Virus record (IMG/VR): IMGVR_UViG_2974640449_000001
Span: 242 to 64,241 of that record
Direction: 5' to 3' (one strand)
From: a virus
Taxonomy: Duplodnaviria; Heunggongvirae; Uroviricota; Caudoviricetes; Demerecviridae
Length of the DNA stretch: 64,000 bases
Shown: piece by piece, positions 1 through 64,000 of the stretch
Numbering within the stretch: position 1 is the stretch's first letter
Layout of the letters: each line of letters begins with the position of its first letter
Made by a program: the position numbers and the translations under genes
Notes under the pieces: model-generated
Databases searched by the model: none
Told to the model about the DNA's origin: nothing
Seen by the model: the letters and a program-made list of their open reading frames with translations, nothing else

Positions 1-222
1 CCTATAGAATTTGCACCTATAGAATTTGCACCTACATGTATCACTTTTGCACCAATCGGATTTGCACCCGCAGGCGCAGAGGATTAGAGATTACTAATAA
101 AGTATGCCCTAAATTAGGGTTCACTACATTAGGGATTTCTAATAGACGTCTGGATGGCTATACGTCCAGATGGCTAGAAGTCTAGAAGTCCAGATGGCTA
201 TACGTCCAGATGGCTAGAAGTC
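1..222. repeat. Short tandem repeat blocks
   Basis: TTTGCACC at 10, 25, 46 and 61; exact 30-bp duplicate GATGGCTATACGTCCAGATGGCTAGAAGTC at 153-182 and 193-222. Confidence 0.9.
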
Positions 223-245
223 CGTATGCCATACCGTATAAAATA

Positions 246-261
246 TGGCACGATTTTTGCT
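246..261 (+). promoter_or_regulatory. sigma54 -24/-12 motif
   Basis: TGGCAC-GATTT-TTGCT matches TGGCAC-N5-TTGCW. Confidence 0.6.
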
Positions 262-271
262 TATTAAAAAG

Positions 272-342
272 TTATCCACAACTGTATATTTATACATGGC
301 TCTAAAACGCTCTATACAGAGTTATCCACAACCTTATCCACC
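272..342 (+). promoter_or_regulatory. DnaA boxes (x3)
   Basis: TTATCCACA at 272-280 and 322-330, TTATCCACC at 334-342. Confidence 0.75.
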
Positions 343-351
343 GCAAAACTA

Positions 352-367
352 CTGTATATTTATACAG
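352..367. promoter_or_regulatory. LexA (SOS) box; a one-mismatch copy lies at 282-297
   Basis: CTGTATATTTATACAG fits CTGT-N8(AT)-ACAG. Confidence 0.7.
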
Positions 368-492
368 TGCTTTTCAGGTAGCAGATTATTCCGAATACCG
401 TTTAAAGCTCTTGTAAGCCTCGCTAACAGCATCCTAGCGTTGTAGCAATACCCTAGCAAGGGGTAAGCCCTAAACAGCCCACACGTAGTACA

Positions 493-508
493 TGCAAGAA
501 CCATGCCA
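493..508 (-). promoter_or_regulatory. sigma54 -24/-12 motif (convergent with 246-261)
   Basis: Minus strand TGGCAT-GGTTC-TTGCA. Confidence 0.55.
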
Positions 509-529
509 ACCTGCCTGACGGGCGCGCCG

Positions 530-550
530 AAATGATAACTATTCTCATTT
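530..550. promoter_or_regulatory. Fur box
   Basis: AAATGATAACTATTCTCATTT fits the 7-1-7 Fur inverted repeat with 2 mismatches. Confidence 0.65.
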
Positions 551-583
551 GCCCGTATACAGTACGCCATACGGTAAAAGGTC

Positions 584-610
584 AAACAAAACGGCGTACC
601 GTGACGCCGT
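584..610 (-). terminator. Rho-independent terminator of the leftward pre-early unit
   Basis: ACGGCGT-N6-ACGCCGT hairpin followed by a T-rich tract on the minus strand. Confidence 0.6.
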
Positions 611-751
611 AACAGTTTTAATTTTTTAGTCGCTCTACTACCCAATCGCAGCGGCGGTCTAACTTATCTAATTTTTCGTCAATAACTCGCTGATTCTCTA
701 GTATCAGCTTTTGATTGTTAACGACTAGCTGCAACAGCTCTATAATCTTTT

Positions 752-976
752 TCATCGCGGCTCAAAATCTTTTACTATTTCTAGAAATTCACGGATAGTA
801 ATTCCATCGCATCGTATTTCTTCATCCGAGTGTTGAGTATGGCGTACTGTAAACTTGTCGTATTCTACTTGCTCAATTTCTGAGACTAGCACACCTTTAT
901 AGTATAAACCACGTTTTTTGTGTGGCTCATAAACTTGTTGCAAGAATGATACTAACATTTCACTAGGTCTTAACAT
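752..976 (-). CDS. Pre-early hypothetical protein
   Basis: 74-aa ORF, translationally coupled to 976..1218. Confidence 0.7.
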   Translation of the reverse strand: MLRPSEMLVSFLQQVYEPHKKRGLYYKGVLVSEIEQVEYDKFTVRHTQHSDEEIRCDGITIREFLEIVKDFEPR

Positions 977-1218
977 TAGTCTATCCCCTGTTCACTGATA
1001 AACTCACCTATAGCAAACATGCGCTCGCTATCGTTCGGGTAAGCGTCTGAATCAGCCATTTCAACAATAATAGCTAAATTAGATAAGCCTTGTTTAGCGA
1101 TTACTAAATCACGGAGCATGTTTTGAGTTACTACGTCTAGCGGATTATGTATCAAACGTGTATTGAGCATATGCTCAATACGTGCTAGTGCTTCCTGACT
1201 TTGTTTTATAGTAGCCAT
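976..1218 (-). CDS. Pre-early hypothetical protein
   Basis: 80-aa ORF with 1-nt stop/start overlaps on both sides. Confidence 0.75.
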   Translation of the reverse strand: MATIKQSQEALARIEHMLNTRLIHNPLDVVTQNMLRDLVIAKQGLSNLAIIVEMADSDAYPNDSERMFAIGEFISEQGID

Positions 1219-1412
1219 TACCAGGTAGCCTCCAATTGATAAAGCTTCTCAATTACATCGAATTGCTCGCCTTGCTCATTTTGCCAAACTTGCCCAAATT
1301 CGGTGTTTTCTACGTGCTTCATTGCCATAGGTATTGTGTAATATTGCATTTCCCCCATAAATGCAATATTACACATCCAGACTTGCCCTAGGGTTTCGAC
1401 ATGTACTTTCAT
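1218..1412 (-). CDS. Pre-early hypothetical protein
   Basis: 64-aa ORF, GGAGG SD upstream. Confidence 0.75.
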   Translation of the reverse strand: MKVHVETLGQVWMCNIAFMGEMQYYTIPMAMKHVENTEFGQVWQNEQGEQFDVIEKLYQLEATW

Positions 1413-1580
1413 TTTTTAGCCTCCATTAGCTCGCCTAATGAGATTACTATAACCATTGCTAGAAATGCTCCAGTCATTTTTCAATCACCAAAATTTTGTT
1501 ATAGTCCATACGTACAGTAAAAAACGGCTTGCCGTTTCTAACCGCCCACAATAGGGCGGTAGCGTAGTTGTCAAACTCCA

Positions 1581-1901
1581 TTAGACTTTTAACCAACCAT
1601 TAACAAACGTTGCGCCTTCATAAATAGAACGCCATGTTAATAAATCAGCTCTAGCGTATTGAAAAAGCATACCGCCATTAGTTGCGCCCTTAGCAAAAGC
1701 AATGGCATATGTCAATACTTTTGCTTTTAAAATTTCTTCGACTGACTCAAACAAACTAATATGGGTTGTCAGGTCAAAATGATACTCTTTGTTTGACAAA
1801 AAGCATTGCGCCATTTCCATGCGCTTGCTGATAGAAGTGTCAGCATTCAATTGGTAAGCCGTGCTTACTACTGGAGTAGTTAGATATTGTTTGTATTCCA
1901 T
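1581..1901 (-). CDS. Pre-early hypothetical protein
   Basis: 106-aa ORF, GAGG SD upstream, hairpins downstream. Confidence 0.75.
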   Translation of the reverse strand: MEYKQYLTTPVVSTAYQLNADTSISKRMEMAQCFLSNKEYHFDLTTHISLFESVEEILKAKVLTYAIAFAKGATNGGMLFQYARADLLTWRSIYEGATFVNGWLKV

Positions 1902-1960
1902 TTTGTTGCCCTCGCTTTCTAGCGGTAGTTAGTGGGGACTTTCGTCCCCCCGTTGATTAA

Positions 1961-2344
1961 TTAGTGCGCCATAATGCAATCAGGGTTTTCCCCGATTACC
2001 GTATATTCTTCAATCGCACGCTTACCAACACTTTCCCAAGATTGGTCATTTTTTGTTTTATTAGCTACACCGTGTAGGTAATAGCCGTTACCAGTATCAC
2101 GCTCTAATGAGAATGGTTTACCCATATCAAAAGCATTATTATAAAAGTGATGTTCCCAAGTACCTTCGACATCAAACCAGCGCCACATATAATGCTCGAA
2201 CATAGCTTTCATTTTGTCTAGTGCTAGCTGACATTCAACCTCGCTGATAATATCAGCCTCAAAACCGTTGCGAATAATGGCAACGGCTTTATTCCAACCT
2301 AGTGAATCAATGGTATCAGACAAGACAAGAAAATCAATTTTCAT
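1961..2344 (-). CDS. Pre-early hypothetical protein (start revised to MKIDF)
   Basis: GAGG SD before the ATG at 2344; promoter at 2407-2435. Confidence 0.7.
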   Translation of the reverse strand: MKIDFLVLSDTIDSLGWNKAVAIIRNGFEADIISEVECQLALDKMKAMFEHYMWRWFDVEGTWEHHFYNNAFDMGKPFSLERDTGNGYYLHGVANKTKNDQSWESVGKRAIEEYTVIGENPDCIMAH

Positions 2345-2406
2345 GGTAAAACCTCTCGCCAAAATCGGTGGCGGTATCCGTTTAGGCATCAATTGCCTAG
2401 GTCTTT

Positions 2407-2453
2407 ATAATACTAAAACCTAGGCAGGATGTAAAGTGATTTAGCTCACATTT
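2407..2453 (-). promoter_or_regulatory. sigma70 promoter with overlapping CRP-like site
   Basis: TTTACA-N17-TATTAT; TAAAGTGATTTAGCTCACATTT (2432-2453) matches 18/22 of the CRP consensus. Confidence 0.6.
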
Positions 2454-2773
2454 TACGATGTATAGTGAAAATCTACTTGGTCTATACCAATTTCACGCCA
2501 TACCATAGAACTTGTTTCAAGTCCATAGTTATCTAGCATATCTGATAAATTGGCTAGTTCGTCTAGGTCGCAATAGCCCTCGATACCCATATCAGAGTTA
2601 TAGAACATCATACCGTAGGCAGGATGAATCATAACGGCTAACTGAGAATCGTTATCAATATACCATATGGTATTTTCAGGGTCTTCATTAAATGCGTTCC
2701 CGTCTTCCTTAGTAACAAGGATTATTGAGTCTAGACTCAATAGTGTTGGTGTTTCGGTACAGTTAAAAGCCAT
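2453..2773 (-). CDS. Pre-early acidic hypothetical protein (start revised to MAFNC)
   Basis: GGAG SD before the ATG at 2773. Confidence 0.75.
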   Translation of the reverse strand: MAFNCTETPTLLSLDSIILVTKEDGNAFNEDPENTIWYIDNDSQLAVMIHPAYGMMFYNSDMGIEGYCDLDELANLSDMLDNYGLETSSMVWREIGIDQVDFHYTS

Positions 2774-2825
2774 TATTTCAATCTCCAATACGGGTAAAAA
2801 CCTACCGCCATAGCGGTAATAAACA

Positions 2826-2951
2826 TTACTGATTCAAACATACTATGCCTACCTTGTCAAATAGTTTTTTCATGGTAGAAGCCGAGGCGATAAACTCGCC
2901 AGTGTCGATACTTACACACCACCAAATTACATCAAAGAAAATACGATACAT
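2826..2951 (-). CDS. Small 41-aa pre-early ORF missing from the ORF track (MYRIFFDVIWWCVSIDTGEF...)
   Basis: GGAGG SD upstream of the ATG, open for 42 codons, followed by a hairpin plus T-tract. Confidence 0.55.
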   Translation of the reverse strand: MYRIFFDVIWWCVSIDTGEFIASASTMKKLFDKVGIVCLNQ

Positions 2952-3117
2952 TTTACCGCCTCCGTTGTTTGGGTAGGTCTATATTTACTCATATTCTAGC
3001 CCACTTGTCTAATAACATTTAGTTATATAAAACGATTCTGGCAACGCCAGGCGTTATAAGCGCTGTAAGCCATTCTGAGAGGTTCTAACAAAAAGCCTTA
3101 CTTTAATATGTCTAGGT

Positions 3118-3393
3118 TGTGGATAACCGCTCACAATGGATTCTAGGGGCAGGAAACGCCATTCTATATCGGATAAGCTGTGATTTAGGGTAGATAACTT
3201 CCATTTTCCTGTTGATAAGTTGTGGATATACAGTAGATAACCAGTATTATTAGAGATTGCTAATGTGAATAAGTCTGTTGATAAAAAGTTGGCACGAAAA
3301 TTTCCATAGAACAAAGTCAAATAAAAATTCGCTATATAATATAAACAAAAATTCTTTGACAAATAAAAATCCTTCGTTCTAGTTCTATTCACA
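3118..3393 (-). promoter_or_regulatory. Array of DnaA-box-like 9-mers
   Basis: TGTGGATAA 3118, TGTTGATAA 3210, TGTGGATAT 3221, TGTGAATAA 3264, TGTTGATAA ~3277, plus weaker xGTAGATAA copies, all co-oriented; one opposite-orientation CTATTCACA near 3385. Confidence 0.65.
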
Positions 3394-3395
3394 AA

Positions 3396-3413
3396 AGTGC
3401 ATGAATATGCAGT
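3396..3413. promoter_or_regulatory. ArgR (ARG) box-like palindrome
   Basis: AGTGCATGAATATGCAGT fits TGMAT-N4-ATKCA. Confidence 0.5.
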
Positions 3414-3650
3414 TTTTAGGGCAAAAGTGCATAAACCATTTAGTAATGCAATGGTATGGCTAAGGGCTAAAATCGCTTAGAATCGCATACAGAGCGTTTT
3501 AAAGGTATGTATAAATATACAGTAGTTTTTAAGTTGGCATGATTTTTGAGGGTATGACAAAGTTCACATTTTATATATACAAGTTTGACTTTTCATTCTA
3601 GCTATGGTAGACGCGCGCCCGTTTCCTTATATTTATAGGGCAAAAATACC

Positions 3651-3669
3651 TGATAGGCAAAACCTATCA
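3651..3669. promoter_or_regulatory. LysR/OxyR-type palindrome
   Basis: TGATAGG-CAAAA-CCTATCA contains ATAG-N7-CTAT. Confidence 0.4.
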
Positions 3670-3809
3670 ATCTAGTGTTTTTTAAAGATTTAAACGATTA
3701 GACTAATTTTCTCAATTCGCTATTATATACCCATACCAACGAGACAGGGCAGCAACAAAACCCTATCAAGTTGAGTATAGAAAGACTGAAAAGTTTTTCA
3801 AAAAAGTAG

Positions 3810-3838
3810 TTGACAAGCCAAACGGCTTTTGAGATACT
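3810..3838 (+). promoter_or_regulatory. Strong sigma70 promoter of the A2-A1-dmp operon
   Basis: TTGACA-N17-GATACT with an upstream A-tract. Confidence 0.85.
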
Positions 3839-3844
3839 ACTAAC

Positions 3845-3875
3845 GTTCCCAAGGGAACACGCTCTTTAACAATTT
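3845..3875 (+). promoter_or_regulatory. rrn-type boxB-like hairpin plus boxA antitermination element
   Basis: GTTCC-CAAG-GGAAC hairpin at the predicted +1, followed by CGCTCTTTAACAATTT (rrn boxA core GCTCTTTAACA). Confidence 0.7.
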
Positions 3876-4002
3876 GGAATATGTGATTTGACCCATTGCT
3901 TACTGGACTGTTTAACGAGTGTTAACCGTTAACCGATTCATAACGAGTCGGTTAACTGAGAAACACTCTCATTTAAACTAACCTATTAAGAGGAAAAATA
4001 TC

Positions 4003-4446
4003 ATGGCTAAGAAATGGACAGAAGAATCAGCAGCAAAAGCGGCAGAACTTTACAATGCTAAACTAGAAGCAGACGGTAAAGAAGCAGCAGCGCACAACGA
4101 TTTTCTAGATGAAATCGCTAAACACGAAGAAGTTCAAGCGGTATCAGGTAAAGCAGTGCGCTCAAAACTTACTGTTATGGGTATCTATCAGAAACCGGAC
4201 GCAGTTGCAAGTGTTGCGAAAACTAATACAGTGCGAAAAGAGCATTATGTACGTGCTCTAGCTCATACGCTAGGCTTAGATGTTGATGATTTGGACAGCC
4301 TTAAAAACGCTAAAATGTCAGCCCTAGAAGCTGTTTCGACTGCAATCGGTATTACTGACGTTATGACAGCAAGTGCAAAAGACTACAAACCAGATTTAGA
4401 AAAGGTTTGTGAAGCATTCGAAAATGCTCGCGGTCTAGACATTTAA
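4003..4446 (+). CDS. A2: T5 A2-like pre-early DNA-binding / DNA transfer protein
   Basis: N-terminal WTEE...VRSKLT...YQK motif resembling T5 A2; position next to A1. Confidence 0.8.
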   Translation: MAKKWTEESAAKAAELYNAKLEADGKEAAAHNDFLDEIAKHEEVQAVSGKAVRSKLTVMGIYQKPDAVASVAKTNTVRKEHYVRALAHTLGLDVDDLDSLKNAKMSALEAVSTAIGITDVMTASAKDYKPDLEKVCEAFENARGLDI

Positions 4447-4454
4447 CCGTCTAA

Positions 4455-4517
4455 TAAATTGGGGTAGCAATACCCCAATTTACAGTGTAAATTGCTTATC
4501 AGTTTACACTGTAAATT
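4455..4517 (+). repeat. Intergenic double-hairpin element, copy 1
   Basis: 12-bp stem with GCAA loop, plus a 15-bp stem. Confidence 0.85.
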
Positions 4518-4541
4518 AAACCCGTAAATGGAGATATAATC

Positions 4542-4913
4542 ATGTCACAACAAACTCAAATCATTGCATTAGGTTCACTTCTAGAAGCAGGTAACGCAAA
4601 ATCAGAGCTACAACAAAAAGTTGCTAAACTAATTAACGTGCGTTTTGGTTGGCGTAAAAACGACCGTATTTCTAGCAATACGTTACAAGCTGTTATCAAT
4701 TTGATTGAAACATACGGTGGCAAAAAGCTGTTTCTAGAAAGCGAGCTAGATTCATTAGTATATGCTAATAAAGCGGCTAAACTGACAGTATTCAGCCTAC
4801 TATGTGAGGCGTTAAAAATCACTGATGTAACAGAGCGTAAAAATATTATGTCTATTGTTACTAGTGGCGGGGAGCGCGAATTTCCGGTTCAAGTTCTAAA
4901 AGCATTCTGTTAG
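4542..4913 (+). CDS. Pre-early hypothetical protein
   Basis: 123-aa ORF, GGAG SD. Confidence 0.8.
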   Translation: MSQQTQIIALGSLLEAGNAKSELQQKVAKLINVRFGWRKNDRISSNTLQAVINLIETYGGKKLFLESELDSLVYANKAAKLTVFSLLCEALKITDVTERKNIMSIVTSGGEREFPVQVLKAFC

Positions 4914-4920
4914 TCAGGTA

Positions 4921-4983
4921 TAAATTAGGGTAGCAATACCCTAATTTACAGTGTAAATTTACCCAAGTTTACACTGTAAATTT
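4921..4983 (+). repeat. Intergenic double-hairpin element, copy 2
   Basis: Near-identical to 4455-4517 with a compensatory G-C to A-T change. Confidence 0.85.
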
Positions 4984-5014
4984 CAAACCAACCCCATAGT
5001 GGAGATATACACAA

Positions 5015-6670
5015 ATGACTAAACAACTAGTAGAAAACAAAGCTCAAATCCTTAAACTTGCAAAAGGCGAAAACTTTTGGGGCAAACGCCTAGACTCAAA
5101 ACGTCGTGAGGTTGCAATTTCAATCCGTGAAGCTCTTAAACTAGATATTCATTCTAGCGATTTGGTTGATTTTCTGGACGATAACAAACCAGTTAAAAAG
5201 ACGCAGCAAAAATCACACGCTCAACAGGCAAGTGCAGACATTGAGCCAACTTTTGCAGGTAGTTTGCAGGGGCGTGATTATGAAAATCTAGACGATGGTT
5301 TATATATCATCACGGCAGCGCAAAACAATACTAAACCACATCCAGTATTAAATACATTGCTCTCAATGGCTAAATCATTGGATGCTGAATTTGGTATCAT
5401 GCCGATTAAATACACAACTACGTTGCAAGGCTTGGAGCGTAAAAAGCCTAGTTTTCACGCAGACGTTAAAAAGCATCTGCTAGATAATGTCGATACATGG
5501 TTGGGTGGCGAAGGTAACGTGCTACTTGCTAACAGTGCTCAAATTCTACCGACTGCAAAACAACCTATCAATGCAGCCGAAAAGCTTAATACAGGCGAGT
5601 CAATGACTATCGTTGCATCGCCTCGACGCCAAACAAAAACCCTACCTCGCCAGAAAAACGGTGCGCATCGTTGGGTTTATACAACGTCCGTTTGTACTCT
5701 TAAACACTACACTGATAGTCGTGCAGGGGCAGAGGCAGAAGCTGAGCATTGTTTCGGTGGTATCTTGATTCAAGTCACTAACGGCATGGTAAATCACCGC
5801 CGCCTAGTAGCTGACGAAAACGGCGTTATTGTTGATAATGGTTCGGTGTACTTCCCTGATGGTACAATCAAAGCTTACAACGATGTATTTGATAATCAGC
5901 CCGTTATTGTGCTAGGTGATTTACACTGCGAAAAAATGTGCGACGACTCATTTCAACGTGCTACAGATTGGGCATTCGCTAACAATCCTCGCCTAATTGT
6001 GGTACACGATGCGCTAGATTTTATGAGCCGTAACCATCATAACCGTGAAGATTGGACATTCTTGTATCAAATGCAAGACCGTGCAGTAATCGAAGATTTA
6101 ACCGATGTTATCAATCACTTGAATGCGCTTGCTGACATTGCGCCAGTATTTATTGTTGAATCAAATCATGATTTAGCCCTAGATTCTTGGCTACGTGATA
6201 ATAAATTCGACGTACGCAAAGACCCGAAAAACGCCCGTACTTATCACGCTCTAATGCTTGCTTACATTGAAGCTATGGATAACGGCACTTTTGACGACCT
6301 AGCGAAAATGGATTTAGCGTTTGCAGCCCTAGCCGATAAGCTACCAGAACTAAACCCAAATATTGAGTTTGGCAAGCTGGATAATCAAAAACTAGCTTAT
6401 GGTTATGATATTTCAATGCACGGTCACGTTGGTACAGGTGGGGCGAGAGGTAGCGCAGTATCATTTAAGAAAATGCGCATTAAAACAATTACAGCTCATA
6501 CCCATTCACCTTTTGAAGATAACAACAATATTGTTGTCGGTGTAACTGGTTCGATGGAAATGGGCTACAACAAAGGCGGTACAACTTGGGACAGAGCAAA
6601 CGCTATTGTTTATCCTAACTCAACTTGTCAGCTTATCCCGATGTATCTAATCGGTGAACAACAATACTAA
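5015..6670 (+). CDS. A1: T5 A1-like protein (metallophosphoesterase-type nuclease; host DNA degradation / second-step transfer)
   Basis: 551 aa, GDLH / HD / SNHD / HGH / HTH metal-binding motifs, synteny. Confidence 0.9.
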   Translation: MTKQLVENKAQILKLAKGENFWGKRLDSKRREVAISIREALKLDIHSSDLVDFLDDNKPVKKTQQKSHAQQASADIEPTFAGSLQGRDYENLDDGLYIITAAQNNTKPHPVLNTLLSMAKSLDAEFGIMPIKYTTTLQGLERKKPSFHADVKKHLLDNVDTWLGGEGNVLLANSAQILPTAKQPINAAEKLNTGESMTIVASPRRQTKTLPRQKNGAHRWVYTTSVCTLKHYTDSRAGAEAEAEHCFGGILIQVTNGMVNHRRLVADENGVIVDNGSVYFPDGTIKAYNDVFDNQPVIVLGDLHCEKMCDDSFQRATDWAFANNPRLIVVHDALDFMSRNHHNREDWTFLYQMQDRAVIEDLTDVINHLNALADIAPVFIVESNHDLALDSWLRDNKFDVRKDPKNARTYHALMLAYIEAMDNGTFDDLAKMDLAFAALADKLPELNPNIEFGKLDNQKLAYGYDISMHGHVGTGGARGSAVSFKKMRIKTITAHTHSPFEDNNNIVVGVTGSMEMGYNKGGTTWDRANAIVYPNSTCQLIPMYLIGEQQY

Positions 6671-6736
6671 TTAGTGTTTTATTAATAGGCATTCTAGCGA
6701 GTGCCTATTGTTGAACCCACTAATGGAGATAGACAA

Positions 6737-7240
6737 ATGTCAATTGAAGCAGTATTAACTCAAAAAGCAGAAGCTAAACAAGAAGCCAAAAAACAAAAAG
6801 CTATCTATCAAGAAGCTAAACACAAGCACAGCATAGCAGCTAGTAAAGCGTTATTTACAGAAGCCGATAAAGAGCTAATAGCCGAGCAGGTTAACACGCT
6901 TAAAAGTTTTGGTACTACGCCTCTTATGTCATGGGGGGACTTATCAAAACATGGCAATATTCTAAAATATCTCAAGCTGTTTGATATTGACAAGGACGTG
7001 AAATTATTTGCTACGTCTATCCTTTGTGACGACGACTTGAAAAAAGCTATTACTGAATACGACACGGCAAAAGAAATTTACTGCAAAGCATTGCGTGAAT
7101 TAATGTTGTCTAAAGCTACACTTCTAAATGCTTTGATTCAGAATAAATTGTTTGGTTTCTTACGTGTCAGTACCAAGAAGTTAGCAAAAGCGGCAGCAGA
7201 TATGCGCAAGCATTCAGAACGCTACAACACACAATACTAA
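6737..7240 (+). CDS. Pre-early hypothetical protein (start revised to MSIEAV)
   Basis: GGAG SD before the ATG at 6737. Confidence 0.8.
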   Translation: MSIEAVLTQKAEAKQEAKKQKAIYQEAKHKHSIAASKALFTEADKELIAEQVNTLKSFGTTPLMSWGDLSKHGNILKYLKLFDIDKDVKLFATSILCDDDLKKAITEYDTAKEIYCKALRELMLSKATLLNALIQNKLFGFLRVSTKKLAKAAADMRKHSERYNTQY

Positions 7241-7320
7241 TCCTACGCCATACGGCTCGACGGGCGCAAATGTGACGCCCGTCACACTTTACAAATTACC
7301 CAATTATGGAGATTAAACCA

Positions 7321-7959
7321 ATGACTAAAGCATATGTATTCGACCTAGACGGCACAACTATCGACAGCTTTCACCGTGTTGCGCCATGCCTAGACAGCAA
7401 CGGCAACCTAAACCTAGATAAGTATATCAAAGAGGCTTGCACACCTGAGAAAGTCGCAAATGATACACTCTTACCACTTGCCGGATATATGCAGCAGCTT
7501 ATTAAGGATGGTCAAATAGTAATCATTCTCACCGCCCGTTACATGCTTAATCATGATTATGTTTACCTACGCAAGAATCAATTGAGAACGCCTATCATTT
7601 GCAGCCGTGACCAATTGAGCCGTGTATTTGGTGAAGGTAATGCAGCCCGTATCAGTGCAATGTCAGATGCGCCATATAAGCGCCAGTGGTTCGAGCATTT
7701 ATTTGCTAGTATGCCACACGTTACAGAGTGGTCATTCTTTGACGACCATGATGGTATATTAGAAATGGCTAATTCATTAAAAGGTGTTACAGCTACGGAT
7801 GCTAAACTCATGAATGAGCTGTTACAAATGCAATGGGCTGATATTTACCGCCAAGGCGAACAAGACACCGCCGAGTTGATTCAAGACCTAATTGCTGAAT
7901 GTTCAACTCAAGATGTGATTTGCAAGCCTGAATGGATTGATGAGCTTTTAGCTCAATAA
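7321..7959 (+). CDS. dmp: Deoxynucleoside 5'-monophosphatase (HAD family)
   Basis: VFDLDGT HAD motif I, FFDD motif IV, last gene of the pre-early operon. Confidence 0.85.
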   Translation: MTKAYVFDLDGTTIDSFHRVAPCLDSNGNLNLDKYIKEACTPEKVANDTLLPLAGYMQQLIKDGQIVIILTARYMLNHDYVYLRKNQLRTPIICSRDQLSRVFGEGNAARISAMSDAPYKRQWFEHLFASMPHVTEWSFFDDHDGILEMANSLKGVTATDAKLMNELLQMQWADIYRQGEQDTAELIQDLIAECSTQDVICKPEWIDELLAQ

Positions 7960-7983
7960 ATAAAGAAAAGCTGTACAAATAAG

Positions 7984-8007
7984 AATGGCTCTCAATTGAG
8001 AGCCATT
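7984..8007. terminator. Perfect 24-bp palindrome after dmp
   Basis: AATGGCTCTCAATTGAGAGCCATT. Confidence 0.6.
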
Positions 8008-8024
8008 ATCATCTAGGGGGCGGT

Positions 8025-8043
8025 AATGAGACTAGTTCTCATT
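8025..8043. promoter_or_regulatory. Fur-box-like site near the predicted genome terminus
   Basis: AATGAGACTAGTTCTCATT followed by TGC. Confidence 0.5.
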
Positions 8044-8234
8044 TGCATATAGGGGTACACCCCCCAACACGTAACCATTTTAAATTTTTCAAGATTACCT
8101 AAAGGTGCTATTATAAAATAAAATTTTTAAAAATTTCGAAAAACGGATAAGGTGCTTAGTAAATGCATTTTAGCTTTTGGGGGAAAATACGAAAAGCAGA
8201 TACTAAAGCCCCGACTTATTCGCCGGGGTCTTGC

Positions 8235-10178
8235 CTAAGCCGTGCCTGTAATATAAAAACCGAAACGTACTTCTGGAATTTTATACAATACTTCACGTTC
8301 GTCTAATCTATTATAGTATGTGTTACGTCCCCACTCATTTGCAAGTATCTGTGCATTAGTCAGTTTGTAATATCCAACTAACTCTAGCTCATTCCTTGCC
8401 CAGTTTACACGTACCTTATACTGTATACGAATAGCTTGCATTTTATTGCCAGAACTTGACTGCGGCCACCAGCTATTACCGATTCTGCCCTCACTATGTC
8501 GAGACAGGGATACATCTCTAAGTACACTATATCCTAGATTACCAATAAGTACTTCCGTATCTGGTTCATCGCGCATAAATGTAGTAAGTCTTAAAGCTGA
8601 CCAGCCTGCAAAACCATCTATTTTTGTTTGCATACTTGCCTTTTTACCTGCAATCGTGCTGCTCGCCTCCCCCTTCACAAATAGTGGGCTAATATGTGCG
8701 GTTAGGTAGTTCTTGCCAGTGCTGCCTGGTGGTAGTTTGATTCTCTGCTTGACTACTTCTCTATAATAATATCCCACATCATCTGGGTTATATATAGTGA
8801 TACGAGGCCCACTGAAAGTCTGCTTAGTAAACTTAGCACCTTGTTTTAGTTGTGCAAATGTTTTTGTTTCCGCCGGGAAGACAGCTGTCACTGCCGAATC
8901 ACCTCCTAGTATGAAAGGTGTGTATTTTCTAGCCTTAGAAGCTATTAAGTATTCACCTTTATTTCCTTTATATTTAATTTCATTTGCCGAGAAGTCTAGA
9001 GATATATCAGTGCCTATCAGCGCCGATGGTGTATGTACTAGCGGTAGTGGATGATCATAGAATGGGTTAACATAGTTAGCGTTCCATGTCTTATCTGCAC
9101 TAGCAGTAAAAGAGTGTAGGAACGGATAATCAGCCAATTGCTGTAACGACAATCCTTTTACTAGCTTGTCGAAAAACTCATGTTTAACATGTCTAACGTC
9201 CTTACTCTGTACATTAGTTTCATTAGGTGCTGGGTCAGATATTAGCATACCATTCTTCATTGCTAGGTCTCCAACTATCATATCCTCCCTAGAAATTTTA
9301 ATACCATCTTGAATCGGTGGCTTAACATGCTCTAAGTTATTCTGAGAATTATATTTTACATTAAGTACATAGACTCTGATTTTGTAATTATAAGTACCTG
9401 GTTTAGTAGGAGAGTAGGTTATTACTTTTGGTGGAACTTTATCAGTGCTACGAATCCAGTTCTCTGAAATACCTCCTGAGCCAAATAAGCTAATAAGGTT
9501 CCTAGTAGGGTTGCTATAGCTAGCTGATGTACTTCTTGAGGCTGTCTTTGAAATATCTGCTGTTCTATAATATTGATAACCATATTTATCATCTTTTTGT
9601 AACCCAGATACGCTCCATACACCAGTTCTATCCACTGCTACCTTAACACCTTGGTCTACCGTGTTGTCAGCGCTATCTAATGCTAGCTTGTACAGAGTTA
9701 GTGGATCCCAATGCCCATATATTTGAGATGTATTAGGTACTGGGCTTCTAGGGTAAGGTGAGGTACCGTCTGCAAAGCCACCCCCGTGAAAGTTGCCAAC
9801 AAATAAGCTGAACACACTAGCTTTAGCACTTCTAGAGTTGTATGCACCTAATGGTGAGTGTAAAACTCTATCTGGGTAGTATGCTACCTTAGTAGCAAAC
9901 ATAATATTTTTCTGGTTCATATAGTCCCATACTTTTTGTGGTACTATAGGCTCATAGTAGTGTGTATATCTTCCATCAGTAGTTATACCAGGACCAGTTC
10001 TCAAGAACCTCCATTGAGTAATCTCTATAACATCATATATTGCTAAGTATGGTATATCTGAGTGAAATAGTGTTGAAGCTATAGGTGCTCCGTGAAGTTG
10101 TGAAATAGACTCATTACCACTAGTTACGTGCAGCAGCGGTCTATTATCTGAGGGCTTTCTGCCCATAAAAAGTGCCAT
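8235..10178 (-). CDS. oad: Receptor-binding protein (T5 pb5/Oad-like)
   Basis: N-terminus MALFMGRK...STLFHSD resembles pb5; about 647 aa; divergent from terS; GGAGG SD before 10178. Confidence 0.8.
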   Translation of the reverse strand: MALFMGRKPSDNRPLLHVTSGNESISQLHGAPIASTLFHSDIPYLAIYDVIEITQWRFLRTGPGITTDGRYTHYYEPIVPQKVWDYMNQKNIMFATKVAYYPDRVLHSPLGAYNSRSAKASVFSLFVGNFHGGGFADGTSPYPRSPVPNTSQIYGHWDPLTLYKLALDSADNTVDQGVKVAVDRTGVWSVSGLQKDDKYGYQYYRTADISKTASRSTSASYSNPTRNLISLFGSGGISENWIRSTDKVPPKVITYSPTKPGTYNYKIRVYVLNVKYNSQNNLEHVKPPIQDGIKISREDMIVGDLAMKNGMLISDPAPNETNVQSKDVRHVKHEFFDKLVKGLSLQQLADYPFLHSFTASADKTWNANYVNPFYDHPLPLVHTPSALIGTDISLDFSANEIKYKGNKGEYLIASKARKYTPFILGGDSAVTAVFPAETKTFAQLKQGAKFTKQTFSGPRITIYNPDDVGYYYREVVKQRIKLPPGSTGKNYLTAHISPLFVKGEASSTIAGKKASMQTKIDGFAGWSALRLTTFMRDEPDTEVLIGNLGYSVLRDVSLSRHSEGRIGNSWWPQSSSGNKMQAIRIQYKVRVNWARNELELVGYYKLTNAQILANEWGRNTYYNRLDEREVLYKIPEVRFGFYITGTA

Positions 10179-10200
10179 AGATAATCCTCCTTTTACGTAC

Positions 10201-10278
10201 ATTATATCTAGATTTAAGTATTATGTCAATTCTGGTTTTTAAATTTTTGTTGACATTCAGGTTTGAAGATGTTATATT
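10201..10278. promoter_or_regulatory. Divergent sigma70 promoters (receptor-binding gene and head operon)
   Basis: Minus: TTGACA-N17-TATAAT (10229-10201); plus: TTGACA-N17-TATATT (10250-10278). Confidence 0.85.
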
Positions 10279-10298
10279 AGTTGGAAAAGGAGAGGAGT

Positions 10299-10766
10299 AT
10301 GACAGATAAACTACTACCAGATATTATACAACCGGAGGGTTTGCAAGTAGCAGAGACTTACCTAATGCTAGGTGGGGATTCGAAAAGAACTGCTGCTGAA
10401 TTAAATCTTCCTATTGCAGAAGTGGACGCCCAACTAAAAAATCGTGAAGTAAAGGCATACATTGACCGACAATTCAATGAGCAGGGCTTTAGAAATAGAC
10501 ATAGAATATTCGGTGTTATGGATCAGCTTATAAATATGAAGTTAGAAGAGATCCAAGAGACCGGAGTTGGTACAAGTGCAGATATACTTGATGTTATGAA
10601 AACTTATCATAAGATGCACATGGACATGATGAAGATGGAAGCTGAGAAAGCAAAAGCTCAAGGAACTCCAGCACCTACTAGTCAAACTAATATACAGAAC
10701 AACATTAATATACCTGGCGGTGAGGATGAGAACTACATGGCTCTTATCAATAAACTGGTGGGATAA
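10299..10766 (+). CDS. terS: Terminase small subunit
   Basis: N-terminal HTH-like region, upstream of terL, GAGGAG SD. Confidence 0.8.
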   Translation: MTDKLLPDIIQPEGLQVAETYLMLGGDSKRTAAELNLPIAEVDAQLKNREVKAYIDRQFNEQGFRNRHRIFGVMDQLINMKLEEIQETGVGTSADILDVMKTYHKMHMDMMKMEAEKAKAQGTPAPTSQTNIQNNINIPGGEDENYMALINKLVG

Positions 10767-12085
10767 TGTATTGTTCTAGAGATTATATAAACTGTGACGA
10801 AATATTAGAGTTTCCGTTAGACCAGAGATTCTTTGCTTTTGATGTTAAGAACTTTATCAAGCAAATGAGAGCGGATAATGGACAACCTATTATACCAAAC
10901 AAACCTCAAATAGCTATTATTAATGCTATTAATGACCCACGACATCGTTTCGTGGTAGCATGTGTGAGTCGTCGTGTAGGTAAATCATTCATCTCATTCG
11001 CCCTAGCATTCTTGAAGTCGCTAGAGCCTAACAACAAGATTCTAGTTGTTGCACCAAACTACTCTCTAGCCGAAATCGGTTGGGGTGAGATTAAGAAATA
11101 TATTAAACAATTTGGATTGAAGACAGTTAAAGAGAACGCCAAAGATAGAGAAATCTTACTATCTAATAACACACTAATCAAACTAGCGTCTGCTGAAAGA
11201 GCGGATAGTGCGGTTGGTCGTTCATATGATTTAATTATCTTCGATGAGGCCGCTCTATCAGATAAGGGTGGGGAAGCATTCCAGGTTGCACTACGTCCTA
11301 CATTGGATAAACCTAATTCTAAAGCAATCTTTATCAGTACGCCTCGTGGTTCTAACTACTTTAAGACATTCTTCGAGCAAGGTAAATCAACTGACCCTGC
11401 GTTATCTAACTGGGTTTCAATTCATGGTACATGGCGTGATAACCCTCGTGCTAGTCCAGAGGATATTGAACAAGCTCGTATTACTAACTCGGATGCTTAC
11501 TTCCGCCAAGAATATGAAGCCGACTTCTCGGTATTCGAAGGTCGTATCTACGAAGGATTTGTATTTGACAGACATGTTAAAGACCTTAGTGAGATGGACT
11601 TTGATGATGATAACCAATTTGAAACCATCATGGGTATTGACCATGGTTACAGAGACCCAACTGCTAGTGTCGTTATTAAATATGACTTAGAAGAAGATAA
11701 ATTTTATATTATAAATGAATATGAAAAACAATCAAAAACTACTCGTGTACATGCTGAGAAGTTCCAGCAACAAATTGATGACTACGATGTAGATATGATA
11801 TTCTGTGACTCTGCTGCTGCACAGTTCCGTGCTGACCTAGCTTATGAATACGACATTGCCAGCATGCCTAGTAAGAAATCTCAGAATGATGGTATTAACT
11901 ATATCGCTGCTCTTATCGAGCAAGACAAAATTATAGTAGATATTAATTGTCCTCTAACTCGTGAAATGTTCATTAACTACAGATGGGATCCGAAGGAAGG
12001 GTTATTAAAAGAACGCCCACTTCATAACCAGTACTCACACATTGCGGACGCTGTGAGATATGCAATCTACTCATACTGTAGATAA
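10766..12085 (+). CDS. terL: Terminase large subunit
   Basis: SRRVGKS Walker A, IIFDEA Walker B, STPRG, C-terminal nuclease with GIDHG and HIADA. Confidence 0.95.
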   Translation: MYCSRDYINCDEILEFPLDQRFFAFDVKNFIKQMRADNGQPIIPNKPQIAIINAINDPRHRFVVACVSRRVGKSFISFALAFLKSLEPNNKILVVAPNYSLAEIGWGEIKKYIKQFGLKTVKENAKDREILLSNNTLIKLASAERADSAVGRSYDLIIFDEAALSDKGGEAFQVALRPTLDKPNSKAIFISTPRGSNYFKTFFEQGKSTDPALSNWVSIHGTWRDNPRASPEDIEQARITNSDAYFRQEYEADFSVFEGRIYEGFVFDRHVKDLSEMDFDDDNQFETIMGIDHGYRDPTASVVIKYDLEEDKFYIINEYEKQSKTTRVHAEKFQQQIDDYDVDMIFCDSAAAQFRADLAYEYDIASMPSKKSQNDGINYIAALIEQDKIIVDINCPLTREMFINYRWDPKEGLLKERPLHNQYSHIADAVRYAIYSYCR

Positions 12086-12110
12086 GCCGAGTAGAAATTA
12101 TAAAACAAAC

Positions 12111-12139
12111 TTTACATTTATGCACTAGTCATATATACT
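12111..12139 (+). promoter_or_regulatory. sigma70 promoter
   Basis: TTTACA-N17-TATACT. Confidence 0.7.
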
Positions 12140-12166
12140 AGATTCATAAGTTAAGGAGAAGAAGTT

Positions 12167-12640
12167 ATGGCAAAGAATACCAACAAACGAGTGGCTACCA
12201 AGCATATTCGCGATGGTATCAAGTCTAACTATTCCAAGAAAGATTATTGTGAGATTTGTGGTACGGAGCACGACTTAGAGCTTCACCACTACCATACGGT
12301 ATCTCTACTTCTTAAAAAGTATGCCAAAGAGAATGGTATTCCCATCTCAACTGACGAGCAAGTTCTCGCTATGCGGGACGACTTCTATAAAGCACACTGG
12401 CATGAATTAGTTGAGGATACCGTAACCCTTTGCAATAGTCACCACGTAAAACTACACCAGATATATTCTCAAGAGCCTGACCTATCAACTGCTAGTAAGC
12501 AGCGTAGATGGGTTAAGATACAACGAGATAGGCAAGGTGGCACTGTGGAAGAAATGCCAATCAGTACCAGTGATAGCTCAGCAACAGCGTTGTGTAATTA
12601 CATGGTTGAGAGCATTTCATTAGACAGATTTAAGGTATAA
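12167..12640 (+). CDS. HNH-type (nicking) endonuclease
   Basis: CxxC...LHH...TLCxxHH motif; T5-like position between terL and portal. Confidence 0.8.
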   Translation: MAKNTNKRVATKHIRDGIKSNYSKKDYCEICGTEHDLELHHYHTVSLLLKKYAKENGIPISTDEQVLAMRDDFYKAHWHELVEDTVTLCNSHHVKLHQIYSQEPDLSTASKQRRWVKIQRDRQGGTVEEMPISTSDSSATALCNYMVESISLDRFKV

Positions 12641-12642
12641 AT

Positions 12643-13869
12643 ATGGGATTAAGAGATTGGTTAGTCACTAAATTAAACCCAGCCCAAGAACTTATTTCCA
12701 GAGAAGAGCCTAGCTCATCTTCTAGTAATAAGAAGCCTTTGACGACAACTCGTGCTTTTGAGGACGTAGAGGTTGTAAACCGTTGTGTTAACCTTTTAGT
12801 TGATAATGCTTGTCAAGTTAGATATGATATTAAAGACGCGTATTCTTTTACACCGCTTGGGGCTGGTAAAGCAAAAGGCGGTATTCGTCAAGAAAAAGTA
12901 AAAGAGCTGCTTAATGTTAGACCTAATCCATTTATGGATGCTAGTACCTTCTGGCGTTTGGTTATAATGGACTTTATCATGGAAGGTTGGGCATTTATTC
13001 ATTGGGATGGTTACTCATTATATCATCTACCTGCTGCTAATATGGAAGTGTATGCTGACAAGAAGCAGTATATTAACAGATATATTTATGGCGCACAGGT
13101 AGAATTTCAGCCAAATGAGATTATCTTTATCAAAGATAATGCTTATAATAGAGGTAACTCAACTCAAATTGAGGGATTCTCTAGAATCTTATCTAGCTTA
13201 GAAGGCTTAGTAAGACGAGATAAACTGCTACAATTCAAAGAGAAGTTCTTTGATAACGGTGCTGTATTTAGTTTAATACTTGAAACAGAAGCGGTACTTA
13301 ACAAGAAACTTAAAAAACGTTTCGAAGAAGAAATATCTTTAGATTATAACCCACGCACAGGTCGTTCTAGTGTTAAGGTTCTAGATGCTGGTATGAAAGC
13401 CAAAACTCTAACGCCTACTAGTTCTAAGGACTTGGATGTTAAAGCAGATGTTGACGATTTTGAACGTAAAGCATGTATTGCTTTAGGTATCCCACCATTG
13501 CTACTAGACTCTGGTAATAATGCTAACATTCGTCCTAATATAGAATTATTTTTCTATATGACTATCTTGCCCATGATGCGTAAGTTTGAGTCTGTATTTG
13601 AGACATTCTTTGGTTACGATATTAAGTTAACTACAGATGATATTACAGCGCTAGCACCAGATGCAAAAGCTGAGGCCGAAGCAGTAACCTCTAAGGTAAA
13701 CAATGGTCTTATTACTCCTAACGAAGGCCGTATGGAACTACGCTATGACCCTCTAGAAGGTCAGGATATGGATAAGATTCGTATACCACAGAATATTGCA
13801 GGTTCTGGTACTGGAGTATCGGGACAGGAGGGTGGAAAACCTTCAAACTCGGACTCAGATGACAACTAA
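12643..13869 (+). CDS. Portal protein (pb7-like, HK97 family)
   Basis: VRPNPFM, GIPP.LL motifs; synteny. Confidence 0.92.
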   Translation: MGLRDWLVTKLNPAQELISREEPSSSSSNKKPLTTTRAFEDVEVVNRCVNLLVDNACQVRYDIKDAYSFTPLGAGKAKGGIRQEKVKELLNVRPNPFMDASTFWRLVIMDFIMEGWAFIHWDGYSLYHLPAANMEVYADKKQYINRYIYGAQVEFQPNEIIFIKDNAYNRGNSTQIEGFSRILSSLEGLVRRDKLLQFKEKFFDNGAVFSLILETEAVLNKKLKKRFEEEISLDYNPRTGRSSVKVLDAGMKAKTLTPTSSKDLDVKADVDDFERKACIALGIPPLLLDSGNNANIRPNIELFFYMTILPMMRKFESVFETFFGYDIKLTTDDITALAPDAKAEAEAVTSKVNNGLITPNEGRMELRYDPLEGQDMDKIRIPQNIAGSGTGVSGQEGGKPSNSDSDDN

Positions 13870-14098
13870 ACAAGTTAATTTTAATACAGTCTACAATGAT
13901 TTTGGGGATACCCTCCCAGATAAGAGTGCATTCTTCAATGACCCTAGAAATGAAGTTTCTAGAGTTATGCTACGCTACCGCTATAAGGTAGATAGTGACT
14001 GTAGAGCTTTCACGCTCTTCCGCAAAGAATACGCTGATTTTGTGGCTAAGTTAAAAGTATCAAAAACACCTTCGGAGAAGCAGGATGAAGCTAAATAA
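13859..14098 (+). CDS. Head decoration protein, pb10 N-terminal domain only
   Basis: FGDTLP..AFF resembles the T5 pb10 FGEKLP..IFF motif; lies between portal and protease; no Ig domain. Confidence 0.6.
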   Translation: MTTKQVNFNTVYNDFGDTLPDKSAFFNDPRNEVSRVMLRYRYKVDSDCRAFTLFRKEYADFVAKLKVSKTPSEKQDEAK

Positions 14099-14693
14099 AC
14101 CTATTGATATGGAGCTATCTGCTAGTTTCGTAGCTAAAGCAGCCAACGATGAAGACGATTCTCCATTGATTATTAAGGGTTACGCTAACACAGTCAATAA
14201 AGACCGTGCTGGTGACGTAATCCCTAAAGATGCATGGCTAGGTAAGAATGCTCTTCCTAACTATGAAAAGAACCCTATCATTCTTGCATTCCACAATCAC
14301 TCGATGCCAATCGGTAAAATGGTTGGGTATGAAGTTACTGACGAAGGCTTACAAATTGAAGCAGAAATCAGTAAAGCAGCAGGCCCAGTATACCAACTAA
14401 TTAAAGATGGTATATTAAAAACATTTAGTGTAGGCTTCCGCTGTCTTGACGCTGAATGGAAGAAAGATGAAGACATTTATTTAATTAAAGAATTAGAACT
14501 ATACGAAGTATCGGTAGTCTCAGTTCCATGTAATCAAGACTCAGTATTCGAAGTTTCTAAGAGTTTGAACTCTGCTGATTACAATGATTTTAGAAAACAA
14601 CTTCAAGCAAAGGCTAGTGAACAGCCGAGCGAACCTAACGAAGTTGACGTGTTAGAAAAGCTAGCCATTGCGCTAGGAGTTAAGAAAGGATAA
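14085..14693 (+). CDS. Prohead protease (pb11-like)
   Basis: DRAGD, FHNH (catalytic His), FSVGF (catalytic Ser), EVSVVSVPCN. Confidence 0.93.
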   Translation: MKLNKPIDMELSASFVAKAANDEDDSPLIIKGYANTVNKDRAGDVIPKDAWLGKNALPNYEKNPIILAFHNHSMPIGKMVGYEVTDEGLQIEAEISKAAGPVYQLIKDGILKTFSVGFRCLDAEWKKDEDIYLIKELELYEVSVVSVPCNQDSVFEVSKSLNSADYNDFRKQLQAKASEQPSEPNEVDVLEKLAIALGVKKG

Positions 14694-14700
14694 TACAATT

Positions 14701-16098
14701 ATGCCAATGACAGAAAAAGAAATTGCTGAACTACAGGAAAAGCTAGGTATCAAATCAGTAGTAGAAGCTGCTAATAAACTTACCGAGAAAGCCGCAGAAG
14801 AAGAACGCAAAAAAGCTGAACAAGCTCGTAAAGAAGCGGAAGAAGCACGCGTAAAAGCTCTTGTAGACGAAGCTACTGGTGAACAAAAAGAAAAACTAGA
14901 AACAGCGCTTGCCCTGGTTAAAGCTCTTTCAGAAAAACTAGAAAGTGGCGACGTTGATGGCTTTGCTAAGTCAGTAGAAGAAACCCAAAACCAAATCAAA
15001 TCAGTACGTGATGAAGTAGCTCAACTAATGGCAGCTCGTGAAGGTAAAAACTCAATCGCAGTAGCAGTTGGTAAAGCATTCAATCTAAAATCACAAACTG
15101 ACTTCGAAGAAGAAGCAGAAAAAGCTGTTCTACTTTCTTTCATTACTAAGAAAGGCGTATTCGAAACAGAATTTGGTGCTAAACTAGAAAAAGCAGTAAA
15201 CGATAGTTCATCTATCCAAGTTTCTAGCGAAAACTACGAAACAGTATTCTCAAATCGTATCCTACGTGACATTCAGAAACTACTAGTTGTTGGTGCTATG
15301 TTCCAAGAACTACCAATGTCAAGTAAGAAACTAACAATGCAAATCGAACCTGATGCACAAGATGCAACATGGGTAGATGCATCAACTTACGGTAAAGAAA
15401 CTACTGTAGGTAACGAAATCAAAGTTGCACTAACTGACATTACGTTCAGCACATTCAAACTAGCAGCTAAAGCTTACATGACAGACGAAACTGAAGAAGA
15501 CGCAATCACTGCACTTCTACCAATCATCCGTCGTCACCTAATCGAAGCTCACGTACAAGCTATCGAGAAAGCATTCATGGGTGGTGAAGACACTGCTCCA
15601 GTAGGTAAACCAACTGGTCTATTGACTTTCGCTAAACTTGACAACAAACGTATTGCTACTACAGCAACACACGACGGTACTACTAAAGTAACTGCTAAAA
15701 TGATTCATCAGCTACGTCGTCAACTAGGTCTTAAAGGTCTACGTCTAGATGCTCTAGCTCTAATCGTTTCAATGGACGCTTACTACGATCTTCTAGAAGA
15801 TGATGAATGGCAAGACATTAACCAAGTAGGCGCTAGCGCTTCGGTTAAACTACAAGGTCAACTTGGTCGTATCTATGGTATGCCAGTAGTTGTTTCTAGC
15901 TACTTCCCAGCTAAAGCAGCTAAGAAAGAGTTCTGTGCAATCGTTTATCGTAACGAATTCGTAGTTCCTCGCCAACGCCGTGTGACAGTTGAGTACGAAC
16001 GTCGTGCCTCAGAACAACGTGATGCGTACTACGTAACACAACGTCTGAACCTACAACGTTACTTCAACAACAACGTCGTAACAGGTACATACGCTTAA
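14701..16098 (+). CDS. Major capsid protein with N-terminal delta/scaffold domain (pb8-like)
   Basis: Coiled-coil N-terminus, AVNDSSS maturation region, DETEEDA motif. Confidence 0.95.
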   Translation: MPMTEKEIAELQEKLGIKSVVEAANKLTEKAAEEERKKAEQARKEAEEARVKALVDEATGEQKEKLETALALVKALSEKLESGDVDGFAKSVEETQNQIKSVRDEVAQLMAAREGKNSIAVAVGKAFNLKSQTDFEEEAEKAVLLSFITKKGVFETEFGAKLEKAVNDSSSIQVSSENYETVFSNRILRDIQKLLVVGAMFQELPMSSKKLTMQIEPDAQDATWVDASTYGKETTVGNEIKVALTDITFSTFKLAAKAYMTDETEEDAITALLPIIRRHLIEAHVQAIEKAFMGGEDTAPVGKPTGLLTFAKLDNKRIATTATHDGTTKVTAKMIHQLRRQLGLKGLRLDALALIVSMDAYYDLLEDDEWQDINQVGASASVKLQGQLGRIYGMPVVVSSYFPAKAAKKEFCAIVYRNEFVVPRQRRVTVEYERRASEQRDAYYVTQRLNLQRYFNNNVVTGTYA

Positions 16099-16113
16099 TA
16101 GCGTCGATTACTA

Positions 16114-16146
16114 AGGGGTGAGAGCAGTTTGCTCCGCCCCTTTTTC
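16114..16146 (+). terminator. Rho-independent terminator after the major capsid gene
   Basis: AGGGG...GAGC-AGTTT-GCTC...CCCC followed by TTTTT. Confidence 0.75.
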
Positions 16147-16160
16147 TTTATGGGGGCAAG

Positions 16161-16703
16161 ATGGCTGAAATAATTACAATTGATGAGTACAAGGCTTTTG
16201 CTAGTATTGAGGGTAAGAAAAACGACCCACAAATCGAAGCTTTGATTAAATCTTGTTCGGAGATAGTTCAAGAATATATAGGATACCCTCTTACTGCTAC
16301 AGGGAGTATAGAGACTACTGTACGAACCCGTGCTAAGGTTACGGAGTACATGCTCCCAAACTTTGAGATGGACGTGCAAGAAGTTAAATATATCCCTAGA
16401 GGCAGCACCTCTGCTAATGGTATCTCCTTAGATTCTAGTGACTACTATGTTTCTGATACAGGTAAGCTAGAACTATATAGTATAACACCTAACAATGGTG
16501 ACACTCTATGGATTTCTTATAATATAGCAGCGCCAGATTTAGAGTCTATAAAATTAGCAACAATGTTGTTAGTTAAATATTATTATAAAGAAGAATTTAA
16601 CAAAACCTCTGTAGGCGCAGGTGGCCAAACAGTGGCATACCAAACAGGGAAGAACTTCCCACCACACGTTAGAGCCATACTACTAATGCATAGGATGTTC
16701 TAA
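16161..16703 (+). CDS. Head completion / head-tail adaptor (p144-like)
   Basis: Synteny; gp6/gp15-like features. Confidence 0.75.
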   Translation: MAEIITIDEYKAFASIEGKKNDPQIEALIKSCSEIVQEYIGYPLTATGSIETTVRTRAKVTEYMLPNFEMDVQEVKYIPRGSTSANGISLDSSDYYVSDTGKLELYSITPNNGDTLWISYNIAAPDLESIKLATMLLVKYYYKEEFNKTSVGAGGQTVAYQTGKNFPPHVRAILLMHRMF

Positions 16704-17450
16704 ATGCCTGCTTCTAAAATGATGGAGAAGATAATTCGTAGAGAACTTGATGATCGTGCTAATAAAGGTACAAAACGTCAAGTTACTTATGATGTTCAAA
16801 CGGATGATACTAGGTCGGACAATAACGTAGCTACCGTGTCTTTTAAATTTAGCAAACCTGTGGCAGCCACCGAAGCTTCCGAAAGAGGGAAGCATATCCT
16901 TAGAGGGGTAGCTAATGCTCTGGAGCATAGAGAGTTAGGTGTGGTAGATGCAATCCTATCTCAATATGGTCTAGCAGGTAAAGTAGGTAAGAAAAGGTCT
17001 CGTGGTACCGTTAATGTACGCTTAGGGGACTACCTAGAAGAAGGTAGAGCTCTAGGGGTCAATACTGTAAAAGGTAAGATGATTTCGCAAACCAACTTGC
17101 GATCCTTACTAGAACTCTTAGCTAAAGATTACTTAATCAGAGACATGAAAAAAGCAAATGCACCTCTTAAATATAGAACAGGTAGATTTGCAAACTCATT
17201 AGATGTGCGTTCAGTAAGAATACAAGATACAGATACAGGTCGTAAGCCTGAGCTGTCTATATTCTATCAGTATATGACTTATCCATACGCTACTTTTGAC
17301 CCTAGAAAATCTACTAGACCTGCTATGTATAATCGCCCATCATATGGTGCTCGTAACCCTCAAGTATTAATTGGGGATGCGTTAGCTAAAGCAGCTAGAG
17401 ATATTATACACTCTAGGTATAGAATAGACGTTAGAGAGGCTGTACAATGA
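16704..17450 (+). CDS. Tail completion protein (p143-like)
   Basis: TGRFANS and PYATF motifs; synteny. Confidence 0.7.
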   Translation: MPASKMMEKIIRRELDDRANKGTKRQVTYDVQTDDTRSDNNVATVSFKFSKPVAATEASERGKHILRGVANALEHRELGVVDAILSQYGLAGKVGKKRSRGTVNVRLGDYLEEGRALGVNTVKGKMISQTNLRSLLELLAKDYLIRDMKKANAPLKYRTGRFANSLDVRSVRIQDTDTGRKPELSIFYQYMTYPYATFDPRKSTRPAMYNRPSYGARNPQVLIGDALAKAARDIIHSRYRIDVREAVQ

Positions 17451-17932
17451 CACACAGAACAAGTATCAGGGATAAAATTGTAGATACCCTGAAACAAGAA
17501 CTAACAGATACTAATCAAGATACTTACTATACTGACATTGACATGAACGTCAGCGGTGAAAATTTGTATCTTGACCAAGTAGAAACTTTCCCCGCCCTGA
17601 CAGTGGCACTAGGTCCTGAGCGCCCTGAGTATCAGCCGGGAGGTTTTAGATGGATGTACCTAACTCTAGTTATTAGAGCATATGTGAAGTCCGAAGATAG
17701 AGCCGACGAAGAATTAGAGCTACTGATTCAAGATATAAAAACCTTTATTGACACTCACGAAGATATAGAATATACTATAACTACTCCAAAAGGAGTTCAA
17801 AAACAACTCCAAGCTACCGAGATGACTATATTAAGTATTAATACTGATGAGGGCGTCCTAAGTCCGATGGGTATAGGTGAGGTGGCTATAGAAATTAGAT
17901 ACCAGGACAGAAATGTTAGATTTATTAGATAA
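17447..17932 (+). CDS. Tail terminator (p142-like)
   Basis: EYQPGGFRW motif; synteny. Confidence 0.8.
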   Translation: MTHRTSIRDKIVDTLKQELTDTNQDTYYTDIDMNVSGENLYLDQVETFPALTVALGPERPEYQPGGFRWMYLTLVIRAYVKSEDRADEELELLIQDIKTFIDTHEDIEYTITTPKGVQKQLQATEMTILSINTDEGVLSPMGIGEVAIEIRYQDRNVRFIR

Positions 17933-17946
17933 GGAGTCTGCAATAA

Positions 17947-19392
17947 ATGTCAGTCCAATTATTACGTAATACTAGACTATGGGCTAGTATAGCAAAGCCA
18001 GGGGAAACACTTGACAAGACCAATACCTGGGAAGTGTTAATCCAAGAAGACTTTGCATTCAACCAAGACGGTAACTCTACCGACATTAACTTAGATGAAG
18101 CAGGCCCACGCCCAACTCGTGGTTCTAAGAGATTTAATGATAATCTAAACCCTGCTGACTGGAACTTCTCTACCTACCTACGCCCTTATTTAAGCGACGC
18201 AGGTACTAGTAACAACAAGTTAGATGATGTAGTTCTAACCCCAGATTACGCCTTGTGGCACTGCCTAGCTAGTGGTTCTCCTGTAGATATTACTAATGAA
18301 GACGGAGTTAAAGCTAACTCTACAAATATGCTAGTAAGTTTCAAAGACAACCAGTACCACCAACTTAATACACTTACATTGTTCTATTTAGTTGATAACG
18401 TATGGTATAAAATCCATGATGTACAAATCAACCAAGCAGAAATCAGTATGGATATTGAGGGTATTGGTATGACTGCTTGGTCTGGACAAGGTACAAAAGT
18501 AGAGCCACTAGGTACTACACAGCCTTTCGACCCTAACTCGGCAGACTTTACTTTCCCTGATGATGTGTTTGAAACAGCTCCATATATTAAGAATAAGTTA
18601 ACTACTTTATTCATTAAAGATAATAAGGATGATGTTAAGTATGATATTCCTATTACTGGTGGTTCTATTACTATCAATAACAATATCAGCTACTTGACAC
18701 CAAATACTCTATCGCGTTTAGACCTACCTATTGGTTCATTCACAGGAACATTCGAAGTTTCAGGTAGCTTAGAAGCTTACCTACGTAACAGAGAGTCTGG
18801 TGATTCCCAAGATCGTGCAGCAGAGTTGCTAAACAAAATGATTACCGACAGAAGTATTACTAATAGCTTCCAGATTGGTATCTGTTTAGGCGGTGTATAT
18901 CCTAACGCTAATGCAAGCACAGTGACTAAAGCACCTGGCGTTGTAATTGTACTACCAACGGCACATCTATCAGTACCTTCTACTGAAACAGCCGATGTAC
19001 TAGGTACTAGTATTGAGTTCAAAGGTATTCCTACAGAGCTTGATGCAGGGGACGAAGTATATATAGGTATGAGCCCAGCGTACACCGCTGCGCAGATCCA
19101 AGCTCTTATTGAGCGAGGCGACGGAGCTAGACTATCTGCTCCACCAGGCATTACCACACAACCTGCTAATCAAACACTAACTACAGGTGAACAATTGCAG
19201 CTATCAGTGGCAGCTTCTGACGCGTCGCGTTACCAGTGGTATAAAGATGGTGCTCCTATTAGTGGCGCTACATCTTCAACATATACTAAGAGCTCCGCAG
19301 CTCTGTCAGACAGTGGTAAGTACTACGTAGAAGCCTACAATAGTGAAGGTAGTAAAACTACTAGTAACACGATCACCGTTACTGTTAGTTAA
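17947..19392 (+). CDS. Tail tube protein with C-terminal Ig-like domain (pb6-like)
   Basis: MSVQLLRNTR N-terminus; YQWYKDG...DSGKY Ig domain. Confidence 0.9.
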   Translation: MSVQLLRNTRLWASIAKPGETLDKTNTWEVLIQEDFAFNQDGNSTDINLDEAGPRPTRGSKRFNDNLNPADWNFSTYLRPYLSDAGTSNNKLDDVVLTPDYALWHCLASGSPVDITNEDGVKANSTNMLVSFKDNQYHQLNTLTLFYLVDNVWYKIHDVQINQAEISMDIEGIGMTAWSGQGTKVEPLGTTQPFDPNSADFTFPDDVFETAPYIKNKLTTLFIKDNKDDVKYDIPITGGSITINNNISYLTPNTLSRLDLPIGSFTGTFEVSGSLEAYLRNRESGDSQDRAAELLNKMITDRSITNSFQIGICLGGVYPNANASTVTKAPGVVIVLPTAHLSVPSTETADVLGTSIEFKGIPTELDAGDEVYIGMSPAYTAAQIQALIERGDGARLSAPPGITTQPANQTLTTGEQLQLSVAASDASRYQWYKDGAPISGATSSTYTKSSAALSDSGKYYVEAYNSEGSKTTSNTITVTVS

Positions 19393-19406
19393 TTAAGAGG
19401 ATAACT

Positions 19407-20291
19407 ATGTCATACACTCTACAGAAAGAGTGCAAGATAGTGTTAATCTATAAAGGTATAGGGTATCTATTCGATGCCCTTACCCAGTTTGACTTTAGCC
19501 AGACTTTCAATAGATCGTCTGGCTCTAGGAAGACTCTGCACTCAAAGAAAGCAAAACCATATACATATGCTAATTCTAAAAACTCAGCTACGTTTAGCTT
19601 CGGTGTATTAGGTACTAAGAGCTTTTCGGAAGGTGTACTATTCGAATTGGCAGGTTTAACTAAGTTACATGCCAATGTATATGAATATGGTGACGAATTA
19701 GGTATATCACCTGAGTTTTGTGATATATTAATAGTTACTAAGGCTGGCACACATAAAGTATCCAAAGCAGCGGTACAGTCACTAGAAGTATCCCTAGCAC
19801 TAAGTGAGCCACTAGCTTTTGATGTATCATTTACTGCTAGTAGTATTAAAAGAGTATCTGGTATAGATTTATCTTCTGGGTTGATAGAGCAAGGTGAGCC
19901 ATTGTTACCTACTCCTATACAATATAGAATAAATAATATTCTTAACAACTCAGTGATAAATGCAGGTATATCTTTGCAGCAATCCATAGATTGGAGGGCT
20001 GACAGAGGCTTGCATGACATAGGTAATTTATATGTACCTAAGCATGCAGTACTAACAGATAGGAGTTATGGTATGAATGTAAATACGTATCTAAATACCA
20101 AGTACCCTACTCCAGAAGAAGCTTATTACGCAAATCTAGAATTATATAAATCTGGATTATATCTCTCATTAGGAGATGCATTGGTAACACACAGAGTAGC
20201 TCCTGCAGATGTATTTACAGAAGCACAAGATGTTACTATAACTGACAAAACAAATAAAATTATCGTGGAATATGGAGGATATTTAATATGA
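19407..20291 (+). CDS. Baseplate tube / minor tail protein (p140-like)
   Basis: About 295 aa directly after the tail tube gene. Confidence 0.75.
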   Translation: MSYTLQKECKIVLIYKGIGYLFDALTQFDFSQTFNRSSGSRKTLHSKKAKPYTYANSKNSATFSFGVLGTKSFSEGVLFELAGLTKLHANVYEYGDELGISPEFCDILIVTKAGTHKVSKAAVQSLEVSLALSEPLAFDVSFTASSIKRVSGIDLSSGLIEQGEPLLPTPIQYRINNILNNSVINAGISLQQSIDWRADRGLHDIGNLYVPKHAVLTDRSYGMNVNTYLNTKYPTPEEAYYANLELYKSGLYLSLGDALVTHRVAPADVFTEAQDVTITDKTNKIIVEYGGYLI

Positions 20292-20698
20292 AATTAAGTC
20301 TATCAGCATTAGCACTTAACTCAAAAACAGCAGAGTTTGACTTCCCAGGTATCGTAGGATTTAAAGTACGCCTTACTTACCTATCTAGAGAAGCTAGACG
20401 TAAGATTCAGGAAAAATGTAAAGTTCAGAAATATGATGAAACTTCTGGTCTTCCATATATGGATCTAGATGTAGAGAAATACACGGAAGAATACGTGAAA
20501 GCAACAATCAATGGCTGGACAGGGTTAACGCTAGAGAACGTAGCTAACCTAATGCTTATCGATCAATCTCAAGTAGAAGACCCTAAAGCTGAAATCGATT
20601 TTGACATTGATACTGCTATACAGCTTGTTAAGTTATCTGAGAAATTTGATAACTGGGTTAGTGCTAAGTTGGCACAAATCGAGAACTTTCGAAACTGA
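20288..20698 (+). CDS. Tail assembly chaperone (gpG/p139-like)
   Basis: Synteny; 136 aa. Confidence 0.75.
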   Translation: MKLSLSALALNSKTAEFDFPGIVGFKVRLTYLSREARRKIQEKCKVQKYDETSGLPYMDLDVEKYTEEYVKATINGWTGLTLENVANLMLIDQSQVEDPKAEIDFDIDTAIQLVKLSEKFDNWVSAKLAQIENFRN

Positions 20699-21101
20699 GA
20701 GACGGAAACTTCTATTCGAATCTCTCGATAAATATTTCGATAAACAGAATGGTTTCTCTAAATCTAAGTATATAAATATATGTATGCAACTTGGAGAGAA
20801 GCCAGACCCTAAGAGAATGCCTATAGATTTCTCAGACTTTCCACCAATAGTGAGAGACGCTATAGAAATCTTTAATAGACTAGGTGACAGGTACACTAGT
20901 ACTGATCTTGGACCACTTTATATTGGTAAAGATATATCAACATTAGATTTCTTATATAATATTTATGAGATTCATGATGTAGAAGATAGAAAATTAACAC
21001 TAGAGATAGTACAGCACCTAGATAGTAAAATAGTTAAACAAGCAGTTAGTAAATGGAAAACAGAAGCCAAAAAGCTAAAAGCAAAGGCTAAACACCACTA
21101 G
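20688..21101 (+). CDS. Tail assembly chaperone extension (gpT/p138-like), probably reached by frameshift
   Basis: Open +1 frame across the end of the upstream gene, no good SD/ATG of its own. Confidence 0.65.
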   Translation, partial: FETERRKLLFESLDKYFDKQNGFSKSKYINICMQLGEKPDPKRMPIDFSDFPPIVRDAIEIFNRLGDRYTSTDLGPLYIGKDISTLDFLYNIYEIHDVEDRKLTLEIVQHLDSKIVKQAVSKWKTEAKKLKAKAKHH

Positions 21102-21138
21102 CTACTTAACCGAGTCCTCACGGGCATTCCACGAGCTT

Positions 21139-21167
21139 GCTCTGGGTGTAATGCCCAGAGCTTTTTT
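21139..21167 (+). terminator. Intrinsic terminator with a competing upstream arm (attenuator-like)
   Basis: GCTCTGGG-N7-CCCAGAGC-TTTTTT; GGGCATT (21122-21128) can pair with AATGCCC (21150-21156). Confidence 0.7.
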
Positions 21168-21182
21168 CGTATGGAGAAAACA

Positions 21183-21941
21183 ATGATTAAAGACCTAAAA
21201 ACATATATTGAAACCGTGAACAAATCAGCAACATCTTCTGTATCAGGTGCCGAAGACACTAAAGTACTTGCTCTACGCAGCGCAACCCTAAAAGGAAGTG
21301 CTTTACTTGCTATGTTACCTGATGTTACCTTAACAGGTAAATACACTGATATTCCTTTCCTACACCTGCCTTCAGATATGGATACCATCTACTCTGTTGG
21401 CGGCATTCAAGTAGAGAAAGAATTGCTATCAGCCTCTGCTACATTGGTAGACGAGACCACAGAAGATGCTAGTCCTAACTTGGAAGCAGCACTAGATACT
21501 ATTCTAACTTCGCAGGCTAGACTTAAACTGGAAAAATACTTAGCTGACAAACTTACAACACCTACCCCTACCGCAGGTGCTTCCTCTAAGAACTTCGCTA
21601 CAATTGTAGATACTATCAAGAAGTTCCCTTCTCAAGCATTATCTATCGAAGGGCAGTTTATTGCAGTAACGTCCCCTATGACATACTTTGCATTGCTAAG
21701 TACAATGGACAATGCACATCGCGAAATGGTCAAGCAGGGTATTATTAAGCTAGTACCTCTTTATGGCGTTGCAGACGATGCTCTAGTAGTTCTGCATACT
21801 CAAGGGGTGGCTTTTGGATTCCAGATTTATAATTTAGAGAAAGACCGCGAAGCAAGTAAAGGTAGCACTGATTTAATAGTAAATGTAGCAGCGGGCTTTG
21901 GATACGATAGAGATTACATCAAACACGTAAAACTAAGCTAA
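21183..21941 (+). CDS. HK97-fold capsid protein paralogue lacking the scaffold domain
   Basis: Colinear motif matches to the mature part of 14701..16098 (VN.S...VS; L.A.A..DET.EDA...L...EK; S..Y..LL; E..R.AS...V). Confidence 0.75.
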   Translation: MIKDLKTYIETVNKSATSSVSGAEDTKVLALRSATLKGSALLAMLPDVTLTGKYTDIPFLHLPSDMDTIYSVGGIQVEKELLSASATLVDETTEDASPNLEAALDTILTSQARLKLEKYLADKLTTPTPTAGASSKNFATIVDTIKKFPSQALSIEGQFIAVTSPMTYFALLSTMDNAHREMVKQGIIKLVPLYGVADDALVVLHTQGVAFGFQIYNLEKDREASKGSTDLIVNVAAGFGYDRDYIKHVKLS

Positions 21942-21956
21942 TAAACGGGAGTTTAT

Positions 21957-24900
21957 ATGGCTAATAAGCTAATCGAAGAACTAATCATTAAGGTAAAGCA
22001 ACAAGGAGCTAAACCTACTGAAAAAGCAATTAAGGGTGTCGGTGACGCCCTTAGTGAAGCTAAAACCGCTAGCAACGCCTTTAACTCTGCGATGGAGAGA
22101 ACTCCTAAATATCTTAAAAAGGTAGAAGAGCAAGCTTCAAGAACCTCCACTCAGTTAAGTAAAGTAAAGCTAAACTTCTCTTCAAAAGCTACTGAAACTT
22201 CACTAGGTAATATTGAAAGTGCATTAGAAGCTCTAGTAGGTGAGTCGTTGGAAATGAACGACACAATGGCCACTATGAGTAAAAACTTGATTACTCTATT
22301 TGAAAACTTAAGCGTGCAGCTAGGAGCCGACCTAGAAAGAGTAGAAGACGGTCTTATTGATGTACGTCAAGAAGCTGGTAAAACTAATGATGCCTTGGTT
22401 AAAGTAGGTAAAGGGGCTAAGAAAGCTGGTCGTGGCTTGGCTAACTCTAACCGTCAAGGTAGAAACCAGGCTCGTACCTTCTCAGATCTAGCTAAGTTTG
22501 CTGGGCCTCTTCCTTTACTATACGCTAACATTGCAGCTAACGTGTTCGCGCTTAGTGAAGCCTTTAGACTACTAAGCGAAGGTGAACAGTTAAATCGTCT
22601 AGAAGAAGTTGGTACTATCATAGGTTCTAAAATTGGTACACCAGTTCAGTTAATAGCTAAGGATATGCAGAAGCTAACTGGGTATACCCTTAGTTATGGT
22701 GAATCACTAAGAAATGCTGCTGCAGCTGCCTCTTATGGATTTGACTCAAAGCAAATAGAACAGTTAACCATGGCGGCACGTCGAGCATCTATTGCTCTAG
22801 GTGTCGATATGCAAGACGCCATGAACCGTGTTATTCGCGGTACATCTAAACTAGAAATAGAACTATTAGACGAACTTGGTATTACTACTAAGCTGACAAC
22901 TGCTTACGAGCGTTATGCTCAACAGCTAGGTATTAGCGCCAATTCACTTAACTCATACCAACAACGGGCAGCATTGGTAAATGAGATTAACTCACAGTCG
23001 GTAGAGAAGTTTGGCGATCTAGATGAGATGTTGAGAAACGGTGCCCCTTGGGAAGTATTTGGGGCTAATACTGCATCGGCATTCCAGACGTTTATGCAGA
23101 ATATCTCTGAGGCGACTTCATTCATTCCTAAATTCTTCAATGAAATAGAGGAAGGATCTAGACGAATAGAAGAGCCATTAGATAATGCTAAAAAGCTACT
23201 AGAATCTTTCTCTATGGCAGATGGTAGGGCGGGGCAAGTAGGCATACTCGTAGAAGCCAATAACCAAATAGAAGACTTAGAAAAGAGATTAAGTGTACTA
23301 AGGCAGACCAATACTAGTAGTTTTTCTGTGGCTGAACTTGTAAACTATAAGGATGAAGTACGGAACGTACGTACCGCTATAGATAAACTTAGGGGCTTGA
23401 TGTCCACTCAAAGTCTAGGTATAGATGCTATCAAAGAGATAGACGGTGCATATAGAAACCTAAATGCTACAGTAAAAGGTTCAGTACAATCTTATAACAC
23501 TAGTTTGGCCTCAATTAAAGGGCAAAGTACTTCTTATGAGAAACTATACTCTGATGTAAACTCTATGAAAATAGCCTATGAGAAGTTAGCTGCTGTAGAT
23601 CCTGGATTTAAGGCTGCAGATGCACTAAAACAATTAGGCTTTGAGTCTAAGTTTGCATTAGACCGCGCAACAGAGCTTGCCAGAACTTATAGGGATACTA
23701 ATAGGGAGTTGGCAGTCTTTGCTAAGACTCAAGCAGAAGCAGAAGTTCAAGGACGCTACTCAGGTAAAGAACCTGAAGCAGTTAAACTAGGGTTATTAAA
23801 AGAGCAACAAGTCCTTTATACTAAACTCCTAATAGATCAACAAAGATTAGGTGCTAGTAGTGTGGCTACGGCTAAAACATCTGCCCAGGTTGCAAAATTA
23901 GCATCTCAAACCATAGATACACAAGTTGCTTTAGTAGACGTACACACTAAAGAATTAGATACCCAAACTAGACTTAATATGGCTCTTCAACCAGAGTTAT
24001 TAATTAAGAAAGATCTACTATCCAATGAGAAAACCAGATTAGCAAACTTGCAACTGATCCAAGGTACTCACAAAGAGCAAGAACAGTCTCTAAATAGAAT
24101 TAAGCAATTAGAAAACGAAATACTAGCAGTACAAGTAGCTCAGTCTAATGCTATGATGGACTCTGCCCTAGGTAGCTTAGCCTCATTTGCCCCAGGTATT
24201 GATCAAATGACTAGTTCCCTTAATGGGCTAGCTATGTCATTCAATAACATGGGTCAATCTAGCATGACCGCCACACAGATGGTATCTTCTGGGTTGAATG
24301 CCTTCCAAGGGATGCTATCGTATTCTTCTAACCAGTCTATACAAGCAGTAGATGCACAAATAGCTGCGGAACAGAAGCGTGATGGTAAGTCTAAGGAATC
24401 AGTAGCTAAGATAAATGCACTTGAGAAGAAGAAGATTGAACAACAGAAAAAGGCAGCCAAACAACAAATTCTTATCTCTACTGCGGTAGCGGTAATGAAT
24501 GCGGCGGCTAACCCTTGGCCTGTTCCAGCTATCCCGTTAATGGCTACAGCAGCATTAGCAGGTGGATTAGCGTATCAACAAGCCTCTAGCGCTTCTAGTA
24601 ATCTAGTATCTTCGGCTAGTGGTAATACTCAGGCGTCCTTAACTCTTGGCGATAGGTCGAATCAAGTAGATGTGTCTCAATCAGCATCTCGCGGTGAGTT
24701 AGCATACATTAGAAATGAATCTGGTACTGGTAGTATGCAATCCTTTACTCCTAGAGCTAACGGCGGTATAGGTATCCCAGGAAATAGTCTAGTAGTAGGA
24801 GAACATGGTCCGGAGGTTATTACACCACTAGAACCAATACAAGCCTACAGTGCAGAAGAGTCTAGAGCTATGGGTGGTAGTTATACAGATAACCGTCAAC

Positions 24901-25013
24901 TAGTAGTACAAGCTATTGATACTCAATCAATCATGGATAGAGCAGACGATATCTTTAATGCTTGGGATGACGCAGCATATCAGCGTGGCATGAACTCAGA
25001 CAGACTACGTTAA
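21957..25013 (+). CDS. Tape measure protein (pb2-like)
   Basis: 1018 aa, coiled-coil, hydrophobic segment near the C-terminus, GE.GPE.I motif. Confidence 0.92.
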   Translation: MANKLIEELIIKVKQQGAKPTEKAIKGVGDALSEAKTASNAFNSAMERTPKYLKKVEEQASRTSTQLSKVKLNFSSKATETSLGNIESALEALVGESLEMNDTMATMSKNLITLFENLSVQLGADLERVEDGLIDVRQEAGKTNDALVKVGKGAKKAGRGLANSNRQGRNQARTFSDLAKFAGPLPLLYANIAANVFALSEAFRLLSEGEQLNRLEEVGTIIGSKIGTPVQLIAKDMQKLTGYTLSYGESLRNAAAAASYGFDSKQIEQLTMAARRASIALGVDMQDAMNRVIRGTSKLEIELLDELGITTKLTTAYERYAQQLGISANSLNSYQQRAALVNEINSQSVEKFGDLDEMLRNGAPWEVFGANTASAFQTFMQNISEATSFIPKFFNEIEEGSRRIEEPLDNAKKLLESFSMADGRAGQVGILVEANNQIEDLEKRLSVLRQTNTSSFSVAELVNYKDEVRNVRTAIDKLRGLMSTQSLGIDAIKEIDGAYRNLNATVKGSVQSYNTSLASIKGQSTSYEKLYSDVNSMKIAYEKLAAVDPGFKAADALKQLGFESKFALDRATELARTYRDTNRELAVFAKTQAEAEVQGRYSGKEPEAVKLGLLKEQQVLYTKLLIDQQRLGASSVATAKTSAQVAKLASQTIDTQVALVDVHTKELDTQTRLNMALQPELLIKKDLLSNEKTRLANLQLIQGTHKEQEQSLNRIKQLENEILAVQVAQSNAMMDSALGSLASFAPGIDQMTSSLNGLAMSFNNMGQSSMTATQMVSSGLNAFQGMLSYSSNQSIQAVDAQIAAEQKRDGKSKESVAKINALEKKKIEQQKKAAKQQILISTAVAVMNAAANPWPVPAIPLMATAALAGGLAYQQASSASSNLVSSASGNTQASLTLGDRSNQVDVSQSASRGELAYIRNESGTGSMQSFTPRANGGIGIPGNSLVVGEHGPEVITPLEPIQAYSAEESRAMGGSYTDNRQLVVQAIDTQSIMDRADDIFNAWDDAAYQRGMNSDRLR

Positions 25014-25015
25014 TA

Positions 25016-25039
25016 AAAGCCTCCCTATGTGGAGGCTTT
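25016..25039 (+). terminator. Hairpin terminator after the tape measure gene
   Basis: AAAGCCTCC-N6-GGAGGCTTT. Confidence 0.65.
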
Positions 25040-25060
25040 ATAATATCTAAAATCTTTAGG

Positions 25061-25088
25061 TTGACTTTAGCTAGTTTACGTGTATAAT
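25061..25088 (+). promoter_or_regulatory. Probable promoter of the tail-tip genes
   Basis: TTGACT-N16-TATAAT. Confidence 0.5.
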
Positions 25089-25178
25089 TACTTACATAAC
25101 GAGATATATCTTCGTTTTTAGTTTTAGATATACTACGGCCCATTGACCTGCTCAATGGCATAACATTTTGGAGCACTC

Positions 25179-25796
25179 ATGGCTATTAGATTACCTGATC
25201 CATTCACGCATCCTGATGAAGCACCAGGATTCCTAAAAGCTCCGCTGGTAGATAATGAACCTATACTACAGGATGAATTACCAAACGGAAAAGTGCTTCA
25301 AACAAAAACTTCTGCTCAATACTGGAGTGTAGATATTACATACCCAGACCTATATGATTTAGAGTATAGACTTATATCCTCTACTATAGAAGAAGCGAAG
25401 CGTACGGGGGATACTATAGAAATAGTTTTACCTCAATATATTAATTATAGAGTTATTGGTGACCTTACTGCTACTAGTATACCTGCCGGACAAAAGGGCA
25501 GCACAATAGAAATCACAGGCACTAGTAACATACAAGGGGCACCTTATTTAGGTGACCTATTCAAGCTCAGCACGCACCCAAAAGTATATAAAATAACAAA
25601 ATTCAAACGCGAAGCTGATAAATTTATCCTTAATATATATCCAGATTTATTTATAGAGACCAAAGGAACAGAAAAACCAGTGTTCAATGTGGTACCTTTA
25701 CAAGTTAGGTTGGTGAATAGAACGTCTATTGAAGCTAATGTTAATGCTGATGGTATGTATGAGGGTATTAGTTATTCATTTAGGGAGAGTTTATGA
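25179..25796 (+). CDS. Distal tail protein (pb9-like)
   Basis: RLPDPF...DELPNGKV...SAQYW resembles T5 pb9. Confidence 0.9.
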   Translation: MAIRLPDPFTHPDEAPGFLKAPLVDNEPILQDELPNGKVLQTKTSAQYWSVDITYPDLYDLEYRLISSTIEEAKRTGDTIEIVLPQYINYRVIGDLTATSIPAGQKGSTIEITGTSNIQGAPYLGDLFKLSTHPKVYKITKFKREADKFILNIYPDLFIETKGTEKPVFNVVPLQVRLVNRTSIEANVNADGMYEGISYSFRESL

Positions 25797-28636
25797 GTAA
25801 TATATTAGAGACTACTAAAAAATACATAGAGACTACAGAAAATCTGAAATTAGCACATCTAGTCTCCCTAGAACTTCCAGGAGAGGAAGGTGTATACGTG
25901 TATTTTACTGACTACTTCAGAGATATTACCTATAATAATCAGGAGTATAAGACAGGAGTAGTTAAACGTGTTGGCGACGTAAAACAGACCAAAGAGTTCA
26001 CTATCTTCCGAGTACCTGTGCAAGTGAGCGGTGCTATTGAGGAAGAGGTTGATAGGGTATTAAACTCTAAAAGTTTCTTAAATAGAAAGATAAAAATCTT
26101 AAGAGCATTCCTTGATGACAATGGTAATATAATTCCAGTTTACTCAAATGGGGATATTATTACATACTTCGAAGGCGTAATTGTTACTAGTAAGTTAGAC
26201 GAGACTAATACTAACTCAGGTACTGGTCGTTCTACAATAACATGGAACTGTTCTAATAAAAACTACGAACTAGACGCTGTAAATGGACGTATAACTGATG
26301 ATGAATCACATCGGGGTCTTATCAACGTTAATGGGGTCATGCAACCTTCTGGCTCTGCTAAGAAACCTGAGTACCAACTTGATCGTGGTTTCTTTCATGC
26401 TGGCAAATCTGTAAAACTGTTAGCTGAATATCAGACAAAGGAAAAACGTTTTAGACTGAAAAAACGTAGAGCAGGTGGCTTCAGGGGTTTAATGGGGCAG
26501 AAATACTATGATATGGAAGAGTACTGGGCAGACGTTGTAAGGGAAGTAGATATGGATATAAACCTTACCGCTAAGTACTTACCTGTTCTTTATGGAGTAC
26601 AAAAAGTATCTGGTATTCCTATATTTTTTGATACAGACATCGGTAATCCGGAGGAAGTATGGGCAGTATACGCTTTCTGTGAAGGAGAAATAGACGGCTT
26701 CCTAGATATATTCTTTGGTGACAATCCGATGATTTGCGTATCTGAAAATGACCAAGAGAAACGTGCATGTATTGGTATGAAGCGAACCAAAGGTGACACT
26801 ATAGGAGCATTAGCTCCTAAGGGTGGTAGAACTGTACCTAGTAAGCACGGGCAGCACTATATCTATGATGATGGGGATGGCCCAATAGAGTTCTGGACAT
26901 TTCATGGCTCTAGCACACAAAATGCTGCACAGGTACTAGTAGATAAGGCAGCAGCAGGGGAGTTTAAGTTACAAAGTGACGGTAGTTATGGTTCTGAATA
27001 CTGGGATGATACCTTTAAGCTACTAGATACTGCATATTTAGTTGTAAAATATACTCTAAATGAGAACAGAACATCTATACCAGAAGTATCAGCAGAGATT
27101 CAAGGTAAGAAGATAGCCGTATACCACGAAGATGGTACAGTAACTAGTGATAAAACGTCTCTTAATCTAGCGTGGCAAACATTAGACTATCTAAGAAGCC
27201 CTACTTACGGTGCTGGACTGCCTTTAGATGAGATAGATTTACCAGCAATACAAGAGTGTGCTAAAATAATGGATGCTATTGATACTTCTTATGAACCAGA
27301 TTGGGTACCTTATTGGAGGTATTTAGGCTGGACAGATTTTAAAGAAGAAAACAGACAAATATTACAAGGCTCAGGTTTACTATCTACTAGTGATACCGTA
27401 TTTAAAAATATTCAGGCTTTGATAAGTCAATTTGATGCTTCTCTAAACATAGTTGGTGGTAAGTATACTCTTACAATGGAGGCTAACCGTCCGCCTGTAT
27501 ATGACATAGATGAGGGATCTATTATAAATGGCAGCATCCAAGTATCCGACAACTCCATGGAGCAGAAGTACAATGCTGTGCAGGCAGGTATCATTGACCC
27601 TTCAAAAGGTTGGGGTAGTAATACCATTACCTTCTTTAATAAAGAATATAAGTTAGAAGATAATGGGAAAGATAGAAAAGCAAATATCTCTTTTCCTTTC
27701 ATTACTAACTATTATACAGCTAGAACTCGTTCCGAGTACTACTTACGTAAATCTAGATATAATAGACAAATCTCTTTTGAGTTACCTTTTACTTTCATGT
27801 GGCTTTACCCTAATGCCAATATAACTATTACGAAACAACGTTATGGTTGGGATAAGAAAACATTTATGATCCAAGACTTAACTTGGATGTATAATGGTCA
27901 TATAAAAGTGGTTGCTAGAGAGTATGATGATTCTATGTTTTTAAGCTCTGGTCAAGTAGATAATAGTAATAATCAGATTCCTGATATTGTAGTTAATGTA
28001 CTACCTCCTAGAGACTTAAAATACGAGCCGAAAGCAGGTGATCAAAAGATAGGGCTAAATGGTACGCTATCGTGGTACCCTAGTCTATCAAAGCGTGTTG
28101 CATACTACACAGTAAAATACACAGGATTGACTGACCTAATAACCGTGCCTGCACCTGGTAATGTAGTATCTTCTCAAAAAATAGAGCTCCAACTATTTGA
28201 CCTAGCAGAAGGAGAGTATACCTTTGAAGTTAGGGCAGTATCCTTTGACGGGGAAACCAGTATGCCAGTAAGTATTACTGAACGAATAAATCCTAGCGCT
28301 ATACTGCCTATGGTGGAGAATTTCATCATAGTAAACCGAGCGGTAGTATCCGATAAGATTTTTGTAGGCAAAGACTTGCTGCTCGCATGGGACGAGTTGG
28401 TAGAGGGTAGATTTGTAGATGGATTTAAATACCATTTAAGATTTACCTCCGCCGACACAGGGGATACACTGAGAGATATTACTACAACAGATACTTCTTT
28501 CATTTATACTCTTGATATGAATAAGGAAGATTATAAACTCTTGCATGGTACTCTAGGTGTACACAGGAATCTAACCGTGTACGTTAGAGGCGAAGGGTCA
28601 AATAATATAACTTCAATTAACTGGACGGTATTATGA
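25793..28636 (+). CDS. Baseplate hub / tail tip protein (pb3-like)
   Basis: 947 aa, C-terminal FnIII-like domains, synteny. Confidence 0.9.
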   Translation: MSNILETTKKYIETTENLKLAHLVSLELPGEEGVYVYFTDYFRDITYNNQEYKTGVVKRVGDVKQTKEFTIFRVPVQVSGAIEEEVDRVLNSKSFLNRKIKILRAFLDDNGNIIPVYSNGDIITYFEGVIVTSKLDETNTNSGTGRSTITWNCSNKNYELDAVNGRITDDESHRGLINVNGVMQPSGSAKKPEYQLDRGFFHAGKSVKLLAEYQTKEKRFRLKKRRAGGFRGLMGQKYYDMEEYWADVVREVDMDINLTAKYLPVLYGVQKVSGIPIFFDTDIGNPEEVWAVYAFCEGEIDGFLDIFFGDNPMICVSENDQEKRACIGMKRTKGDTIGALAPKGGRTVPSKHGQHYIYDDGDGPIEFWTFHGSSTQNAAQVLVDKAAAGEFKLQSDGSYGSEYWDDTFKLLDTAYLVVKYTLNENRTSIPEVSAEIQGKKIAVYHEDGTVTSDKTSLNLAWQTLDYLRSPTYGAGLPLDEIDLPAIQECAKIMDAIDTSYEPDWVPYWRYLGWTDFKEENRQILQGSGLLSTSDTVFKNIQALISQFDASLNIVGGKYTLTMEANRPPVYDIDEGSIINGSIQVSDNSMEQKYNAVQAGIIDPSKGWGSNTITFFNKEYKLEDNGKDRKANISFPFITNYYTARTRSEYYLRKSRYNRQISFELPFTFMWLYPNANITITKQRYGWDKKTFMIQDLTWMYNGHIKVVAREYDDSMFLSSGQVDNSNNQIPDIVVNVLPPRDLKYEPKAGDQKIGLNGTLSWYPSLSKRVAYYTVKYTGLTDLITVPAPGNVVSSQKIELQLFDLAEGEYTFEVRAVSFDGETSMPVSITERINPSAILPMVENFIIVNRAVVSDKIFVGKDLLLAWDELVEGRFVDGFKYHLRFTSADTGDTLRDITTTDTSFIYTLDMNKEDYKLLHGTLGVHRNLTVYVRGEGSNNITSINWTVL

Positions 28637-30957
28637 TTGAAAACAAACTGCCTAGAAAATTACTTCTAGGCTCTATCGTGCCGGGGTATACTAAGCTGTA
28701 TATCCCACACTCAATATTCGAGGACGAGGATATTGTTGGTAAAGTTTTTTGGATAAACAATACCAAATTTATAGATACTAACACCGGAGTATTTTATACT
28801 ATTATAGATGCTTTGAAACCTAACACTACTTATACAGGTATTGTGGGGTCTTACTATGATGCAATGGTTGACTCCGAGCTGTTAGATAATAAGATAGGGT
28901 TAAACCTATCAGACCCAGCACAAGCAAAAACCTTAACATACCCTACTATTAACAACGTTATCGTAGGAGCTCAAGAGGTTGATGTGGGAGTTGGTGACCC
29001 TATTATTACTATGGAGATACTAGGAGATGCAGACTCTATTCGTATAGATAAAAAGCTATCTTCTCAAAACGATACTGAGTGGTCTCCAGCTTATAGCGGT
29101 AGTCCGGATGGAGTATCCTTTACTACTGGTAGGGGTACTTATGACTTTAGGGTAGTAGGGTATGTGTACCTTCCTGATGGAGTTACTACTGAGACTTCTT
29201 CTTATGATATAGTAAGGAATGTAAAAGTAGAGAATATGTTCCGCCCACCAAGTGCACCTACTAATGTCTCATTCAAGGTAGCAAAAATAATGGATGGGAT
29301 GGAAAGGTATGATCTACAAGTCGCCTGGGACTGGAATAAAGGTACTGGCAGTTCAGTCAGAGAATTTGTTCTTTACTTTGTAGAAACTAGCGAGTATAAT
29401 AAAACCAGATGGGAAAAGGCCAGTAAAATCAACAGCGGAGCTGCACAAGCTTCAGTTATTACAGGCTTCCCTTTCAATAAAGAATATAAATTTAAGGTAG
29501 CATCAGTAGCCTGGGGGCCAGATGACCAAGCTATTGTAGACTCTTCTGTAGCTACCTTTAAAATTGATAAAAATACTCCAATTGATTCCTCATTTACAAA
29601 TAATACAGGGATAGAGGTTACTTACGACCATATTAAAGCTTATAGAAATATATTAGGAACTAAGGAACAAACTTTCTTACTAGACGCAAATACAGGTTCA
29701 TTAGCTATTGGTAAGTTAGATAGTAAAGGTAAAGCTCCAATATCTGTAGACCCTGCCAATGGTAACGTAAACGTCGATGGTGCGGTGATATCTAAGACAA
29801 TGTACTCTGCTTCGTTTGTGCTATCAAACTTATCAGGGAAAGATAATCCTAGTATCCGAACAGCATCTAAAACAGGTTTCGGACAAGCTGCCCAAGGTAT
29901 GTGGATGGGCTATGCTAATAACGACTCCAAGTTCAAATTTGATCTAGGGGACTCTACTAGCTTTATAAGATGGGATGGGGACAAGCTAGTTATCTCCGGT
30001 AAGGTACAGATTGGTACTCCAGGTGGTAATGTTGATATTGATAAAGGTATCCAAGGTAACTTCGTAGCTAATATTTATAAAGCTGCCGCCTCAAGACCTA
30101 CAAAACCTACAAGCGATGCATTCCCTCCAGCAGGTTGGAGTGAAGTACCTATCACTAGTAGTAATAGCTTGGTATGGATTTCTACTGCTGTTATCGACTC
30201 TAAAACTAATAAAGTGTCGTCAAATAGCTCTTGGTCTACTCCTATCCAATTTACCGCTGCCGCAGGTAAGGACGGAGTAGCTTCTGTATTAATATACAAG
30301 CAATCTACATCTAAACCTAGTACACCTACCAATAAGTCTATACCACCTAGTGGATGGTCCTTGCAAATCCCTACTAGAGTAGCTGGACAGTCTATTTGGG
30401 TATGTAGTGCGATTAGAACAGGTGTGGAGCCTAATATAACAGGCAGTTGGTCAGCTCCTAGTAAGTTAAGTGGCGACGATGGTAAGCCAGGTATTAACGG
30501 TAAGGATGGTAAGCCAGGTATTAACGGTAAGGATGGTAGACCTGGGACTGATGGTAGGCCAGGAGCCAATGGTGAACGTGGCCCAGGATTCTATGCTCAG
30601 GCCATATCTGGGTTTTCTAGATTTAATACTACGTCTGCAACTACGTTCTTTAAAAATACCTTTAATAGTAACCCTGTTAAATACGATGTATTAACTCAGT
30701 TTAACTCTGGCAACCCCGCTATTGCCGAAACAAGACAGTGGGATGGTTATAGTTGGGTTAGTGCAGCTTTACTGGTGCATGGTAATATGTTAGTAAATGG
30801 TACTATTACCACGGATAAAATAGTAGCTGATAATGCGTTCTTACAAAAAATTGGTGTAAATAAGATCTATGATAATAGAGCCGCTCAATCAGCTAATCCA
30901 GAAGCAACGTATAAAATGAAGATAGACCTCTCCGCAGGCTCTATACATATAAGATAA
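28633..30957 (+). CDS. Central straight fibre (pb4-like) with collagen-like insert
   Basis: FnIII-like domains, Gly-X-Y repeats at 30481-30585, C-terminal beta spike. Confidence 0.85.
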   Translation: MIENKLPRKLLLGSIVPGYTKLYIPHSIFEDEDIVGKVFWINNTKFIDTNTGVFYTIIDALKPNTTYTGIVGSYYDAMVDSELLDNKIGLNLSDPAQAKTLTYPTINNVIVGAQEVDVGVGDPIITMEILGDADSIRIDKKLSSQNDTEWSPAYSGSPDGVSFTTGRGTYDFRVVGYVYLPDGVTTETSSYDIVRNVKVENMFRPPSAPTNVSFKVAKIMDGMERYDLQVAWDWNKGTGSSVREFVLYFVETSEYNKTRWEKASKINSGAAQASVITGFPFNKEYKFKVASVAWGPDDQAIVDSSVATFKIDKNTPIDSSFTNNTGIEVTYDHIKAYRNILGTKEQTFLLDANTGSLAIGKLDSKGKAPISVDPANGNVNVDGAVISKTMYSASFVLSNLSGKDNPSIRTASKTGFGQAAQGMWMGYANNDSKFKFDLGDSTSFIRWDGDKLVISGKVQIGTPGGNVDIDKGIQGNFVANIYKAAASRPTKPTSDAFPPAGWSEVPITSSNSLVWISTAVIDSKTNKVSSNSSWSTPIQFTAAAGKDGVASVLIYKQSTSKPSTPTNKSIPPSGWSLQIPTRVAGQSIWVCSAIRTGVEPNITGSWSAPSKLSGDDGKPGINGKDGKPGINGKDGRPGTDGRPGANGERGPGFYAQAISGFSRFNTTSATTFFKNTFNSNPVKYDVLTQFNSGNPAIAETRQWDGYSWVSAALLVHGNMLVNGTITTDKIVADNAFLQKIGVNKIYDNRAAQSANPEATYKMKIDLSAGSIHIR
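30481..30534 (+). repeat. 27-bp tandem repeat encoding GKPGINGKD x2
   Basis: Exact duplicate. Confidence 0.9.
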
Positions 30958-30959
30958 TT

Positions 30960-31742
30960 ATGAGCAAAATAGTCAATTTAAAAATAGAAGAGGGAGCTAC
31001 TTTTTCTCACGTATTAAAGTTTACTACAAAGAAAGTAACGGGTCAGCAACTAGACCCGCTTACTAATAAGTTAGTTCCTATCAAACAAAAAGGCCCTATA
31101 GACTTAACTGGCTATACTATTGTAGCTCAGTTAAGAACAGCGTTCTCAGATAAAGCAGATCTAATAGTAAATTTCGAAGCAACTATAGCTTCTGGAAAAG
31201 ATGGACTAGCCTACCTAGGTTTAACTAAGGAACAAACAGCAGGTCTAGGGAAATTTGTTAGTAAAGTTGCGCATGGCATAGGTTCTGAGCGAGTATATGA
31301 GCTAGGATATTATGACGTTTTATTAATTAGCCCTAAAGGTTCTGCTACAAGAGTATATCAAGGTAAATGTTACTTAAGTCGAGCAGCCACTCTAGATCCC
31401 CTAACTGAGACTGGTCTAGGTAGTACTATATCTAAGTCACCTGTGACTCCTATAACTACACCAGTAGTTTTAACCGTGGATAAAACTAAACCACACTATT
31501 TCGCGGGTATTAGATACTTTAATGGCGGTATACAGGTCACTCCTACAGACGGTACTGTACAAATATTTAAGAAACCGGATACTTCTAGTGCCTTCCAAAC
31601 ATCCCCAGTAGGTACTATAGCTGCGACAGTTCCTACTGCAGAGGTTACTTGGTATGGTAACTCTCAGGAAGTAAAAGCAGTACCTAATAATATACTTGGA
31701 GCTGATTTCTACCAGTTAGTAGTTGTAAGCAATATATCATAA
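30960..31742 (+). CDS. Collar / fibre-attachment protein (p132/BppU-like) with C-terminal extension
   Basis: PIDLTGY...GYYDV...RVYQGK motifs in the N-terminal ~145 aa. Confidence 0.75.
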   Translation: MSKIVNLKIEEGATFSHVLKFTTKKVTGQQLDPLTNKLVPIKQKGPIDLTGYTIVAQLRTAFSDKADLIVNFEATIASGKDGLAYLGLTKEQTAGLGKFVSKVAHGIGSERVYELGYYDVLLISPKGSATRVYQGKCYLSRAATLDPLTETGLGSTISKSPVTPITTPVVLTVDKTKPHYFAGIRYFNGGIQVTPTDGTVQIFKKPDTSSAFQTSPVGTIAATVPTAEVTWYGNSQEVKAVPNNILGADFYQLVVVSNIS

Positions 31743-31751
31743 GGAGCAACA

Positions 31752-33803
31752 ATGGCAGATAATATTGAAATTGAACAAAGAGTGTTAGACGGGGACTTAA
31801 TTGGCCCTGTCAATGCCGAAATAGACACTAAAGATTTCACTGGTCTAGTAGCTCTAGAGAATAGTCTACTAGATGGTACTGGCTCTGAAATCTCAATAGA
31901 GCTATCAGAAAGTCTTGGTGTTATTGGTCTTGATGACTTAGTAGAGGTTAAGAGCGAAATAGACAAGTCTGTGCTAAAAGCTGAATCAACAGTGACCGAG
32001 GCGCAGAGACAGATTGATAAGGCCAATGCTACAATTGCTGATCTTAATGCTATCAGTACGCAAATAACTACACTGGTTGGTGAGGCTAAACAGGCGGCTG
32101 CTACGGCTACTAATGAAGCTGCGGATGCAGGGAGAAGCGAGACTGCCGCGGCAGGTAGTGCTAAGGCCGCCTCTGATTCTCAAAAAGCAGCAGCTACAAG
32201 TCAAGCTCAAGCTCTAGCTTCTCAAAAAGCAGCAGCTACAAGTCAAGCACAAGCTCTAGCTTCTCAAAAAGCCGCTAAGACCTCAGAAACTAATGCTAGT
32301 GGTCACGAAGCTAGAACTTTACAGAGTGAGAAAAATGCAGCAGCATCAGCAAAAGCAGCAGATACAGACCAGAAAGCAGCCCTGGCAGCACAAAAAGCAG
32401 CAGAGCTCGCAAGAGATGCAGCTAAGGCTAGTGAAAATACAGCTAGTACACACGCAGGTAGTGCATTTAGTTATAAGACTGATGCCGAGACTGCTTTAGC
32501 ATCAGCTAAAAAATCAGAAGCAGCTGCGGCACAATCAGCTAAAGAAGCGGAAACGTCAGCATCCTCTATGACTCAATCTGTAGCAGATGCTCGTACAGCC
32601 AGAGATGCTGCTATATCTGCTAGAGACCGCTCAGAGTCTGCTAGAGATATTTCAGTTAATAAGGCCAGTATCGCTACGACAAAAGCAGCTGAGGCTTCTT
32701 CTAGTGCATCGAGCGCTTCTTCTAGTGCATCAGCAGCAAAAACTAGCGAAACAAATGCTCTAAACAGCCAACGTGCAGCTAAGACTTCCGAGACAAATTC
32801 AAAAACCTCCGAGACTAATTCAAAAGCTTCTGAAAGAGTTGCTTTGGCCTCAAAAGATGCCGCAGCTAAGAGTGCAACAGCAGCTAGTGCCAGTGCAGCA
32901 GATGCTAAGAAGTCTCAAGATGCCGCTAAAGCCTCACGTGACGAGGCAGAACATTTTGCAGAAGAGCTACGCAAAGGCAGTGTATATAGAGGTATTTGGA
33001 ACCCAAACTCTAATAAGTACCCAGATGTTCCACCAACTAACTCTCGTTGGGACGTGCAGCTTAACAAGGGACAACTAGAGAAAATATTTGATGGTAAAGA
33101 ATGGAACTGGGGTGACAGACTAATATATGTATTAGAAACCAAATCCTTCGATATAATCGACTCTGGTACAGGAGTTACTAGTATTAATGGTGAAACTGGA
33201 TCTGTTACTATTAATAGAGATACTCTAGGTGCTCTAGGTAAAACTGAAAAGGCAGCAGATAGTGCAAAACTAGAAGGTAGCACTAAAGCTCAAATTATCG
33301 CTAAAGCTCGTGAAGGCTTGGCTCCAGCCGACGCTAGCTATAATAAAGCTGAGTCTGATAGCAAATACTTACCTAAAAATACTAACATTGACTTAAATGT
33401 TAATGATAACGCCCATATTGGTGTAAATGCGGGTACAAATAAAGATGCTACTTTCTACTTAACTGAAGATAGTGGTAAGCATGGTGCTTACATTCGTTAT
33501 AACGGCAGCGCAGGCAATAATCGCACATACCTAGGTACTCGTAGTAGTAATGCTGAAACTGCTTTTGCATACGTTGAGAGAGGATCTAAAGACTTACACG
33601 TAGTAGGGAACGTAACCCTAGATACTGAACAGTCTAGCGTAGGTAACTCACTTACTAGACGAGACTGGGTTCAAAGTGAGCTAGATAAAAAAGCAAGCAC
33701 AACTAAAGCCACTATTGGTAAAGTAAAGATGCAGCTAGGTACTACAATTGGTGGTGCTAATGTAGATAATGCCCCCTTATTATTGAAGATAGATTGGGTA
33801 TAG
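31752..33803 (+). CDS. Lateral (L-shaped) tail fibre, N-terminal part
   Basis: Ala/Ser/Lys coiled-coil repeats, VTSINGETG fibre motif; position of T5 pb1. Confidence 0.85.
   Translation: MADNIEIEQRVLDGDLIGPVNAEIDTKDFTGLVALENSLLDGTGSEISIELSESLGVIGLDDLVEVKSEIDKSVLKAESTVTEAQRQIDKANATIADLNAISTQITTLVGEAKQAAATATNEAADAGRSETAAAGSAKAASDSQKAAATSQAQALASQKAAATSQAQALASQKAAKTSETNASGHEARTLQSEKNAAASAKAADTDQKAALAAQKAAELARDAAKASENTASTHAGSAFSYKTDAETALASAKKSEAAAAQSAKEAETSASSMTQSVADARTARDAAISARDRSESARDISVNKASIATTKAAEASSSASSASSSASAAKTSETNALNSQRAAKTSETNSKTSETNSKASERVALASKDAAAKSATAASASAADAKKSQDAAKASRDEAEHFAEELRKGSVYRGIWNPNSNKYPDVPPTNSRWDVQLNKGQLEKIFDGKEWNWGDRLIYVLETKSFDIIDSGTGVTSINGETGSVTINRDTLGALGKTEKAADSAKLEGSTKAQIIAKAREGLAPADASYNKAESDSKYLPKNTNIDLNVNDNAHIGVNAGTNKDATFYLTEDSGKHGAYIRYNGSAGNNRTYLGTRSSNAETAFAYVERGSKDLHVVGNVTLDTEQSSVGNSLTRRDWVQSELDKKASTTKATIGKVKMQLGTTIGGANVDNAPLLLKIDWV
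32178..32273 (+). repeat. 42-bp tandem repeat (SQKAAATSQAQALA) in the fibre coiled coil
   Basis: Two near-exact units plus a partial third. Confidence 0.85.
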
Positions 33804-34366
33804 ATGGCAATGAGATTTATTCTAAGATTGATATGATTTTAGGTACGCTAGCTAACTATATAGACTTTAAGAAGGGAACTCAGCAATTAGTTCGTATAGG
33901 GGATGCAGGCCTAGACGTTGTTACTGGTACTCTTAAAGAGAAGGGTCAACGAGTTTACTCACCTAATAACAAACCTAAACTTGAAGATCTATCTCAGCCC
34001 TCTACAGTGGTTAAGCCACTAAAACTAACCGCAGGTCAGTGGACTACTCTTCTAACTAATAGTGACTTTAAGGACGGTACAGGTGTGTATCAGATATTGG
34101 TAACTTATTCATCCTATACTAACGGTGGTGTGGCTTATACACAAGGATATACTGGCCAACTTTACTGGTTTGCTCAACCTACTAATGCTAGCAATGTAGC
34201 AGAAATACCACTACACCACATGGGGCACGCTGATGGGGGAGAATATATTTATCTTAGAACTCGTATTAATAGGGGCAGTAAGGGTGACCAATCAGTAGAT
34301 ATTAAATGCAATAAATCATTTGCTAGTGCAGTAAGCTTTACTGCTAGACTAGTAAGAATAATGTAA
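33770..34366 (+). CDS. Tail fibre continuation in the -1 frame (likely fused to 31752.. by frameshift or indel)
   Basis: No ATG or SD; frame open from 33770; RVYSPNNKP fibre motif. Confidence 0.65.
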   Translation, partial: CPLIIEDRLGIDGNEIYSKIDMILGTLANYIDFKKGTQQLVRIGDAGLDVVTGTLKEKGQRVYSPNNKPKLEDLSQPSTVVKPLKLTAGQWTTLLTNSDFKDGTGVYQILVTYSSYTNGGVAYTQGYTGQLYWFAQPTNASNVAEIPLHHMGHADGGEYIYLRTRINRGSKGDQSVDIKCNKSFASAVSFTARLVRIM

Positions 34367-34375
34367 GGAGTTATA

Positions 34376-36052
34376 ATGCGCGTAGAGAATTTACAAGCAG
34401 AAACAACAATAACTGAAAACGGGGCGAGAGTATACTCGCCTAATAATAAACCAAGTGCCTCTGATATAGGTGCCCTACCTTCTAATGGTAAGGCCGCGGA
34501 CGCTATTAAATCTGACACAGTATCGGGTACAAATCTAGGTAAAACAGACACACCATACATTACTATCCCAAATGTAGCGTGGTATGCTGATGCACCTATT
34601 GGTAAATCTCAGATGGTTAAGCCCGACAGCTATGGACTACCTATAGCTGCCAGTGGGTATATATTTAAGATTGGTGCTCGTGATGTATCGGGCGGTAGCA
34701 GCTGGATATTTAGTACCGATTACGCGGGCGTGGATACTAGGGTATTCTTCGGCACATGTGAAACGTCTAGTCATGATCCAAAATGGCACGAAGCCTACAG
34801 CCCTAACCATAAACCAACAGCAGCCGATGTAGGTGCTCATCCAACCTCCTGGAAGCCTGCTTGGAATGATGTACAGAGTAAGCCTGCTCAAGCAACTAGA
34901 TGGCCAAGCTGGGGCGAAGTTACCGGTAAGCCTGGTACAATGCCACCAAGTTCTCATACGCACCCTTGGTCACAGATTACAGGTCAACCAGTATATGCAC
35001 AGCGTTGGCCAAACTGGAATGAGGTTTCTGGTAAGCCTGGGAATCTACTGACACAGACTACTGCTGATACTCGCTATATGAGTAAAACTGCAAAACCTGA
35101 CGCTAATACTCTGGATGGGCAGGATTCTAGTTTTTATCGTAAAGGCATGTTAATAACACAGAAAACTATTAACGTTGGCGGAGATGCCAATACTTATTAC
35201 CCAGTACTTATTACCGGTTCCGCTAGTTTCGCCTGGGCTAGGTATAATATTAGCCGCTCATATAGTGAGCCTGCTCCTAATACTTGGAATAACTCCACCC
35301 ATAGAGGGGGCCTAACTTTCTCCTGGGAAGCCTCGGGGGATTCCGGTTGGGGTGGTAATGACCATAACTATAGAGTACTAGAGTTTAGTGAGAGCTATTC
35401 AACTATGGTTGCTGGTATGGCTCTGTCTGTGGGCGGTATGATTGTATGGTTACGTGGGGGTAACGCTAGATATCATGTTACTGGCCCTGTTGGTGTTGAT
35501 CAAGGTGTAACGGTATACTTAAATGGGTATACTGCAGCTAATGGCAGTAAGTTTACAGCCCGTAGTAATGTTAATAGTAAGACTGCGGAAATAATTAATA
35601 GACAATTTGCTCGTGGTTCTGGTCAGCTATACGATACTGGTCAGAGAGTTTATTCACCAGTCAATAAACCAAGTGCAGGTGACGTTGGAGCATACACCAA
35701 AGGTGAAGCTGATGGTCGTTATATACGTTTCGACTATGAAGGTAACTCTACTTACGCCAGATTTGTACAACCTAAATCTACATGGATTCGTGCTCCGCAT
35801 AGGGATGGCGGTTTCTTGCCATATGCTAATGGTAGTAGCTTACTAGGTACAAGCTCTTGGCAATGGAAGTCAGTCTATGCCACTGCAATATACGATAACA
35901 ATCAGAGGGTATATTCTCCCGTAAACAAACCAACCCCAGCAGCGCTAGGAGCAGAGCCTAGACTAGCAGCTGAGAGAAAGAGAAAGATTACTTATGGTAC
36001 TGGTAACCCTAGTGGCGGTGCTAGTGGTGATATTTATATTCAATATAAATAA
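34376..36052 (+). CDS. Distal tail fibre subunit
   Basis: Four RVYSPxNKP-type repeats, WxEVxGKP repeats, C-terminal GTGNPSGG..GDIYIQY. Confidence 0.85.
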   Translation: MRVENLQAETTITENGARVYSPNNKPSASDIGALPSNGKAADAIKSDTVSGTNLGKTDTPYITIPNVAWYADAPIGKSQMVKPDSYGLPIAASGYIFKIGARDVSGGSSWIFSTDYAGVDTRVFFGTCETSSHDPKWHEAYSPNHKPTAADVGAHPTSWKPAWNDVQSKPAQATRWPSWGEVTGKPGTMPPSSHTHPWSQITGQPVYAQRWPNWNEVSGKPGNLLTQTTADTRYMSKTAKPDANTLDGQDSSFYRKGMLITQKTINVGGDANTYYPVLITGSASFAWARYNISRSYSEPAPNTWNNSTHRGGLTFSWEASGDSGWGGNDHNYRVLEFSESYSTMVAGMALSVGGMIVWLRGGNARYHVTGPVGVDQGVTVYLNGYTAANGSKFTARSNVNSKTAEIINRQFARGSGQLYDTGQRVYSPVNKPSAGDVGAYTKGEADGRYIRFDYEGNSTYARFVQPKSTWIRAPHRDGGFLPYANGSSLLGTSSWQWKSVYATAIYDNNQRVYSPVNKPTPAALGAEPRLAAERKRKITYGTGNPSGGASGDIYIQYK

Positions 36053-36061
36053 GGAGAATTT

Positions 36062-36613
36062 ATGAAAGTAAATATAAGCGGCTCGTGGAAGAATGGAGTT
36101 CCATGGGTAAACATTGGGGGTACGTGGCGAAAAGGAATCGCCACGTGGGTCAACATAAGTGGTACGTGGAAGAAAATGGCTTACTCTATTAATAAGATCG
36201 TGTTTACTCAACCAATTGTAGACACATCTTATGCAGGGGCAGAACGATACGGTACAGTAGATATAAATAAATTCACCATGACCCCTTCTGAGTACCCTTG
36301 TACTGGCTTAAAATTCTATACTTGGCTGAAAGAGTGGGCTCCTGCACCTAAGGACGCTTGGATTGACATTTTGGTGAAAGATGAGGAAGAAAGTCTTAGA
36401 CTATATAATACCTTACGTGCTGGTAAAACTGGTATAATCCTAAAAGGTACGGGTACAACTAACGCATGGTTTAATAGCTCTAACGCTACTTTTGAGAGAT
36501 TCTCTGCTTCGGGAGATGTTAGAATAACGCCTAAAGATAAGGCTATCTTATTCTTATTCTTAAAAAGGAATAGAGGTCAAACTATAGAAATGACAGTAAA
36601 TATAAACGAATAA
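36062..36613 (+). CDS. Putative fibre-tip adhesin / accessory protein
   Basis: Three N-terminal VNIxGxWK repeats; AAGGAG SD. Confidence 0.65.
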   Translation: MKVNISGSWKNGVPWVNIGGTWRKGIATWVNISGTWKKMAYSINKIVFTQPIVDTSYAGAERYGTVDINKFTMTPSEYPCTGLKFYTWLKEWAPAPKDAWIDILVKDEEESLRLYNTLRAGKTGIILKGTGTTNAWFNSSNATFERFSASGDVRITPKDKAILFLFLKRNRGQTIEMTVNINE

Positions 36614-36636
36614 AGGGAGCCAATTGGCTCCCTTTA
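36611..36636. terminator. Bidirectional terminator between the late and early modules
   Basis: Perfect palindrome TAAAGGGAGCCAATTGGCTCCCTTTA between convergent genes. Confidence 0.8.
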
Positions 36637-36639
36637 TTA

Positions 36640-37092
36640 TTATTGACGACCTGATTCTCCGAATCCTGACTCGCCACGATTTGTCTCATCTAGCTCATCG
36701 ACAACTTCAATGTTATCATATACTAGATAGTGTGGAACAATGACCATTTGACATACACGTTCAAAGTCTTCTAAGAACACATCCTCTTCCCCACAGTTAC
36801 GCATCTTAACCATGATTTCACCACGATAGTTAGAATCAATAACTCCAGTAGTGTTTGCTAGTCTGATTTCGTATTTGAAGCCTAGACCAGAGCGAGGCAT
36901 AATAAGACCTACCCAGCCCTTAGGAATTGCAACCTTAACACCTGTACCAAAGGTGATTGATTCACCTCGTAGCAGAGGAGTATACCCTTGAGCTGTTTGA
37001 ATGTTCATTCGCAGATCAAGACCTGCATCGCCGTCTTTCATACATTGTGGTTTAGCTTCTTCGTTTAGTAATACAATACGGATTTTTTCCAT
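36640..37092 (-). CDS. dut: dUTPase
   Basis: AGLDL, PRSG, GVIDSNYRGE, RGESGFGESG motifs. Confidence 0.95.
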   Translation of the reverse strand: MEKIRIVLLNEEAKPQCMKDGDAGLDLRMNIQTAQGYTPLLRGESITFGTGVKVAIPKGWVGLIMPRSGLGFKYEIRLANTTGVIDSNYRGEIMVKMRNCGEEDVFLEDFERVCQMVIVPHYLVYDNIEVVDELDETNRGESGFGESGRQ

Positions 37093-37961
37093 TATAAAGT
37101 TCCTCGTAGATTTTTGCAAATTCGTTCTAGATATAGTAGATTCTCTGGACTTGGGTAGGCAATTGCCTCTTTGTGAAAAGAGCGCAAGTCAACCAATTGT
37201 GTATTTAGAATCAACTTTTCTTCAGATTTATTTAATTCTTGGATGTACTTCTGCTTACCTTCAATCGGAAGAAGTGTAGCGAGAGTTAGTGCATCGCCAT
37301 ACTGACGAACCAAGTTATATGCACGTTTAGCACCAATACCGCCAACACCGTACACAGAGTCTCCTGGGTCGCCCATGATAGCTTTGATAGATGTGTATTC
37401 GTCTGGGGTATCACATTGGTGATGTTCGTAGAAGTTTTGAAGGGTGTACTCTTTACGGGTAGTATATGAGAATCGACTTACTTTCTCACCGAGTAGCTCG
37501 TCCCAGTCCTTATCGGTAGAGATTAACCAGATGTGATCAAACTCATCATCATTTTCAAATTCTTCTACTAAGTATGCTGCGGTGTCATCCGCTTCCACAC
37601 CTTCTAGCTTGATTACTGTAAAGTTACACTCACAGAGTTCGATAGCCTTATTAAAGTCTTCAAAGAACTGCTCCGCTGCTAGTTTTTCTTCGTCGGTCTG
37701 GTCTGCAAATTTAGCTTTACGGTCGAATTTGTACTTAGGATGTAGATCTTTGCGATACCACGAGCCTTTATAATCTACAAGCACCACAATCTCTCTTGCG
37801 TGGTAGGATTTTGCTAGAGAGTTAATTGTTTTAACATAGTCTGCTGCAAAGTCGTTAGTACCACGATGTTTATACCGGAAGGCTAAGTTCAATCCATCCA
37901 CAATAAGCAAGTTATTTTTGGGAATCATTGCTTGCTCTGTTGCCATATCCCACATATTCAT
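37092..37961 (-). CDS. D15: 5'-3' exonuclease / flap endonuclease
   Basis: LIVDG, EADD, STDKD, GDPGDSVYGV motifs. Confidence 0.93.
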   Translation of the reverse strand: MNMWDMATEQAMIPKNNLLIVDGLNLAFRYKHRGTNDFAADYVKTINSLAKSYHAREIVVLVDYKGSWYRKDLHPKYKFDRKAKFADQTDEEKLAAEQFFEDFNKAIELCECNFTVIKLEGVEADDTAAYLVEEFENDDEFDHIWLISTDKDWDELLGEKVSRFSYTTRKEYTLQNFYEHHQCDTPDEYTSIKAIMGDPGDSVYGVGGIGAKRAYNLVRQYGDALTLATLLPIEGKQKYIQELNKSEEKLILNTQLVDLRSFHKEAIAYPSPENLLYLERICKNLRGTL

Positions 37962-38446
37962 CGTATAATATCTCCCGTTTCGATAAGTGATAAGAACTGC
38001 TTAAAGTTAAGCATAAAAATTGATCTATCACTTTTAGTGTAATTTAGTGTCGGATTTGCGCTTGCTAGCTTATCCGATAATTCTTCATAATCCGCTTTAT
38101 CAATACAAACAATCCAATCCCCTCTGTCTTTCTTAAAGATTAACATTGGCTTAGCGTTCATTTGACATGCTTCACGATATGTTTGGTCTAACCACTTATC
38201 TAGTTGAGTCTTAGTGGTTTTCATTATATTTGAGTTTAAGTGTTCATCTTTGTACCACTTAACCTCAATAGCGAACTTAGACATATGTCCAGAAGCGTGA
38301 GGTAAGTAAATATCACCTTTTAGTCCGTGAGCAGCACCAAAGCCACCCGAACCTGGAACACGCTCCCACTCCATCCCTGTCTTTTCTCTAAGTAAATCGC
38401 GGATTTGATATTCTCCGCGTTTACCCTTGTCTCTAGAATCAGCCAT
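37958..38446 (-). CDS. D14: D14-like endonuclease / Holliday junction resolvase
   Basis: SRDKGKRGE, RVPGSG, IEVK PD-(D/E)xK motifs. Confidence 0.85.
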   Translation of the reverse strand: MADSRDKGKRGEYQIRDLLREKTGMEWERVPGSGGFGAAHGLKGDIYLPHASGHMSKFAIEVKWYKDEHLNSNIMKTTKTQLDKWLDQTYREACQMNAKPMLIFKKDRGDWIVCIDKADYEELSDKLASANPTLNYTKSDRSIFMLNFKQFLSLIETGDIIR

Positions 38447-40313
38447 TTACTACTGTACTCACTTTATTTCGTTTCTCCAAACGAATATCTTTTGTTAGGG
38501 GGTGGTTGTAACCATGGCTAACAAGAAATGTATTAAGATGTGTTTCTTCTAGCAAAAGCTCTACTAATAAATCTCTACTATCATCATCTAGTACGCTTAT
38601 TACCTCATCTAAGAATAGAAGATTAATATTTACGTCACTAACAGCACTCATAAGATTTCTGATAGCTAGTAGAGTTGACACATTTACTTTACTTTGCTCA
38701 CCACTAGATAGGGATTCCATGCCTACTTCAACTCCATCATCATAGATGACAACCTTGAGTTTAGTAGAGTCTAGTTCAAAACCTAGTGCGAACTGACCAG
38801 ATGTGAATTTTGAGAGATATTTATTAATTAATTCTTCAAAAACTTTAACGCTACTTTCGATTTTATAACTAATAAGTCCTTTAGAGCCGAATGCTTTACA
38901 AAGAATGTCTAAGTCCGCAACTTCAAGTTCTGCACTTTGTAGGTCAGCTTGGTATTTTTCCAACTCAATGCGATACTCCGTAGAGGTTTTAAGAATCTCC
39001 TCACGACGAGCGTTACTAACCTGTGCATCTGTATTATGTTTGATAGCTAAATCTATGTCGGTTTTGAGCTTAGTTAGATTTCTTTGTAATTTATTTATAT
39101 CTTCTTGTAAAATTTTAGTGTCGGTTTTGTGCTTATGCTCAAACTCTGGTAAGTCAGGAAGTTGGAAACTATTAAAAGATAGCAAAGCATTATCTAGTTT
39201 ACGTTTCCAGTCTTGGTATTCCGTATACAGCTTCTGCTTACCTTGTAACCCTTCTAGTTCTTCTCTGAGCTTATCACGAGTAGGCTTGAGTGCCAGGAAT
39301 CGTGCTTTAGCTCCATCACGAGCTTCGGCTTTTTGTGTTACATCCAGCTCTGAACCGCAAGTATGGCATGTAGTTTTACTAGCTTCTGTTTTGAAGCGCT
39401 CGTAAGATGCCTTCTCCGCAGCCATTTCTGTATTTATTTTTGTTAGATCACACGTAACACTTTTAATTTCCTCAGAAAAGTCCTCTGCTGGCGCAGGTTC
39501 AACTTTCTGAAGGTCTAATACTTTTTGATGTAGCTCGTCTTTTTGTTGGGCTTTACGTTGGTATTGCTGTACTTGACGTTCTTGTTCTTCGATTTGTTTG
39601 TTGTGGAACTCAGCGGTAGCCAAATCTACGCGCTTCTCGTTTAGACTCTCTTCTAAACCAGAGTCTATTTCTGGAACGTCTACTAGCAACACTTCGTCTG
39701 GTATGGTTGAGTTTCTTTTTAGCCATTTTTCAATTGTCTCCGTCTTACCTGTAATAGTATTTAAGACAGAAGTGGCTTCTTTCTTGGCTTCTTTCAGAGC
39801 AGCTTCGATTTCACCATAGCCCTCCAAGCCTAGAAGTGCAACAAGAAACTTCTTACGGTTCGCATCTGTAGATGTTAGGAAATCCATAGATGAAACCATC
39901 GACTGATATACCAGCTTGGTGAATGTTTTGAACTCGGTATTACCAAGTATCTCTTTAATCTGCTTATATGTCTGAGTAGCCGTATGACCACTAATATCTT
40001 CACTATTTTTATATAGTTTAATTTTAGCAGTGGATTTGACTTCTTTATGGACTACATACTCATCTTCACCAACAAAGAAAGTTACCTCGCCCCACCAACC
40101 TTTTGTATCAGTATAGCGGTTACTCAAAGCAGCTTTCTTAATACCTCTAGAGTTACTATTATAAAGAATTTCCTCTAGTACAACTGGTAAGGATGATTTA
40201 CCAGAACCATTCTTACCAATTAGTTGATATACTGTATGCTCGTCTAGAATGAAATCAAACTCACCATATGCTAGGATATTATCCCCACGTACTCTGTGTA
40301 ATCTAATTTGCAT
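38439..40313 (-). CDS. D13: SbcC/Rad50-like recombination ATPase
   Basis: GKNGSGKS, CxxC zinc hook, LSSGE, LFLDE. Confidence 0.93.
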   Translation of the reverse strand: MQIRLHRVRGDNILAYGEFDFILDEHTVYQLIGKNGSGKSSLPVVLEEILYNSNSRGIKKAALSNRYTDTKGWWGEVTFFVGEDEYVVHKEVKSTAKIKLYKNSEDISGHTATQTYKQIKEILGNTEFKTFTKLVYQSMVSSMDFLTSTDANRKKFLVALLGLEGYGEIEAALKEAKKEATSVLNTITGKTETIEKWLKRNSTIPDEVLLVDVPEIDSGLEESLNEKRVDLATAEFHNKQIEEQERQVQQYQRKAQQKDELHQKVLDLQKVEPAPAEDFSEEIKSVTCDLTKINTEMAAEKASYERFKTEASKTTCHTCGSELDVTQKAEARDGAKARFLALKPTRDKLREELEGLQGKQKLYTEYQDWKRKLDNALLSFNSFQLPDLPEFEHKHKTDTKILQEDINKLQRNLTKLKTDIDLAIKHNTDAQVSNARREEILKTSTEYRIELEKYQADLQSAELEVADLDILCKAFGSKGLISYKIESSVKVFEELINKYLSKFTSGQFALGFELDSTKLKVVIYDDGVEVGMESLSSGEQSKVNVSTLLAIRNLMSAVSDVNINLLFLDEVISVLDDDSRDLLVELLLEETHLNTFLVSHGYNHPLTKDIRLEKRNKVSTVVNG

Positions 40314-41286
40314 TAGGAACGATCCTTTTATACTTCCCTACCAGTCTTTTGACAGTAGTTGATGGAAGCTTTTCTACTTCTGTTAGATATATAGATAATT
40401 CTTCATCAGTACCAGATTTATTTGTCAAATCTAAGGTAGCTGGCTTACCTACGTTTTTATTTACTTTCTTATCTAATAATTCAGAATCTTTTATAGACTT
40501 CAACTCTGAAATATCACCCTCGACTTCATAGATAACTCTATCATACTCATCTTTGACCATCTCCTCTCCGACCTGAATAGTCTTACGAATTAACTGAGGA
40601 AGTTGTTTGAGGTCATGCCAAGTATAGTTGAGAGTCTCAGTATTAATAACAATACATCCATTAGTTTTTGTAGTACGTTCTCTATGGAACGATGTAGTAA
40701 GCGGACTGCCTGGATAAAGGATTGTAGTACCGTTCTCAGTTGTCTGAGTATTTTGATAAGAATGTAAATCACCGGCTAATACTAAGTCATATGAATCAAA
40801 CTTAGCTAAGTCAATCTCAGGTGTTACATGCGGAGGGATTTCACCACGAACGTGAGTAAGACATAATCTAGAGCATTGTTCAGCCCATTTATTTTTGTGT
40901 AGCTCTTTGTAATCTACAATATCAAACTCAGGACTTCTGTATACTCCTGTAACTACTTCTACTAGAGGATTACATCGGGTAGTTTCGTCGGCAAGATTAT
41001 CTAAAACAGATTTTGTTTTTGACTTCATTTCATGGTTGCCTGTGTATATAAGAGTCTTATGTTCCAGTCTAGCTACCAAGTCAAAGTATAATTCTATTTC
41101 TTCTGGAGTAGGGTCAAATCTGTCAAAAATATCCCCACCAATTACATGAATATCACACTCACTAGCTTTAAAACGTTCGTTAAGTTTGTCTACTAGTAAA
41201 TGGAAGCGGTTAATCTGCCATAATACTGGGACGTGTTTTTGTCCCAGTTTGATATGCCAGTCAGCCGAAAATAAAAGTCTAGCCAT
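40303..41286 (-). CDS. D12: SbcD/Mre11-like nuclease
   Basis: ADWH, GDIFD, GNHE, GDLH. Confidence 0.93.
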   Translation of the reverse strand: MARLLFSADWHIKLGQKHVPVLWQINRFHLLVDKLNERFKASECDIHVIGGDIFDRFDPTPEEIELYFDLVARLEHKTLIYTGNHEMKSKTKSVLDNLADETTRCNPLVEVVTGVYRSPEFDIVDYKELHKNKWAEQCSRLCLTHVRGEIPPHVTPEIDLAKFDSYDLVLAGDLHSYQNTQTTENGTTILYPGSPLTTSFHRERTTKTNGCIVINTETLNYTWHDLKQLPQLIRKTIQVGEEMVKDEYDRVIYEVEGDISELKSIKDSELLDKKVNKNVGKPATLDLTNKSGTDEELSIYLTEVEKLPSTTVKRLVGKYKRIVPNAN

Positions 41287-41663
41287 TAATTCTCAATAGG
41301 ATACTTGATAGTAGTAGCTACTTGATCAGCAAGCTCTTTTACCAAGCCTTGTTCTTGGAACTCTGCACTAAGTTTCTCAATATCAATTGAGTCTGGGTCG
41401 TAAGGCTCATTGTAAGGTTCAAATACCTTAGCAGCAATATCCCATTGCTCTTGCCAGTGTTTACAGTTATTAATGAAATACTGCTCTACTTCTGTAAGAT
41501 AATCATTGACACGCTCACGGATAATGGCAATTTCACGTCTTACGTCTTCTACCTCTTTCCATGTCTTATCTTCTACAGGATTATCTAGGAAGCCGCCTGC
41601 TGCCTGTACTAAGGCACCTGTTAGTGAGCGTTTATCAAAAATAAGTTTACGTTGTTCTATCAT
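41286..41663 (-). CDS. Hypothetical protein
   Basis: GGAG SD before MIEQRK. Confidence 0.75.
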   Translation of the reverse strand: MIEQRKLIFDKRSLTGALVQAAGGFLDNPVEDKTWKEVEDVRREIAIIRERVNDYLTEVEQYFINNCKHWQEQWDIAAKVFEPYNEPYDPDSIDIEKLSAEFQEQGLVKELADQVATTIKYPIEN

Positions 41664-41715
41664 TCTATTCTCCAAACAAAAGGGGAAGCTAACGCCTCCC
41701 CAATTTTAATATTAA

Positions 41716-42519
41716 TTAGTCTAGTTCGTCCATTGCTTCTTGAGCAGCATCAGAAGGTTGGCTTTCGCCTTCTTCATCACCGTCACCATGTAGGAACTTG
41801 TGAACTTCTTCTTTCTGTTCTGCGTAAGTTGGGCGTGGGAACACTTCTTGGATTGGTTTTTTATCTTTCAAAATATCTTCGTCAGCAGCGAAACGCTCCA
41901 TCATAGCTTTGAAAGCATCTTCATCAAGTACGTTTTCCATTGTTTCTACAATGTCAACTTTGTACTTAGTACCAAGACCTGTACCAGACTTAACTAGAAC
42001 AACATCAATGTCTGATGGGCTAGTAACTTTGTAATCAGGGTTTGCGAAACGACGTTGTTGTTTAGGGTCACTAAGTTTAGCCATTAGCTCACCGATACCT
42101 GATAGAGTATCACCTTTAAGAGTTGCGTACTCATATTCGCCAGTATCACGGTTGATAATAGGGAATAGGTATTGGCGTTGTGGTTTTAGTGGAACCGGTT
42201 GACCTTTTTTATCAAACTCAGGATTACCCTGCCAGTCAACGTTTTGGATACCTAGCTCTTTGATAGGGTCAGGAGCACCGTTAATGAACTTCTCAACACC
42301 TGGAGTAGCATCGAAAGATAAGCAATCGAAAGGAGCACTTAGCTTACGTGGTTTGCCTTCGTCGTCAGTTTTAGTGGTTGTTAGCCAGTAAACGAAGCGA
42401 GGTAGAATATCACCTACAATACGGAATTTGTTAACGCCCGCTTTGTATTTAGTATATTTTTTCTCACCGCCGTTGTCGCCCGCTGTTACAGTACCCCAGT
42501 TAGATGCAGTCATAGTCAT
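41716..42519 (-). CDS. D11: D11-like ssDNA-binding protein
   Basis: RIVGDILPR.VYW motif, acidic C-terminal tail. Confidence 0.85.
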   Translation of the reverse strand: MTMTASNWGTVTAGDNGGEKKYTKYKAGVNKFRIVGDILPRFVYWLTTTKTDDEGKPRKLSAPFDCLSFDATPGVEKFINGAPDPIKELGIQNVDWQGNPEFDKKGQPVPLKPQRQYLFPIINRDTGEYEYATLKGDTLSGIGELMAKLSDPKQQRRFANPDYKVTSPSDIDVVLVKSGTGLGTKYKVDIVETMENVLDEDAFKAMMERFAADEDILKDKKPIQEVFPRPTYAEQKEEVHKFLHGDGDEEGESQPSDAAQEAMDELD

Positions 42520-42878
42520 ATATTATTTTCCTCGTATTTAAATAGAATTTTTGATTTGTTTATTGCGATTAGTGGGTTTTCATCGACAACCTGCCGAGGG
42601 ATGTAGTTAGGGAAATATTCCATATCTAAATTAACCTCGCGGTATTGCTGATAGTTAGCGTAGTTGCGTAAAGCACATAAACCTAGATACTCTGCCAACT
42701 TATGTTGTGGCAGTCTCATAGGATTATTAACTACGATTTCAGGATTGAGTATGAAATTCGTGCCTTTAAGGAAACGATAATCAACTCTTTCAAGATAAAG
42801 ATACTTAAAATATCTAAGCATCAATCTAGGCTGCCCACCTGAGAGCAACCAGATTTTGTTAAAGTCGTAAAGAACCAT
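42516..42878 (-). CDS. Conserved T5-like hypothetical protein
   Basis: 120 aa, synteny, own promoter. Confidence 0.75.
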   Translation of the reverse strand: MVLYDFNKIWLLSGGQPRLMLRYFKYLYLERVDYRFLKGTNFILNPEIVVNNPMRLPQHKLAEYLGLCALRNYANYQQYREVNLDMEYFPNYIPRQVVDENPLIAINKSKILFKYEENNI

Positions 42879-42897
42879 TTCTCAACTTTATGCGATT

Positions 42898-42926
42898 ATT
42901 ATACAGAAAATTTAGTGGTTGAGCAA
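42898..42926 (-). promoter_or_regulatory. Early promoter
   Basis: TTGCTC-N17-TATAAT. Confidence 0.75.
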
Positions 42927-42935
42927 TTCAATTTT

Positions 42936-43340
42936 TTAATTTTTTGGAGCGAACCACTCACCATATTCCTTACCGTCGCCACGCTTGCCGATAGCGTATA
43001 CTACATCAAGCTCTTCGTTGGGTTGAATAGAAATCCAGTAGACTTCATGACCTTCTGGGAGCTGCATTTCGTCACCAAAGGTAACTTCTATGCCTTGGAG
43101 GTCAAAAGTATCTGGGTCAACAGTAGTTGCGTCAATCCAAGGCTCGTCACTTTCTTTATAAGGCTCTCCTTCATTTGCGGGAGTTACTGCGGCTTTATTG
43201 AAGTAGCACATGTCAAAGTCACGATAAATTTTTAGACCTTTACCTACTTCTTCGATGTGTGGTTGTGATACATAAAACCCAACAGAGCGTACGCCCTCTG
43301 GCAAAGAGCCTTCAATTTTTACACTTTCAACTTTATTCAT
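42936..43340 (-). CDS. Acidic hypothetical protein
   Basis: 134 aa; promoter TTGCTA-N18-TATAAT at 43372-43401. Confidence 0.75.
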   Translation of the reverse strand: MNKVESVKIEGSLPEGVRSVGFYVSQPHIEEVGKGLKIYRDFDMCYFNKAAVTPANEGEPYKESDEPWIDATTVDPDTFDLQGIEVTFGDEMQLPEGHEVYWISIQPNEELDVVYAIGKRGDGKEYGEWFAPKN

Positions 43341-43372
43341 AATTATCTTCTCTCTTTCAGAATATGCATATA

Positions 43373-44728
43373 TTATACTTTAAAATCTAGTAACTTAGCA
43401 AATGAGTTTTTATTTAAAGCTACTAGTTTTGGTATTGACATTGGAACACATTGCCATCCATTCTTACCATAAATAGCGGTACGCGCCCTTCTATGTCTTC
43501 CGCCAGTCCAGCCTTCTAATTTCATATCTACTAGTATAGGGTCTAACTTACCATCAGACTTACGCATAATACGACCTGCTAGCTGCTCAAGCAAGGACTC
43601 GTTATCCCCTATAGGGCTTCCTAAAATCATACATGATAGTTCATTCTGTGAGATACCTTCCGAGAATATATTTTGACTAGCACAGAATATGTCTAGTTTT
43701 CCGTCAGACATATCTTTTTGTAGTTGAACACGTTCTTCTGTAGGAGTTTCTCCTATAAACAACGCTGAACGACCTTTTACATGTTCATGTATATATTTTA
43801 AAAATTCTATTCTATCACTAACGACGATAACTTTATGACCCATGCCAATATAGCAGTTAGCCAGTGCTAGTACCTGCTTTCTATATTGAGGGTTTTCCAT
43901 CACCGCATTGACCTTGTTAGCCCATGGTATCATTTGGTTACCGGAAAGCTCAATACCTGTATCGTATAAGTGAATAGTTGGAGGTATAGTATTTGCTACT
44001 TCTGGAATAAATACTTGCATTCCAAAGAAGTCTTTGAACAGACATTCCAGGCCATCCTTACGTTTCAATGTACCTGATAGACCAATCTTGTACCTAGCCT
44101 TACTTTCCATCAATATTTTAGTAAATGTAGACGCAGGAGTATGGTGCATCTCATCTACAATCATAAGGCCAAATTGGTCTGCTAGCTTAATTCCGTGTTT
44201 CGCTAGTGTTTGTATATTACCAATAGTAATTGGAGACTCATGGTCGAACATACCAGAACCAATAATGCCTGGTTCTATATCAAACCATTTACGAACCTCT
44301 GAAACCCACATATCACGAATTGCGGTTGTGGTACATACTACAAGAGTCTTCTGTCCTAGCTTCCATGCCAATGCAAGGGCTAATATCGTTTTACCAAAAC
44401 CTGGCTTAGCATTAATAATACAAGAATCATTAGCTTCATCAAAGATTTCCTGCTGGTCTTCACGAAGTGTGAATTTAGGTTCAGGAAATGTCTCTGGTAA
44501 ATACGTTCGCTTATCTATAATATCTAAATCATAGCCTTGCAGTAGGTCTAGTCTAGGTACAGGTATCCAGTAAGTACCTTTAGCAACTAAACCATAATGT
44601 AATATCAGCTTAGGTATAGCTGTTTTTGAATGCGGCTCAAAAACCTGATAAGTTAAATTCTTTTCTACTCGCTCTATCAGAGCATCATCTGGTTTAAGAT
44701 ACGCTTTGTTGGATAATACAACCTTCAA
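43373..44728 (-). CDS. D10: SF2 helicase (D10/UvsW-like)
   Basis: PGFGKT, VDEMHH, GLSGT, QLAGR. Confidence 0.92.
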   Translation of the reverse strand: MKVVLSNKAYLKPDDALIERVEKNLTYQVFEPHSKTAIPKLILHYGLVAKGTYWIPVPRLDLLQGYDLDIIDKRTYLPETFPEPKFTLREDQQEIFDEANDSCIINAKPGFGKTILALALAWKLGQKTLVVCTTTAIRDMWVSEVRKWFDIEPGIIGSGMFDHESPITIGNIQTLAKHGIKLADQFGLMIVDEMHHTPASTFTKILMESKARYKIGLSGTLKRKDGLECLFKDFFGMQVFIPEVANTIPPTIHLYDTGIELSGNQMIPWANKVNAVMENPQYRKQVLALANCYIGMGHKVIVVSDRIEFLKYIHEHVKGRSALFIGETPTEERVQLQKDMSDGKLDIFCASQNIFSEGISQNELSCMILGSPIGDNESLLEQLAGRIMRKSDGKLDPILVDMKLEGWTGGRHRRARTAIYGKNGWQCVPMSIPKLVALNKNSFAKLLDFKV

Positions 44729-45234
44729 AGTTTTTTCCTAGTTGTAGCCTTTCTTCTGTGTGATAACTCGTATAAGTAGAATGCGCTACCTACTTGAATA
44801 TATCCTACATACTCGGCTACCTGCTCTGTGACAAATGCTACAGGTAAATTTGTCATTAATCTATAATAACCATTCCATGTTCTGTCAGCCCGTAAGACTT
44901 TTGCATATTTTATGTGGTAGAACTTAGATGGTTTATATCTTACTATTGTCCCTTCAGCATCTATAAACCACCTACGTTTACTGTTAACTAACTGACTTAT
45001 AGAAGTAAATCTTTCCCTTAGAGGATATACTTTAAATTCTAGGTCTTTCATACCTAATAGTTGAGTTCTTCTACTAGCATAGTCCCCCTCTAGAGAGGGA
45101 CAGTCTAGTATATATTCTCTATATTTAGAGGAGATGAGGATAAACTCCTCAAACTCCTTAATATCCTCATACGCTCTTAGAGCGTACAAGGGGTACTTTG
45201 CTTGGAATGGTGTTACAGCTTTGAACTTTATCAA
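44725..45234 (-). CDS. Conserved T5-like hypothetical protein
   Basis: 169 aa between pol and D10. Confidence 0.75.
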   Translation of the reverse strand: MIKFKAVTPFQAKYPLYALRAYEDIKEFEEFILISSKYREYILDCPSLEGDYASRRTQLLGMKDLEFKVYPLRERFTSISQLVNSKRRWFIDAEGTIVRYKPSKFYHIKYAKVLRADRTWNGYYRLMTNLPVAFVTEQVAEYVGYIQVGSAFYLYELSHRRKATTRKKL

Positions 45235-47804
45235 GCTGCCAGCCCTACATCTTGTAGCGACTCTAGAACCCAGTCCTTGTAGTCATAGATAGCGCCTGCT
45301 TTAGCGTCGATGTATTTACCTTTTTCGTCTTTCTCAGGAATCCAACCTTCTCGAACTTTGCTAATGACTTCTTGGGCTTTTGCTTGCATTTCAGGACTGT
45401 CATAAACAGCGATGAATGGGTACGCTTTATCCATCTTACCACAAGAGTAGTCACGAGAACCACCATTCTCTGAGTCAGAGTCGATACCGATAGGACAACC
45501 TTTAATTGTCAATGGCTCATCATCCCAACCATTGTAACGTAGTCCTTGAACGTTACGGTCGATGATTTCATTGTATTCATCAACTAGGTCTTCACGCACA
45601 ACCGCAATAATCGAGTCGTGTACTAGACCAATAATCTCGGCATCAATGCCTTTAGCCATGATCTCTTTATCCGCTTCCATTACACCTACTAGTAGGCTAT
45701 CTGATGAAGCTGACTGGATAATAGCGTTAAATCCTGAACGTACCTCACCTGCTACTACACCACGGTCTGTAGACTTGAAGTTACGTAGGCGACGTTTACG
45801 ACCATAGAAGTTGTAAATGAAGCCATACTGACGGATTTGTTCATGAGAAGCATTAATCCAACGACGCAATTGTGGGAACTTACGGAAGTAAGTATCAATG
45901 TGACCTTTCGCATCTTCAATAGTACAAGGTACGAATGGTTCGCCTGTATCCAAGCTTTGTTCTAGCAGAGCAATGTTTACAGATTCCGCAACCTTAGCTG
46001 GGCCACTACCATACATGATACCGAACGTGATAGCTTTAGCAGCTTGACGCATAGCTGGGAACTTCTTCTTAACTTCGTTAGGCTTACAAGGTAAGTTAAA
46101 TACCATGTGTGCGATAGTTGAGTGGAAGTCAGCATATTTGTCTGGTTCATTAGTCATGTTAATGAATACTTGCTGTAGGTTTCTGTCGCCTGATAGAACA
46201 GCAGCGTAGTAAACCTCAGCAGTTGTCAAGTCTTTTGCGACAATCTTATAGCCTTCTGGAGCTACAATACAACCCTTGATAATAGGGTTATCACGAGGAA
46301 GTTGCTGCGCGTTAAATGTACCTGATGAACTTAAACGACCTGAAGTAGTACTTGTACACAGGAAGTTTGTACGGATACGACCATCGGCATCAATGTTATC
46401 AAGTAGCTTGATAATAAATGAGTTAATCAGCTTACTAGTTTTACGAATGTTCAAAATCAGTTTCGGAATAGGGTGTTGTTCCCCTAGTTTTTCCAACACT
46501 TCTGCATCAGTAGAGTCAGCGCCTGAGTCTGTCATTTTACCTGTAGGAGACAAGCCTACTACATCGAATAACAGAGTACGTAGTTGCTGCGTAGAGTTAG
46601 GGTTAAACTGTTTGTCAAGCAGAGCCTCACACTGTTTAACTTCCTCATATGTATACAGCTTCTCAGTGTATTCTCGTAGTTGATGCTCTAGGAACTCATG
46701 TGCACGATGCAAACGAGTTTTTGATAGAGGCAGCCCACGGTCTTCCATACGACCAAGGAAACGAGTAGCTGGCATTAGTAAGTTTTCATACAACCATTTA
46801 AGTTTGTATGAAGTTTCACGACATAAGATGCCCCAGAACTTATGGTATAGACGGATAGTTGCGTCTGTATCGCCTGCTGCGTATTGCCACATAATTTCAA
46901 AAGGAATAAGGTCATAGGTGAACTCTTCCTGTTTGATTTTGTGCTCTTTACAGTAGTTCTTTTTGAACTCATCTAGCTCAAAGTCGTAGTCGCCCATATC
47001 AGTGTATTTCATAGCCAGAGATTTCAAGCCATGAGTACCTTGACGCTCATCCAATACATAGTGCATTACCATTGTATCGTGAAGACGACCTTCTTGATGC
47101 GCTTTTTCAAAGTCAGTTCCGAAGTGGAAAGTCATGATATGGTCATCGAACTTAGCGTTGTGTAGTACAACATCGCGCTTAGGTGTATCAATGATTTTTT
47201 GTAATACTTCCGCACATTCATCATCGAAGTAGTCTGCGTCCATGTATACGCCTTGATGAGTTCTATGAGACATAGAGATACCAAGAGGTTGACATTTACG
47301 TGCAGAGAAGCCTGTAGTCTCCGTATCGAGTGCGATTACCGGAACTTCTGCCACAGGAAGCATATACACTAAGTTAAGGTACTCAAGAATACCTTCCGTG
47401 CTCTGAATAGGGGCATAGTCTACTTCTGCCTTTGCCGCTTTTGTACCATCCATAATAGCACGGATTTCAGCTACGGTTGCATCGAAGGCAGGTTTTGTTT
47501 CTGGTTTAATAAATAGCATCGCAGGGTTAGTGGATACTAGGAAATTCTTATAGGAACCGTCTTTAGATTCTACTTGTTTACCAGAGTAATCTGATACGCG
47601 AGTATGACGGGTATACTGTTTCAAAGCTTCTGACCCAACTAAGATAATCCAATCATAGTCGTGTAGATTAACATCTAGGGTAATGTCTGCTTTCTTTAGT
47701 CGCTGAACTTTTTTATCAGCTAGGTGTAGGACTTCCACTGGGAAGCCAAATAGTTTTTCGTAGTTTACCTTGTTAGGGCATTTATCAATAATAGCTACTC
47801 GCAT
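45231..47804 (-). CDS. pol: DNA polymerase, family A, with 3'-5' exonuclease
   Basis: DTETTG, HNAKFD, TGRLSS, AKAITFGIMYG, LVHDS; AAGGA SD before MRVAIIDK. Confidence 0.95.
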   Translation of the reverse strand: MRVAIIDKCPNKVNYEKLFGFPVEVLHLADKKVQRLKKADITLDVNLHDYDWIILVGSEALKQYTRHTRVSDYSGKQVESKDGSYKNFLVSTNPAMLFIKPETKPAFDATVAEIRAIMDGTKAAKAEVDYAPIQSTEGILEYLNLVYMLPVAEVPVIALDTETTGFSARKCQPLGISMSHRTHQGVYMDADYFDDECAEVLQKIIDTPKRDVVLHNAKFDDHIMTFHFGTDFEKAHQEGRLHDTMVMHYVLDERQGTHGLKSLAMKYTDMGDYDFELDEFKKNYCKEHKIKQEEFTYDLIPFEIMWQYAAGDTDATIRLYHKFWGILCRETSYKLKWLYENLLMPATRFLGRMEDRGLPLSKTRLHRAHEFLEHQLREYTEKLYTYEEVKQCEALLDKQFNPNSTQQLRTLLFDVVGLSPTGKMTDSGADSTDAEVLEKLGEQHPIPKLILNIRKTSKLINSFIIKLLDNIDADGRIRTNFLCTSTTSGRLSSSGTFNAQQLPRDNPIIKGCIVAPEGYKIVAKDLTTAEVYYAAVLSGDRNLQQVFINMTNEPDKYADFHSTIAHMVFNLPCKPNEVKKKFPAMRQAAKAITFGIMYGSGPAKVAESVNIALLEQSLDTGEPFVPCTIEDAKGHIDTYFRKFPQLRRWINASHEQIRQYGFIYNFYGRKRRLRNFKSTDRGVVAGEVRSGFNAIIQSASSDSLLVGVMEADKEIMAKGIDAEIIGLVHDSIIAVVREDLVDEYNEIIDRNVQGLRYNGWDDEPLTIKGCPIGIDSDSENGGSRDYSCGKMDKAYPFIAVYDSPEMQAKAQEVISKVREGWIPEKDEKGKYIDAKAGAIYDYKDWVLESLQDVGLAA

Positions 47805-47882
47805 AATTTTCCTTACAATTGTTATGGGATGTAAAACAACCAATAAAAAGAGGTAACTCAGACCATTCCGAATTACCTCAAT

Positions 47883-47911
47883 ATTATATCAAAATTAGAG
47901 TTACCTTGCAA
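47883..47911 (-). promoter_or_regulatory. Promoter of the polymerase gene, overlapping a terminator-like hairpin (47844-47879)
   Basis: TTGCAA-N17-TATAAT; GAGGTAA/TTACCTC stem plus T5. Confidence 0.65.
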
Positions 47912-48773
47912 TTAGTTTTTCAATCTGATATGCTAGCTTATCTACTTCGGTTTGAGACAAACAACCAGGATCACTCCCAGGCTCTAGCATATAACTAATA
48001 TCTAAGGCTTCCATCTTAGTTTTCATACGGATAATATCTTCAATCTTCTTAGCAGCGTACCTGCCAGCCTTATCATTATCCATAAGTATCAGAAATCTTC
48101 TAACTCCTGATATTAGATAAGGCAATAGTTTTTGGTATGCATTACTAAATGTTAGGTTATGCGTACCAAATATACATACCGAGTTTGTAATCCCTTTATC
48201 GTGTAGGTTGAGCATGTCAAATAGCCCCTCAGTAACTATGAGAGTATCTACATCTTTAACAAAAGGGAATACTGGTATCTGCGCTCTTTCTGGATAGAAC
48301 TTATATTTTGGCTTAACGTTAGAGTACATGTGTCTACCATTGAAACACATTATCTTACCAGTTGCATCGTTGATAGGGAACAGAATTCTATTCTCATAAT
48401 CTTCATGTCCATAAGTAAATGCACCAAATTTTTCATAGGTCTCAGCGGAAATATCCCTGAAATCTTCAGAATAGGCACGGGCGCCGGGCGGAATTTCCAT
48501 TCCACGAGTTTCTCTTTGTATGTCTGCGATTCTATCACGTACATTATAAACTAAGTCGTAAACAGGGCTTTGATACTCTCCAAAGTGAACAAATATATTT
48601 CCATGATAACCACAACTAAAACAGTTGAACTTCCCTGTCTCACTGTCAATCCGCATGGAAGGATTGGAATCATCGTGTTCTGGATTTATACACTTGACAA
48701 GGAGATCTCTCCCCTTGTCTACATAGTGTATATCTCTGTCTTTTAATAGCTTTTCCACATTAGTCGAGTTCAT
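47901..48773 (-). CDS. DNA primase
   Basis: CINPEHDD...CFSCG zinc finger; EGLFD and DNDKAG TOPRIM motifs. Confidence 0.92.
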   Translation of the reverse strand: MNSTNVEKLLKDRDIHYVDKGRDLLVKCINPEHDDSNPSMRIDSETGKFNCFSCGYHGNIFVHFGEYQSPVYDLVYNVRDRIADIQRETRGMEIPPGARAYSEDFRDISAETYEKFGAFTYGHEDYENRILFPINDATGKIMCFNGRHMYSNVKPKYKFYPERAQIPVFPFVKDVDTLIVTEGLFDMLNLHDKGITNSVCIFGTHNLTFSNAYQKLLPYLISGVRRFLILMDNDKAGRYAAKKIEDIIRMKTKMEALDISYMLEPGSDPGCLSQTEVDKLAYQIEKLIAR

Positions 48774-50160
48774 AACTAGTGTCCTGTACTGATTTCGAAA
48801 CCTGAGACTCTGCTTTGTTTTGTCCTACTTCCTCTAGAGACACTTCTCTAGGGTCAGCTCTAAGTGTTGTCCAGTCCATACCAATATTGAATTGACAATT
48901 TGGCAATGAACGAACTTTATCTGTAGTAAGTTGTAGAATACCAGCCTCATGGTCAGCATCCAATCTAACCGCAATATCTACCGGAACAAGGATTGCTTTA
49001 GAGAATCTAGCTTGTCCATTTTCATTTAACTGGTATGGTGAGAAGATAGCACAATCGTGCTTACGAGCTAATGACTTAAAGCCACGAGAAAGCTCTAACT
49101 GGTAAACCCAGTCATATGGGTCTCCTGTAGTATCTAATCGAGTTTCGTTAATGTAGTCAACGATACCCATAGTTAGCTTCTTACCATATTGTGCTCTAAA
49201 CTTACTAAGACTAACATCAATAGTAGATAGACGCAGGTTAGAGTCATCAATAATAATCATAGGATGAATTTCCTCATGATTACGCATTAACTCCTGGTCT
49301 AGCTCTACAAAGTCGTCGGTTATAAGATGGTTTTTATTTCGTACAAAATTCTTATAGGCTTCAGCCCCTCCGTGAAACATTTTCGCTCGTGTTAATGCTA
49401 ACTTACGTAACTCGTCCCCTTCTAGTCTTTGCTGCTTGGTATGCATTGCATTGACGCCTGCCATAATAGATAAGTTTCTTAGTAGAACCTCTCTAGCAGA
49501 CATTTCGATAGAGTAGTATGGTGCAATATTACCTGCGTTCCATTGAGCTACTTGTAAGTTTGAACAGAATACTGATTTACCAGAACCAGTCGGGCCACCT
49601 ACTAGAATAAACTCTTGGCGACCTGCACCACCAAACTCGGAGTCCCACTTGTTGGAGATACCAGTGTAAATCATTTCCATTTCTTTATCACTTGAGTGTT
49701 GGAATACAGGAATTTGAGATGCAGTAAGAATAGATCCACTATTCTCTACTTTCTCTTCTAGTTTTAGAGGTAAGGCATTTAATCTGTCAATTAAATCTTC
49801 TGCTGTAAGCATCGTAATGTCATCCAAGATATTACGACTTATTAGCTGTAGTGTTTCTTGTTGAGCGTATTCATTTCTAAGAGCATCGATTGCCATGTCG
49901 AAGTCTATATCTAAATCATCTAGGTGCTGCAAAGCTGCTAACGACATTTGAATGTTGTTATTACGGCTAAACTTAATGCTAAGCTCATCCATGCTAGGCA
50001 CTTTACCGTGATCTTGGTAATATTTAGCTATTGCTTTGTGAATTGTACCGTATGAACTAGAGAAGAAATGGGGCTTGATCTTGTCGAAGCAAGCTAGTGC
50101 TAATTCTTTATCAGTACAAGACAGAAGTAGTTTAAGTACAACTGCTTGAACGTTTATCAT
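48760..50160 (-). CDS. D6: Replicative DnaB-like helicase
   Basis: GPTGSGKS, SIEM, IVDYIN. Confidence 0.9.
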   Translation of the reverse strand: MINVQAVVLKLLLSCTDKELALACFDKIKPHFFSSSYGTIHKAIAKYYQDHGKVPSMDELSIKFSRNNNIQMSLAALQHLDDLDIDFDMAIDALRNEYAQQETLQLISRNILDDITMLTAEDLIDRLNALPLKLEEKVENSGSILTASQIPVFQHSSDKEMEMIYTGISNKWDSEFGGAGRQEFILVGGPTGSGKSVFCSNLQVAQWNAGNIAPYYSIEMSAREVLLRNLSIMAGVNAMHTKQQRLEGDELRKLALTRAKMFHGGAEAYKNFVRNKNHLITDDFVELDQELMRNHEEIHPMIIIDDSNLRLSTIDVSLSKFRAQYGKKLTMGIVDYINETRLDTTGDPYDWVYQLELSRGFKSLARKHDCAIFSPYQLNENGQARFSKAILVPVDIAVRLDADHEAGILQLTTDKVRSLPNCQFNIGMDWTTLRADPREVSLEEVGQNKAESQVSKSVQDTSYELD

Positions 50161-50219
50161 TATTGCTCCGATAATAAAAAAGGGAAGCTAATAGCCTCCC
50201 TCTTTTTACTTAATAAGAA

Positions 50220-50984
50220 TTACTCAGCTTTTTCAGCTTTAGCGTCTAGTTTTGCACGTTGTTTTTCACCGTTATGGTCAGCACAAGCAAGACCACGACG
50301 AGTTAGAGCGTTTTTAACACCGCGTTCTGACTTACCAACTTTTTCTGCGATTTCCGCAACAGTTAGGTCAGCCATTACATCAAGTACAGGCTCTAGCCAG
50401 TCAGCGCGAACTGTAGCTTTGCTTTCTGCTTGATGAGGGATTTCGTTGATACGACCTTCACGATGTAGGCTTAGACCTTTACCGCGTACAGATTGTAGAG
50501 GACGACCCATAGCTTCTGCGATAGCTTCTAGTGAAGCACCAGCGTTTGCCATTTCAATGAAAGTAGCTTCTTCTGCTTCTGAATAAGTGCGTTTTGCAGC
50601 AGTCTTTTCAGCTTTCTTAACAGAGTCAGTCATTTCTAGAGAAAGAACCTTACCTTGGATTTGTTTAGCGTTGAACTTACCAGCTAGGAAAGTAGCTGCG
50701 ATTTCGTTGTAAGTCATTGTGCCGTCGTTGCTGTTTAGGAAGTCTACTAGAGCAGCTTCTTCATCTTCAGCCCAAGCTGATTTGTTAGCATCAGCAGCTT
50801 TTTGAACTTCAAGAGATAGTTCACCAACTTTTACTAGTTGACGTAGTTTAGAACCTACACCACGTGAAGTGTGACCTAGCTCATCAGCAATGTCTTTTAA
50901 CAAGTCTTGTGATACAACAGTTACACCTTCTACACGAGCTTTAAGTACAGATACGTTTTCTTCATTCCAAGCGAATTTAGCCAT
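50220..50984 (-). CDS. D5: D5-like DNA-binding protein
   Basis: MAKFAWNEE N-terminus with repeated HTH-like units. Confidence 0.85.
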   Translation of the reverse strand: MAKFAWNEENVSVLKARVEGVTVVSQDLLKDIADELGHTSRGVGSKLRQLVKVGELSLEVQKAADANKSAWAEDEEAALVDFLNSNDGTMTYNEIAATFLAGKFNAKQIQGKVLSLEMTDSVKKAEKTAAKRTYSEAEEATFIEMANAGASLEAIAEAMGRPLQSVRGKGLSLHREGRINEIPHQAESKATVRADWLEPVLDVMADLTVAEIAEKVGKSERGVKNALTRRGLACADHNGEKQRAKLDAKAEKAE

Positions 50985-50988
50985 TATT

Positions 50989-51765
50989 TTATTCTCCGAT
51001 AATATTAATTAATTCTTTGATAGTTACAATTGGTAGGTCGTTTGCTAGAGCTTTCTTGTAAGACGAAGATCCTTTCTTCGTTTCGTCTTCGCAAACGAGA
51101 TATTTAACAGATTTGGTAACACTGCCTTTGACAGAGATACCGTAGTTTGATAAGTAGTCAGCAGCTTTTGAACGGCTAGTAAAGTCGTTAAGCTTGCCAG
51201 TGATACATACATCGAATTTGTGCTCTGTATTTTGTGTCGGTTTTGTGCTTACTTCCGTAAAAGTAATAAAACCGTCTAGAGCTTCGATTGTATCTAAACC
51301 CTCTAGTGATGAACACCATTCCATGAGGGACTCCGTAGCTTTTTCACCTAGCCCTGCATCCTTGCAGGATTTAACAGTGATTTCCGTAAAGCTATTGATT
51401 TTTGTAGCAAGCTTTTCAGCAGCTACTTTACCGATTAACTTAATACCAAGTGAGCCTAGAACTGTGGCAAATTCACTTGTTTTAGTTTTCTGTAGTTCGG
51501 TAAAGAGCTTTGAACCTACTTTATCGCCAAGAACATCCTTGAGCCGCTGCTCGGACAGGTTATATAATCCTGATATAGTAGTTAGTTCTAATTTGGCAAT
51601 AGTTGCAGCCCCAAAACCCTTAATTTTCATTTTCTTACAGTAGTTCTCAACTAATTTTGAACTCTGTGCGGGACAAGCAGTTTTATTTCGACAGAATAGT
51701 TGACCATTAACGTTTTCAAGAGTTGAGCCGCATGATGGACACTCTGTTGGAATCACTATTTGCAT
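50989..51765 (-). CDS. ligB: NAD-dependent DNA ligase subunit B (Zn finger, HhH, BRCT)
   Basis: PTECPSCGS, IKGFG, CITGKL BRCT. Confidence 0.92.
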   Translation of the reverse strand: MQIVIPTECPSCGSTLENVNGQLFCRNKTACPAQSSKLVENYCKKMKIKGFGAATIAKLELTTISGLYNLSEQRLKDVLGDKVGSKLFTELQKTKTSEFATVLGSLGIKLIGKVAAEKLATKINSFTEITVKSCKDAGLGEKATESLMEWCSSLEGLDTIEALDGFITFTEVSTKPTQNTEHKFDVCITGKLNDFTSRSKAADYLSNYGISVKGSVTKSVKYLVCEDETKKGSSSYKKALANDLPIVTIKELINIIGE

Positions 51766-51794
51766 TTAATTATCTCCCTCAACTTTATGATAAT

Positions 51795-51919
51795 ATTATA
51801 TCAATAATTTTAGCAGTTGAGCAATTAGGTTTTTAATCTTTTTGCTAGATGCTTTTTAATTTATTTGCTTTCCCTCAATTCGTGATAGATAGTATATACT
51901 GATCTTCCAAAATTGTCAA
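51795..51919 (-). promoter_or_regulatory. Tandem promoters upstream of ligB
   Basis: TTGACA-N17-TATACT (51919-51891) and TTGCTC-N18-TATAAT (51824-51795). Confidence 0.7.
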
Positions 51920-51920
51920 A

Positions 51921-52484
51921 TCAGTTTTCTAACATCGCTTCGAGAGTGGCTTTCAGTTCTTCAAAATCCGAGTCAAATCTTAAATTGAAAGTAGGGATGC
52001 CATAACTACGAGAAATCTCTACAGCAGTTCTAGTCCCACCCTTAACAACACGAGCCATACTTTCTTCAGCACAGTAGATAGTTAGGTCTGCCATGGACTC
52101 CGGACTTAGAGATACCCCTAGTGCTTGGAATACATTTCGAGTGTGCATTGCACGACCACCGCGTTTTAGGCGATCCCAAGCAGGGTGATGTTCTTCAGCA
52201 ATTCTAGCAGCTTCCATACGTAGAGCTTCAGGACAGGTATCTAGAGATAGGAACTGGGCATCTTTAGTCTCGTAGCCTTCGTTGTATCCATTCCAAGGTA
52301 GGATATGCTGAACAAAGATATATTTATCCCACTCTTTATCGTTGCCTAGCGCATTACCACTAGCACCAGTGATGCCTAATTGAAGTAGTAAATTACCGAT
52401 AATCTGGATACGTTCTGCGTCCTGTTTGGTAAGGGTTCGGGAACCCACCACACAAGCTCTGTGGTTCTTTAAGGTTAATTTCAT
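51921..52484 (-). CDS. SLOG / DprA-like Rossmann-fold protein
   Basis: VVGSR, SGxAxGxD, RN...LG, GGT..A...GIPTFNL. Confidence 0.7.
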   Translation of the reverse strand: MKLTLKNHRACVVGSRTLTKQDAERIQIIGNLLLQLGITGASGNALGNDKEWDKYIFVQHILPWNGYNEGYETKDAQFLSLDTCPEALRMEAARIAEEHHPAWDRLKRGGRAMHTRNVFQALGVSLSPESMADLTIYCAEESMARVVKGGTRTAVEISRSYGIPTFNLRFDSDFEELKATLEAMLEN

Positions 52485-52689
52485 TCTTTAGCGCCTCGTA
52501 CATTTTAGGAGTTACTATTATTTTGTCTTTATATACTAATGCGTGACCGTCTGGCAAAGGATCATCGTATTGTACTCTGTATAGTTTTATATAGCGTTTG
52601 CCCACCTTAGACTTAGATAAACCCCATTTATGGAACTTCTTAGTCTTGACTGGGTATTGCACAAACACTTGGAGTCCATTAATTATCAT
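52393..52689 (-). CDS. Hypothetical protein
   Basis: 98-aa ORF overlapping the SLOG gene by 92 nt. Confidence 0.55.
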   Translation of the reverse strand: MIINGLQVFVQYPVKTKKFHKWGLSKSKVGKRYIKLYRVQYDDPLPDGHALVYKDKIIVTPKMYEALKNEINLKEPQSLCGGFPNPYQTGRRTYPDYR

Positions 52690-52900
52690 CGACCCTCACA
52701 TACTTATACCATTTACCGCCCATTTTGATATGAACCTCCTCTAAAGGAGCCTCTTCTGGCATCATCGCAGCTGCACCTGTTTTTTGTCTAGGCTTGGGAG
52801 ATTCTTTCATCGGGTTCAATTCACTAGCCCCTCCAGCTATGTCCTCAAATGTGGGAGCAATTTCTTGGGGGCTACCGAAAATCAGACCAAGTAATCCCAT
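52679..52900 (-). CDS. Hypothetical protein
   Basis: 73 aa, coupled to the ligA stop. Confidence 0.65.
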   Translation of the reverse strand: MGLLGLIFGSPQEIAPTFEDIAGGASELNPMKESPKPRQKTGAAAMMPEEAPLEEVHIKMGGKWYKYVRVDDN

Positions 52901-53868
52901 TAAAAAGCCTCCACAATTTTAGGGATAATACCGCCTGCACGAATAATACGTACTTCTTGACCTACGTGGGTAATGCCCATCGCTTCCATGTAAGCTACGT
53001 TGTTTAAGGTGACGCGAGTTACTTTCGCATCTTCTAGAACAACTTCTTTTACAATCGCTACTGGGGTCACTTTACCTGAGGCACCTACCTGCCAGATTAC
53101 ATCTTCAATAGTAGTTACTTCGCCTTCATCATCTTCTTTAACAGCAAATGCACCTTTAGGGAACTTCGAGGTGAATCCCGCTGCAAAGTAAGCACGATTA
53201 CGTTTTAGGCGGAATACCCATCCATCTGTTATAATTAAGCCGTCTTCAACAGCTTTGAGAACATTTTTGCTAAGGATAGTATGGAAGCCTAGACGTTCTA
53301 GCTCCTTCATATCATTATCGTACATAGCGCCCAGACAGCTATCAGCAGAAGTCTGTACATTATAAGCGATAAAACGTAAGCCGCCTTCCACTAAACGAGA
53401 CATAAACTCAGAGCCTTTGTCTAGGTTCATAGCACCTGATGCGAAGTTACGAGCGTTGTCAATATCTTTAGTAGTAACTACTTCACCTGTTACTTGCATG
53501 ATAGGGGCGTAGTAATCTACTTGCGCTGGAACTAGTTCTTTAAGGTTTTGAGTAATATCACGACCTTTAACACCATCCCCACGAGTAACACCTTGAACAA
53601 ATTTACCATTAATATATAAACAATCAACAGCACATCCATCAAGTTTTGGAGACTCGATATAAGGTTCTAGGTTTGGTAGCTCATCACCACGACAAGGGTA
53701 CTTCTTTTCTAATGACCACATACGGAACATGTGTTCCACTTCACCTTTGTGACCAATAGTTACTTCTGCTTCTGGGAAGCGTTTTATAAGAGCATCATAC
53801 TCCTCGTCAGAGATTAATGGCTCACCATCGTAGTACGCCTTCTGAAGTGTTTCAATAAATTGTTTCAT
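52900..53868 (-). CDS. ligA: NAD-dependent DNA ligase subunit A (adenylation domain)
   Basis: ISDEEYD, SPKLDG, TRGDG, DG..F, QVGASG. Confidence 0.93.
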   Translation of the reverse strand: MKQFIETLQKAYYDGEPLISDEEYDALIKRFPEAEVTIGHKGEVEHMFRMWSLEKKYPCRGDELPNLEPYIESPKLDGCAVDCLYINGKFVQGVTRGDGVKGRDITQNLKELVPAQVDYYAPIMQVTGEVVTTKDIDNARNFASGAMNLDKGSEFMSRLVEGGLRFIAYNVQTSADSCLGAMYDNDMKELERLGFHTILSKNVLKAVEDGLIITDGWVFRLKRNRAYFAAGFTSKFPKGAFAVKEDDEGEVTTIEDVIWQVGASGKVTPVAIVKEVVLEDAKVTRVTLNNVAYMEAMGITHVGQEVRIIRAGGIIPKIVEAF

Positions 53869-53896
53869 TAAATCTCTCCATTCAATTTATAAACAT

Positions 53897-53925
53897 ATTA
53901 TACTTACATTCGACCTGAAACGCAA
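53897..53925 (-). promoter_or_regulatory. Early promoter of ligA
   Basis: TTGCGT-N17-TATAAT. Confidence 0.65.
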
Positions 53926-54170
53926 GCCCATTTTTGCGGAATTGAGACCTGTAAGTGCTTTTCAATTAATTCAGCAGAACCGTTTGCAGAGAAGCCATAC
54001 ATAGTACATAAGAATACTCGTATCTGAGCCAACATAGTTTCATAATTTTCCCCTGCTTCTAGTTGTAGTATGTGAGACTTTTCTTCTGCTAAGTCGTCTG
54101 CTGCACGTTTAGCTCGTTGGTGGAAAGATTGTTGTCTTTCTGCAATTGATTTAGGTTTACTGTATCTCAT
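53904..54170 (-). CDS. Conserved hypothetical protein
   Basis: 88 aa, GAGGA SD. Confidence 0.7.
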   Translation of the reverse strand: MRYSKPKSIAERQQSFHQRAKRAADDLAEEKSHILQLEAGENYETMLAQIRVFLCTMYGFSANGSAELIEKHLQVSIPQKWACVSGRM

Positions 54171-54535
54171 TTATTTTCCTCTATAAATTGAACTGGGGTG
54201 GCATCTTCGTCTGCATGGTTAGTTGTTAGGCCATAAGACATAACCTCTATTTCAGTATGTACTAAGTGATCTTCATCAGGGTCTACGTAACTAGAGATTG
54301 ATCTATAAGAAGGAGCTACAAATAAGTCGGATATATTCGTATCTAGTTTGCCTTCTATTAATAATTTTCCATCTTCTACTATTGCGTCTGTTACAACCCC
54401 TACGACATTATTGGCATCATAGTTAACTAGTATAGGCTTCTCCACACCCTCAAACTTCTTGAGCGATTCAGGTGTGAATACGTTACCGTTCTTATCCGGT
54501 TTAATAGAGGATGCTGTGCATTTGAATCTATACAT
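54167..54535 (-). CDS. Degenerate prohead-protease-like protein
   Basis: DKNGNVF...PILVNYD...VVG...DGKLLIEG aligns by eye with 14085..14693; catalytic His and Ser positions not conserved. Confidence 0.55.
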   Translation of the reverse strand: MYRFKCTASSIKPDKNGNVFTPESLKKFEGVEKPILVNYDANNVVGVVTDAIVEDGKLLIEGKLDTNISDLFVAPSYRSISSYVDPDEDHLVHTEIEVMSYGLTTNHADEDATPVQFIEENK

Positions 54536-54768
54536 TAGTTTACCTCTATAATTACATTGTCAAAACGAATAGTGGCCAGCTCAAAGGGTACACATTCTAC
54601 TCTTAATTCATCACCATCTACTATAAAATGCCCGTTGTCATCTTTTACATATTTTTCAATGTATTTATCTTTAGTATTTAGGTTAACTACTCCGTACTCT
54701 TCCTTACCGTTTAGATATATTCTAATAGCGCCTTCCGTAGCTCCTATTGTAGTAGAGTTTATTAACAT
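54535..54768 (-). CDS. Hypothetical protein
   Basis: 77 aa, coupled. Confidence 0.7.
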   Translation of the reverse strand: MLINSTTIGATEGAIRIYLNGKEEYGVVNLNTKDKYIEKYVKDDNGHFIVDGDELRVECVPFELATIRFDNVIIEVN

Positions 54769-54798
54769 TTGTTTTCTCCATATAAAACAAAAGCCGAA

Positions 54799-55104
54799 TC
54801 ACTTACGATTCGGCTCATAATTAAGTTTGTCTAAAACTTCATGTAAGACTTCTCCCTTACTTAAAATCTTGGTTAGCGCCCCGAATAAAGCACTGGTAGT
54901 ATTAAGATTATAAGGGAAAGTAAATCCTTGTTTAGTTGGCATCCATGAATCATCTATATCTATGACCCACTTTCGCATCCCTAGATATAGATTGCCTCGA
55001 AACTCTGAGACTGTTAGACGAATCTGCATGTCTTTCTCAAAACTCTCGTAGATTACTTCGTCTAACAGATCATCATGCCCGTTGTAGTTATCGGTTACGT
55101 CCAT
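54799..55104 (-). CDS. PC4/p15-like ssDNA-binding protein
   Basis: IRLTVSEFRG..YL..RKW...W.PTKQG PC4 signature. Confidence 0.8.
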   Translation of the reverse strand: MDVTDNYNGHDDLLDEVIYESFEKDMQIRLTVSEFRGNLYLGMRKWVIDIDDSWMPTKQGFTFPYNLNTTSALFGALTKILSKGEVLHEVLDKLNYEPNRK

Positions 55105-55408
55105 TACGTAGCTCCGCTGCCAACGGAGACATACGACGAACATCTTGGGCATGAATTAAGCGGAACTTATCATTAGTCCAACTAAAGACTAAAATACCGT
55201 TTTCACTTGCCGCTTCTGCCTGAGCACTTTCTAGAGAAAGGTTAGCACGAACACCAGCTTTACCGGAAGCATGTTTTGCCTGGATGTATTTGTTGTCGAA
55301 GTCAGTAGTACCAACTAGGTAGGTTGTACCTTTGCCAGTATGTTTACGGTAGTACAGATAGAAATCACCGTGTTTGTCAGCCTGTTCGATAATATGAGTT
55401 AATTTCAT
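55088..55408 (-). CDS. Conserved T5-like hypothetical protein
   Basis: 106 aa, synteny after D3. Confidence 0.75.
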   Translation of the reverse strand: MKLTHIIEQADKHGDFYLYYRKHTGKGTTYLVGTTDFDNKYIQAKHASGKAGVRANLSLESAQAEAASENGILVFSWTNDKFRLIHAQDVRRMSPLAAELRNGRNR

Positions 55409-55446
55409 AGCAACTTTCCTATGTTATTTAGAGAAGGAGGTGACGA

Positions 55447-55857
55447 TTACTCGTCGTCACCCATAGTGCGGATTGCGCCAGCAAGAGCCTGAGCTGCTTT
55501 ACCAGTAAGTTTTTCGATTACTTCCATTAGTTCGTCACTAACTTCAGCACCACCGTCTTGTAGAGCGGATACAAGCTCAGCTTGAGCATCTGCTTTAGAC
55601 ATTTTCTTACCACCAGTTGAAGCTGCTTTAGCTTTTGGAGCTTTAGTTGCTTTTACATAAACTGGGTTGCCGTCGTCGTCAGTTGCACGTTGAAGAATCG
55701 CACGAACAGAGTTTACAGAGAAGTCTAATTCGTCTGCAATACCTTTACAAACTTCTGTTGAGTTAGTTGCACGCTCGTCTTCTGGATATTCACCGATGCG
55801 CTCTAGGTACATTTCAACTGCTTCTTGACGTAGTTCATCAGTCCAAGTATTTGCCAT
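55447..55857 (-). CDS. D3: D3-like DNA-binding protein
   Basis: 136 aa, WTDELRQE N-terminus, KLTGKAA C-terminus. Confidence 0.8.
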   Translation of the reverse strand: MANTWTDELRQEAVEMYLERIGEYPEDERATNSTEVCKGIADELDFSVNSVRAILQRATDDDGNPVYVKATKAPKAKAASTGGKKMSKADAQAELVSALQDGGAEVSDELMEVIEKLTGKAAQALAGAIRTMGDDE

Positions 55858-55900
55858 AGTTATATTTTTCCTTTTGGTTTGTTGTTAACTTTAAGATTAT

Positions 55901-55929
55901 ATTATACGAAAGTTTTAGTGATTTAGCAA
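55901..55929 (-). promoter_or_regulatory. Early promoter of D3
   Basis: TTGCTA-N17-TATAAT. Confidence 0.75.
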
Positions 55930-55937
55930 TTCAAGTT

Positions 55938-56768
55938 TTATTTTGACTTGCGTGCTGCTAGCAAAGCTTTGTTTAACAGCTCTACGCATGAAGTACCATT
56001 TAGGAACGTACCACGACTAGAGATATTAACACCGAGTTGCTCAAGGTGACGTAGAGAACCAATATCCCAATACATAATATTAACATATTGGTGACGGTTA
56101 TCATCTAGCAAGTAGAGACGGTAAGCTTTGCCTTGTTTGCTTGGTACTTCTTTAATTACTTCTGCCAGACATTGGTAGCCTGGAAGCCATACGACTTCGC
56201 CTTTGAAGTCAAGGGCACAATGAGTATCCCATTTACCAGCTTGAGTACGTACTTCAATTACCTGACCTGGCTGCCAGCCTTTTTCAGCCATAATACGTTT
56301 TTTCTGATTCTCAAACTCTGCTAGAGATGCAGCTTCAAACTCAACACGTTCTCTGCATTTAAAGTCAGGGTCAAGTAAAATACACTCTTCTGGTAGTAGA
56401 GGTGGCTTGAGAATGTTACGCTCACCACGGTCACGAATAAGAGCACCAGCAAGCTCTAGTTTATGTTTAATATATGCGGTAGAGCGATAGAAGCGTTTTG
56501 ACAGTTCGTCGAACGATGCACCATCAAAATAATCTTCAATCATGTTAACTAGTTCTTGTGGAGAACAAGCTTGTTTACGCTTTTCTTTACGTAAACGGGC
56601 ACTTACTTCTAGGTCGTTCTTGTATTCTTCAATACGCGCTTCCATAGTTTTGTTGTTGGAAACACCTAAAATCTCACAAGCACCTTTCTTAGTACCGCCA
56701 TTGTCCAACCAAGCAATAGCCTGTTTGAATTGTTCTTCTGAAATATCCGCACGTTGACGTCTAGCCAT
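55938..56768 (-). CDS. Conserved T5-like HTH-containing protein
   Basis: GGTKKGACEILG HTH-like N-terminus. Confidence 0.75.
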   Translation of the reverse strand: MARRQRADISEEQFKQAIAWLDNGGTKKGACEILGVSNNKTMEARIEEYKNDLEVSARLRKEKRKQACSPQELVNMIEDYFDGASFDELSKRFYRSTAYIKHKLELAGALIRDRGERNILKPPLLPEECILLDPDFKCRERVEFEAASLAEFENQKKRIMAEKGWQPGQVIEVRTQAGKWDTHCALDFKGEVVWLPGYQCLAEVIKEVPSKQGKAYRLYLLDDNRHQYVNIMYWDIGSLRHLEQLGVNISSRGTFLNGTSCVELLNKALLAARKSK

Positions 56769-56777
56769 GATTAGCTC

Positions 56778-56990
56778 CTAATAGTTTGATGAACCACACT
56801 GAGAGCAGTATGGACATGAATCAGTTATCTTATTCCAAGTAAATAAGGTAAACAACAAATAAAAGGGCAGGTAAACCCCCAAAGTAATAATAGTTAATAT
56901 TGCGTGAATCCATAACGAAGGTGGGTCATATATCACGTCATGAACTGTATCTTCTTCACATACTTCACAAAACTTTATAACTTCACTCAT
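56778..56990 (-). CDS. LITAF-like Zn-ribbon membrane protein
   Basis: CxxC - hydrophobic HxILxxxTxG segment - CxxC. Confidence 0.65.
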   Translation of the reverse strand: MSEVIKFCEVCEEDTVHDVIYDPPSLWIHAILTIITLGVYLPFYLLFTLFTWNKITDSCPYCSQCGSSNY

Positions 56991-57199
56991 TATAGTCCGA
57001 ACCCGTTTTTACCAAACAAATCACCTAAAGGATTTGCTTTTTTATTTTCGTTCATTGTAGCAATAAAGCGTAAGTTTTGCAATTCCTTTTTTAATTTTTC
57101 TTCACACTTAGCGCAACGAACAACACATCCTTTTGCAAGTCTGCCATCCTCTATTTCTATAGCAATCTTGTTGCAACCAGCACATTTAATAAAACGCAT
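56990..57199 (-). CDS. Small Zn-ribbon protein
   Basis: Two CxxC motifs, GGAG SD. Confidence 0.7.
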   Translation of the reverse strand: MRFIKCAGCNKIAIEIEDGRLAKGCVVRCAKCEEKLKKELQNLRFIATMNENKKANPLGDLFGKNGFGL

Positions 57200-57210
57200 G
57201 TTAAATCTCC

Positions 57211-57399
57211 TTATGGGTGATTAGTATTACATTCAGTACATTTAGGGTCTTTCTGAGACAATGTACATGCTAGCCATACTAGAAGCCACAGACCGCCAGT
57301 TAGTAAAGATAAGATCAAATGCACAACATGGCTTGTTTCATCCACCTCGTGAGGTGTAGAAGTATTACAAGATGGACAGTATCTTTTTTCAATTCTCAT
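57211..57399 (-). CDS. LITAF-like Zn-ribbon membrane protein (paralogue of 56778..56990)
   Basis: CPSC - HLILSLLTGGLWLLVW - CTEC. Confidence 0.7.
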   Translation of the reverse strand: MRIEKRYCPSCNTSTPHEVDETSHVVHLILSLLTGGLWLLVWLACTLSQKDPKCTECNTNHP

Positions 57400-57431
57400 T
57401 TTATTTTCCTTTTCTCTCAAAATCTGAAGTT

Positions 57432-57460
57432 ATTATATTATATATCTCACATGAGAGCAA
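57432..57460 (-). promoter_or_regulatory. Early promoter of the Zn-ribbon cluster
   Basis: TTGCTC-N17-TATAAT. Confidence 0.7.
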
Positions 57461-57577
57461 TTGAATTTTCAATTTGAATAATCTCAGGCTCAATAAAAGA
57501 CCAATCTAATCCGATACTGCCATGTTGCGAGTAATTCCAATATGTCGCGCAAAGAACTCCTACAAGGACGTTGAATA

Positions 57578-57736
57578 TTAATATCTTCCACATAATTTAT
57601 CCTCAACTAGATTTGAGATTCTTCTTTCAATCTTTTTATAATACACCGCAGGTCTTGTAGTTGTCTTTACGGGTTTTGGAAAGTTGAGTATCTCTGGGTG
57701 TCTAGCAACTATTGGTGGGACAACTCTACATAGCAT
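57578..57736 (-). CDS. Small basic hypothetical protein (start revised to MLCRVV)
   Basis: GAGGAGG SD. Confidence 0.6.
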   Translation of the reverse strand: MLCRVVPPIVARHPEILNFPKPVKTTTRPAVYYKKIERRISNLVEDKLCGRY

Positions 57737-57959
57737 AGTTTTCCTCCTCATTTTCTGGAATAAGGTCATAGAAAGCTTTGTGCAACGTTAGCCCGAACTG
57801 GTGGATGTGAAACTCGTACTTAAACTTTTTACTAGCTTTATCGTATAGTAGACCCCAATTCTTACACGCCATGGTTATAATATGGTCACGTTCTTGTTCG
57901 GTGTACTTTCTAGTTTTTAGTAGCCACTCTATAGTACCTATTGATTCTTCTTTACCCAT
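57726..57959 (-). CDS. Hypothetical protein
   Basis: 77 aa, GAGG SD. Confidence 0.7.
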   Translation of the reverse strand: MGKEESIGTIEWLLKTRKYTEQERDHIITMACKNWGLLYDKASKKFKYEFHIHQFGLTLHKAFYDLIPENEEENYAM

Positions 57960-58007
57960 ATGTACCTCTTAGTTTGTTAGGGCGTAAAAAAGTAGGGCTT
58001 TCAATCC

Positions 58008-60797
58008 CTACAGTAACAATACGTCTTTATCTCCTAGCATCGACAGCTCAAACTCAGTCATAAACTCAGTTGGAATCTGGATACCCTCGATTTTACAGTA
58101 AGTTCGATACCAGCTAATAATGTTATCGAACTCCCCAGGCTCTTCAATACCCATCATTTTGAAATAGCGTTTAATACGCCAAGGCTCTGTACGGACATCT
58201 AAGCCTGTACATTGATACCATTCACTAGGATATTTCTTGAGATGTTGTACAAACGGTTCGAAATTATTAGTACAGGACTTAATAATCTTCCAGAATCGTT
58301 TATGTACTTTATGGAAGAAAGCTGCTCGGTCGTGAGGCTTCTCTTTTAACCATCGCTCAACCATTTCCTCTGTTACATCACCTAAATCATCTACATCATC
58401 GTAATAACGAGTAATAAACTGTTTAACTTCCCAAGCGTCGTTATGACGTTGTAATTGGAAGCTAGGCGTTGCTGATAAGATAGCGTTGACTCGTTCTTCA
58501 TGGTATTCCGAGTTAGCAGACTCGATGTTACCCCACTTACCTGGGTCTAGCAATACGGTACATCCTTGGTCACGTAATAACATGCGAAATGTTGATTTAT
58601 ACTTTTTACATTCTTCTTCTCGTCGTTTAGCAAAAATCTTACGACAACGTTGTAGCCACCCCAAAGATTCTTCGTATTTATCCGCACCTGCTTTAAAACC
58701 CTCCGTAGCCGGAGAAGTATAGTAGTATATAGTTTTAGCACTACGGTCACGACGCAATGCCTGAAAACGCAAGTTAGGTGCATGGATACCTGAATCCCGT
58801 GTGATTAGGAATACGGTATCAAAATAACTAAAGTCAACCCCACTAGTAACTGAAGGGCTACATAATAACCCGTCAACTCTTTGCTGCTGTAAAGACGGGT
58901 TCCCGTAAGTTAGAATCTCTTTAATATCAGCATCTTTAGTAGAGTTTTTATGAATCTCTTTGATATTAGCTGCGGTTACACTTCTAAGTGCAATACCTTT
59001 CTCGTTAAGCTCGTCAGGAGAACAATCCGATACTAACAAACATTTCTCACCAATCTCTAGTGCCCCCTGCATTGCAGCCCAAACAGATGCTTCGTCAAAC
59101 AACTCAATTGCTTGAGCATTTGCTAGCATTTTTCTATCATGCTGATAGATGACTACTTGTTTTACAGGGTCACACAGACGTGCGTATGCCTCTATGGTTT
59201 CTGGTGAAATATCACCGTCCGATAGAACTACATACTTAGCATCTTGCAGGATTAGTTTCAAGGTCTTAATACATTTGTCTTTTTCTTTGATTAAGTCACT
59301 GAATAGAATATCATTCATTACAGCATCACATTCATCAATAAAGACCATATCAAGCCCTTTTTGGTTGATTGTATCGTAGAAACGATGCAGTGAATGGATA
59401 GTAGTTGACATTCTATCAATCTTACCATCACGAAACTCTGTATAGTCCTTTAATTTGTTGTAACAGCCTGACTCTAGCTTTTTAGCGTTACCTTCTACCA
59501 GTGATACCGTGTTAGTAATAGATAGGAAACGCCCACTAAATAAACCACTAGCCAACCAAGTCTGAACAGTTGTAGTTTTACCAGTACCAAGACTAGCTTT
59601 TACAAACGTCAGTGAATCCTCTGGTGGAAGGTGGTTAATTTTTAAGAAGCGGTCATTTTCTGCACTATCTGTAGCTACATCCTTTACTGGCAATAAGTTA
59701 GCAGAGGTAGGGTCAGAAGAAACATTTATATTTCCTTCCACCTTCCTAAGACTACGAGATAGAATAATCTTGAGTGCGGCTTCCTTAGCGTTACCAATAT
59801 ATTCTTTAACAGAACGACTTCTGTTCTCATATCCTTCTAGAATCTTCTCTACTTGTGTATCTAGCCAGTTAATATCTACGCCCTGCTCTACTGCCGCGCA
59901 GTATACAGAGATGGTGTGTCGCATAAACACGTTGTCTTTTGCTTCTTTCAGCGTTTCAATACGCTTTTCGAAGTCCTTGCTAGGGAAGTCGTGTAGACCT
60001 TCAATACCTGTAATATAAGAAAAATGCTCCTTTTTAAGAACATAGTTCGAAATACCTTGGTACTCCTGCAAGTTTTCTGGCAACGTAATACTATCCCCAG
60101 AAACAAGCACAGCTCTATCTTTATCCTTAAACGGATTAAGTTCTGGATTCTCAAATACTGGCTCAGCCGTGTACATTAAGTGAACCTTGTCGTACACCGA
60201 AGTATCCAGTAGCTCAAACCCATACTCTTCCTGAGCTTTCTTGTTCAACTGATATGATAGGTACTTTAGCTGGCCGTTAGATACGGCTTTGCTAGCCTGC
60301 ATATACATATGTAAGCGAATACCTGGCTTAATACCTGCACTGCCACTAGCTTTAGCGATGAATGCAGGGTTGTCTGGAAAAATATCAGGCTCTAGCTTAC
60401 GAAGAAGATCAATACAGTAAATGCCTTGTTCTTCGATAGACATTCCCTCACGAGGGGCTGAAATACCGTCAATATCCATATGGATAATACGAGAACGTAC
60501 AGAACAGTTAAATGTTTCTGCATTACGTCTTATATTACGGATACTAGAAATTGGGGCAGCTCGAACTAGAGCCACCTCTGGATTCTTTTGGTATTCTGAA
60601 ATCAGCTTAAACGTCTGGTCTAGAGAGTTAGGGTTAGTTGACTCTACCACGTTAAAGAATTTAGGCATGATGGGGTCTACAGATTTGCCATTTTTGTCAA
60701 AAACTTTTGCTAAACGAACTTTACTATCTGGAGCGGGTTCAATGTACTCGTTTCCAGAGAAGTAAGGCTTAAATACGCCTTCGATAAACGTTAGCAT
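58008..60797 (-). CDS. D2: Replication origin-binding protein / UL9-like SF2 helicase
   Basis: 929 aa, ASLGTGKT, FIDECD, SPSVTSGVDF, Q...R; N-terminal primase-polymerase-like region. Confidence 0.9.
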   Translation of the reverse strand: MLTFIEGVFKPYFSGNEYIEPAPDSKVRLAKVFDKNGKSVDPIMPKFFNVVESTNPNSLDQTFKLISEYQKNPEVALVRAAPISSIRNIRRNAETFNCSVRSRIIHMDIDGISAPREGMSIEEQGIYCIDLLRKLEPDIFPDNPAFIAKASGSAGIKPGIRLHMYMQASKAVSNGQLKYLSYQLNKKAQEEYGFELLDTSVYDKVHLMYTAEPVFENPELNPFKDKDRAVLVSGDSITLPENLQEYQGISNYVLKKEHFSYITGIEGLHDFPSKDFEKRIETLKEAKDNVFMRHTISVYCAAVEQGVDINWLDTQVEKILEGYENRSRSVKEYIGNAKEAALKIILSRSLRKVEGNINVSSDPTSANLLPVKDVATDSAENDRFLKINHLPPEDSLTFVKASLGTGKTTTVQTWLASGLFSGRFLSITNTVSLVEGNAKKLESGCYNKLKDYTEFRDGKIDRMSTTIHSLHRFYDTINQKGLDMVFIDECDAVMNDILFSDLIKEKDKCIKTLKLILQDAKYVVLSDGDISPETIEAYARLCDPVKQVVIYQHDRKMLANAQAIELFDEASVWAAMQGALEIGEKCLLVSDCSPDELNEKGIALRSVTAANIKEIHKNSTKDADIKEILTYGNPSLQQQRVDGLLCSPSVTSGVDFSYFDTVFLITRDSGIHAPNLRFQALRRDRSAKTIYYYTSPATEGFKAGADKYEESLGWLQRCRKIFAKRREEECKKYKSTFRMLLRDQGCTVLLDPGKWGNIESANSEYHEERVNAILSATPSFQLQRHNDAWEVKQFITRYYDDVDDLGDVTEEMVERWLKEKPHDRAAFFHKVHKRFWKIIKSCTNNFEPFVQHLKKYPSEWYQCTGLDVRTEPWRIKRYFKMMGIEEPGEFDNIISWYRTYCKIEGIQIPTEFMTEFELSMLGDKDVLLL

Positions 60798-60811
60798 TAA
60801 AAATCTCCCAT

Positions 60812-61543
60812 GTTAGTTAAACATACATATTTAAAGTGTGTAGCACTAAAAACATTACTAATACCGACTTTCACTAGCTATCCTGCACGCACTCCCTCAG
60901 AGATCATCATGGATACAGACTTCACTAGCTTCATTCTCTACGTAACCCTTGCATATCCCTACTCCAATTGTAGGTTGGTTAGTCACTCAATCCCGATTCG
61001 CGTACTACTTCCACTAGGTGGTGGGTGAGTCTTCCTCTGTTAGACAATATGTTACTGCCATCGCTATCCTTGGCGACAGGTACGTTGTTCGTTGGCTTCT
61101 GGAACTCCCCCATTAACATCCAACCTGAACACTTAGTTTTCATTACCATTCCACTCTTATACCAATCAAGAATATACTAAAATACAGAAGACTCCCACAG
61201 AGATCACTGCCTTAGGTACCCCAATATATCTATCATACTCACACAAATGTGTGCCACATAACCTTGTACCTCCGGAGCATTACCGAGTCATACCAAAATC
61301 AGTTACCAGCTATGTGGATGCTATACAGCTAGCTACACTGTATAGGTACGTTTACAATACTATCACATTAACAGAGAGGGCTTCAATCTAAGGGCATTGC
61401 CACAAAGCCATACTTCTCACTACCTTCTGTCTGATGCTTCAAGTTATTTTTATAGACACTCCTAGAATGCCCATAAAGATAACGGGGTAGAGGGCACTAC
61501 CCCAGGAGAAGCGCAATATGGAAATCGACTCTTTCGAATCAAT
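60812..61543 (-). ncRNA. Candidate large structured non-coding RNA / D2 leader
   Basis: Consensus promoter upstream, no credible long ORF, many local and long-range helices. Confidence 0.55.
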
Positions 61544-61549
61544 ACACAT

Positions 61550-61578
61550 AGTATATAACAATTGATTAACAATGTCAA
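61550..61578 (-). promoter_or_regulatory. sigma70 promoter driving the long leader and D2
   Basis: TTGACA-N17-TATACT. Confidence 0.85.
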
Positions 61579-61602
61579 ACTAAAAACTTTAATTGTTAAT
61601 CG

Positions 61603-61917
61603 CTAACGTATTCCAAGCATTTGACAGCCGAGTTCCATTTTTAACTCTTTAGCTATTTGTTTGCCTTGGCCTACCACAAAATACTTATAATTCCGTGGTC
61701 TGACTATGTGATGTACGTCATGTACTACACCGTCATAGTAGACTTCTGCATGAACGCGCAATTCAGGGTATTCTGCTAGAATGTCTACCTTTTCTTTTAG
61801 GTTGCACTGGCGAACTGAGTGCGGTCGCCCCTCTGGGTCAACAACAGTAACATTTACATTTGGTACTAGATGTTCTAGTATCTCTGTCAAATATCGTATT
61901 TTATCGCTCATATTCAT
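61603..61917 (-). CDS. Hypothetical protein (start revised to MNMSDK)
   Basis: AGGA SD; promoter TTGCTA-N18-TATAAT at 61951-61980. Confidence 0.7.
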   Translation of the reverse strand: MNMSDKIRYLTEILEHLVPNVNVTVVDPEGRPHSVRQCNLKEKVDILAEYPELRVHAEVYYDGVVHDVHHIVRPRNYKYFVVGQGKQIAKELKMELGCQMLGIR

Positions 61918-62109
61918 TAAAATATTCCTATGTCTTTCAAACTTGCATATATTATACGACAAATAGGGGTGTTTTAGCAAATACATTTTTGTTTTACTGC
62001 CAAACTCGTACGTCCATAATATAAGTATGATGTCAAGTACCATGTTTTAGGGATTCTTGTCAACTTAATTTTTACGACAAATAGCATACCAGAAACTTAA
62101 AAACTTTAT

Positions 62110-62138
62110 TTGATCTGAATCAAGGAATTTGTTATAAT
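62110..62138 (+). promoter_or_regulatory. nrdD promoter with a perfect FNR box over the -35
   Basis: TTGAT-CTGA-ATCAA (62110-62123); TTGATC-N17-TATAAT. Confidence 0.7.
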
Positions 62139-62180
62139 ATATGTCCAATTTGAGAATGTTTTAAGTTTTGGAGGAAAAAC

Positions 62181-64000
62181 ATGATAATTACAAAACGTGA
62201 TAACACAAAACAAGCATTCAACCTGAACAAAATCTATGAAGCCGTATTTATGGCTGCAAGCGATGCTGACCTAGATTACACCGAAGCAAGTCAAGTTGCT
62301 AACGATACTACCCAGCTAGTAATCCATCGGCTTCAGGAAGAAGGCAAAGAAGAAGCAAGTGTATATGAGATTGAAACGCTCATTGAAAACACACTTATGT
62401 CCAGCTGTTGGAAAGATGTGGCACGTAACTTTATTGAGTACCGCCATGACCGCCAGCAGGCGCGGGATTTAGAAAGCGATTTACATAAAAATATCGTTGG
62501 TCTGGTAGACCAAACAAACCCTGATATTCTACACGAGAACGCAAATAAAGAATCAACAGTATTCCACGTTCAGCGTGACCTTTTGGCAGGTGAAATTTCT
62601 CGCCATTATGCCTTGAATTACCTACTACCACGCGAAGTGGCTCGTGAGCATATCGCAGGTAATATCCATTTCCATGACCTTGACTATTTCCCTATGATGG
62701 GCATGACAAACTGCTGTCTTGTAGACCTTGAAGGTATGCTTAAAAATGGCTTTAAGATGGGTAACGCACAGATTGAGTCTCCAAACTCAATTCAAACTGC
62801 CGCTACCGTAGTATCTCAAATCGCTGCGGCTGTTGCAAGCTCACAGTATGGTGGTACATCATTTGACCGTCTAGATGAAGTTCTAGCTCCTTATGTGACT
62901 AAGACTTACCAGAAAGAATATAAGCGTGCTATGTCATTATTCCGTCGCTTTACTGGTACAGATGTTGTAGTTGACGACCTAGCCTTAAACTGTATAGAGT
63001 CTGAAGCGCGTATTGCTACTGAAAAAGCAGTATTTGATGCTTGTCAGACTTTAGAGTATCAAGTAAATACTATTTACTCTACTAACGGTCAAACTCCGTT
63101 CTTGACGTTTGGTTTTGGTCTAGGTACCTCATGGGAAGCTAAGCTAGTGCAGAAAGGCATTTTACAGAACCGTATTGCGGGTCTAGGTAAAGAAGCCGCT
63201 ACACCAGTATTTCCTAAACTAGTATTTGGTCTGCGTGACGGTGTAAACCTAAAACCAGAAGACCCTAACTACGATATTAAGCAACTAGCATTAGAATGCG
63301 CAACTACTCGTATGTATCCTGATATTCTTAACTACGATAAGACTGTCGAAATTACAGGCGGATATAAAGCACCTATGGGTTGTCGTTCATTCCTATCTCC
63401 TTGGTTTGATAAAGACGGCAAAGAAACCTATGCTGGTCGCAACAACTTAGGTGTAGTTTCGCTAAACATCCCTAAGATTGCTCTTGAAGCACAACTAGAC
63501 TATGATAAGTTCTGGACGCTATTGGAAGACTACTGTGAAATAGCTCACCGTGCTCTACAGTACCGACTAGAACGTTTGTCAACTGTAAAAGCTAAATCCG
63601 CGCCTATTTTGTATATGGAAGGTGCGCTAGGGCTACACCTAGACGGCGAAGAGCTTGTCCTTCCACACCTGTTGAAGCGCGGTGCTAGCATTTCTCTAGG
63701 CTATATCGGTCTAGAAGAAGCAGCTAATGCAATGCTTGGCAGCATGATTCATACTTATGATGAACCAGAAAAACAACAATTTGCTTTAGACATTGTTAAG
63801 TTCCTGGACAAAAAAGCAAAAGAGTGGAAAGAGGCAGAAGGTGTAGGTTACTCAATCTATGCAACACCTAGTGAATCTCTATGCAATCGCTTCTGTAAGG
63901 CTATTGTACGTGAATACGGTGAATTTGAAGGTGTAACTGATAAAGGTTACTTAACTAACTCATTCCACCTAGATGTACTGAAGAAGGTTAACCCTTACGA
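62181..64000 (+). CDS. nrdD: Anaerobic (class III) ribonucleotide reductase large subunit with ATP cone, truncated by the window end
   Basis: ITKRD ATP cone, IHFHDLDY, TNCCL, NGQTPF, PVFPKL, MGCRSFL, GRNNLGVV, ATPSESLC. Confidence 0.95.
   Translation, partial: MIITKRDNTKQAFNLNKIYEAVFMAASDADLDYTEASQVANDTTQLVIHRLQEEGKEEASVYEIETLIENTLMSSCWKDVARNFIEYRHDRQQARDLESDLHKNIVGLVDQTNPDILHENANKESTVFHVQRDLLAGEISRHYALNYLLPREVAREHIAGNIHFHDLDYFPMMGMTNCCLVDLEGMLKNGFKMGNAQIESPNSIQTAATVVSQIAAAVASSQYGGTSFDRLDEVLAPYVTKTYQKEYKRAMSLFRRFTGTDVVVDDLALNCIESEARIATEKAVFDACQTLEYQVNTIYSTNGQTPFLTFGFGLGTSWEAKLVQKGILQNRIAGLGKEAATPVFPKLVFGLRDGVNLKPEDPNYDIKQLALECATTRMYPDILNYDKTVEITGGYKAPMGCRSFLSPWFDKDGKETYAGRNNLGVVSLNIPKIALEAQLDYDKFWTLLEDYCEIAHRALQYRLERLSTVKAKSAPILYMEGALGLHLDGEELVLPHLLKRGASISLGYIGLEEAANAMLGSMIHTYDEPEKQQFALDIVKFLDKKAKEWKEAEGVGYSIYATPSESLCNRFCKAIVREYGEFEGVTDKGYLTNSFHLDVLKKVNPY

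Follow-up and report, generated by a model that had tools for sequence, protein, structure and literature searches.

A non-coding cluster at positions 246–550 of the phage DNA analysed here (a stretch of 64,000 nucleotides, hereafter the window) is very probably the sequence and positional homologue of Repeat Region 3 (RR3; IRD'-spacer-IRC') of phage T5, and it combines the DnaA boxes already published for the T5-like family with LexA-type, Fur-like and sigma-54-type sites. Among these, the sigma-54-type sites are the more unusual point of the cluster. We tentatively read the whole as a modular, host-adapted pad that may recruit pre-existing host DNA-binding proteins at the first-step-transfer boundary; the observations on which this reading builds are homology, conservation, restriction to first-injected DNA and correlation with host lineage. 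An initial annotation had listed sigma-54, DnaA, LexA and Fur motifs in the interval, and inspection of the sequence confirmed each of them (Table 1).

Results

Position of the cluster in the genome

The window comprises bases 242–64,241 of a virus record that is 128,241 bp long and ends in direct terminal repeats, which we measured at 8,301 bp; the second repeat copy occupies record positions 119,941–128,241. The phages closest to it, among them pVp-1, VF16, VPT02 and the Thalassavirus group, are T5-like Demerecviridae of Vibrio, and they bear out the earlier description of the source as a lytic T5-like phage. VF16 (termini by PhageTerm), phi3 and T5 have a common gene order, with dmp-A1-A2 running leftward, a divergent non-coding region, small genes running rightward, a non-coding block and the repeat border. 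The record is oriented opposite to this order, and the cluster is its last non-coding block before the repeat border, beyond the terminator that closes the pre-early small-gene operon, at 0.905–0.941 of the 8,301-bp repeat (T5 IRD'-spacer-IRC', 0.920–0.933). The copy in the window therefore corresponds, in T5 convention, to the right-repeat copy near the last-entering end. An identical second copy, at record positions 120,427–120,731, lies at the boundary of first- and second-step transfer (FST/SST). The initial annotation had assigned the cluster to the first-entering DNA, which is right for the boundary copy but not for the window copy, located 487–791 bp (~0.5–0.8 kb) from the physical end that enters last.

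Homology to T5 Repeat Region 3

The IRD'-spacer-IRC' segment, palindrome D and direct repeats C and D of T5 are annotated in GenBank AY587007. Davison described repeats with paired DnaA boxes in 25 T5-like phages and proposed them as an injection stop signal (bioRxiv 10.1101/866236); for T5 as well, a stop-signal role of RR3 has the standing of a proposal. An alignment of this phage with VF16, phi3, VCPH, T5, chee24, KpGranit and DU_PP_V gave a common order of DnaA pair, spacer, DnaA pair with 3-bp spacing and 16-bp palindrome, in which CTGTATA..T.TACAG is invariant. Gene order and alignment together uphold the earlier guess that the cluster corresponds to the T5 injection-stop region.

The surroundings of the cluster point to the same homology. 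Its inverted partner arm at 3488–3535 stands to 269–316 in the same inverted relation as T5 IRD to IRD', and contains a LexA-like box at 3507–3522; the segments 345–373 and 3501–3529 are 90% complementary. The TTTGCACC repeats are the counterpart of T5 direct repeat D (TGTCGGATTTGCACA), and both sets straddle the terminal-repeat border, with two further TTTGCACC copies just outside the border of the other repeat copy. In T5, the 7.9% nick site GCGCAGGG (T5 9661–9668) comes after the last copy of direct repeat D (DRD), and we infer from position and sequence that the GCGCAG motif of the window is its homologue. The region has in common with T5 RR3 its place in the terminal repeat, the 3-bp spacing of the DnaA pairs, the 16-bp palindrome itself, a GCGCAG nick motif, a Fur-like palindrome, an inverted partner arm in the divergent repeat region and repeats of the TTTGCAC type that cross the repeat border. 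Unlike in T5, the first DnaA pair is represented by one box and a second LexA-like box, and only one Fur-like palindrome, against five or six in T5, is found, on the other side of the DnaA/LexA core. Moreover, T5 RR3 contains no counterpart of the two sigma-54-type sites, the 8-bp-period array or the ATTAG-N6-CTAAT palindromes. The cluster also resembles E. coli datA and oriC in having clustered consensus DnaA boxes in non-coding DNA that could load several DnaA molecules, but differs in having three boxes only and no unwinding element, in the admixture of LexA-, sigma-54- and Fur-type sites, and in its place in the terminal repeat of a lytic phage.

Table 1. Features of the cluster and its surroundings (window coordinates)
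Feature	Position	Strand	Remarks
TTTGCACC direct repeats	1–70	+	4 copies in the window; 3 more in the preceding 241 bp
GCGCAG motif	70–80		Directly follows the final TTTGCACC; aligned with the T5 7.9% nick site
8-bp-period tandem array	143–222	+	Units TAGACGTC, CAGATGGC, TATACGTC, TAGAAGTC; Vibrio/Aeromonas-phage lineage only
Conserved TATAAAATA, then -24/-12 element TGGCACGATTTTTGC	236–261	+	Fit to RpoN ChIP consensus
Sigma-54-type site TGGCACGATTTTTGCT	246–261	+	TGGCAC-N5-TTGCW
Consensus DnaA box TTATCCACA	272–280	+	9/9 match; stands in place of the T5 IRC' box pair
LexA-like palindrome CTGTATATTTATACAT	282–297		One core mismatch, invariant in 9 Vibrio phages
Conserved block GGCTCTAAAACGCTCTATACAGAG	298–321	+	Identity 0.85; no recognised host operator; within the inverted repeat common to 3488–3535
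DnaA box pair TTATCCACA-ACC-TTATCCACC	322–330 and 334–342	+	3-bp spacing; hallmark of T5 IRD'/IRC'
LexA-type (SOS) box CTGTATATTTATACAG	352–367		Perfect CTGT-N8-ACAG core; homologue of T5 palindrome D
Second sigma-54-type site TGGCATGGTTCTTGCA	493–508	-	Faces the (+) site
CGGGCGCGCC motif	517–527		Conserved; inverted copy at 3607–3620
Fur-like palindrome	530–550		Family of T5 direct repeat C and palindromes E–J
Terminator hairpin	591–610	both	T-rich on either side; closes the pre-early small-gene operon 618–3392 (minus)
Inverted partner arm	3488–3535	-	81% complementary to 269–316 over 48 nt; RR1/RR2-type divergent region

Motif density, conservation and coding capacity

Among 5,000 dinucleotide-preserving shuffles of 236–560, none reached the observed count of perfect DnaA boxes, sigma-54 sites or Fur sites and two reached that of LexA boxes, so that every class exceeds composition-matched sequence; all four classes together occurred in none of the 5,000. 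Scanned in 325-bp segments, the complete genome of 128,241 bp combines three or four classes nowhere but in the two copies of the region in the terminal repeats. Among 2.9 million viral contigs (IMG/VR), the composite of DnaA pair and LexA palindrome was found only in contigs of 95–123 kb, and a search of 185,579 prokaryote genomes returned no match to it, on which ground we rejected capture of a host regulatory region.

Conservation among 11 Vibrio-phage relatives is uneven. Block 236–367 has an identity of 0.84–0.99, and the (-) sigma-54 site (0.62) and the Fur-like box (0.56) are lineage-restricted. The motif panel as such is conserved in related phages, with two of its six sites, the (-) sigma-54 site and the Fur-like box, missing from some Vibrio relatives.

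A 66-codon open reading frame at 245–445 (+) was rejected as a gene. It is frameshifted in phi3 and JSF10 and absent from VCPH, VspSw_1 and PG07, and its variable columns are distributed over the three codon positions as 35/27/29, that is, with no third-position bias. Loss or frameshift in five relatives and the absence of codon-position bias mark this stretch as non-coding, in accord with the earlier statement that no gene lies between the sites. The other reading frame overlapping the cluster, 349–645 (-), was also considered. Searches for Rfam families gave sub-threshold candidates only, YenS at 15–179 (23.9 bits; gathering score, 80) and the rnk leader at 2358–2469, both of which were rejected. 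Among the first-step-transfer proteins we found no Pfam domain apart from one sub-threshold SPASM match, and a phage-encoded sigma-54 activator or recognisable DNA-binding domain among them has no Pfam support.

DnaA boxes and LexA-type palindromes

The first DnaA pair is reduced to a single box in this lineage and is intact in VCPH. Boxes with one mismatch number 27 in the window against 18 expected (0.48 expected per region), and further DnaA boxes occur at 3118–3284, in the RR1/RR2-type divergent region. We found no AT-rich 13-mer-type unwinding tract beside 272–342 or adjoining the boxes at 246–550.

The LexA-type palindrome, T5 palindrome D, is near-invariant across 18 Demerecviridae. All 17 Demerecviridae scanned first have in RR3 a LexA-type palindrome whose core departs from the motif at one position at most, and most of them have an RR2 copy as well. 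The RR3 of Aeromonas phage AhSzq-1 contains a LexA-type palindrome too. In 10 whole genomes, every match to CTGTAYA-NN-TRTACAG falls within RR2 or RR3 and none in the unique parts of ~100 kb. Variation across phages is mostly at the central two positions; CTGTATATTTATACAG is identical in T5 and VCPH, and the RR3 of chee24 and of KpGranit has the AA variant. The 20-mer at 350–369 matches the LexA consensus TACTGTATATATATACAGTA at 18 of 20 positions, and in this respect the box is like gammaproteobacterial SOS boxes (CTGT-N8-ACAG). It differs from them in having no recognisable promoter, as no sigma-70-type promoter overlapping or adjoining it was found in 1–690, and in belonging to a virulent phage with no known use of SOS. 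The box lies ~80–95 nt downstream of the start predicted for the (+) sigma-54 site.

Sigma-54-type sites

In the 64 kb of the window, the pattern TGGCA-N6-TTGCW has two matches only, both in the cluster, where 0.18 would be expected; none of 100 shuffles reached two. The (+) site at 246–260 agrees at every position with tGGcacnnttttTGC, the RpoN consensus derived from ChIP in V. cholerae (PMC3439928). In aligned relatives, its -24 and -12 elements are conserved at 0.91 and 0.93 and its spacer at 0.67; phi3 and JSF10 retain both elements and differ in four of the five bases of the spacer. The (-) site is retained in pVp-1, VF16, VPT02 and VCPH. Between the same conserved flanks, the slot that holds this site in those four phages and in the present one is occupied by a Fur-like palindrome in VspSw_1 and PG07.

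We then counted matches to a strict 15-base pattern in this genome, VspSw_1, PG07, VCPH, VF16, phi3 and AhSzq-1, and 28 of 30 distinct matches lie between RR2 and RR3 (~3% of each genome), a count in which three VspSw_1 matches are not independent because they are identical junctions of paralogous small genes. Among enterobacterial relatives, the strict pattern has no match in T5, KpGranit, chee24 or bombadil, and DU_PP_V has one, in the repeat region. In VspSw_1 and PG07, a co-directional intergenic site precedes a small gene; downstream of either site of the cluster, we found no open reading frame, and the region gave no Rfam match and no recognised activator site. Compared with Vibrio RpoN promoters (V. 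cholerae flagellar and glnA; PMC3439928), the phage sites have the same GG at -24 and GC at -12, exact spacing, T at -14 and an AT-rich spacer, but they lack a downstream gene and a recognised activator site and face each other; they are candidate RpoN sites.

Fur-like palindrome

The palindrome at 530–550 matches the E. coli Fur 19-mer at 14 of 19 positions and the 7-1-7 core TGATAAT-N-ATTATCA at 12 of 14, with two mismatches to AATGATAATNATTATCATT. In one half-site, C takes the place of A, in agreement with TGAGAAT, the consensus of the phage family. T5 direct repeat C and palindromes E–J, for example AATGATAATGATTCTCATT, belong to the same Fur-like family, whose consensus in phages is AATGAKAAT-N-ATTMTCATT, so that one half-site often has G where Fur prefers T. 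Several copies are present in enterobacterial phages and Pogseptimavirus, one in phages of the present type and none in Thalassavirus RR3. Strict matches in enterobacterial and Vibrio phages lie in or beside RR3, a placement that leaves out the match in DU_PP_V. TGAGAA-type palindromes are also found at 8025–8043, 17–35 bp from the leading terminus, and at 3954–3974, just upstream of the A2-side operon.

Discussion

The stop of T5 DNA entry at 8% and its restart have been a puzzle since the 1960s. In papers from 2023 and 2026, the mechanism of the pause is described as poorly understood, and only repeats, palindromes and DnaA boxes are named. The region and its DnaA boxes are already known. 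The text of the Davison preprint (10.1101/866236) does not mention LexA, SOS or sigma factors, and none of the passages listed from it refers to Fur. We found no paper on LexA, SOS, Fur or RpoN sites in T5-like phages in the searchable full-text literature, outside which subscription-only papers fall; this literature names only DnaA boxes in the region, in keeping with the initial annotation, which knew of no multi-regulator version. New here are the shuffle and genome-wide statistics for the region, the element-by-element footprint and the slot swap between sigma-54 and Fur-like sites, and the finding that a T5-like phage of Aeromonas has FST-restricted sigma-54 sites as well. Together with DnaA, the LexA, Fur and sigma-54 readings turn an anonymous repeat block into four named, testable host candidates. 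If the sigma-54 sites act as closed complexes without an activator, this would be a new use of sigma-54; if no host protein binds, the phage would have operators that mimic four host consensus sequences, a result that would still matter. We know of no precedent for gene-less promoter-type sites that are confined to first-injected DNA and occur only in phages of sigma-54-heavy hosts.

A host-protein pad could work as follows. DnaA, LexA, Fur and sigma-54 RNA polymerase, all of which are present in the uninfected cell, would load onto the copy at the FST/SST boundary. Sigma-54 RNA polymerase forms stable closed complexes without an activator. The loaded proteins would make a bulky nucleoprotein pad that might hold, mark or insulate the DNA during the pause, until phage A1 and A2 allow transfer to resume. 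Such a pad might anchor the DNA, which would extend Davison's DnaA model (10.1101/866236), halt RNA polymerase as it leaves the adjacent operon in the direction of DNA still outside, or bridge the two inverted arms. As the presumed binders pre-exist and bind tightly without new protein synthesis, they would suit a signal that has to act while only first-step DNA is inside. We favour the pad over ordinary gene regulation because the sites are restricted to first-step DNA, the composition tracks host lineage and one slot is swapped between site types. Binding by host proteins, at the DnaA and LexA sites at least, is about as likely as not, and it is doubtful that the pad causes or stabilizes the pause. 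The sigma-54 and Fur sites would not be essential to a mechanism common to the family, since sigma-54 sites are missing from enterobacterial relatives and the (-) site and the Fur site from some Vibrio relatives. Titration of host regulators, which had also been suggested, is unlikely because host DNA is degraded early; T5-type phages destroy it within minutes. A more elaborate version seems improbable to us: T5-family phages would inject in two steps by means of a modular landing pad tuned to the host, where whichever abundant and tightly binding DNA proteins the host offers hold the last-entering part of first-step DNA. These would be DnaA and LexA in every host, joined by arrays of Fur in enteric bacteria and by closed complexes of sigma-54 polymerase in Vibrio and Aeromonas, and LexA would couple release to the SOS response provoked by A1-driven degradation of host DNA, so that the rest of the genome would enter only after the chromosome is gone.

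Further observations count against a host-protein pad. The segment 298–321, which contains no known operator, is as conserved (0.85) as its neighbours, and the mismatch of the imperfect LexA copy is kept in nine phages. In addition, the Fur-like family prefers TGAGAAT over the TGATAAT of Fur, and its copies at 8025–8043 and 3954–3974 are placed like sites of a phage repressor. These features suit an explanation that we regard as a serious rival, to which we give a low but appreciable probability: the palindromes and boxes may be operators for phage pre-early proteins, such as A2 or an unknown small protein, that resemble host operators or have converged on them. A2, in annotations and in the literature, is a DNA-binding protein needed for second-step transfer; RR3, the leading terminus and the DNA just upstream of the A2-side operon each contain TGAGAA-type palindromes, whose consensus half-site has G where Fur prefers T, and non-operator sequence in the block is conserved to an equal degree. 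It is harder to see on this account why four unrelated classes should each come close to a different host consensus (DnaA 9/9, LexA 18/20 and an exact fit to the RpoN ChIP consensus), why the sigma-54 sites follow host lineage and not the set of phage proteins, or why phages of E. coli and of Vibrio have the same LexA palindrome, and no first-step-transfer protein has a Pfam domain suggesting such specificity.

The cluster might instead control transcription, with convergent sigma-54 promoters giving rise to non-coding RNAs or to read-through across the border and with DnaA, LexA and Fur acting as repressors tied to host state. The footprint is indeed promoter-like, with -24 and -12 kept and the spacer free, the DnaA and LexA boxes would lie at about +1 to +95 of the (+) site, the terminator at 591–610 is bidirectional, and the co-directional sites of VspSw_1 and PG07 do precede a small gene. 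RNA folding between the convergent sites gave z-scores against shuffles of -1.85 for the plus strand and -3.43 for the minus strand. Both values are indecisive, since palindromes and tandem repeats form folds in any case and the block varies too little to show covariation. With no reading frame downstream of either site, no Pfam hit to an enhancer-binding protein among those encoded in first-step DNA, no activator site recognised, no Rfam family matched and no sigma-70 promoter in 1–690, and with T5 and its enterobacterial relatives keeping DnaA, LexA and Fur sites without a sigma-54 site, we consider transcription control unlikely. We think it quite unlikely, too, that the region serves DNA metabolism, as a DnaA-dependent origin, a site of recombination or circularization between the repeats, or a terminase or nicking signal. 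The paired DnaA boxes are oriC-like, the region has the repeat border, DRD-type repeats and a nick-site motif as its neighbours, and the window copy is 0.5–0.8 kb from a physical end. No obvious role in packaging, however, suggests itself for LexA, Fur and sigma-54 motifs. A replication origin was judged unlikely, given that no AT-rich unwinding element lies beside the boxes at 246–550 and that T5 origins are central in the genome, with the replication genes outside first-step DNA (Davison, 10.1101/866236). One-mismatch DnaA boxes are common in AT-rich, repeat-rich DNA of this kind, but the probability that all four classes met there by chance is negligible, and chance is refuted by the shuffle tests, the genome-wide uniqueness of the cluster, its family-wide conservation and its restriction to the repeat regions.

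Fur-like palindrome at the leading terminus

The terminal repeat has its outer end at position 8060 of the window, and a Fur-like palindrome, AATGAGACTAGTTCTCATT, is located only 17-35 bp inside that end. In the T5 orientation, this site is at the leading physical terminus, past dmp and the dmp terminator. Identical or near-identical Fur-like palindromes occupy the corresponding terminus position in VF16, phi3, VspSw_1 and PG07. One binder might thus mark both ends of the first-step DNA.

Sequence features of the window
Feature	Position	Remarks
GCGCAG motif	70-80	directly past the last TTTGCACC repeat
ATTAG-N6-CTAAT palindromes (ATTAGAGATTACTAAT type)	83-98, 128-143, 3249-3264	
Tandem array of unusual 8-bp period	143-222	units TAGACGTC, CAGATGGC, TATACGTC, TAGAAGTC
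CGGGCGCGC motif	517-527, 3607-3620	inverted orientation, one per repeat region
DnaA-type boxes	3118-3284	five, co-oriented, in divergent region (3118-3548)
Sigma-54-like sites	3290 (TGGCACGAAAATTTCC), 3535 (TGGCATGATTTTTGAG)	two, degenerate, in divergent region
LexA-like box	3507-3522	in divergent region
Palindrome AACTGAGAAACACTCTCATTT	3954-3974	~30 nt upstream of first A2/A1 operon gene
Fur-like palindrome AATGAGACTAGTTCTCATT	8025-8043	

Elements of the two repeat regions

The GCGCAG motif that follows the last TTTGCACC repeat is kept in the Vibrio relatives and aligns with the annotated 7.9% single-strand nick site of T5; on the basis of this alignment, it is a candidate nick site of the window phage. 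The 8-bp-period array has no counterpart in T5. Arrays of the same type, with sequences different from that of the window, are found in pVp-1, VPT02 and JSF10, and a far longer one occurs in the Aeromonas phage AhSzq-1 (4940-5170 of the compared sequence).

ATTAG-N6-CTAAT palindromes are present in each of the two repeat regions; Cody has tandem repeats of related ATTAGTGATCCCTA units. The CGGGCGCGC motif is also carried by RR1 of chee24 (at about 883-895 of its sequence).

Sigma-54-like sites in the relatives

In VCPH, VspSw_1 and pVp-1, the sites corresponding to the sigma-54-like sites of the divergent region form face-to-face inverted pairs (TTGGCA..TTGC / GCAA..TGCCAA), one of which, in VCPH, adjoins a perfect LexA box. 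Sigma-54 site counts are inflated by three identical TGGCATGATTATTGC matches in VspSw_1 (record positions 84425, 84897 and 85121), which lie antisense at junctions (TAA-tc-ATG) between small pre-early genes that are paralogous.

The palindrome upstream of the A2/A1 operon resembles the GTGAGAAACACTGTTATTTAA element of T5, which precedes the DnaA pair in IRC/IRC'. In Vibrio phages, the RR3 position of this T5 element is instead occupied by the (+) sigma-54 site.

Follow-up and report, generated by a model that had tools for sequence, protein, structure and literature searches.

What is a second protein with the fold of a capsid subunit doing among the tail genes of a T5-like phage? The question is raised by a gene in a stretch of 64,000 nucleotides (hereafter, the window), which forms the left half of a 128,241-bp T5-like genome with terminal repeats; the closest relatives of this phage are Vibrio phages of the Ermolyevavirinae. 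The late region follows the order terminase, portal, S78 protease, major capsid protein, head completion protein, p143, tail terminator, tube protein (with an Ig-like end), p140, chaperone pair, the gene under study, tape measure protein, distal tail protein, baseplate hub and fibres. The gene is placed in the tail module, about 5 kb away from the head genes, its flanks being tail genes and a cargo-like neighbour being absent. All the records that we have seen annotate it as hypothetical, and its PHROG carries no function. Structural biology has a model system in the T5 group, and among the genes of the T5 and DT57C records that we examined only the capsid gene has an HK97 fold. Here one genome encodes both the capsid protein and a divergent homologue of it, and a single infection would supply the two together. 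We will refer to this gene and its product as the paralogue, and the features discussed below are collected in Table 1.

Table 1. Features of the window, numbered from its first nucleotide.
Feature	Positions	Strand	Basis or remark
Prohead protease (S78)	14085-14693	+	Contig L003 has a relative of it joined to a phrog_15693 domain
Major capsid protein, 465 aa, with delta domain, PF05065	14701-16098	+	Parent type of the paralogue; predicted cut between K164 and A165
Tail assembly chaperone pair, G (20288-20698) and overlapping extension ORF (to 21101)	20288-21101	+	5' neighbour of the paralogue
Intrinsic terminator (strong hairpin, then T6)	21139-21167	+	Separates the chaperone genes from the paralogue; conserved across all lineages
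Shine-Dalgarno sequence GGAG	21173-21176	+	6 nt 5' of the paralogue ATG (21183)
Capsid paralogue (phrog_15693), delta-less HK97 fold, 252 aa	21183-21941	+	ORF, PHROGs, AF2, Foldseek, VIA, hhalign
N-arm, aa 11-38, with helix aa 21-38	21213-21296	+	Homologue of the N-terminal end of the mature major capsid protein
E-loop hairpin into P-domain strand, aa 54-89	21342-21449	+	Strands 54-61 and 71-89; lacks about 18 residues present in the capsid protein
DETxED motif and spine helix, aa 90-124	21450-21554	+	Conserved residues aligned with the capsid protein
A-domain, aa 130-205	21570-21797	+	Secondary structure, alignment
P-domain sheet and C-terminus, aa 209-252	21807-21938	+	C-terminus is the extension site in relatives
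Tape measure protein, 1018 aa	21957-25013	+	PF24164 TMP_N; 3' neighbour of the paralogue in a shared terminator-bounded unit
122-aa protein, phrog_16618 (function unknown)	54167-54535	-	Two database relatives only

The open reading frame of the paralogue spans 21171/21183-21941, and its reading from the ATG at 21183 gives a product that agrees in length with all close relatives. In PHROGs, the protein belongs to phrog_15693 (function unknown, E 1.1e-143), residues 5-256 lying on positions 1-253 of the 253 of the profile. On the other hand, as a single protein it has zero Pfam matches of any kind at E<=1, including PF05065 (Phage_capsid) and the encapsulin families, and a scan of its own genome with the paralogue returns the paralogue gene as sole match. 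BLASTP against the phage's own capsid protein recovers the DETxEDA stretch only (E 0.044), and profiles were thus needed for the capsid likeness to reach significance. Two alignments were used, one of 37 sequences of the paralogue family (A1), built from 32 representatives out of 1.84 billion proteins searched together with close relatives, and one of 26 T5-type capsid proteins (A2). Their comparison by hhalign has a probability of 90.6% and an E-value of 1.3e-6 over 218 columns, paralogue residues 16-236 running colinear with capsid residues 167-442. The first-pass annotation had read colinearity with the mature capsid protein from four stretches paired by eye; all four fall in register within this single alignment, and the profile match to the major capsid protein that such a reading implied is there at a significant level. 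Searched against all PDB sequences, the A1 profile ranks T5 pb8 at the top (E 9e-4), followed by the DT57C capsid protein, every match with E <1 being a capsid or encapsulin protein, while in six-frame profile scans of the genomes of T5, My1 (Pectobacterium) and TS3 (Aeromonas) the capsid genes are the sole matches (E 9e-5 to 3e-4). At residue level, the family-conserved T92, E94, D95 and E117 pair with the invariant T264, E266, D267 and E289 of the capsid protein, and E219 (also listed among the family-conserved residues) and R222 pair with its invariant E431 and R434.

The structural evidence agrees with these profiles. An AF2 model of the paralogue built on A1 has a mean pLDDT of 83.9 and a pTM of 0.78, and Foldseek matches it to 381 PDB entries at E<=1e-3 (best E 4e-11), the top ones being all capsid or encapsulin shells (NF5, DT57C, T5, HK97, Pyrococcus furiosus). 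VIA, an aligner independent of Foldseek, scores the capsid of LME-1 best (Z 15.2 over 214 residues), and then the P. furiosus encapsulin (15.0), a capsid-forming PICI (14.4), a Dendrosporobacter encapsulin (14.2), the SaPIbov5 Ccm procapsid (12.7) and T4 gp24 (12.6). Searches of BFVD and of the ESM-Atlas, the latter by structure and by language model, returned capsid proteins throughout. The HK97 fold claimed at first reading is therefore confirmed by these scores, and so are several details of its layout. The maturation cut of T5 pb8 between K159 and A160, derived from the 299-residue PDB chain, is transferred to the window's capsid protein as the cut predicted in Table 1. Residues 11-21 of the paralogue align with the mature capsid N-terminus, its start standing 10 residues ahead of the cut position, and many family members start 2-5 residues ahead of it; as the family starts this close to the cut, the delta (scaffold) domain is absent from the paralogue, in agreement with the initial description of a protein that lacks this domain and begins near the maturation site. 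The shortened E-loop of that description corresponds to a gap of 18 residues in the hairpin; the A-domain and the stretch that follows the spine helix have gaps as well.

Taken side by side with T5 pb8 (PF05065; PDB 5tjt, 8zvi) and with the window's capsid protein, the paralogue shares the fold, colinear from the maturation site to the C-terminus, as well as the DETxED motif where the spine helix begins, the E117/E289 position and the ExxR positions. It differs from the T5-type capsid protein in having no 164-residue delta domain, in being about 50 residues shorter than the mature form, in an identity of about 19%, in the placing of its gene in the tail module and in its much faster evolution. 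The protein is an ancient paralogue of the T5-type major capsid protein encoded by the same phage, with the HK97 fold and without a scaffold domain. The capsid-protein paralogue as such is a known kind of protein; its scaffold-less form, its fixed place by the tape measure gene and its spread through the marine branch are new.

The distribution of the gene follows one branch of the T5-like phages. By tblastn it is found in 355 phage records, 355/355 of them Vibrio, and the T5-type capsid gene in 902, of which 354 are Vibrio; judged from these sequence records, essentially every Vibrio T5-like phage carries the paralogue. None of the T5-type records from Salmonella, Escherichia, Klebsiella, Proteus, Aeromonas or Pectobacterium contains it: T5, My1 and Aeromonas TS3 are without the gene, and My1 has nothing between the chaperone and tape measure genes. 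In JSF10, D415, VPG01, River4 and four metagenomic T5-like contigs, that is, in all the tail-module contexts examined, the paralogue occupies this same slot between chaperone and tape measure genes. A single branch of the capsid-protein tree (support 90/96) parts carriers from non-carriers, so that one gain or one loss is enough to explain the distribution, and the deep split of the capsid tree recurs in that of the paralogue family. With 0.11-0.21, the dN/dS of the paralogue is comparable to the 0.14-0.19 of the capsid protein and also to the values of the tape measure protein. Its long-range divergence equals that of the fastest tail proteins, with 25% identity to the D415 protein (capsid protein 55%, p140 25%). 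The paralogue is an old, fixed and functional gene kept under purifying selection, and the word "inserted" in the first-pass annotation, suggestive of a recent event, has to be given up for a gene that is syntenic and anciently inherited in Vibrio T5-like phages. A search of 185,579 bacterial and archaeal genomes with a closer alignment (A3), which reaches close relatives only, found no relatives, and the search of IMG/VR with the same alignment gave five loci, of known types. Among sequencing runs, word matches to the gene came from oyster and food metagenomes only, each with a small share of its words, and no RNA run was among them.

The slot itself has a history of its own. The statement that T5 has no gene between the chaperones and the tape measure gene was wrong, as T5.141, a 250-aa endonuclease with Pfam CapR and zinc-finger domains, sits there; these domains and an hhalign probability of 0.3% discard T5.141 as a hidden homologue of the paralogue. 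At the slot in JSF10, D415, L005 and L012, a hairpin and U-tract equivalent to the terminator of the window are found whose stem sequences differ and are still complementary, and in T5 a terminator is annotated in the same place. The terminator being present also in T5, it is an element of the T5-type tail operon and not of the paralogue gene. Behind it, the paralogue and the tape measure gene form one unit with no terminator between the two, and a promoter-like site (TTGACT-16-TATAAT, 25061-25088) lies 3' of the tape measure gene, in the place that corresponds to that of the T5 promoter P-G25. A moron-type accessory gene was considered and rejected: the upstream terminator is owned by the operon, a downstream one before the tape measure gene is lacking and the distribution is not patchy. 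Set against River4, the genes 5' of the slot share 97-99% identity (chaperone 99%, dS 0.05) and the capsid protein 93%, as opposed to 70% for the paralogue (dS 1.2) and 79% for the tape measure protein. On this sequence comparison the slot is a recombination boundary, and the paralogue recombines independently of the capsid gene. The codon-adaptation index was uninformative as a proxy for expression, two reference genes giving 0.82 and 0.46 against each other.

Relatives of the paralogue have been duplicated, extended and, in one case, fused to a protease. Tandem duplicates occur in three metagenomic T5-like phages, with one copy extended in two of the three loci: L005 has copies of 717 and 241 aa, L013 of 252 and 255 aa, and L008 of 295 and 247 aa, separated by a 329-aa gene which was considered as a family member and proved unrelated. 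The copies of L005 are mutual nearest relatives, and likewise those of L013; duplication is therefore recurrent. In P0040 (717 aa), the HK97 body is followed by a Laminin_G_3 (ConA-like lectin) domain (Pfam E 2.7e-7) and about 300 residues more. A language-model search of the Atlas describes the 180-residue C-terminal extension of P0043 as lectin-like and gives a lectin-type match for the P0040 extension too, both being leads only, and P0038 has a short, repetitive C-terminal tail. P0044 (406 aa) joins an S78 prohead protease (aa 11-169), in which the catalytic His and Ser are present by eye, to a phrog_15693 body (aa 225-399, E 9.5e-14). In L003 its gene has a T5-type capsid gene on one side and the portal gene on the other, after which comes a tape measure gene, and this fused relative is the only family copy among head genes. 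The exact P0044 protein is present in two sequencing runs; a search for further fusions of this type gave ordinary proteases only, so the fusion is known from one lineage. Phage fusions of protease and capsid protein are also represented by phrog_617 and phrog_4523; P0044, an S78 protease joined to an HK97 body, keeps the order of parts that these have, and differs from them in that its HK97 part is phrog_15693 and that a separate, full capsid gene is adjacent. The fusion is the sole physical link of the family to a known process, and its direction points to the head.

What role, then, would such a protein have? Our preferred answer, which we hold tentatively and on analogy, is that the paralogue may be a virion protein, a vertex or minor head-shell subunit of the kind of T4 gp24 or SaPIbov5 Ccm. 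We infer each of the steps that lead from a capsid fold to a place in the shell, and from the shell to its vertices. The paralogue would join the head shell as a minor subunit, co-assembling with the delta-bearing major capsid protein; it would most likely form the pentameric vertex capsomers, leaving the hexamers and the scaffolding to the major capsid protein. In HK97-type shells the N-terminus points inward and the C-terminus outward, the outside location of the latter being established for encapsulins and phi29. The C-terminal additions of the relatives consequently fit a subunit of an assembled, outward-facing surface, and the P0044 fusion fits a head role, as the N-terminus of the fold lies inside the prohead, where the protease must be. 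An N-terminal fusion of this sort would carry the protease into the prohead, the C-terminal modules, one of them lectin-type, would be shown on the shell exterior, and tandem duplicates with and without extension would yield decorated and plain subunits. Among the functions that the first-pass annotation proposed, the fusions seen in relatives would speak for a place in the virion shell or at its vertices, and less for a decoy or a compartment of encapsulin type.

The known systems offer partial precedents. The gene of T4 gp24 is the neighbour of that of gp23 within the head module, and the protein has an insertion domain as well as a short propeptide that is cleaved. Like gp24 (PDB 1yue), which serves here as the working analogy, the paralogue is a phage-encoded HK97-fold paralogue of the major capsid protein and is structurally similar to it (Z above); unlike gp24, it has its gene in the tail operon, a propeptide is lacking in most of the family, and its occupancy of the vertices is a proposal. 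Ccm of SaPIbov5 is 24% identical to the helper capsid protein, and in the mixed shell that the two form it is confined to the pentamers (PMC8569155). The paralogue resembles Ccm (PDB 7rwz) in being a divergent capsid-protein homologue and in structure; Ccm, however, is satellite-encoded, has a delta domain and shrinks the helper capsid, whereas the paralogue is phage-encoded and no size change is known for it. The Family 1 encapsulins of P. furiosus (2e0z) and Thermotoga maritima are also similar, being compact HK97 folds with no scaffold domain and among the best structural scores; they are cellular and encoded beside a cargo gene, whereas the paralogue was found in phages only, has tail-gene neighbours and no Pfam match, and is nearest to the T5 capsid protein. 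Literature searches returned no virion proteomics and no cryo-EM of any Vibrio T5-like phage, nor any paper on the paralogue gene; phage Seahorse (PMC7012835), considered as a Vibrio T5-like source, is not T5-like.

Several observations weigh against a vertex role. The gene belongs to the tail module, and not to the head-assembly module, in all tail-module contexts; a conserved terminator lies upstream, and its unit is shared with the tape measure gene. The tape measure protein is present in few copies per virion, and such a shared unit would sooner be expected of a product needed at low copy number than of vertex subunits numbering 55. In the solved T5 capsid the pentons are built of pb8 itself and, the Vibrio capsid proteins being 55-58% identical to pb8, a separate penton protein is not obviously needed. 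The fast evolution of the paralogue, its recombination independent of the capsid gene and the finding of the protease fusion in one lineage also count against this role.

Some of these same observations would suit a mimic of the capsid protein that is no part of the virion, made late together with the capsid protein and either binding a capsid-recognising factor or tuning head assembly without staying in the head. We regard this as unlikely; the candidate targets would be a host defence sensor or a satellite capsid-redirecting factor that recognises the T5-type capsid protein. The limitation to a single host group among the 902 T5-type phage records would agree with it, as would fast divergence, repeated duplication, recombination of its own (the rise of dS against River4 falls exactly at the slot) and a slot that accepts other accessory genes, such as the T5 endonuclease or the unrelated gene of L008. 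Nonetheless, the restriction to Vibrio is confounded with phylogeny, one branch of the capsid tree explaining it; the dN/dS values, taken over the whole gene, speak of simple purifying selection and show nothing of an arms race; and no satellite or host copy came out of the 185,579 genomes, in which only close relatives were within reach. Besides, C-terminal extensions and a prohead-protease fusion suit an oriented, assembled shell subunit and not a soluble decoy. The fusion bears as well on the idea that the paralogue self-assembles apart from the phage head into a small encapsulin-like or T=1-type particle: it adjoins a normal capsid gene and hence suggests co-assembly. This separate shell is very improbable. 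The missing delta domain, the short E-loop and top scores that include scaffold-independent compact shells (the P. furiosus encapsulin with TM 0.65/0.71, the Dendrosporobacter encapsulin, the capsid-forming PICI) would be expected of it, but the gene is flanked by tail genes with no cargo-like neighbour, matches no encapsulin family in Pfam at E up to 1, is closest by sequence to the T5-type capsid protein and comes from a family found in phages only.

The position of the gene would suit a role in the tail pathway, with the HK97 body re-used together with the tape measure protein or in a low-copy tail-associated structure. In every tail-module context examined, the paralogue lies directly 5' of the tape measure gene, within a common terminator-bounded unit whose hairpin shows compensatory stem changes across lineages and with the promoter-like site following the tape measure gene; in the rearranged L003, only the portal gene parts the fused copy from the tape measure gene, and lectin-type extensions would also be suitable for a tail adhesin. 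We consider this role clearly unlikely all the same. Gene order is weak evidence in a slot that also takes a homing-type endonuclease, the one fusion partner is a head protease, and T5 and My1 have no homologue besides the capsid gene. The solved tails of T5 and DT57C are fully accounted for without an HK97-fold protein, and we know of no such protein in any tail. Stated as a re-use of the capsid fold outside the head shell, alongside the tape measure protein or as part of the tail, the proposal is quite improbable; the paralogue would then grip the helical rod of the tape measure protein as the capsid protein grips its scaffold or, alternatively, adhesin modules would be displayed on a tail-borne ring.

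Whichever the role, a whole marine branch of the T5 family retains a second, scaffold-less protein of capsid fold. If located in the vertices, it would add a penton paralogue encoded by a phage that is not of the T4 group, would show how a self-scaffolding capsid protein recruits a subunit with no scaffold domain, and would provide a natural vertex-display site for binding modules. If located outside the head, it would be a case of the capsid fold put to a new use, in the evasion of defence or in the assembly of the tail, and, were the tail role true, it would be the first HK97-fold protein to function in a tail.

The first-pass annotation had also proposed a degenerate protease paralogue, encoded at 54167, as a possible partner. 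As for the partnership, nothing ties both genes in this genome beyond the analogy with P0044; the putative kinship to proteases is weak, with E 3.3e-4 and a probability of 38% over 96 columns in the profile comparison with T5-type proteases. The catalytic Ser and His positions are substituted, and the AF2 model is weak (pLDDT 57.7), its best Foldseek matches being T4 gp21 and herpesvirus assemblins at a non-significant E of about 0.1. From its sequence and model, a degenerate protease-fold paralogue is a plausible description of this protein.

The interval between the tail chaperone genes and the tape measure gene, occupied in the window by the capsid-type paralogue, holds in phage T5 (NC_005859, 17778-18588) a terminator followed by the endonuclease gene T5.141, which encodes CapR and zinc-finger domains and is unrelated to the paralogue. 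Since unrelated genes thus fill the same slot, this interval is a landing site, common to the whole family, for accessory genes. The spacer preceding the paralogue (window 21100-21185) was compared with those of the relatives L001, L002, L005, L009, L010 (River4) and L012. The hairpin terminator ahead of the paralogue is present in all lineages, with stem sequences that differ and are nonetheless complementary; a second, small hairpin lies upstream of it (about 21114-21125 in the window), also in the Vibrio phage JSF10 and in L012. The 86-nt spacer of River4 is identical to that of the window, while the paralogue directly after it shares only 70% identity. Comparison with River4 places a sharp recombination boundary within window 20698-21957, the dS values being 0.05 for the chaperone gene, 1.2 for the paralogue and 0.9 for the tape measure gene.

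Features of the window discussed in this section
Feature	Position	Strand	Location or character
Gene preceding portal	12167-12640		phrog_3497, function unknown
ORF of about 80-100 aa	13796-14098		Between portal and protease; phrog_16166, family unknown
Tail tube protein	17947-19392		C-terminal Ig-like domain, residues about 399-480
Terminator hairpin	21139-21167		Precedes paralogue
Promoter-like site	25061-25088		TTGACT-16-TATAAT; between the tape measure gene and that of the distal tail protein
Early-region protein, 122 aa	54167-54535	(-)	Candidate prohead-protease fold; catalytic Ser and His missing

Beyond the tape measure gene, the promoter-like site is near-consensus (11/12), and the T5 promoter P-G25 is found at the equivalent place.

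The early-region protein was aligned to T5-type proteases by hhalign with an E-value of 3.3e-4, and its best Foldseek matches were gp21 and assemblins (E about 0.1, from a model with a pLDDT of only 57.7). These signs agree with each other and weakly suggest a prohead-protease fold.

The metagenomic contig L003 (1-6499; likewise L004) has an unusual gene order, in which a T5-type capsid gene, a 52-aa gene, a protease-paralogue fusion, the portal gene and the tape measure gene follow one another on one strand; the head genes are in the reverse of the T5 order, and portal leads to tape measure without tube genes between. The T5-like contig L013 (1230-3209; also P0061) has protease and major capsid protein called as a single 659-aa product carrying PF04586 plus PF05065, which may be either a real fusion or an artefact of read-through or frameshift. 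In record OP820700 of Aeromonas phage vB_AdhS_TS3, the annotation of the structural region consists solely of short fragments (e.g., a "portal" of 135 aa and two small pieces labelled "tail tube"), a pattern suggestive of numerous frameshifts in the sequence as deposited.

Regarding decoration, T5 carries the Hoc-like gene pb10 between portal and protease, whereas the window phage has the phrog_16166 ORF there instead, and no pb10-type family was found among the proteins scanned. The Ig-like end of the tail tube protein matches Ig_3, Ig_2 and I-set, and also Hoc-like decoration families.

Follow-up and report, generated by a model that had tools for sequence, protein, structure and literature searches.

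In the T5-like Vibrio phage represented by the window (the 64,000-nucleotide stretch of the IMG/VR record IMGVR_UViG_2974640449_000001 analyzed here), the D2 gene is preceded by ~746 nt without a conserved open reading frame (ORF), from 61543 to 60798 on the minus strand, and this stretch runs directly into the Shine-Dalgarno (SD) sequence and the ATG (60797) of D2. We place a probability of about one half on the reading that the region templates a ~746-nt structured, cis-acting 5' leader of the mRNA for the D2 helicase (a replication origin binding SF2-type helicase of 929 aa; 58008..60797, minus strand; phrog_3712, score 1495). On this reading, it would be the form taken in Vibrio phages by an undescribed RNA located upstream of D2 throughout the T5-like family (Demerecviridae), and a search of the literature returned no publication describing a D2 leader RNA. 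The T5-like phages, classic model viruses, also see wide use in phage therapy and in research on defense systems. A sequence-only reading of this DNA had proposed a promoter-driven, structured non-coding RNA without recognizable hallmarks of group I/II introns, RNase P, tmRNA, or tRNA, and had offered three options for it: a new large phage RNA, a ColE1 RNA II-like replication primer or origin read by D2, or a complex D2 regulatory leader. The region does behave as a conserved, structured non-coding RNA with its own promoter and no match to a catalogued family, but the pseudoknot and one of the helices on which the proposal was founded are not supported.

The sigma-70-type promoter identified in that reading is near-consensus, with 11 of 12 matches at 61578-61550 on the minus strand (TTGACA at 61578-61573, N17, and TATACT at 61555-61550), and transcription probably starts near A61543. 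The -35 box is kept in every Ermolyevavirinae leader examined: nine type-A relatives have it unchanged, and it occurs too in the leaders of Pontus, KIT04, pVp-1, VPT02, and JSF10. Between leader and D2 there is no terminator apart from a weak promoter-proximal hairpin (61504-61483). In T5, the contigs of two RNA libraries end past the upstream terminator, resume at ~1046-1064, and continue unbroken through the leader into D2; these are assembled contigs, in which transcript ends are not definable and a processed or terminated fraction is possible. Because the RNA abuts the D2 ribosome-binding site, because no terminator but the weak hairpin separates the two, and because the T5 contigs are unbroken, a complex regulatory leader fits best among the three options.

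The longest ORFs within the leader measure 56 aa (sense) and 72 aa (antisense), and none of the leader ORFs matches Pfam or PHROG. For each ORF of at least 38 aa, at least one close relative has stops or frameshifts that break the frame, and type A shares no ORF with allele B or JSF10. In the 56-aa sense ORF, PVo5, VPG01, and VF16 all have an early stop codon, VPG01 and VF16 are frameshifted as well, and the variable sites (6/1/6 by codon position) lack codon periodicity. The earlier statement that ~745 nt here hold no credible gene is thus upheld, and a small-ORF reading was rejected on the strength of the interruptions among relatives and the lack of Pfam/PHROG matches. It is very improbable that the region lacks a function in its own right, whether as a string of small protein genes or as neutral spacer. 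Small ORFs are annotated here in GenBank (30-aa and 56-aa ORFs in Gary, the 56-aa ORF in AG74 and Thalassa, and an antisense ORF in Luma), but this reading is opposed by the broken, unmatched, and aperiodic ORFs, as well as by conservation above synonymous sites and by compensatory changes (both described below). The stretch upstream of D2 is annotated nowhere, or is mis-annotated as such tiny ORFs, and annotators should stop calling small ORFs there.

In a search of Rfam 15, whose families include 6S RNA, riboswitches, and small ribozymes as well as introns and RNase P, the best matches to the window leader were eukaryotic snoRNA models at 14-19 bits, far under the gathering score, and the corresponding loci of T5, L041, JSF10, Pontus, L048, and L050 gave no match at E up to 1. 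A search of the leader with tRNA and tmRNA models was also negative. These results agree with the earlier statement that the region matches no intron, RNase P, tmRNA, or tRNA, and the Rfam/Infernal comparison proposed alongside it (GOLLD, ROOL, and others) likewise matched no family. The leader resembles GOLLD, ROOL, OLE, and raiA in being large, multi-domain, phage-borne, and supported mainly by covariation; unlike these free-standing RNAs, it is fused to an mRNA, its covariation support is much thinner, and it does not match their models even at E up to 10.

An ORF-free stretch lies upstream of D2 in all of the ~14 Demerecviridae lineages sampled. Its length is 353 nt in AAS21, 434 nt in Kamaji, 617 nt in T5, and ~730 nt in Vibrio D124; the Vibrio T5-likes have 665-1100 nt, and other T5-likes 598-716 nt. 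The leaders of the window and Gary are 95-96% identical, as against 89% at the third positions of D2 in its first 300 nt and 56-63% further in; among T5-likes, leader identity is 90-95%, against 70% at the third positions of D2. Because the leader outconserves neighboring synonymous sites, carries compensatory changes, and has all of its small ORFs broken somewhere, these comparisons indicate that the region is a selected RNA rather than spacer. In the lineages tested, conservation is thus above neutral, and pairing is kept through sequence change in the allele of the window and in the T5-likes.

All eight complementarities listed in the sequence-only reading are present in the sequence; since, by our own arithmetic, chance alone would give ~17 perfect 7-nt complementarities in 750 nt, their mere presence is not above that level. 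Comparison with relatives discriminates among them. At the 5' terminus, a GAAA-capped hairpin (H1, 61524..61543; all leader features are on the minus strand) lies ~1 nt past the inferred start, and its columns 78-85 with 90-97 are invariant in type A, the allele of the window. By analogy with 5'-terminal stem-loops in general, H1 may act as a 5' stabilizer. The next hairpin (H2, 61483..61504; 8 pairs, 5 of them G-C) is G+C-rich, terminator-like, and followed by UUAUCUUUAU, and no Thalassavirus or Vipunavirus leader shows a change in its stem. H2 (61504-61483) has the stem-loop and U-tract of an intrinsic terminator, its tail TTATCTTTAT being a weak, interrupted U-tract, and it could serve as an attenuator, or as a terminator for the transcript of the upstream gene. 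Both 5' hairpins had been recognized earlier (at 61525-61542 and 61484-61503); they are present and are invariant or structure-compatible among relatives. Hairpin H3 follows at 61449..61477 (columns 144-156 with 160-172), where three changes in River4 all keep the pairing. This local hairpin is favored over a helix proposed earlier between 61466-61472 and 61392-61398, which cannot be conserved because its 3' arm falls within a 93-nt segment found in this phage only.

A domain of five hairpins occupies 61200..61352 (H4, 61347-61318; H5, 61317-61254; H6, 61253-61240; H7, 61239-61223; and H8, 61222-61200), with compensatory pairs at columns 277-299 (C-G/U-A), 281-295 (U-G/C-G/U-A), and 372-377 (U-A/C-G). 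The helix noted earlier at 61321-61328 with 61338-61345 is well supported here by C-G/U-A and U-G/C-G/U-A exchanges in relatives, and that at 61254-61260 with 61311-61317 is invariant or structure-compatible among them. The long-range domain (61021..61198) is closed by H9 (61198-61186 with 61035-61021) and encloses H10, H11 (61131-61120 with 61095-61086), and H12 (61082-61053); its conserved islands, ACGUACCU (61085-61078) and CAGAGGAAGAC (61039-61029), are shared with JSF10 on one diagonal. Changes in this domain include U to C at column 435 with pairing kept, and exchanges at columns 443-479 (G-C/A-U), 501-526 (G-C/A-U/G-U), and 544-561 (A-U/G-U). The long-range helix recognized by eye (61184-61198 with 61021-61040) gains support from one pairing-preserving change. 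The helix said to cross it as a pseudoknot (61120-61126 with 60972-60978) is contradicted: three phages have A in place of G61120 and Thalassa is changed at 61126, each of which breaks the pairing, and G61120 covaries instead with C61095 in the local helix H11. The pseudoknot was therefore rejected on comparative grounds.

The 3' domain (60835..61015) is the most conserved part across leader alleles, with islands GUGACUAACCAACC (60986-60973), UACGUAGAGA (60944-60935), GGAUAGCUAGUG (60883-60872), and AGUCGGUAUUAG (60869-60858). Within it, a GCUAGU/GCUAGU helix (60929-60924 with 60878-60873) persists in alleles A, B, and JSF10 and shows covariation among them, and further compensatory columns are 697-745 (G-C/A-U) and 715-736 (A-U/U-A). 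The last of the earlier helices, 60953-60958 with 60911-60916, is present in the window sequence but ambiguous in relatives. A small hairpin (60824-60810) then precedes the SD GGGAGA (60809-60804), a spacer, and the D2 ATG (60797), and every Thalassavirus and Vipunavirus allele conserves the last ~27 nt before D2.

The statistical support for the fold is moderate, not overwhelming. An excess of folding energy over shuffled sequences, which the sequence-only reading had set as a test, is absent (z = -0.06 for the whole region against dinucleotide shuffles). The RNAalifold consensus of the type-A allele has seven compensatory pairs and an energy of -171 kcal/mol on the sense strand, versus -123 on the antisense strand. 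A column-shuffle null for RNAalifold, which yielded large z-scores for the leader, was discarded as too lenient, as 569 nt of D2 coding sequence also reached z ~-4.4, with 8 compensatory pairs against 3.5 expected; because this coding control scored as significant too, energy z-scores and raw compensatory counts were dropped as proof, and only the lower number of broken pairs was retained from that analysis, together with coding-controlled tests. In a stricter test, structure was predicted from one sequence and scored on others, with the adjacent D2 coding sequence as the control. Changed pairs were kept in 62-71% of cases in the leader versus 33-51% in the control (pooled, 0.61 versus 0.39), a difference that was significant for two of four reference sequences; when unique events were counted, neither the structure predicted from the window leader (p 0.33) nor that from Gary (p 0.12) showed a significant excess. 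Among T5-likes, double changes kept pairing in 11 of 11 cases in the leader versus 17 of 30 in coding sequence, and JSF10 threaded on the type-A fold kept 68% of pairs versus 35-46% in slid controls, with 9 double changes. Cassette B (Pontus versus KIT04) showed no excess of kept pairs. Pairs are thus kept through compensatory change above a matched control, with a moderate effect, and the covariation check endorses several of the helices while failing the pseudoknot and the 61466-61472/61392-61398 helix. Covariance models of type-A domains (R1 and R2) gave full-length matches at equivalent positions in VPT02, Pontus, and JSF10 at only E 0.08-1.4 and were set aside; the sole match at E 0.006 was spurious, lying inside D2 coding sequence. 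Such models, built from near-identical sequences, do not generalize.

The leaders of sister phages carry cassettes that appear unrelated by BLAST. With nhmmer, the 3' domain (60835..61015) finds Pontus at E 0.0012 and JSF10 at E 0.0045, and these matches indicate that the cassettes are remote homologs of one RNA. The conserved single-stranded islands are shown to stand at fixed distances from the D2 start codon, at -147/-149/-146, -86/-81, and -70/-61/-67 from the ATG in alleles A/B/JSF10. The leader of the window additionally contains a 93-nt module (61353..61445) that is a gap in all 41 other type-A leaders; motifs AGGUAGUGAGAAGUAUGGC (61425-61407) and GAUUGAAGCCCU (61388-61377) are found again, in that order, at the beginning of cassette B, and the islands of the module are collinear in Pontus and KIT04 (type B). 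To judge from this distribution, the window copy is a mosaic of a type-A body and a module otherwise seen only in type-B leaders.

An arms race, with the RNA acting as a decoy, a counter-defense molecule, or a target of host immunity, is an improbable alternative to replication control as the cause of the rapid allele turnover. The modular and fast-diverging alleles with optional modules on the 90-nt scale, their exchange between genera, and the strong early-type promoter are in keeping with such a role, as is the observation that phage replication proteins, including T5 D10, trigger retron defense (PMC12746101). Against it, the Rfam searches revealed no similarity to known defense-related RNA, and the fixed position and island distances relative to the D2 ATG point to a role in D2 expression.

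For the cis-acting leader, such a role is suggested by the predicted state of the ribosome-binding site. The SD is predicted to be paired in six of six leaders tested. A candidate anti-SD, UCUCCU (61504..61509), adjoins H2 on its 5' side, and RNAalifold pairs it with GGGAGA (60809-60804) in both type-A and type-B alignments, with a pairing probability of 0.92-0.98 in Gary and KIT04. In the RNA of the window itself, the predicted SD partner is instead 61380-61373, which includes the CUCUC run of the 93-nt module. This SD/anti-SD closing helix is a thermodynamic prediction and a hypothesis: the partner varies between alleles, and the pairing shows no covariation. We propose that the leader RNA acts in cis, where the 5'-terminal hairpin would protect the transcript, the promoter-proximal terminator-like hairpin could attenuate transcription, and the folded leader body would hold the D2 ribosome-binding site paired, so that D2 translation might depend on refolding or processing of the RNA, or on the binding of a factor that could be D2 itself.

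Leaders that control initiator and replication genes are known from IncFII repA/CopT, IncI-alpha/IncB rep, and T4 genes 32 and 43; these are 50-200 nt in length, and the majority work through an antisense RNA or a leader peptide. The D2 leader is like these systems in that its fold is predicted to occlude the ribosome-binding site, which then requires refolding or a bound factor, and is unlike them in being 3-10 times larger. It also has no conserved ORF of the leader-peptide type (IncFII tap, IncI-alpha repY) and no evident antisense promoter: the sole promoter-like plus-strand site within the leader (61041-61070) matches at 9 of 12 positions, and the number of promoter-like sites in the region is within shuffle expectation. 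A size of 600-1100 nt far exceeds the RNA usually needed for translational control, which speaks against the cis-leader reading; if the region is a cis regulator, it would be among the largest mRNA leaders known in any phage.

Among Vibrio phages, exchange of the leader allele always takes in the first ~300 codons of D2 as well. The D2 N-terminal region is 94-97% identical to that of the window in 41 of 41 cassette-A records, and 77-78% identical in holders of cassette B. Gary and Pontus have flanks that are 97-99% identical and third positions of distal D2 that are 0.86-0.96 identical, and differ in the leader and in D2 nt 1-900; both leader alleles occur within Thalassavirus and within Vipunavirus. 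We regard it as unlikely that the RNA (the leader, or an RNA cut from it) works with D2 in initiation, as a persistent R-loop or primer at the origin or as a cofactor for the D2 N-terminal domain, each leader allele being matched to its D2 N-terminal allele. The co-travel of leader and D2 N-terminus within near-identical flanks and within two genera accords with this idea, but physical linkage in one recombination tract explains the joint inheritance equally well, and in T5-likes the central leader module has been replaced without extra divergence of the D2 N-terminus (91% versus 93% aa identity). Residues D108, D110, S151, S153, G155, and H163 do not vary among the D2 proteins of Vibrio and T5-like phages; they form DxD and S..G..H-type motifs, and the best fold matches of the N-terminal region, though weak, are to AEP primase-polymerases. 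The model behind these matches is of too low a quality (pLDDT 56) to assign the fold firmly, its top matches (AsfvPrimPol at E 4e-3, then the LigD polymerase domain and vaccinia D5) are all weak (E at least 4e-3), and the region matches no Pfam or PDB sequence.

Transcripts that serve as origins have precedents in ColE1 RNA II and in the oriF and oriG transcripts of T4. ColE1 RNA II is a folded, G-rich, promoter-driven non-coding pre-primer of several hundred nt, and is not an mRNA leader; G-rich RNA favors RNA:DNA hybrids. The sense strand of the D2 leader is likewise G-rich, as had been stated earlier (GC skew +0.24, versus +0.09 for D2 coding sequence), the RNA is folded and promoter-driven within a replication module, and genes for a Pol I-type polymerase and RNase H are present in the phage family. 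Unlike RNA II, the leader transcript most likely continues into D2, as the T5 contigs do, and neither an equivalent of the antisense RNA I nor a credible promoter for an antisense regulator was found in the window leader. The excess of RNA over what regulation seems to need also agrees with joint action of RNA and D2, as does the standing of D2 as a proposed initiator in T5, where the origin has never been mapped to sequence (PMC3632103). If the RNA does work with D2, it would be a pointer to how T5-like phages begin DNA synthesis. In a more specific and more doubtful form of this idea, the leader RNA and a primase-like D2 N-terminal domain would constitute an allele-specific pair that starts replication and is exchanged as one specificity module, the transcript marking or priming an origin beside the initiator's own gene, as an R-loop or a bound RNA. 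Were this so, T5-likes would have an RNA-guided origin, and the long-sought T5 origin would be located.

The element might also act as DNA, an origin or protein-binding region read by D2, with the helices being hairpins extruded from single-stranded DNA; we consider this distinctly improbable. A precedent is the related protein UL9 of herpes simplex virus, which binds a hairpin form of its origin. The site lies directly upstream of a gene annotated as encoding an origin-binding protein, is conserved above synonymous sites, and contains an exact-type 16-nt repeat at 60891 and 61191, 300 nt apart. This 16-mer and the other internal repeats described earlier, a GCTAGTGAA pair and a AACGTACCT pair, were all located in the sequence, but they are two-copy only, and no iteron array (at least three direct repeats) near an A+T-rich element was found in the leader. 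GC content across the region is 0.37-0.465, equal to or above that of the flanks. An iteron-type or DnaA-type origin was rejected on these two counts. Further points against a DNA element are that GC of 0.40-0.46 equals or tops the flanks, so that the site is not A+T-rich, that G-U pairs, which form on the sense strand only, are numerous both among the conserved pairs and as steps in exchanges, that the antisense consensus energy is much weaker, and that the region is transcribed in T5.

Returning to the cis-acting leader, a search for related loci with the upstream 104-aa protein retrieved two loci, both in known phages. The D2 leaders of T5 and its relatives share with that of the window their placement directly 5' of D2 on the same strand, a promoter, a length in the range 430-1100 nt, and the lack of ORFs; like it, they are more conserved than synonymous sites, show compensatory changes, and contain exchangeable modules and, optionally, ~90-nt inserts. 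The Vibrio and enterobacterial versions are not alignable (nhmmer, no match), and the hallmark hairpin of the T5 type, with GCUUAGCGGC, is absent from the window leader; T5 has an upstream terminator before its promoter, whereas in the window a terminator-like hairpin follows the promoter. The islands ACGUAC..CCAA..GGAUAG(C/U)GA are common to the leaders of T5, L048, and the window.

On the minus strand of this T5-like Vibrio phage (Demerecviridae, Ermolyevavirinae; nearest public relatives, Thalassavirus and Vipunavirus phages), a 104-aa gene of unknown function (61917-61603; phrog_19008) is followed by the leader region and then by D2 (60797-58008; phrog_3712), which encodes a 929-aa "replication origin binding" helicase. 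The 104-aa gene is divergent from nrdD (anaerobic ribonucleotide reductase; plus strand, from 62181), and the A+T-rich region between them (61951-62138; GC 0.29-0.30) has back-to-back promoter-like sites at 61980-61951 (minus) and 62110-62138 (plus). The cumulative GC skew turns at 61951-62138, as expected where the direction of transcription switches.

The sequence-only reading had proposed that the leader region is a promoter-driven, structured non-coding RNA of an uncatalogued family. This is largely right, and the region is also conserved, but a proposed pseudoknot and one proposed helix fail. The promoter motif, TTGACA-N17-TATACT, is present at 61578-61550 (minus strand; 11 of 12 matches), and its -35 box is retained throughout the relatives examined, even in JSF10 and phi 3, which are distant V. 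cholerae phages. Transcription would start near A61543, directly before a GAAA-capped hairpin; this is followed by UCUCCU, then by a terminator-like hairpin (61504-61483) that is rich in G+C and has a weak U-tract, and finally by a third hairpin.

The proposed absence of a credible gene holds: the longest ORFs are 56 aa (sense) and 72 aa (antisense), and none of the leader ORFs has a family match. Several GenBank records annotate "hypothetical proteins" of 30-78 aa inside the leader (Gary gp75 and gp74, L015:2039-2318; L019 and L021:803-973; L020:909-1142; Vibrio phage D124, L006:1703-2327). Because the equivalent ORFs of the window are broken by stops or frameshifts in close relatives, these annotations within the D2 leader are probably spurious. 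The transcribed strand is G-rich, as described (GC skew +0.24, vs. +0.09 in D2). Rfam and ARAGORN searches of the leader returned no match, in keeping with the lack of known RNA hallmarks, and literature searches found no publication describing a D2 leader RNA. All of the internal repeats listed earlier are present; the 16-nt repeat UGAUCUCUG(U/A)GGGAGU occurs twice, at 61191-61206 and 60891-60906, exactly 300 nt apart, a recurrence far beyond chance for 750 nt, with a small CUCU/GGAG hairpin inside each copy.

The leader body, defined for comparison as window 61352-60829 (cassette A), is present in 41 phage records at 93-96% identity. A different body of ~650 nt, cassette B, occurs in Pontus, KIT04, Hades, Wyman, and Pylo, with a variant in pVp-1 and VPT02, while JSF10 and phi 3 have a gap of 1100 nt upstream of D2. 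Both alleles are found in both Thalassavirus and Vipunavirus, and the first ~100 nt of the transcript and the last ~27 nt before the ATG are common to all phages of these genera. A long ORF-free gap lies 5' of D2 in every lineage sampled (617 nt in T5 and 598-716 nt in other T5-likes, against 434 nt in Serratia phage Kamaji and 353 nt in Pantoea phage AAS21); the gap of ~730 nt in D124 is filled with annotated ORFs of 30-55 aa. Between the window and Gary, the leader is 95-96% identical, vs. 89% at D2 third codon positions in the first 300 nt, falling to 56-63% distally. Among T5-likes, in a comparison with no confounding recombination block, the leader is 90-95% identical, vs. 70% at D2 third positions. 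Since its identity exceeds that of third codon positions in both comparisons, the leader is under purifying selection, which contradicts the very improbable case of a region without function.

All eight complementarities proposed earlier are present in the sequence. By themselves they mean little, because chance alone would give ~17 perfect 7-mer complementarities in 750 nt (our arithmetic), and the folding-energy excess named as a check is absent, dinucleotide shuffles folding as well as the full leader RNA (z = -0.06). RNAalifold on nine leaders of the window's allele (type A) yields a multi-domain structure with compensatory pairs in H4 (61347-61318), H6 (61253-61240), H10, H11 (61131-61120 with 61095-61086), H15 (60929-60924 with 60878-60873), and H16 (helices numbered 5' to 3', minus strand); the consensus energy is far better for the sense than for the antisense strand (-171 vs. 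-123 kcal/mol). An alignment-column shuffle gave apparent high significance in type A, cassette B, and two T5-like groups. We discarded this null as too lenient, because a 569-nt stretch of D2 coding sequence in the same phages was likewise "significant" in energy and compensatory count.

In a stricter test, the structure was taken from one sequence and substitutions in the others were scored for pairing, with adjacent coding sequence as control. Pooled, single changes kept pairs in 61% of cases in the leader vs. 39% in coding sequence, and double changes in 27/28 vs. 30/45. With each event counted once, 62-71% were kept vs. 33-51%; this difference reaches significance for two reference structures out of four (p = 0.002, 0.003) but not for the remaining two (p = 0.12, 0.33). 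T5-likes gave 0.60 vs. 0.44 (double changes 11/11 vs. 17/30); within cassette B, Pontus vs. KIT04 showed zero excess of kept pairs, and Pontus vs. VPT02 an excess for double changes only. A conserved fold is thus likely, on comparative grounds, for the window's allele and T5. Support is helix by helix and not global, and single-sequence predictions for a 750-nt RNA are correct in part only.

Among the individual pairings, 61321-61328 with 61338-61345 is strongly supported by relatives. The two 5' hairpins are invariant, hence compatible with the fold, as is the invariant core of 61254-61260 with 61311-61317. The long-range pairing of 61184-61198 with 61021-61040 is supported or compatible, with one pairing-preserving change in H9 (61198-61186 with 61035-61021). 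The pairing of 60953-60958 with 60911-60916 is ambiguous. Two pairings were rejected. That of 61466-61472 with 61392-61398 places one arm in a 93-nt module private to the window, and relatives favour the local hairpin 61477-61449. The other, the pseudoknot of 61120-61126 with 60972-60978, is broken by two substitutions, G61120 instead covarying with C61095 in H11.

A cassette-A profile matches the cassette-B 3' domain (E = 0.0012) and, in unchanged order, almost the full JSF10 leader (E = 0.0045). Across A, B, and JSF10, short islands stand at fixed positions relative to the ATG: UACGUAGA at -147/-149/-146, GGAUAG at -86/-81, and UCGGUA at -70/-61/-67. When JSF10 is threaded on the type-A structure, 68% of pairs are kept, vs. 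35-46% with slid partners, and there are nine double changes. A GCUAGU/GCUAGU helix, retained with covariation in all three, accounts for one of the repeats noted earlier; the 16-nt repeat was not seen in alleles B or JSF10. The seemingly unrelated cassettes thus form one RNA family. The private module (61445-61353, minus strand) is missing from all 41 other type-A leaders and has two islands in common, in the same order, with the cassette-B 5' module, so the window's leader is a mosaic. Optional inserts of ~90 nt also occur in T5-likes (L031, L038, L052).

Expression evidence comes from assembled T5 contigs of two studies (L023:900-1070). In two independent RNA libraries, contigs end just past the upstream terminator, at 933 (with adapter sequence) and 989, restart at 1046-1064, and continue without interruption across the leader and into D2; two further libraries give a single contig over the whole stretch. 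These ends and restarts fit an intrinsic terminator (907-927) followed by a promoter immediately before the leader; at that promoter position lies TTGCAG-N17-TATAAT, with an extended -10, which a simple promoter scan missed. The contigs are a weak indication that the D2 mRNA carries the leader as its 5' portion. Pairing of the D2 Shine-Dalgarno is predicted in 6/6 Vibrio leaders tested, with differing partners: in Gary and KIT04 it is UCUCC (leader nt 35-40), and in the window a CUCUC run of the private module (61353-61445). The most economical mechanism, with a probability of about 0.5, is a large cis-acting leader of the D2 initiator mRNA, which would control its stability, attenuation, and translation.

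A direct role of the RNA in replication initiation with D2 is unlikely, and a DNA-level origin or a defence-related RNA less likely still. In Vibrio phages, the leader allele is co-inherited with the first ~300 D2 residues: N-terminal identity to the window is 94-97% in cassette-A records (41/41), 77-78% in B holders, and 70% in the JSF10 type, and Gary and Pontus, nearly identical on both flanks of the module, diverge from each other in the leader and over nt 1-900 of D2. This pattern fits a specificity pair, as a replication role would have it, but also plain linkage in one recombination tract, and replacement of the central leader module in T5-likes is accompanied by no extra D2 divergence. 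Across Vibrio and T5-like phages, D2 residues 1-390 (59628-60797, minus) carry an invariant DxD (IIHMDIDG) and invariant S..S.G...H residues. The best, weak fold matches, from a poor model, are AEP primase-polymerases (AsfvPrimPol, LigD polymerase domain, vaccinia D5), and D2 may be a primase-helicase fusion and not a plain origin binder.

T5-likes and the window have only small islands in common, e.g., ACGUAC..CCAA..GGAUAG. The T5-like hallmark is a hairpin with invariant GCUUAGCGGC, ~170-290 nt upstream of the D2 ATG (T5, L023:1290-1360; AAS21; L041, L048, and L050), whose outer stem differs in sequence in each of five lineages; this clean covarying motif would serve well as the seed of a family model.
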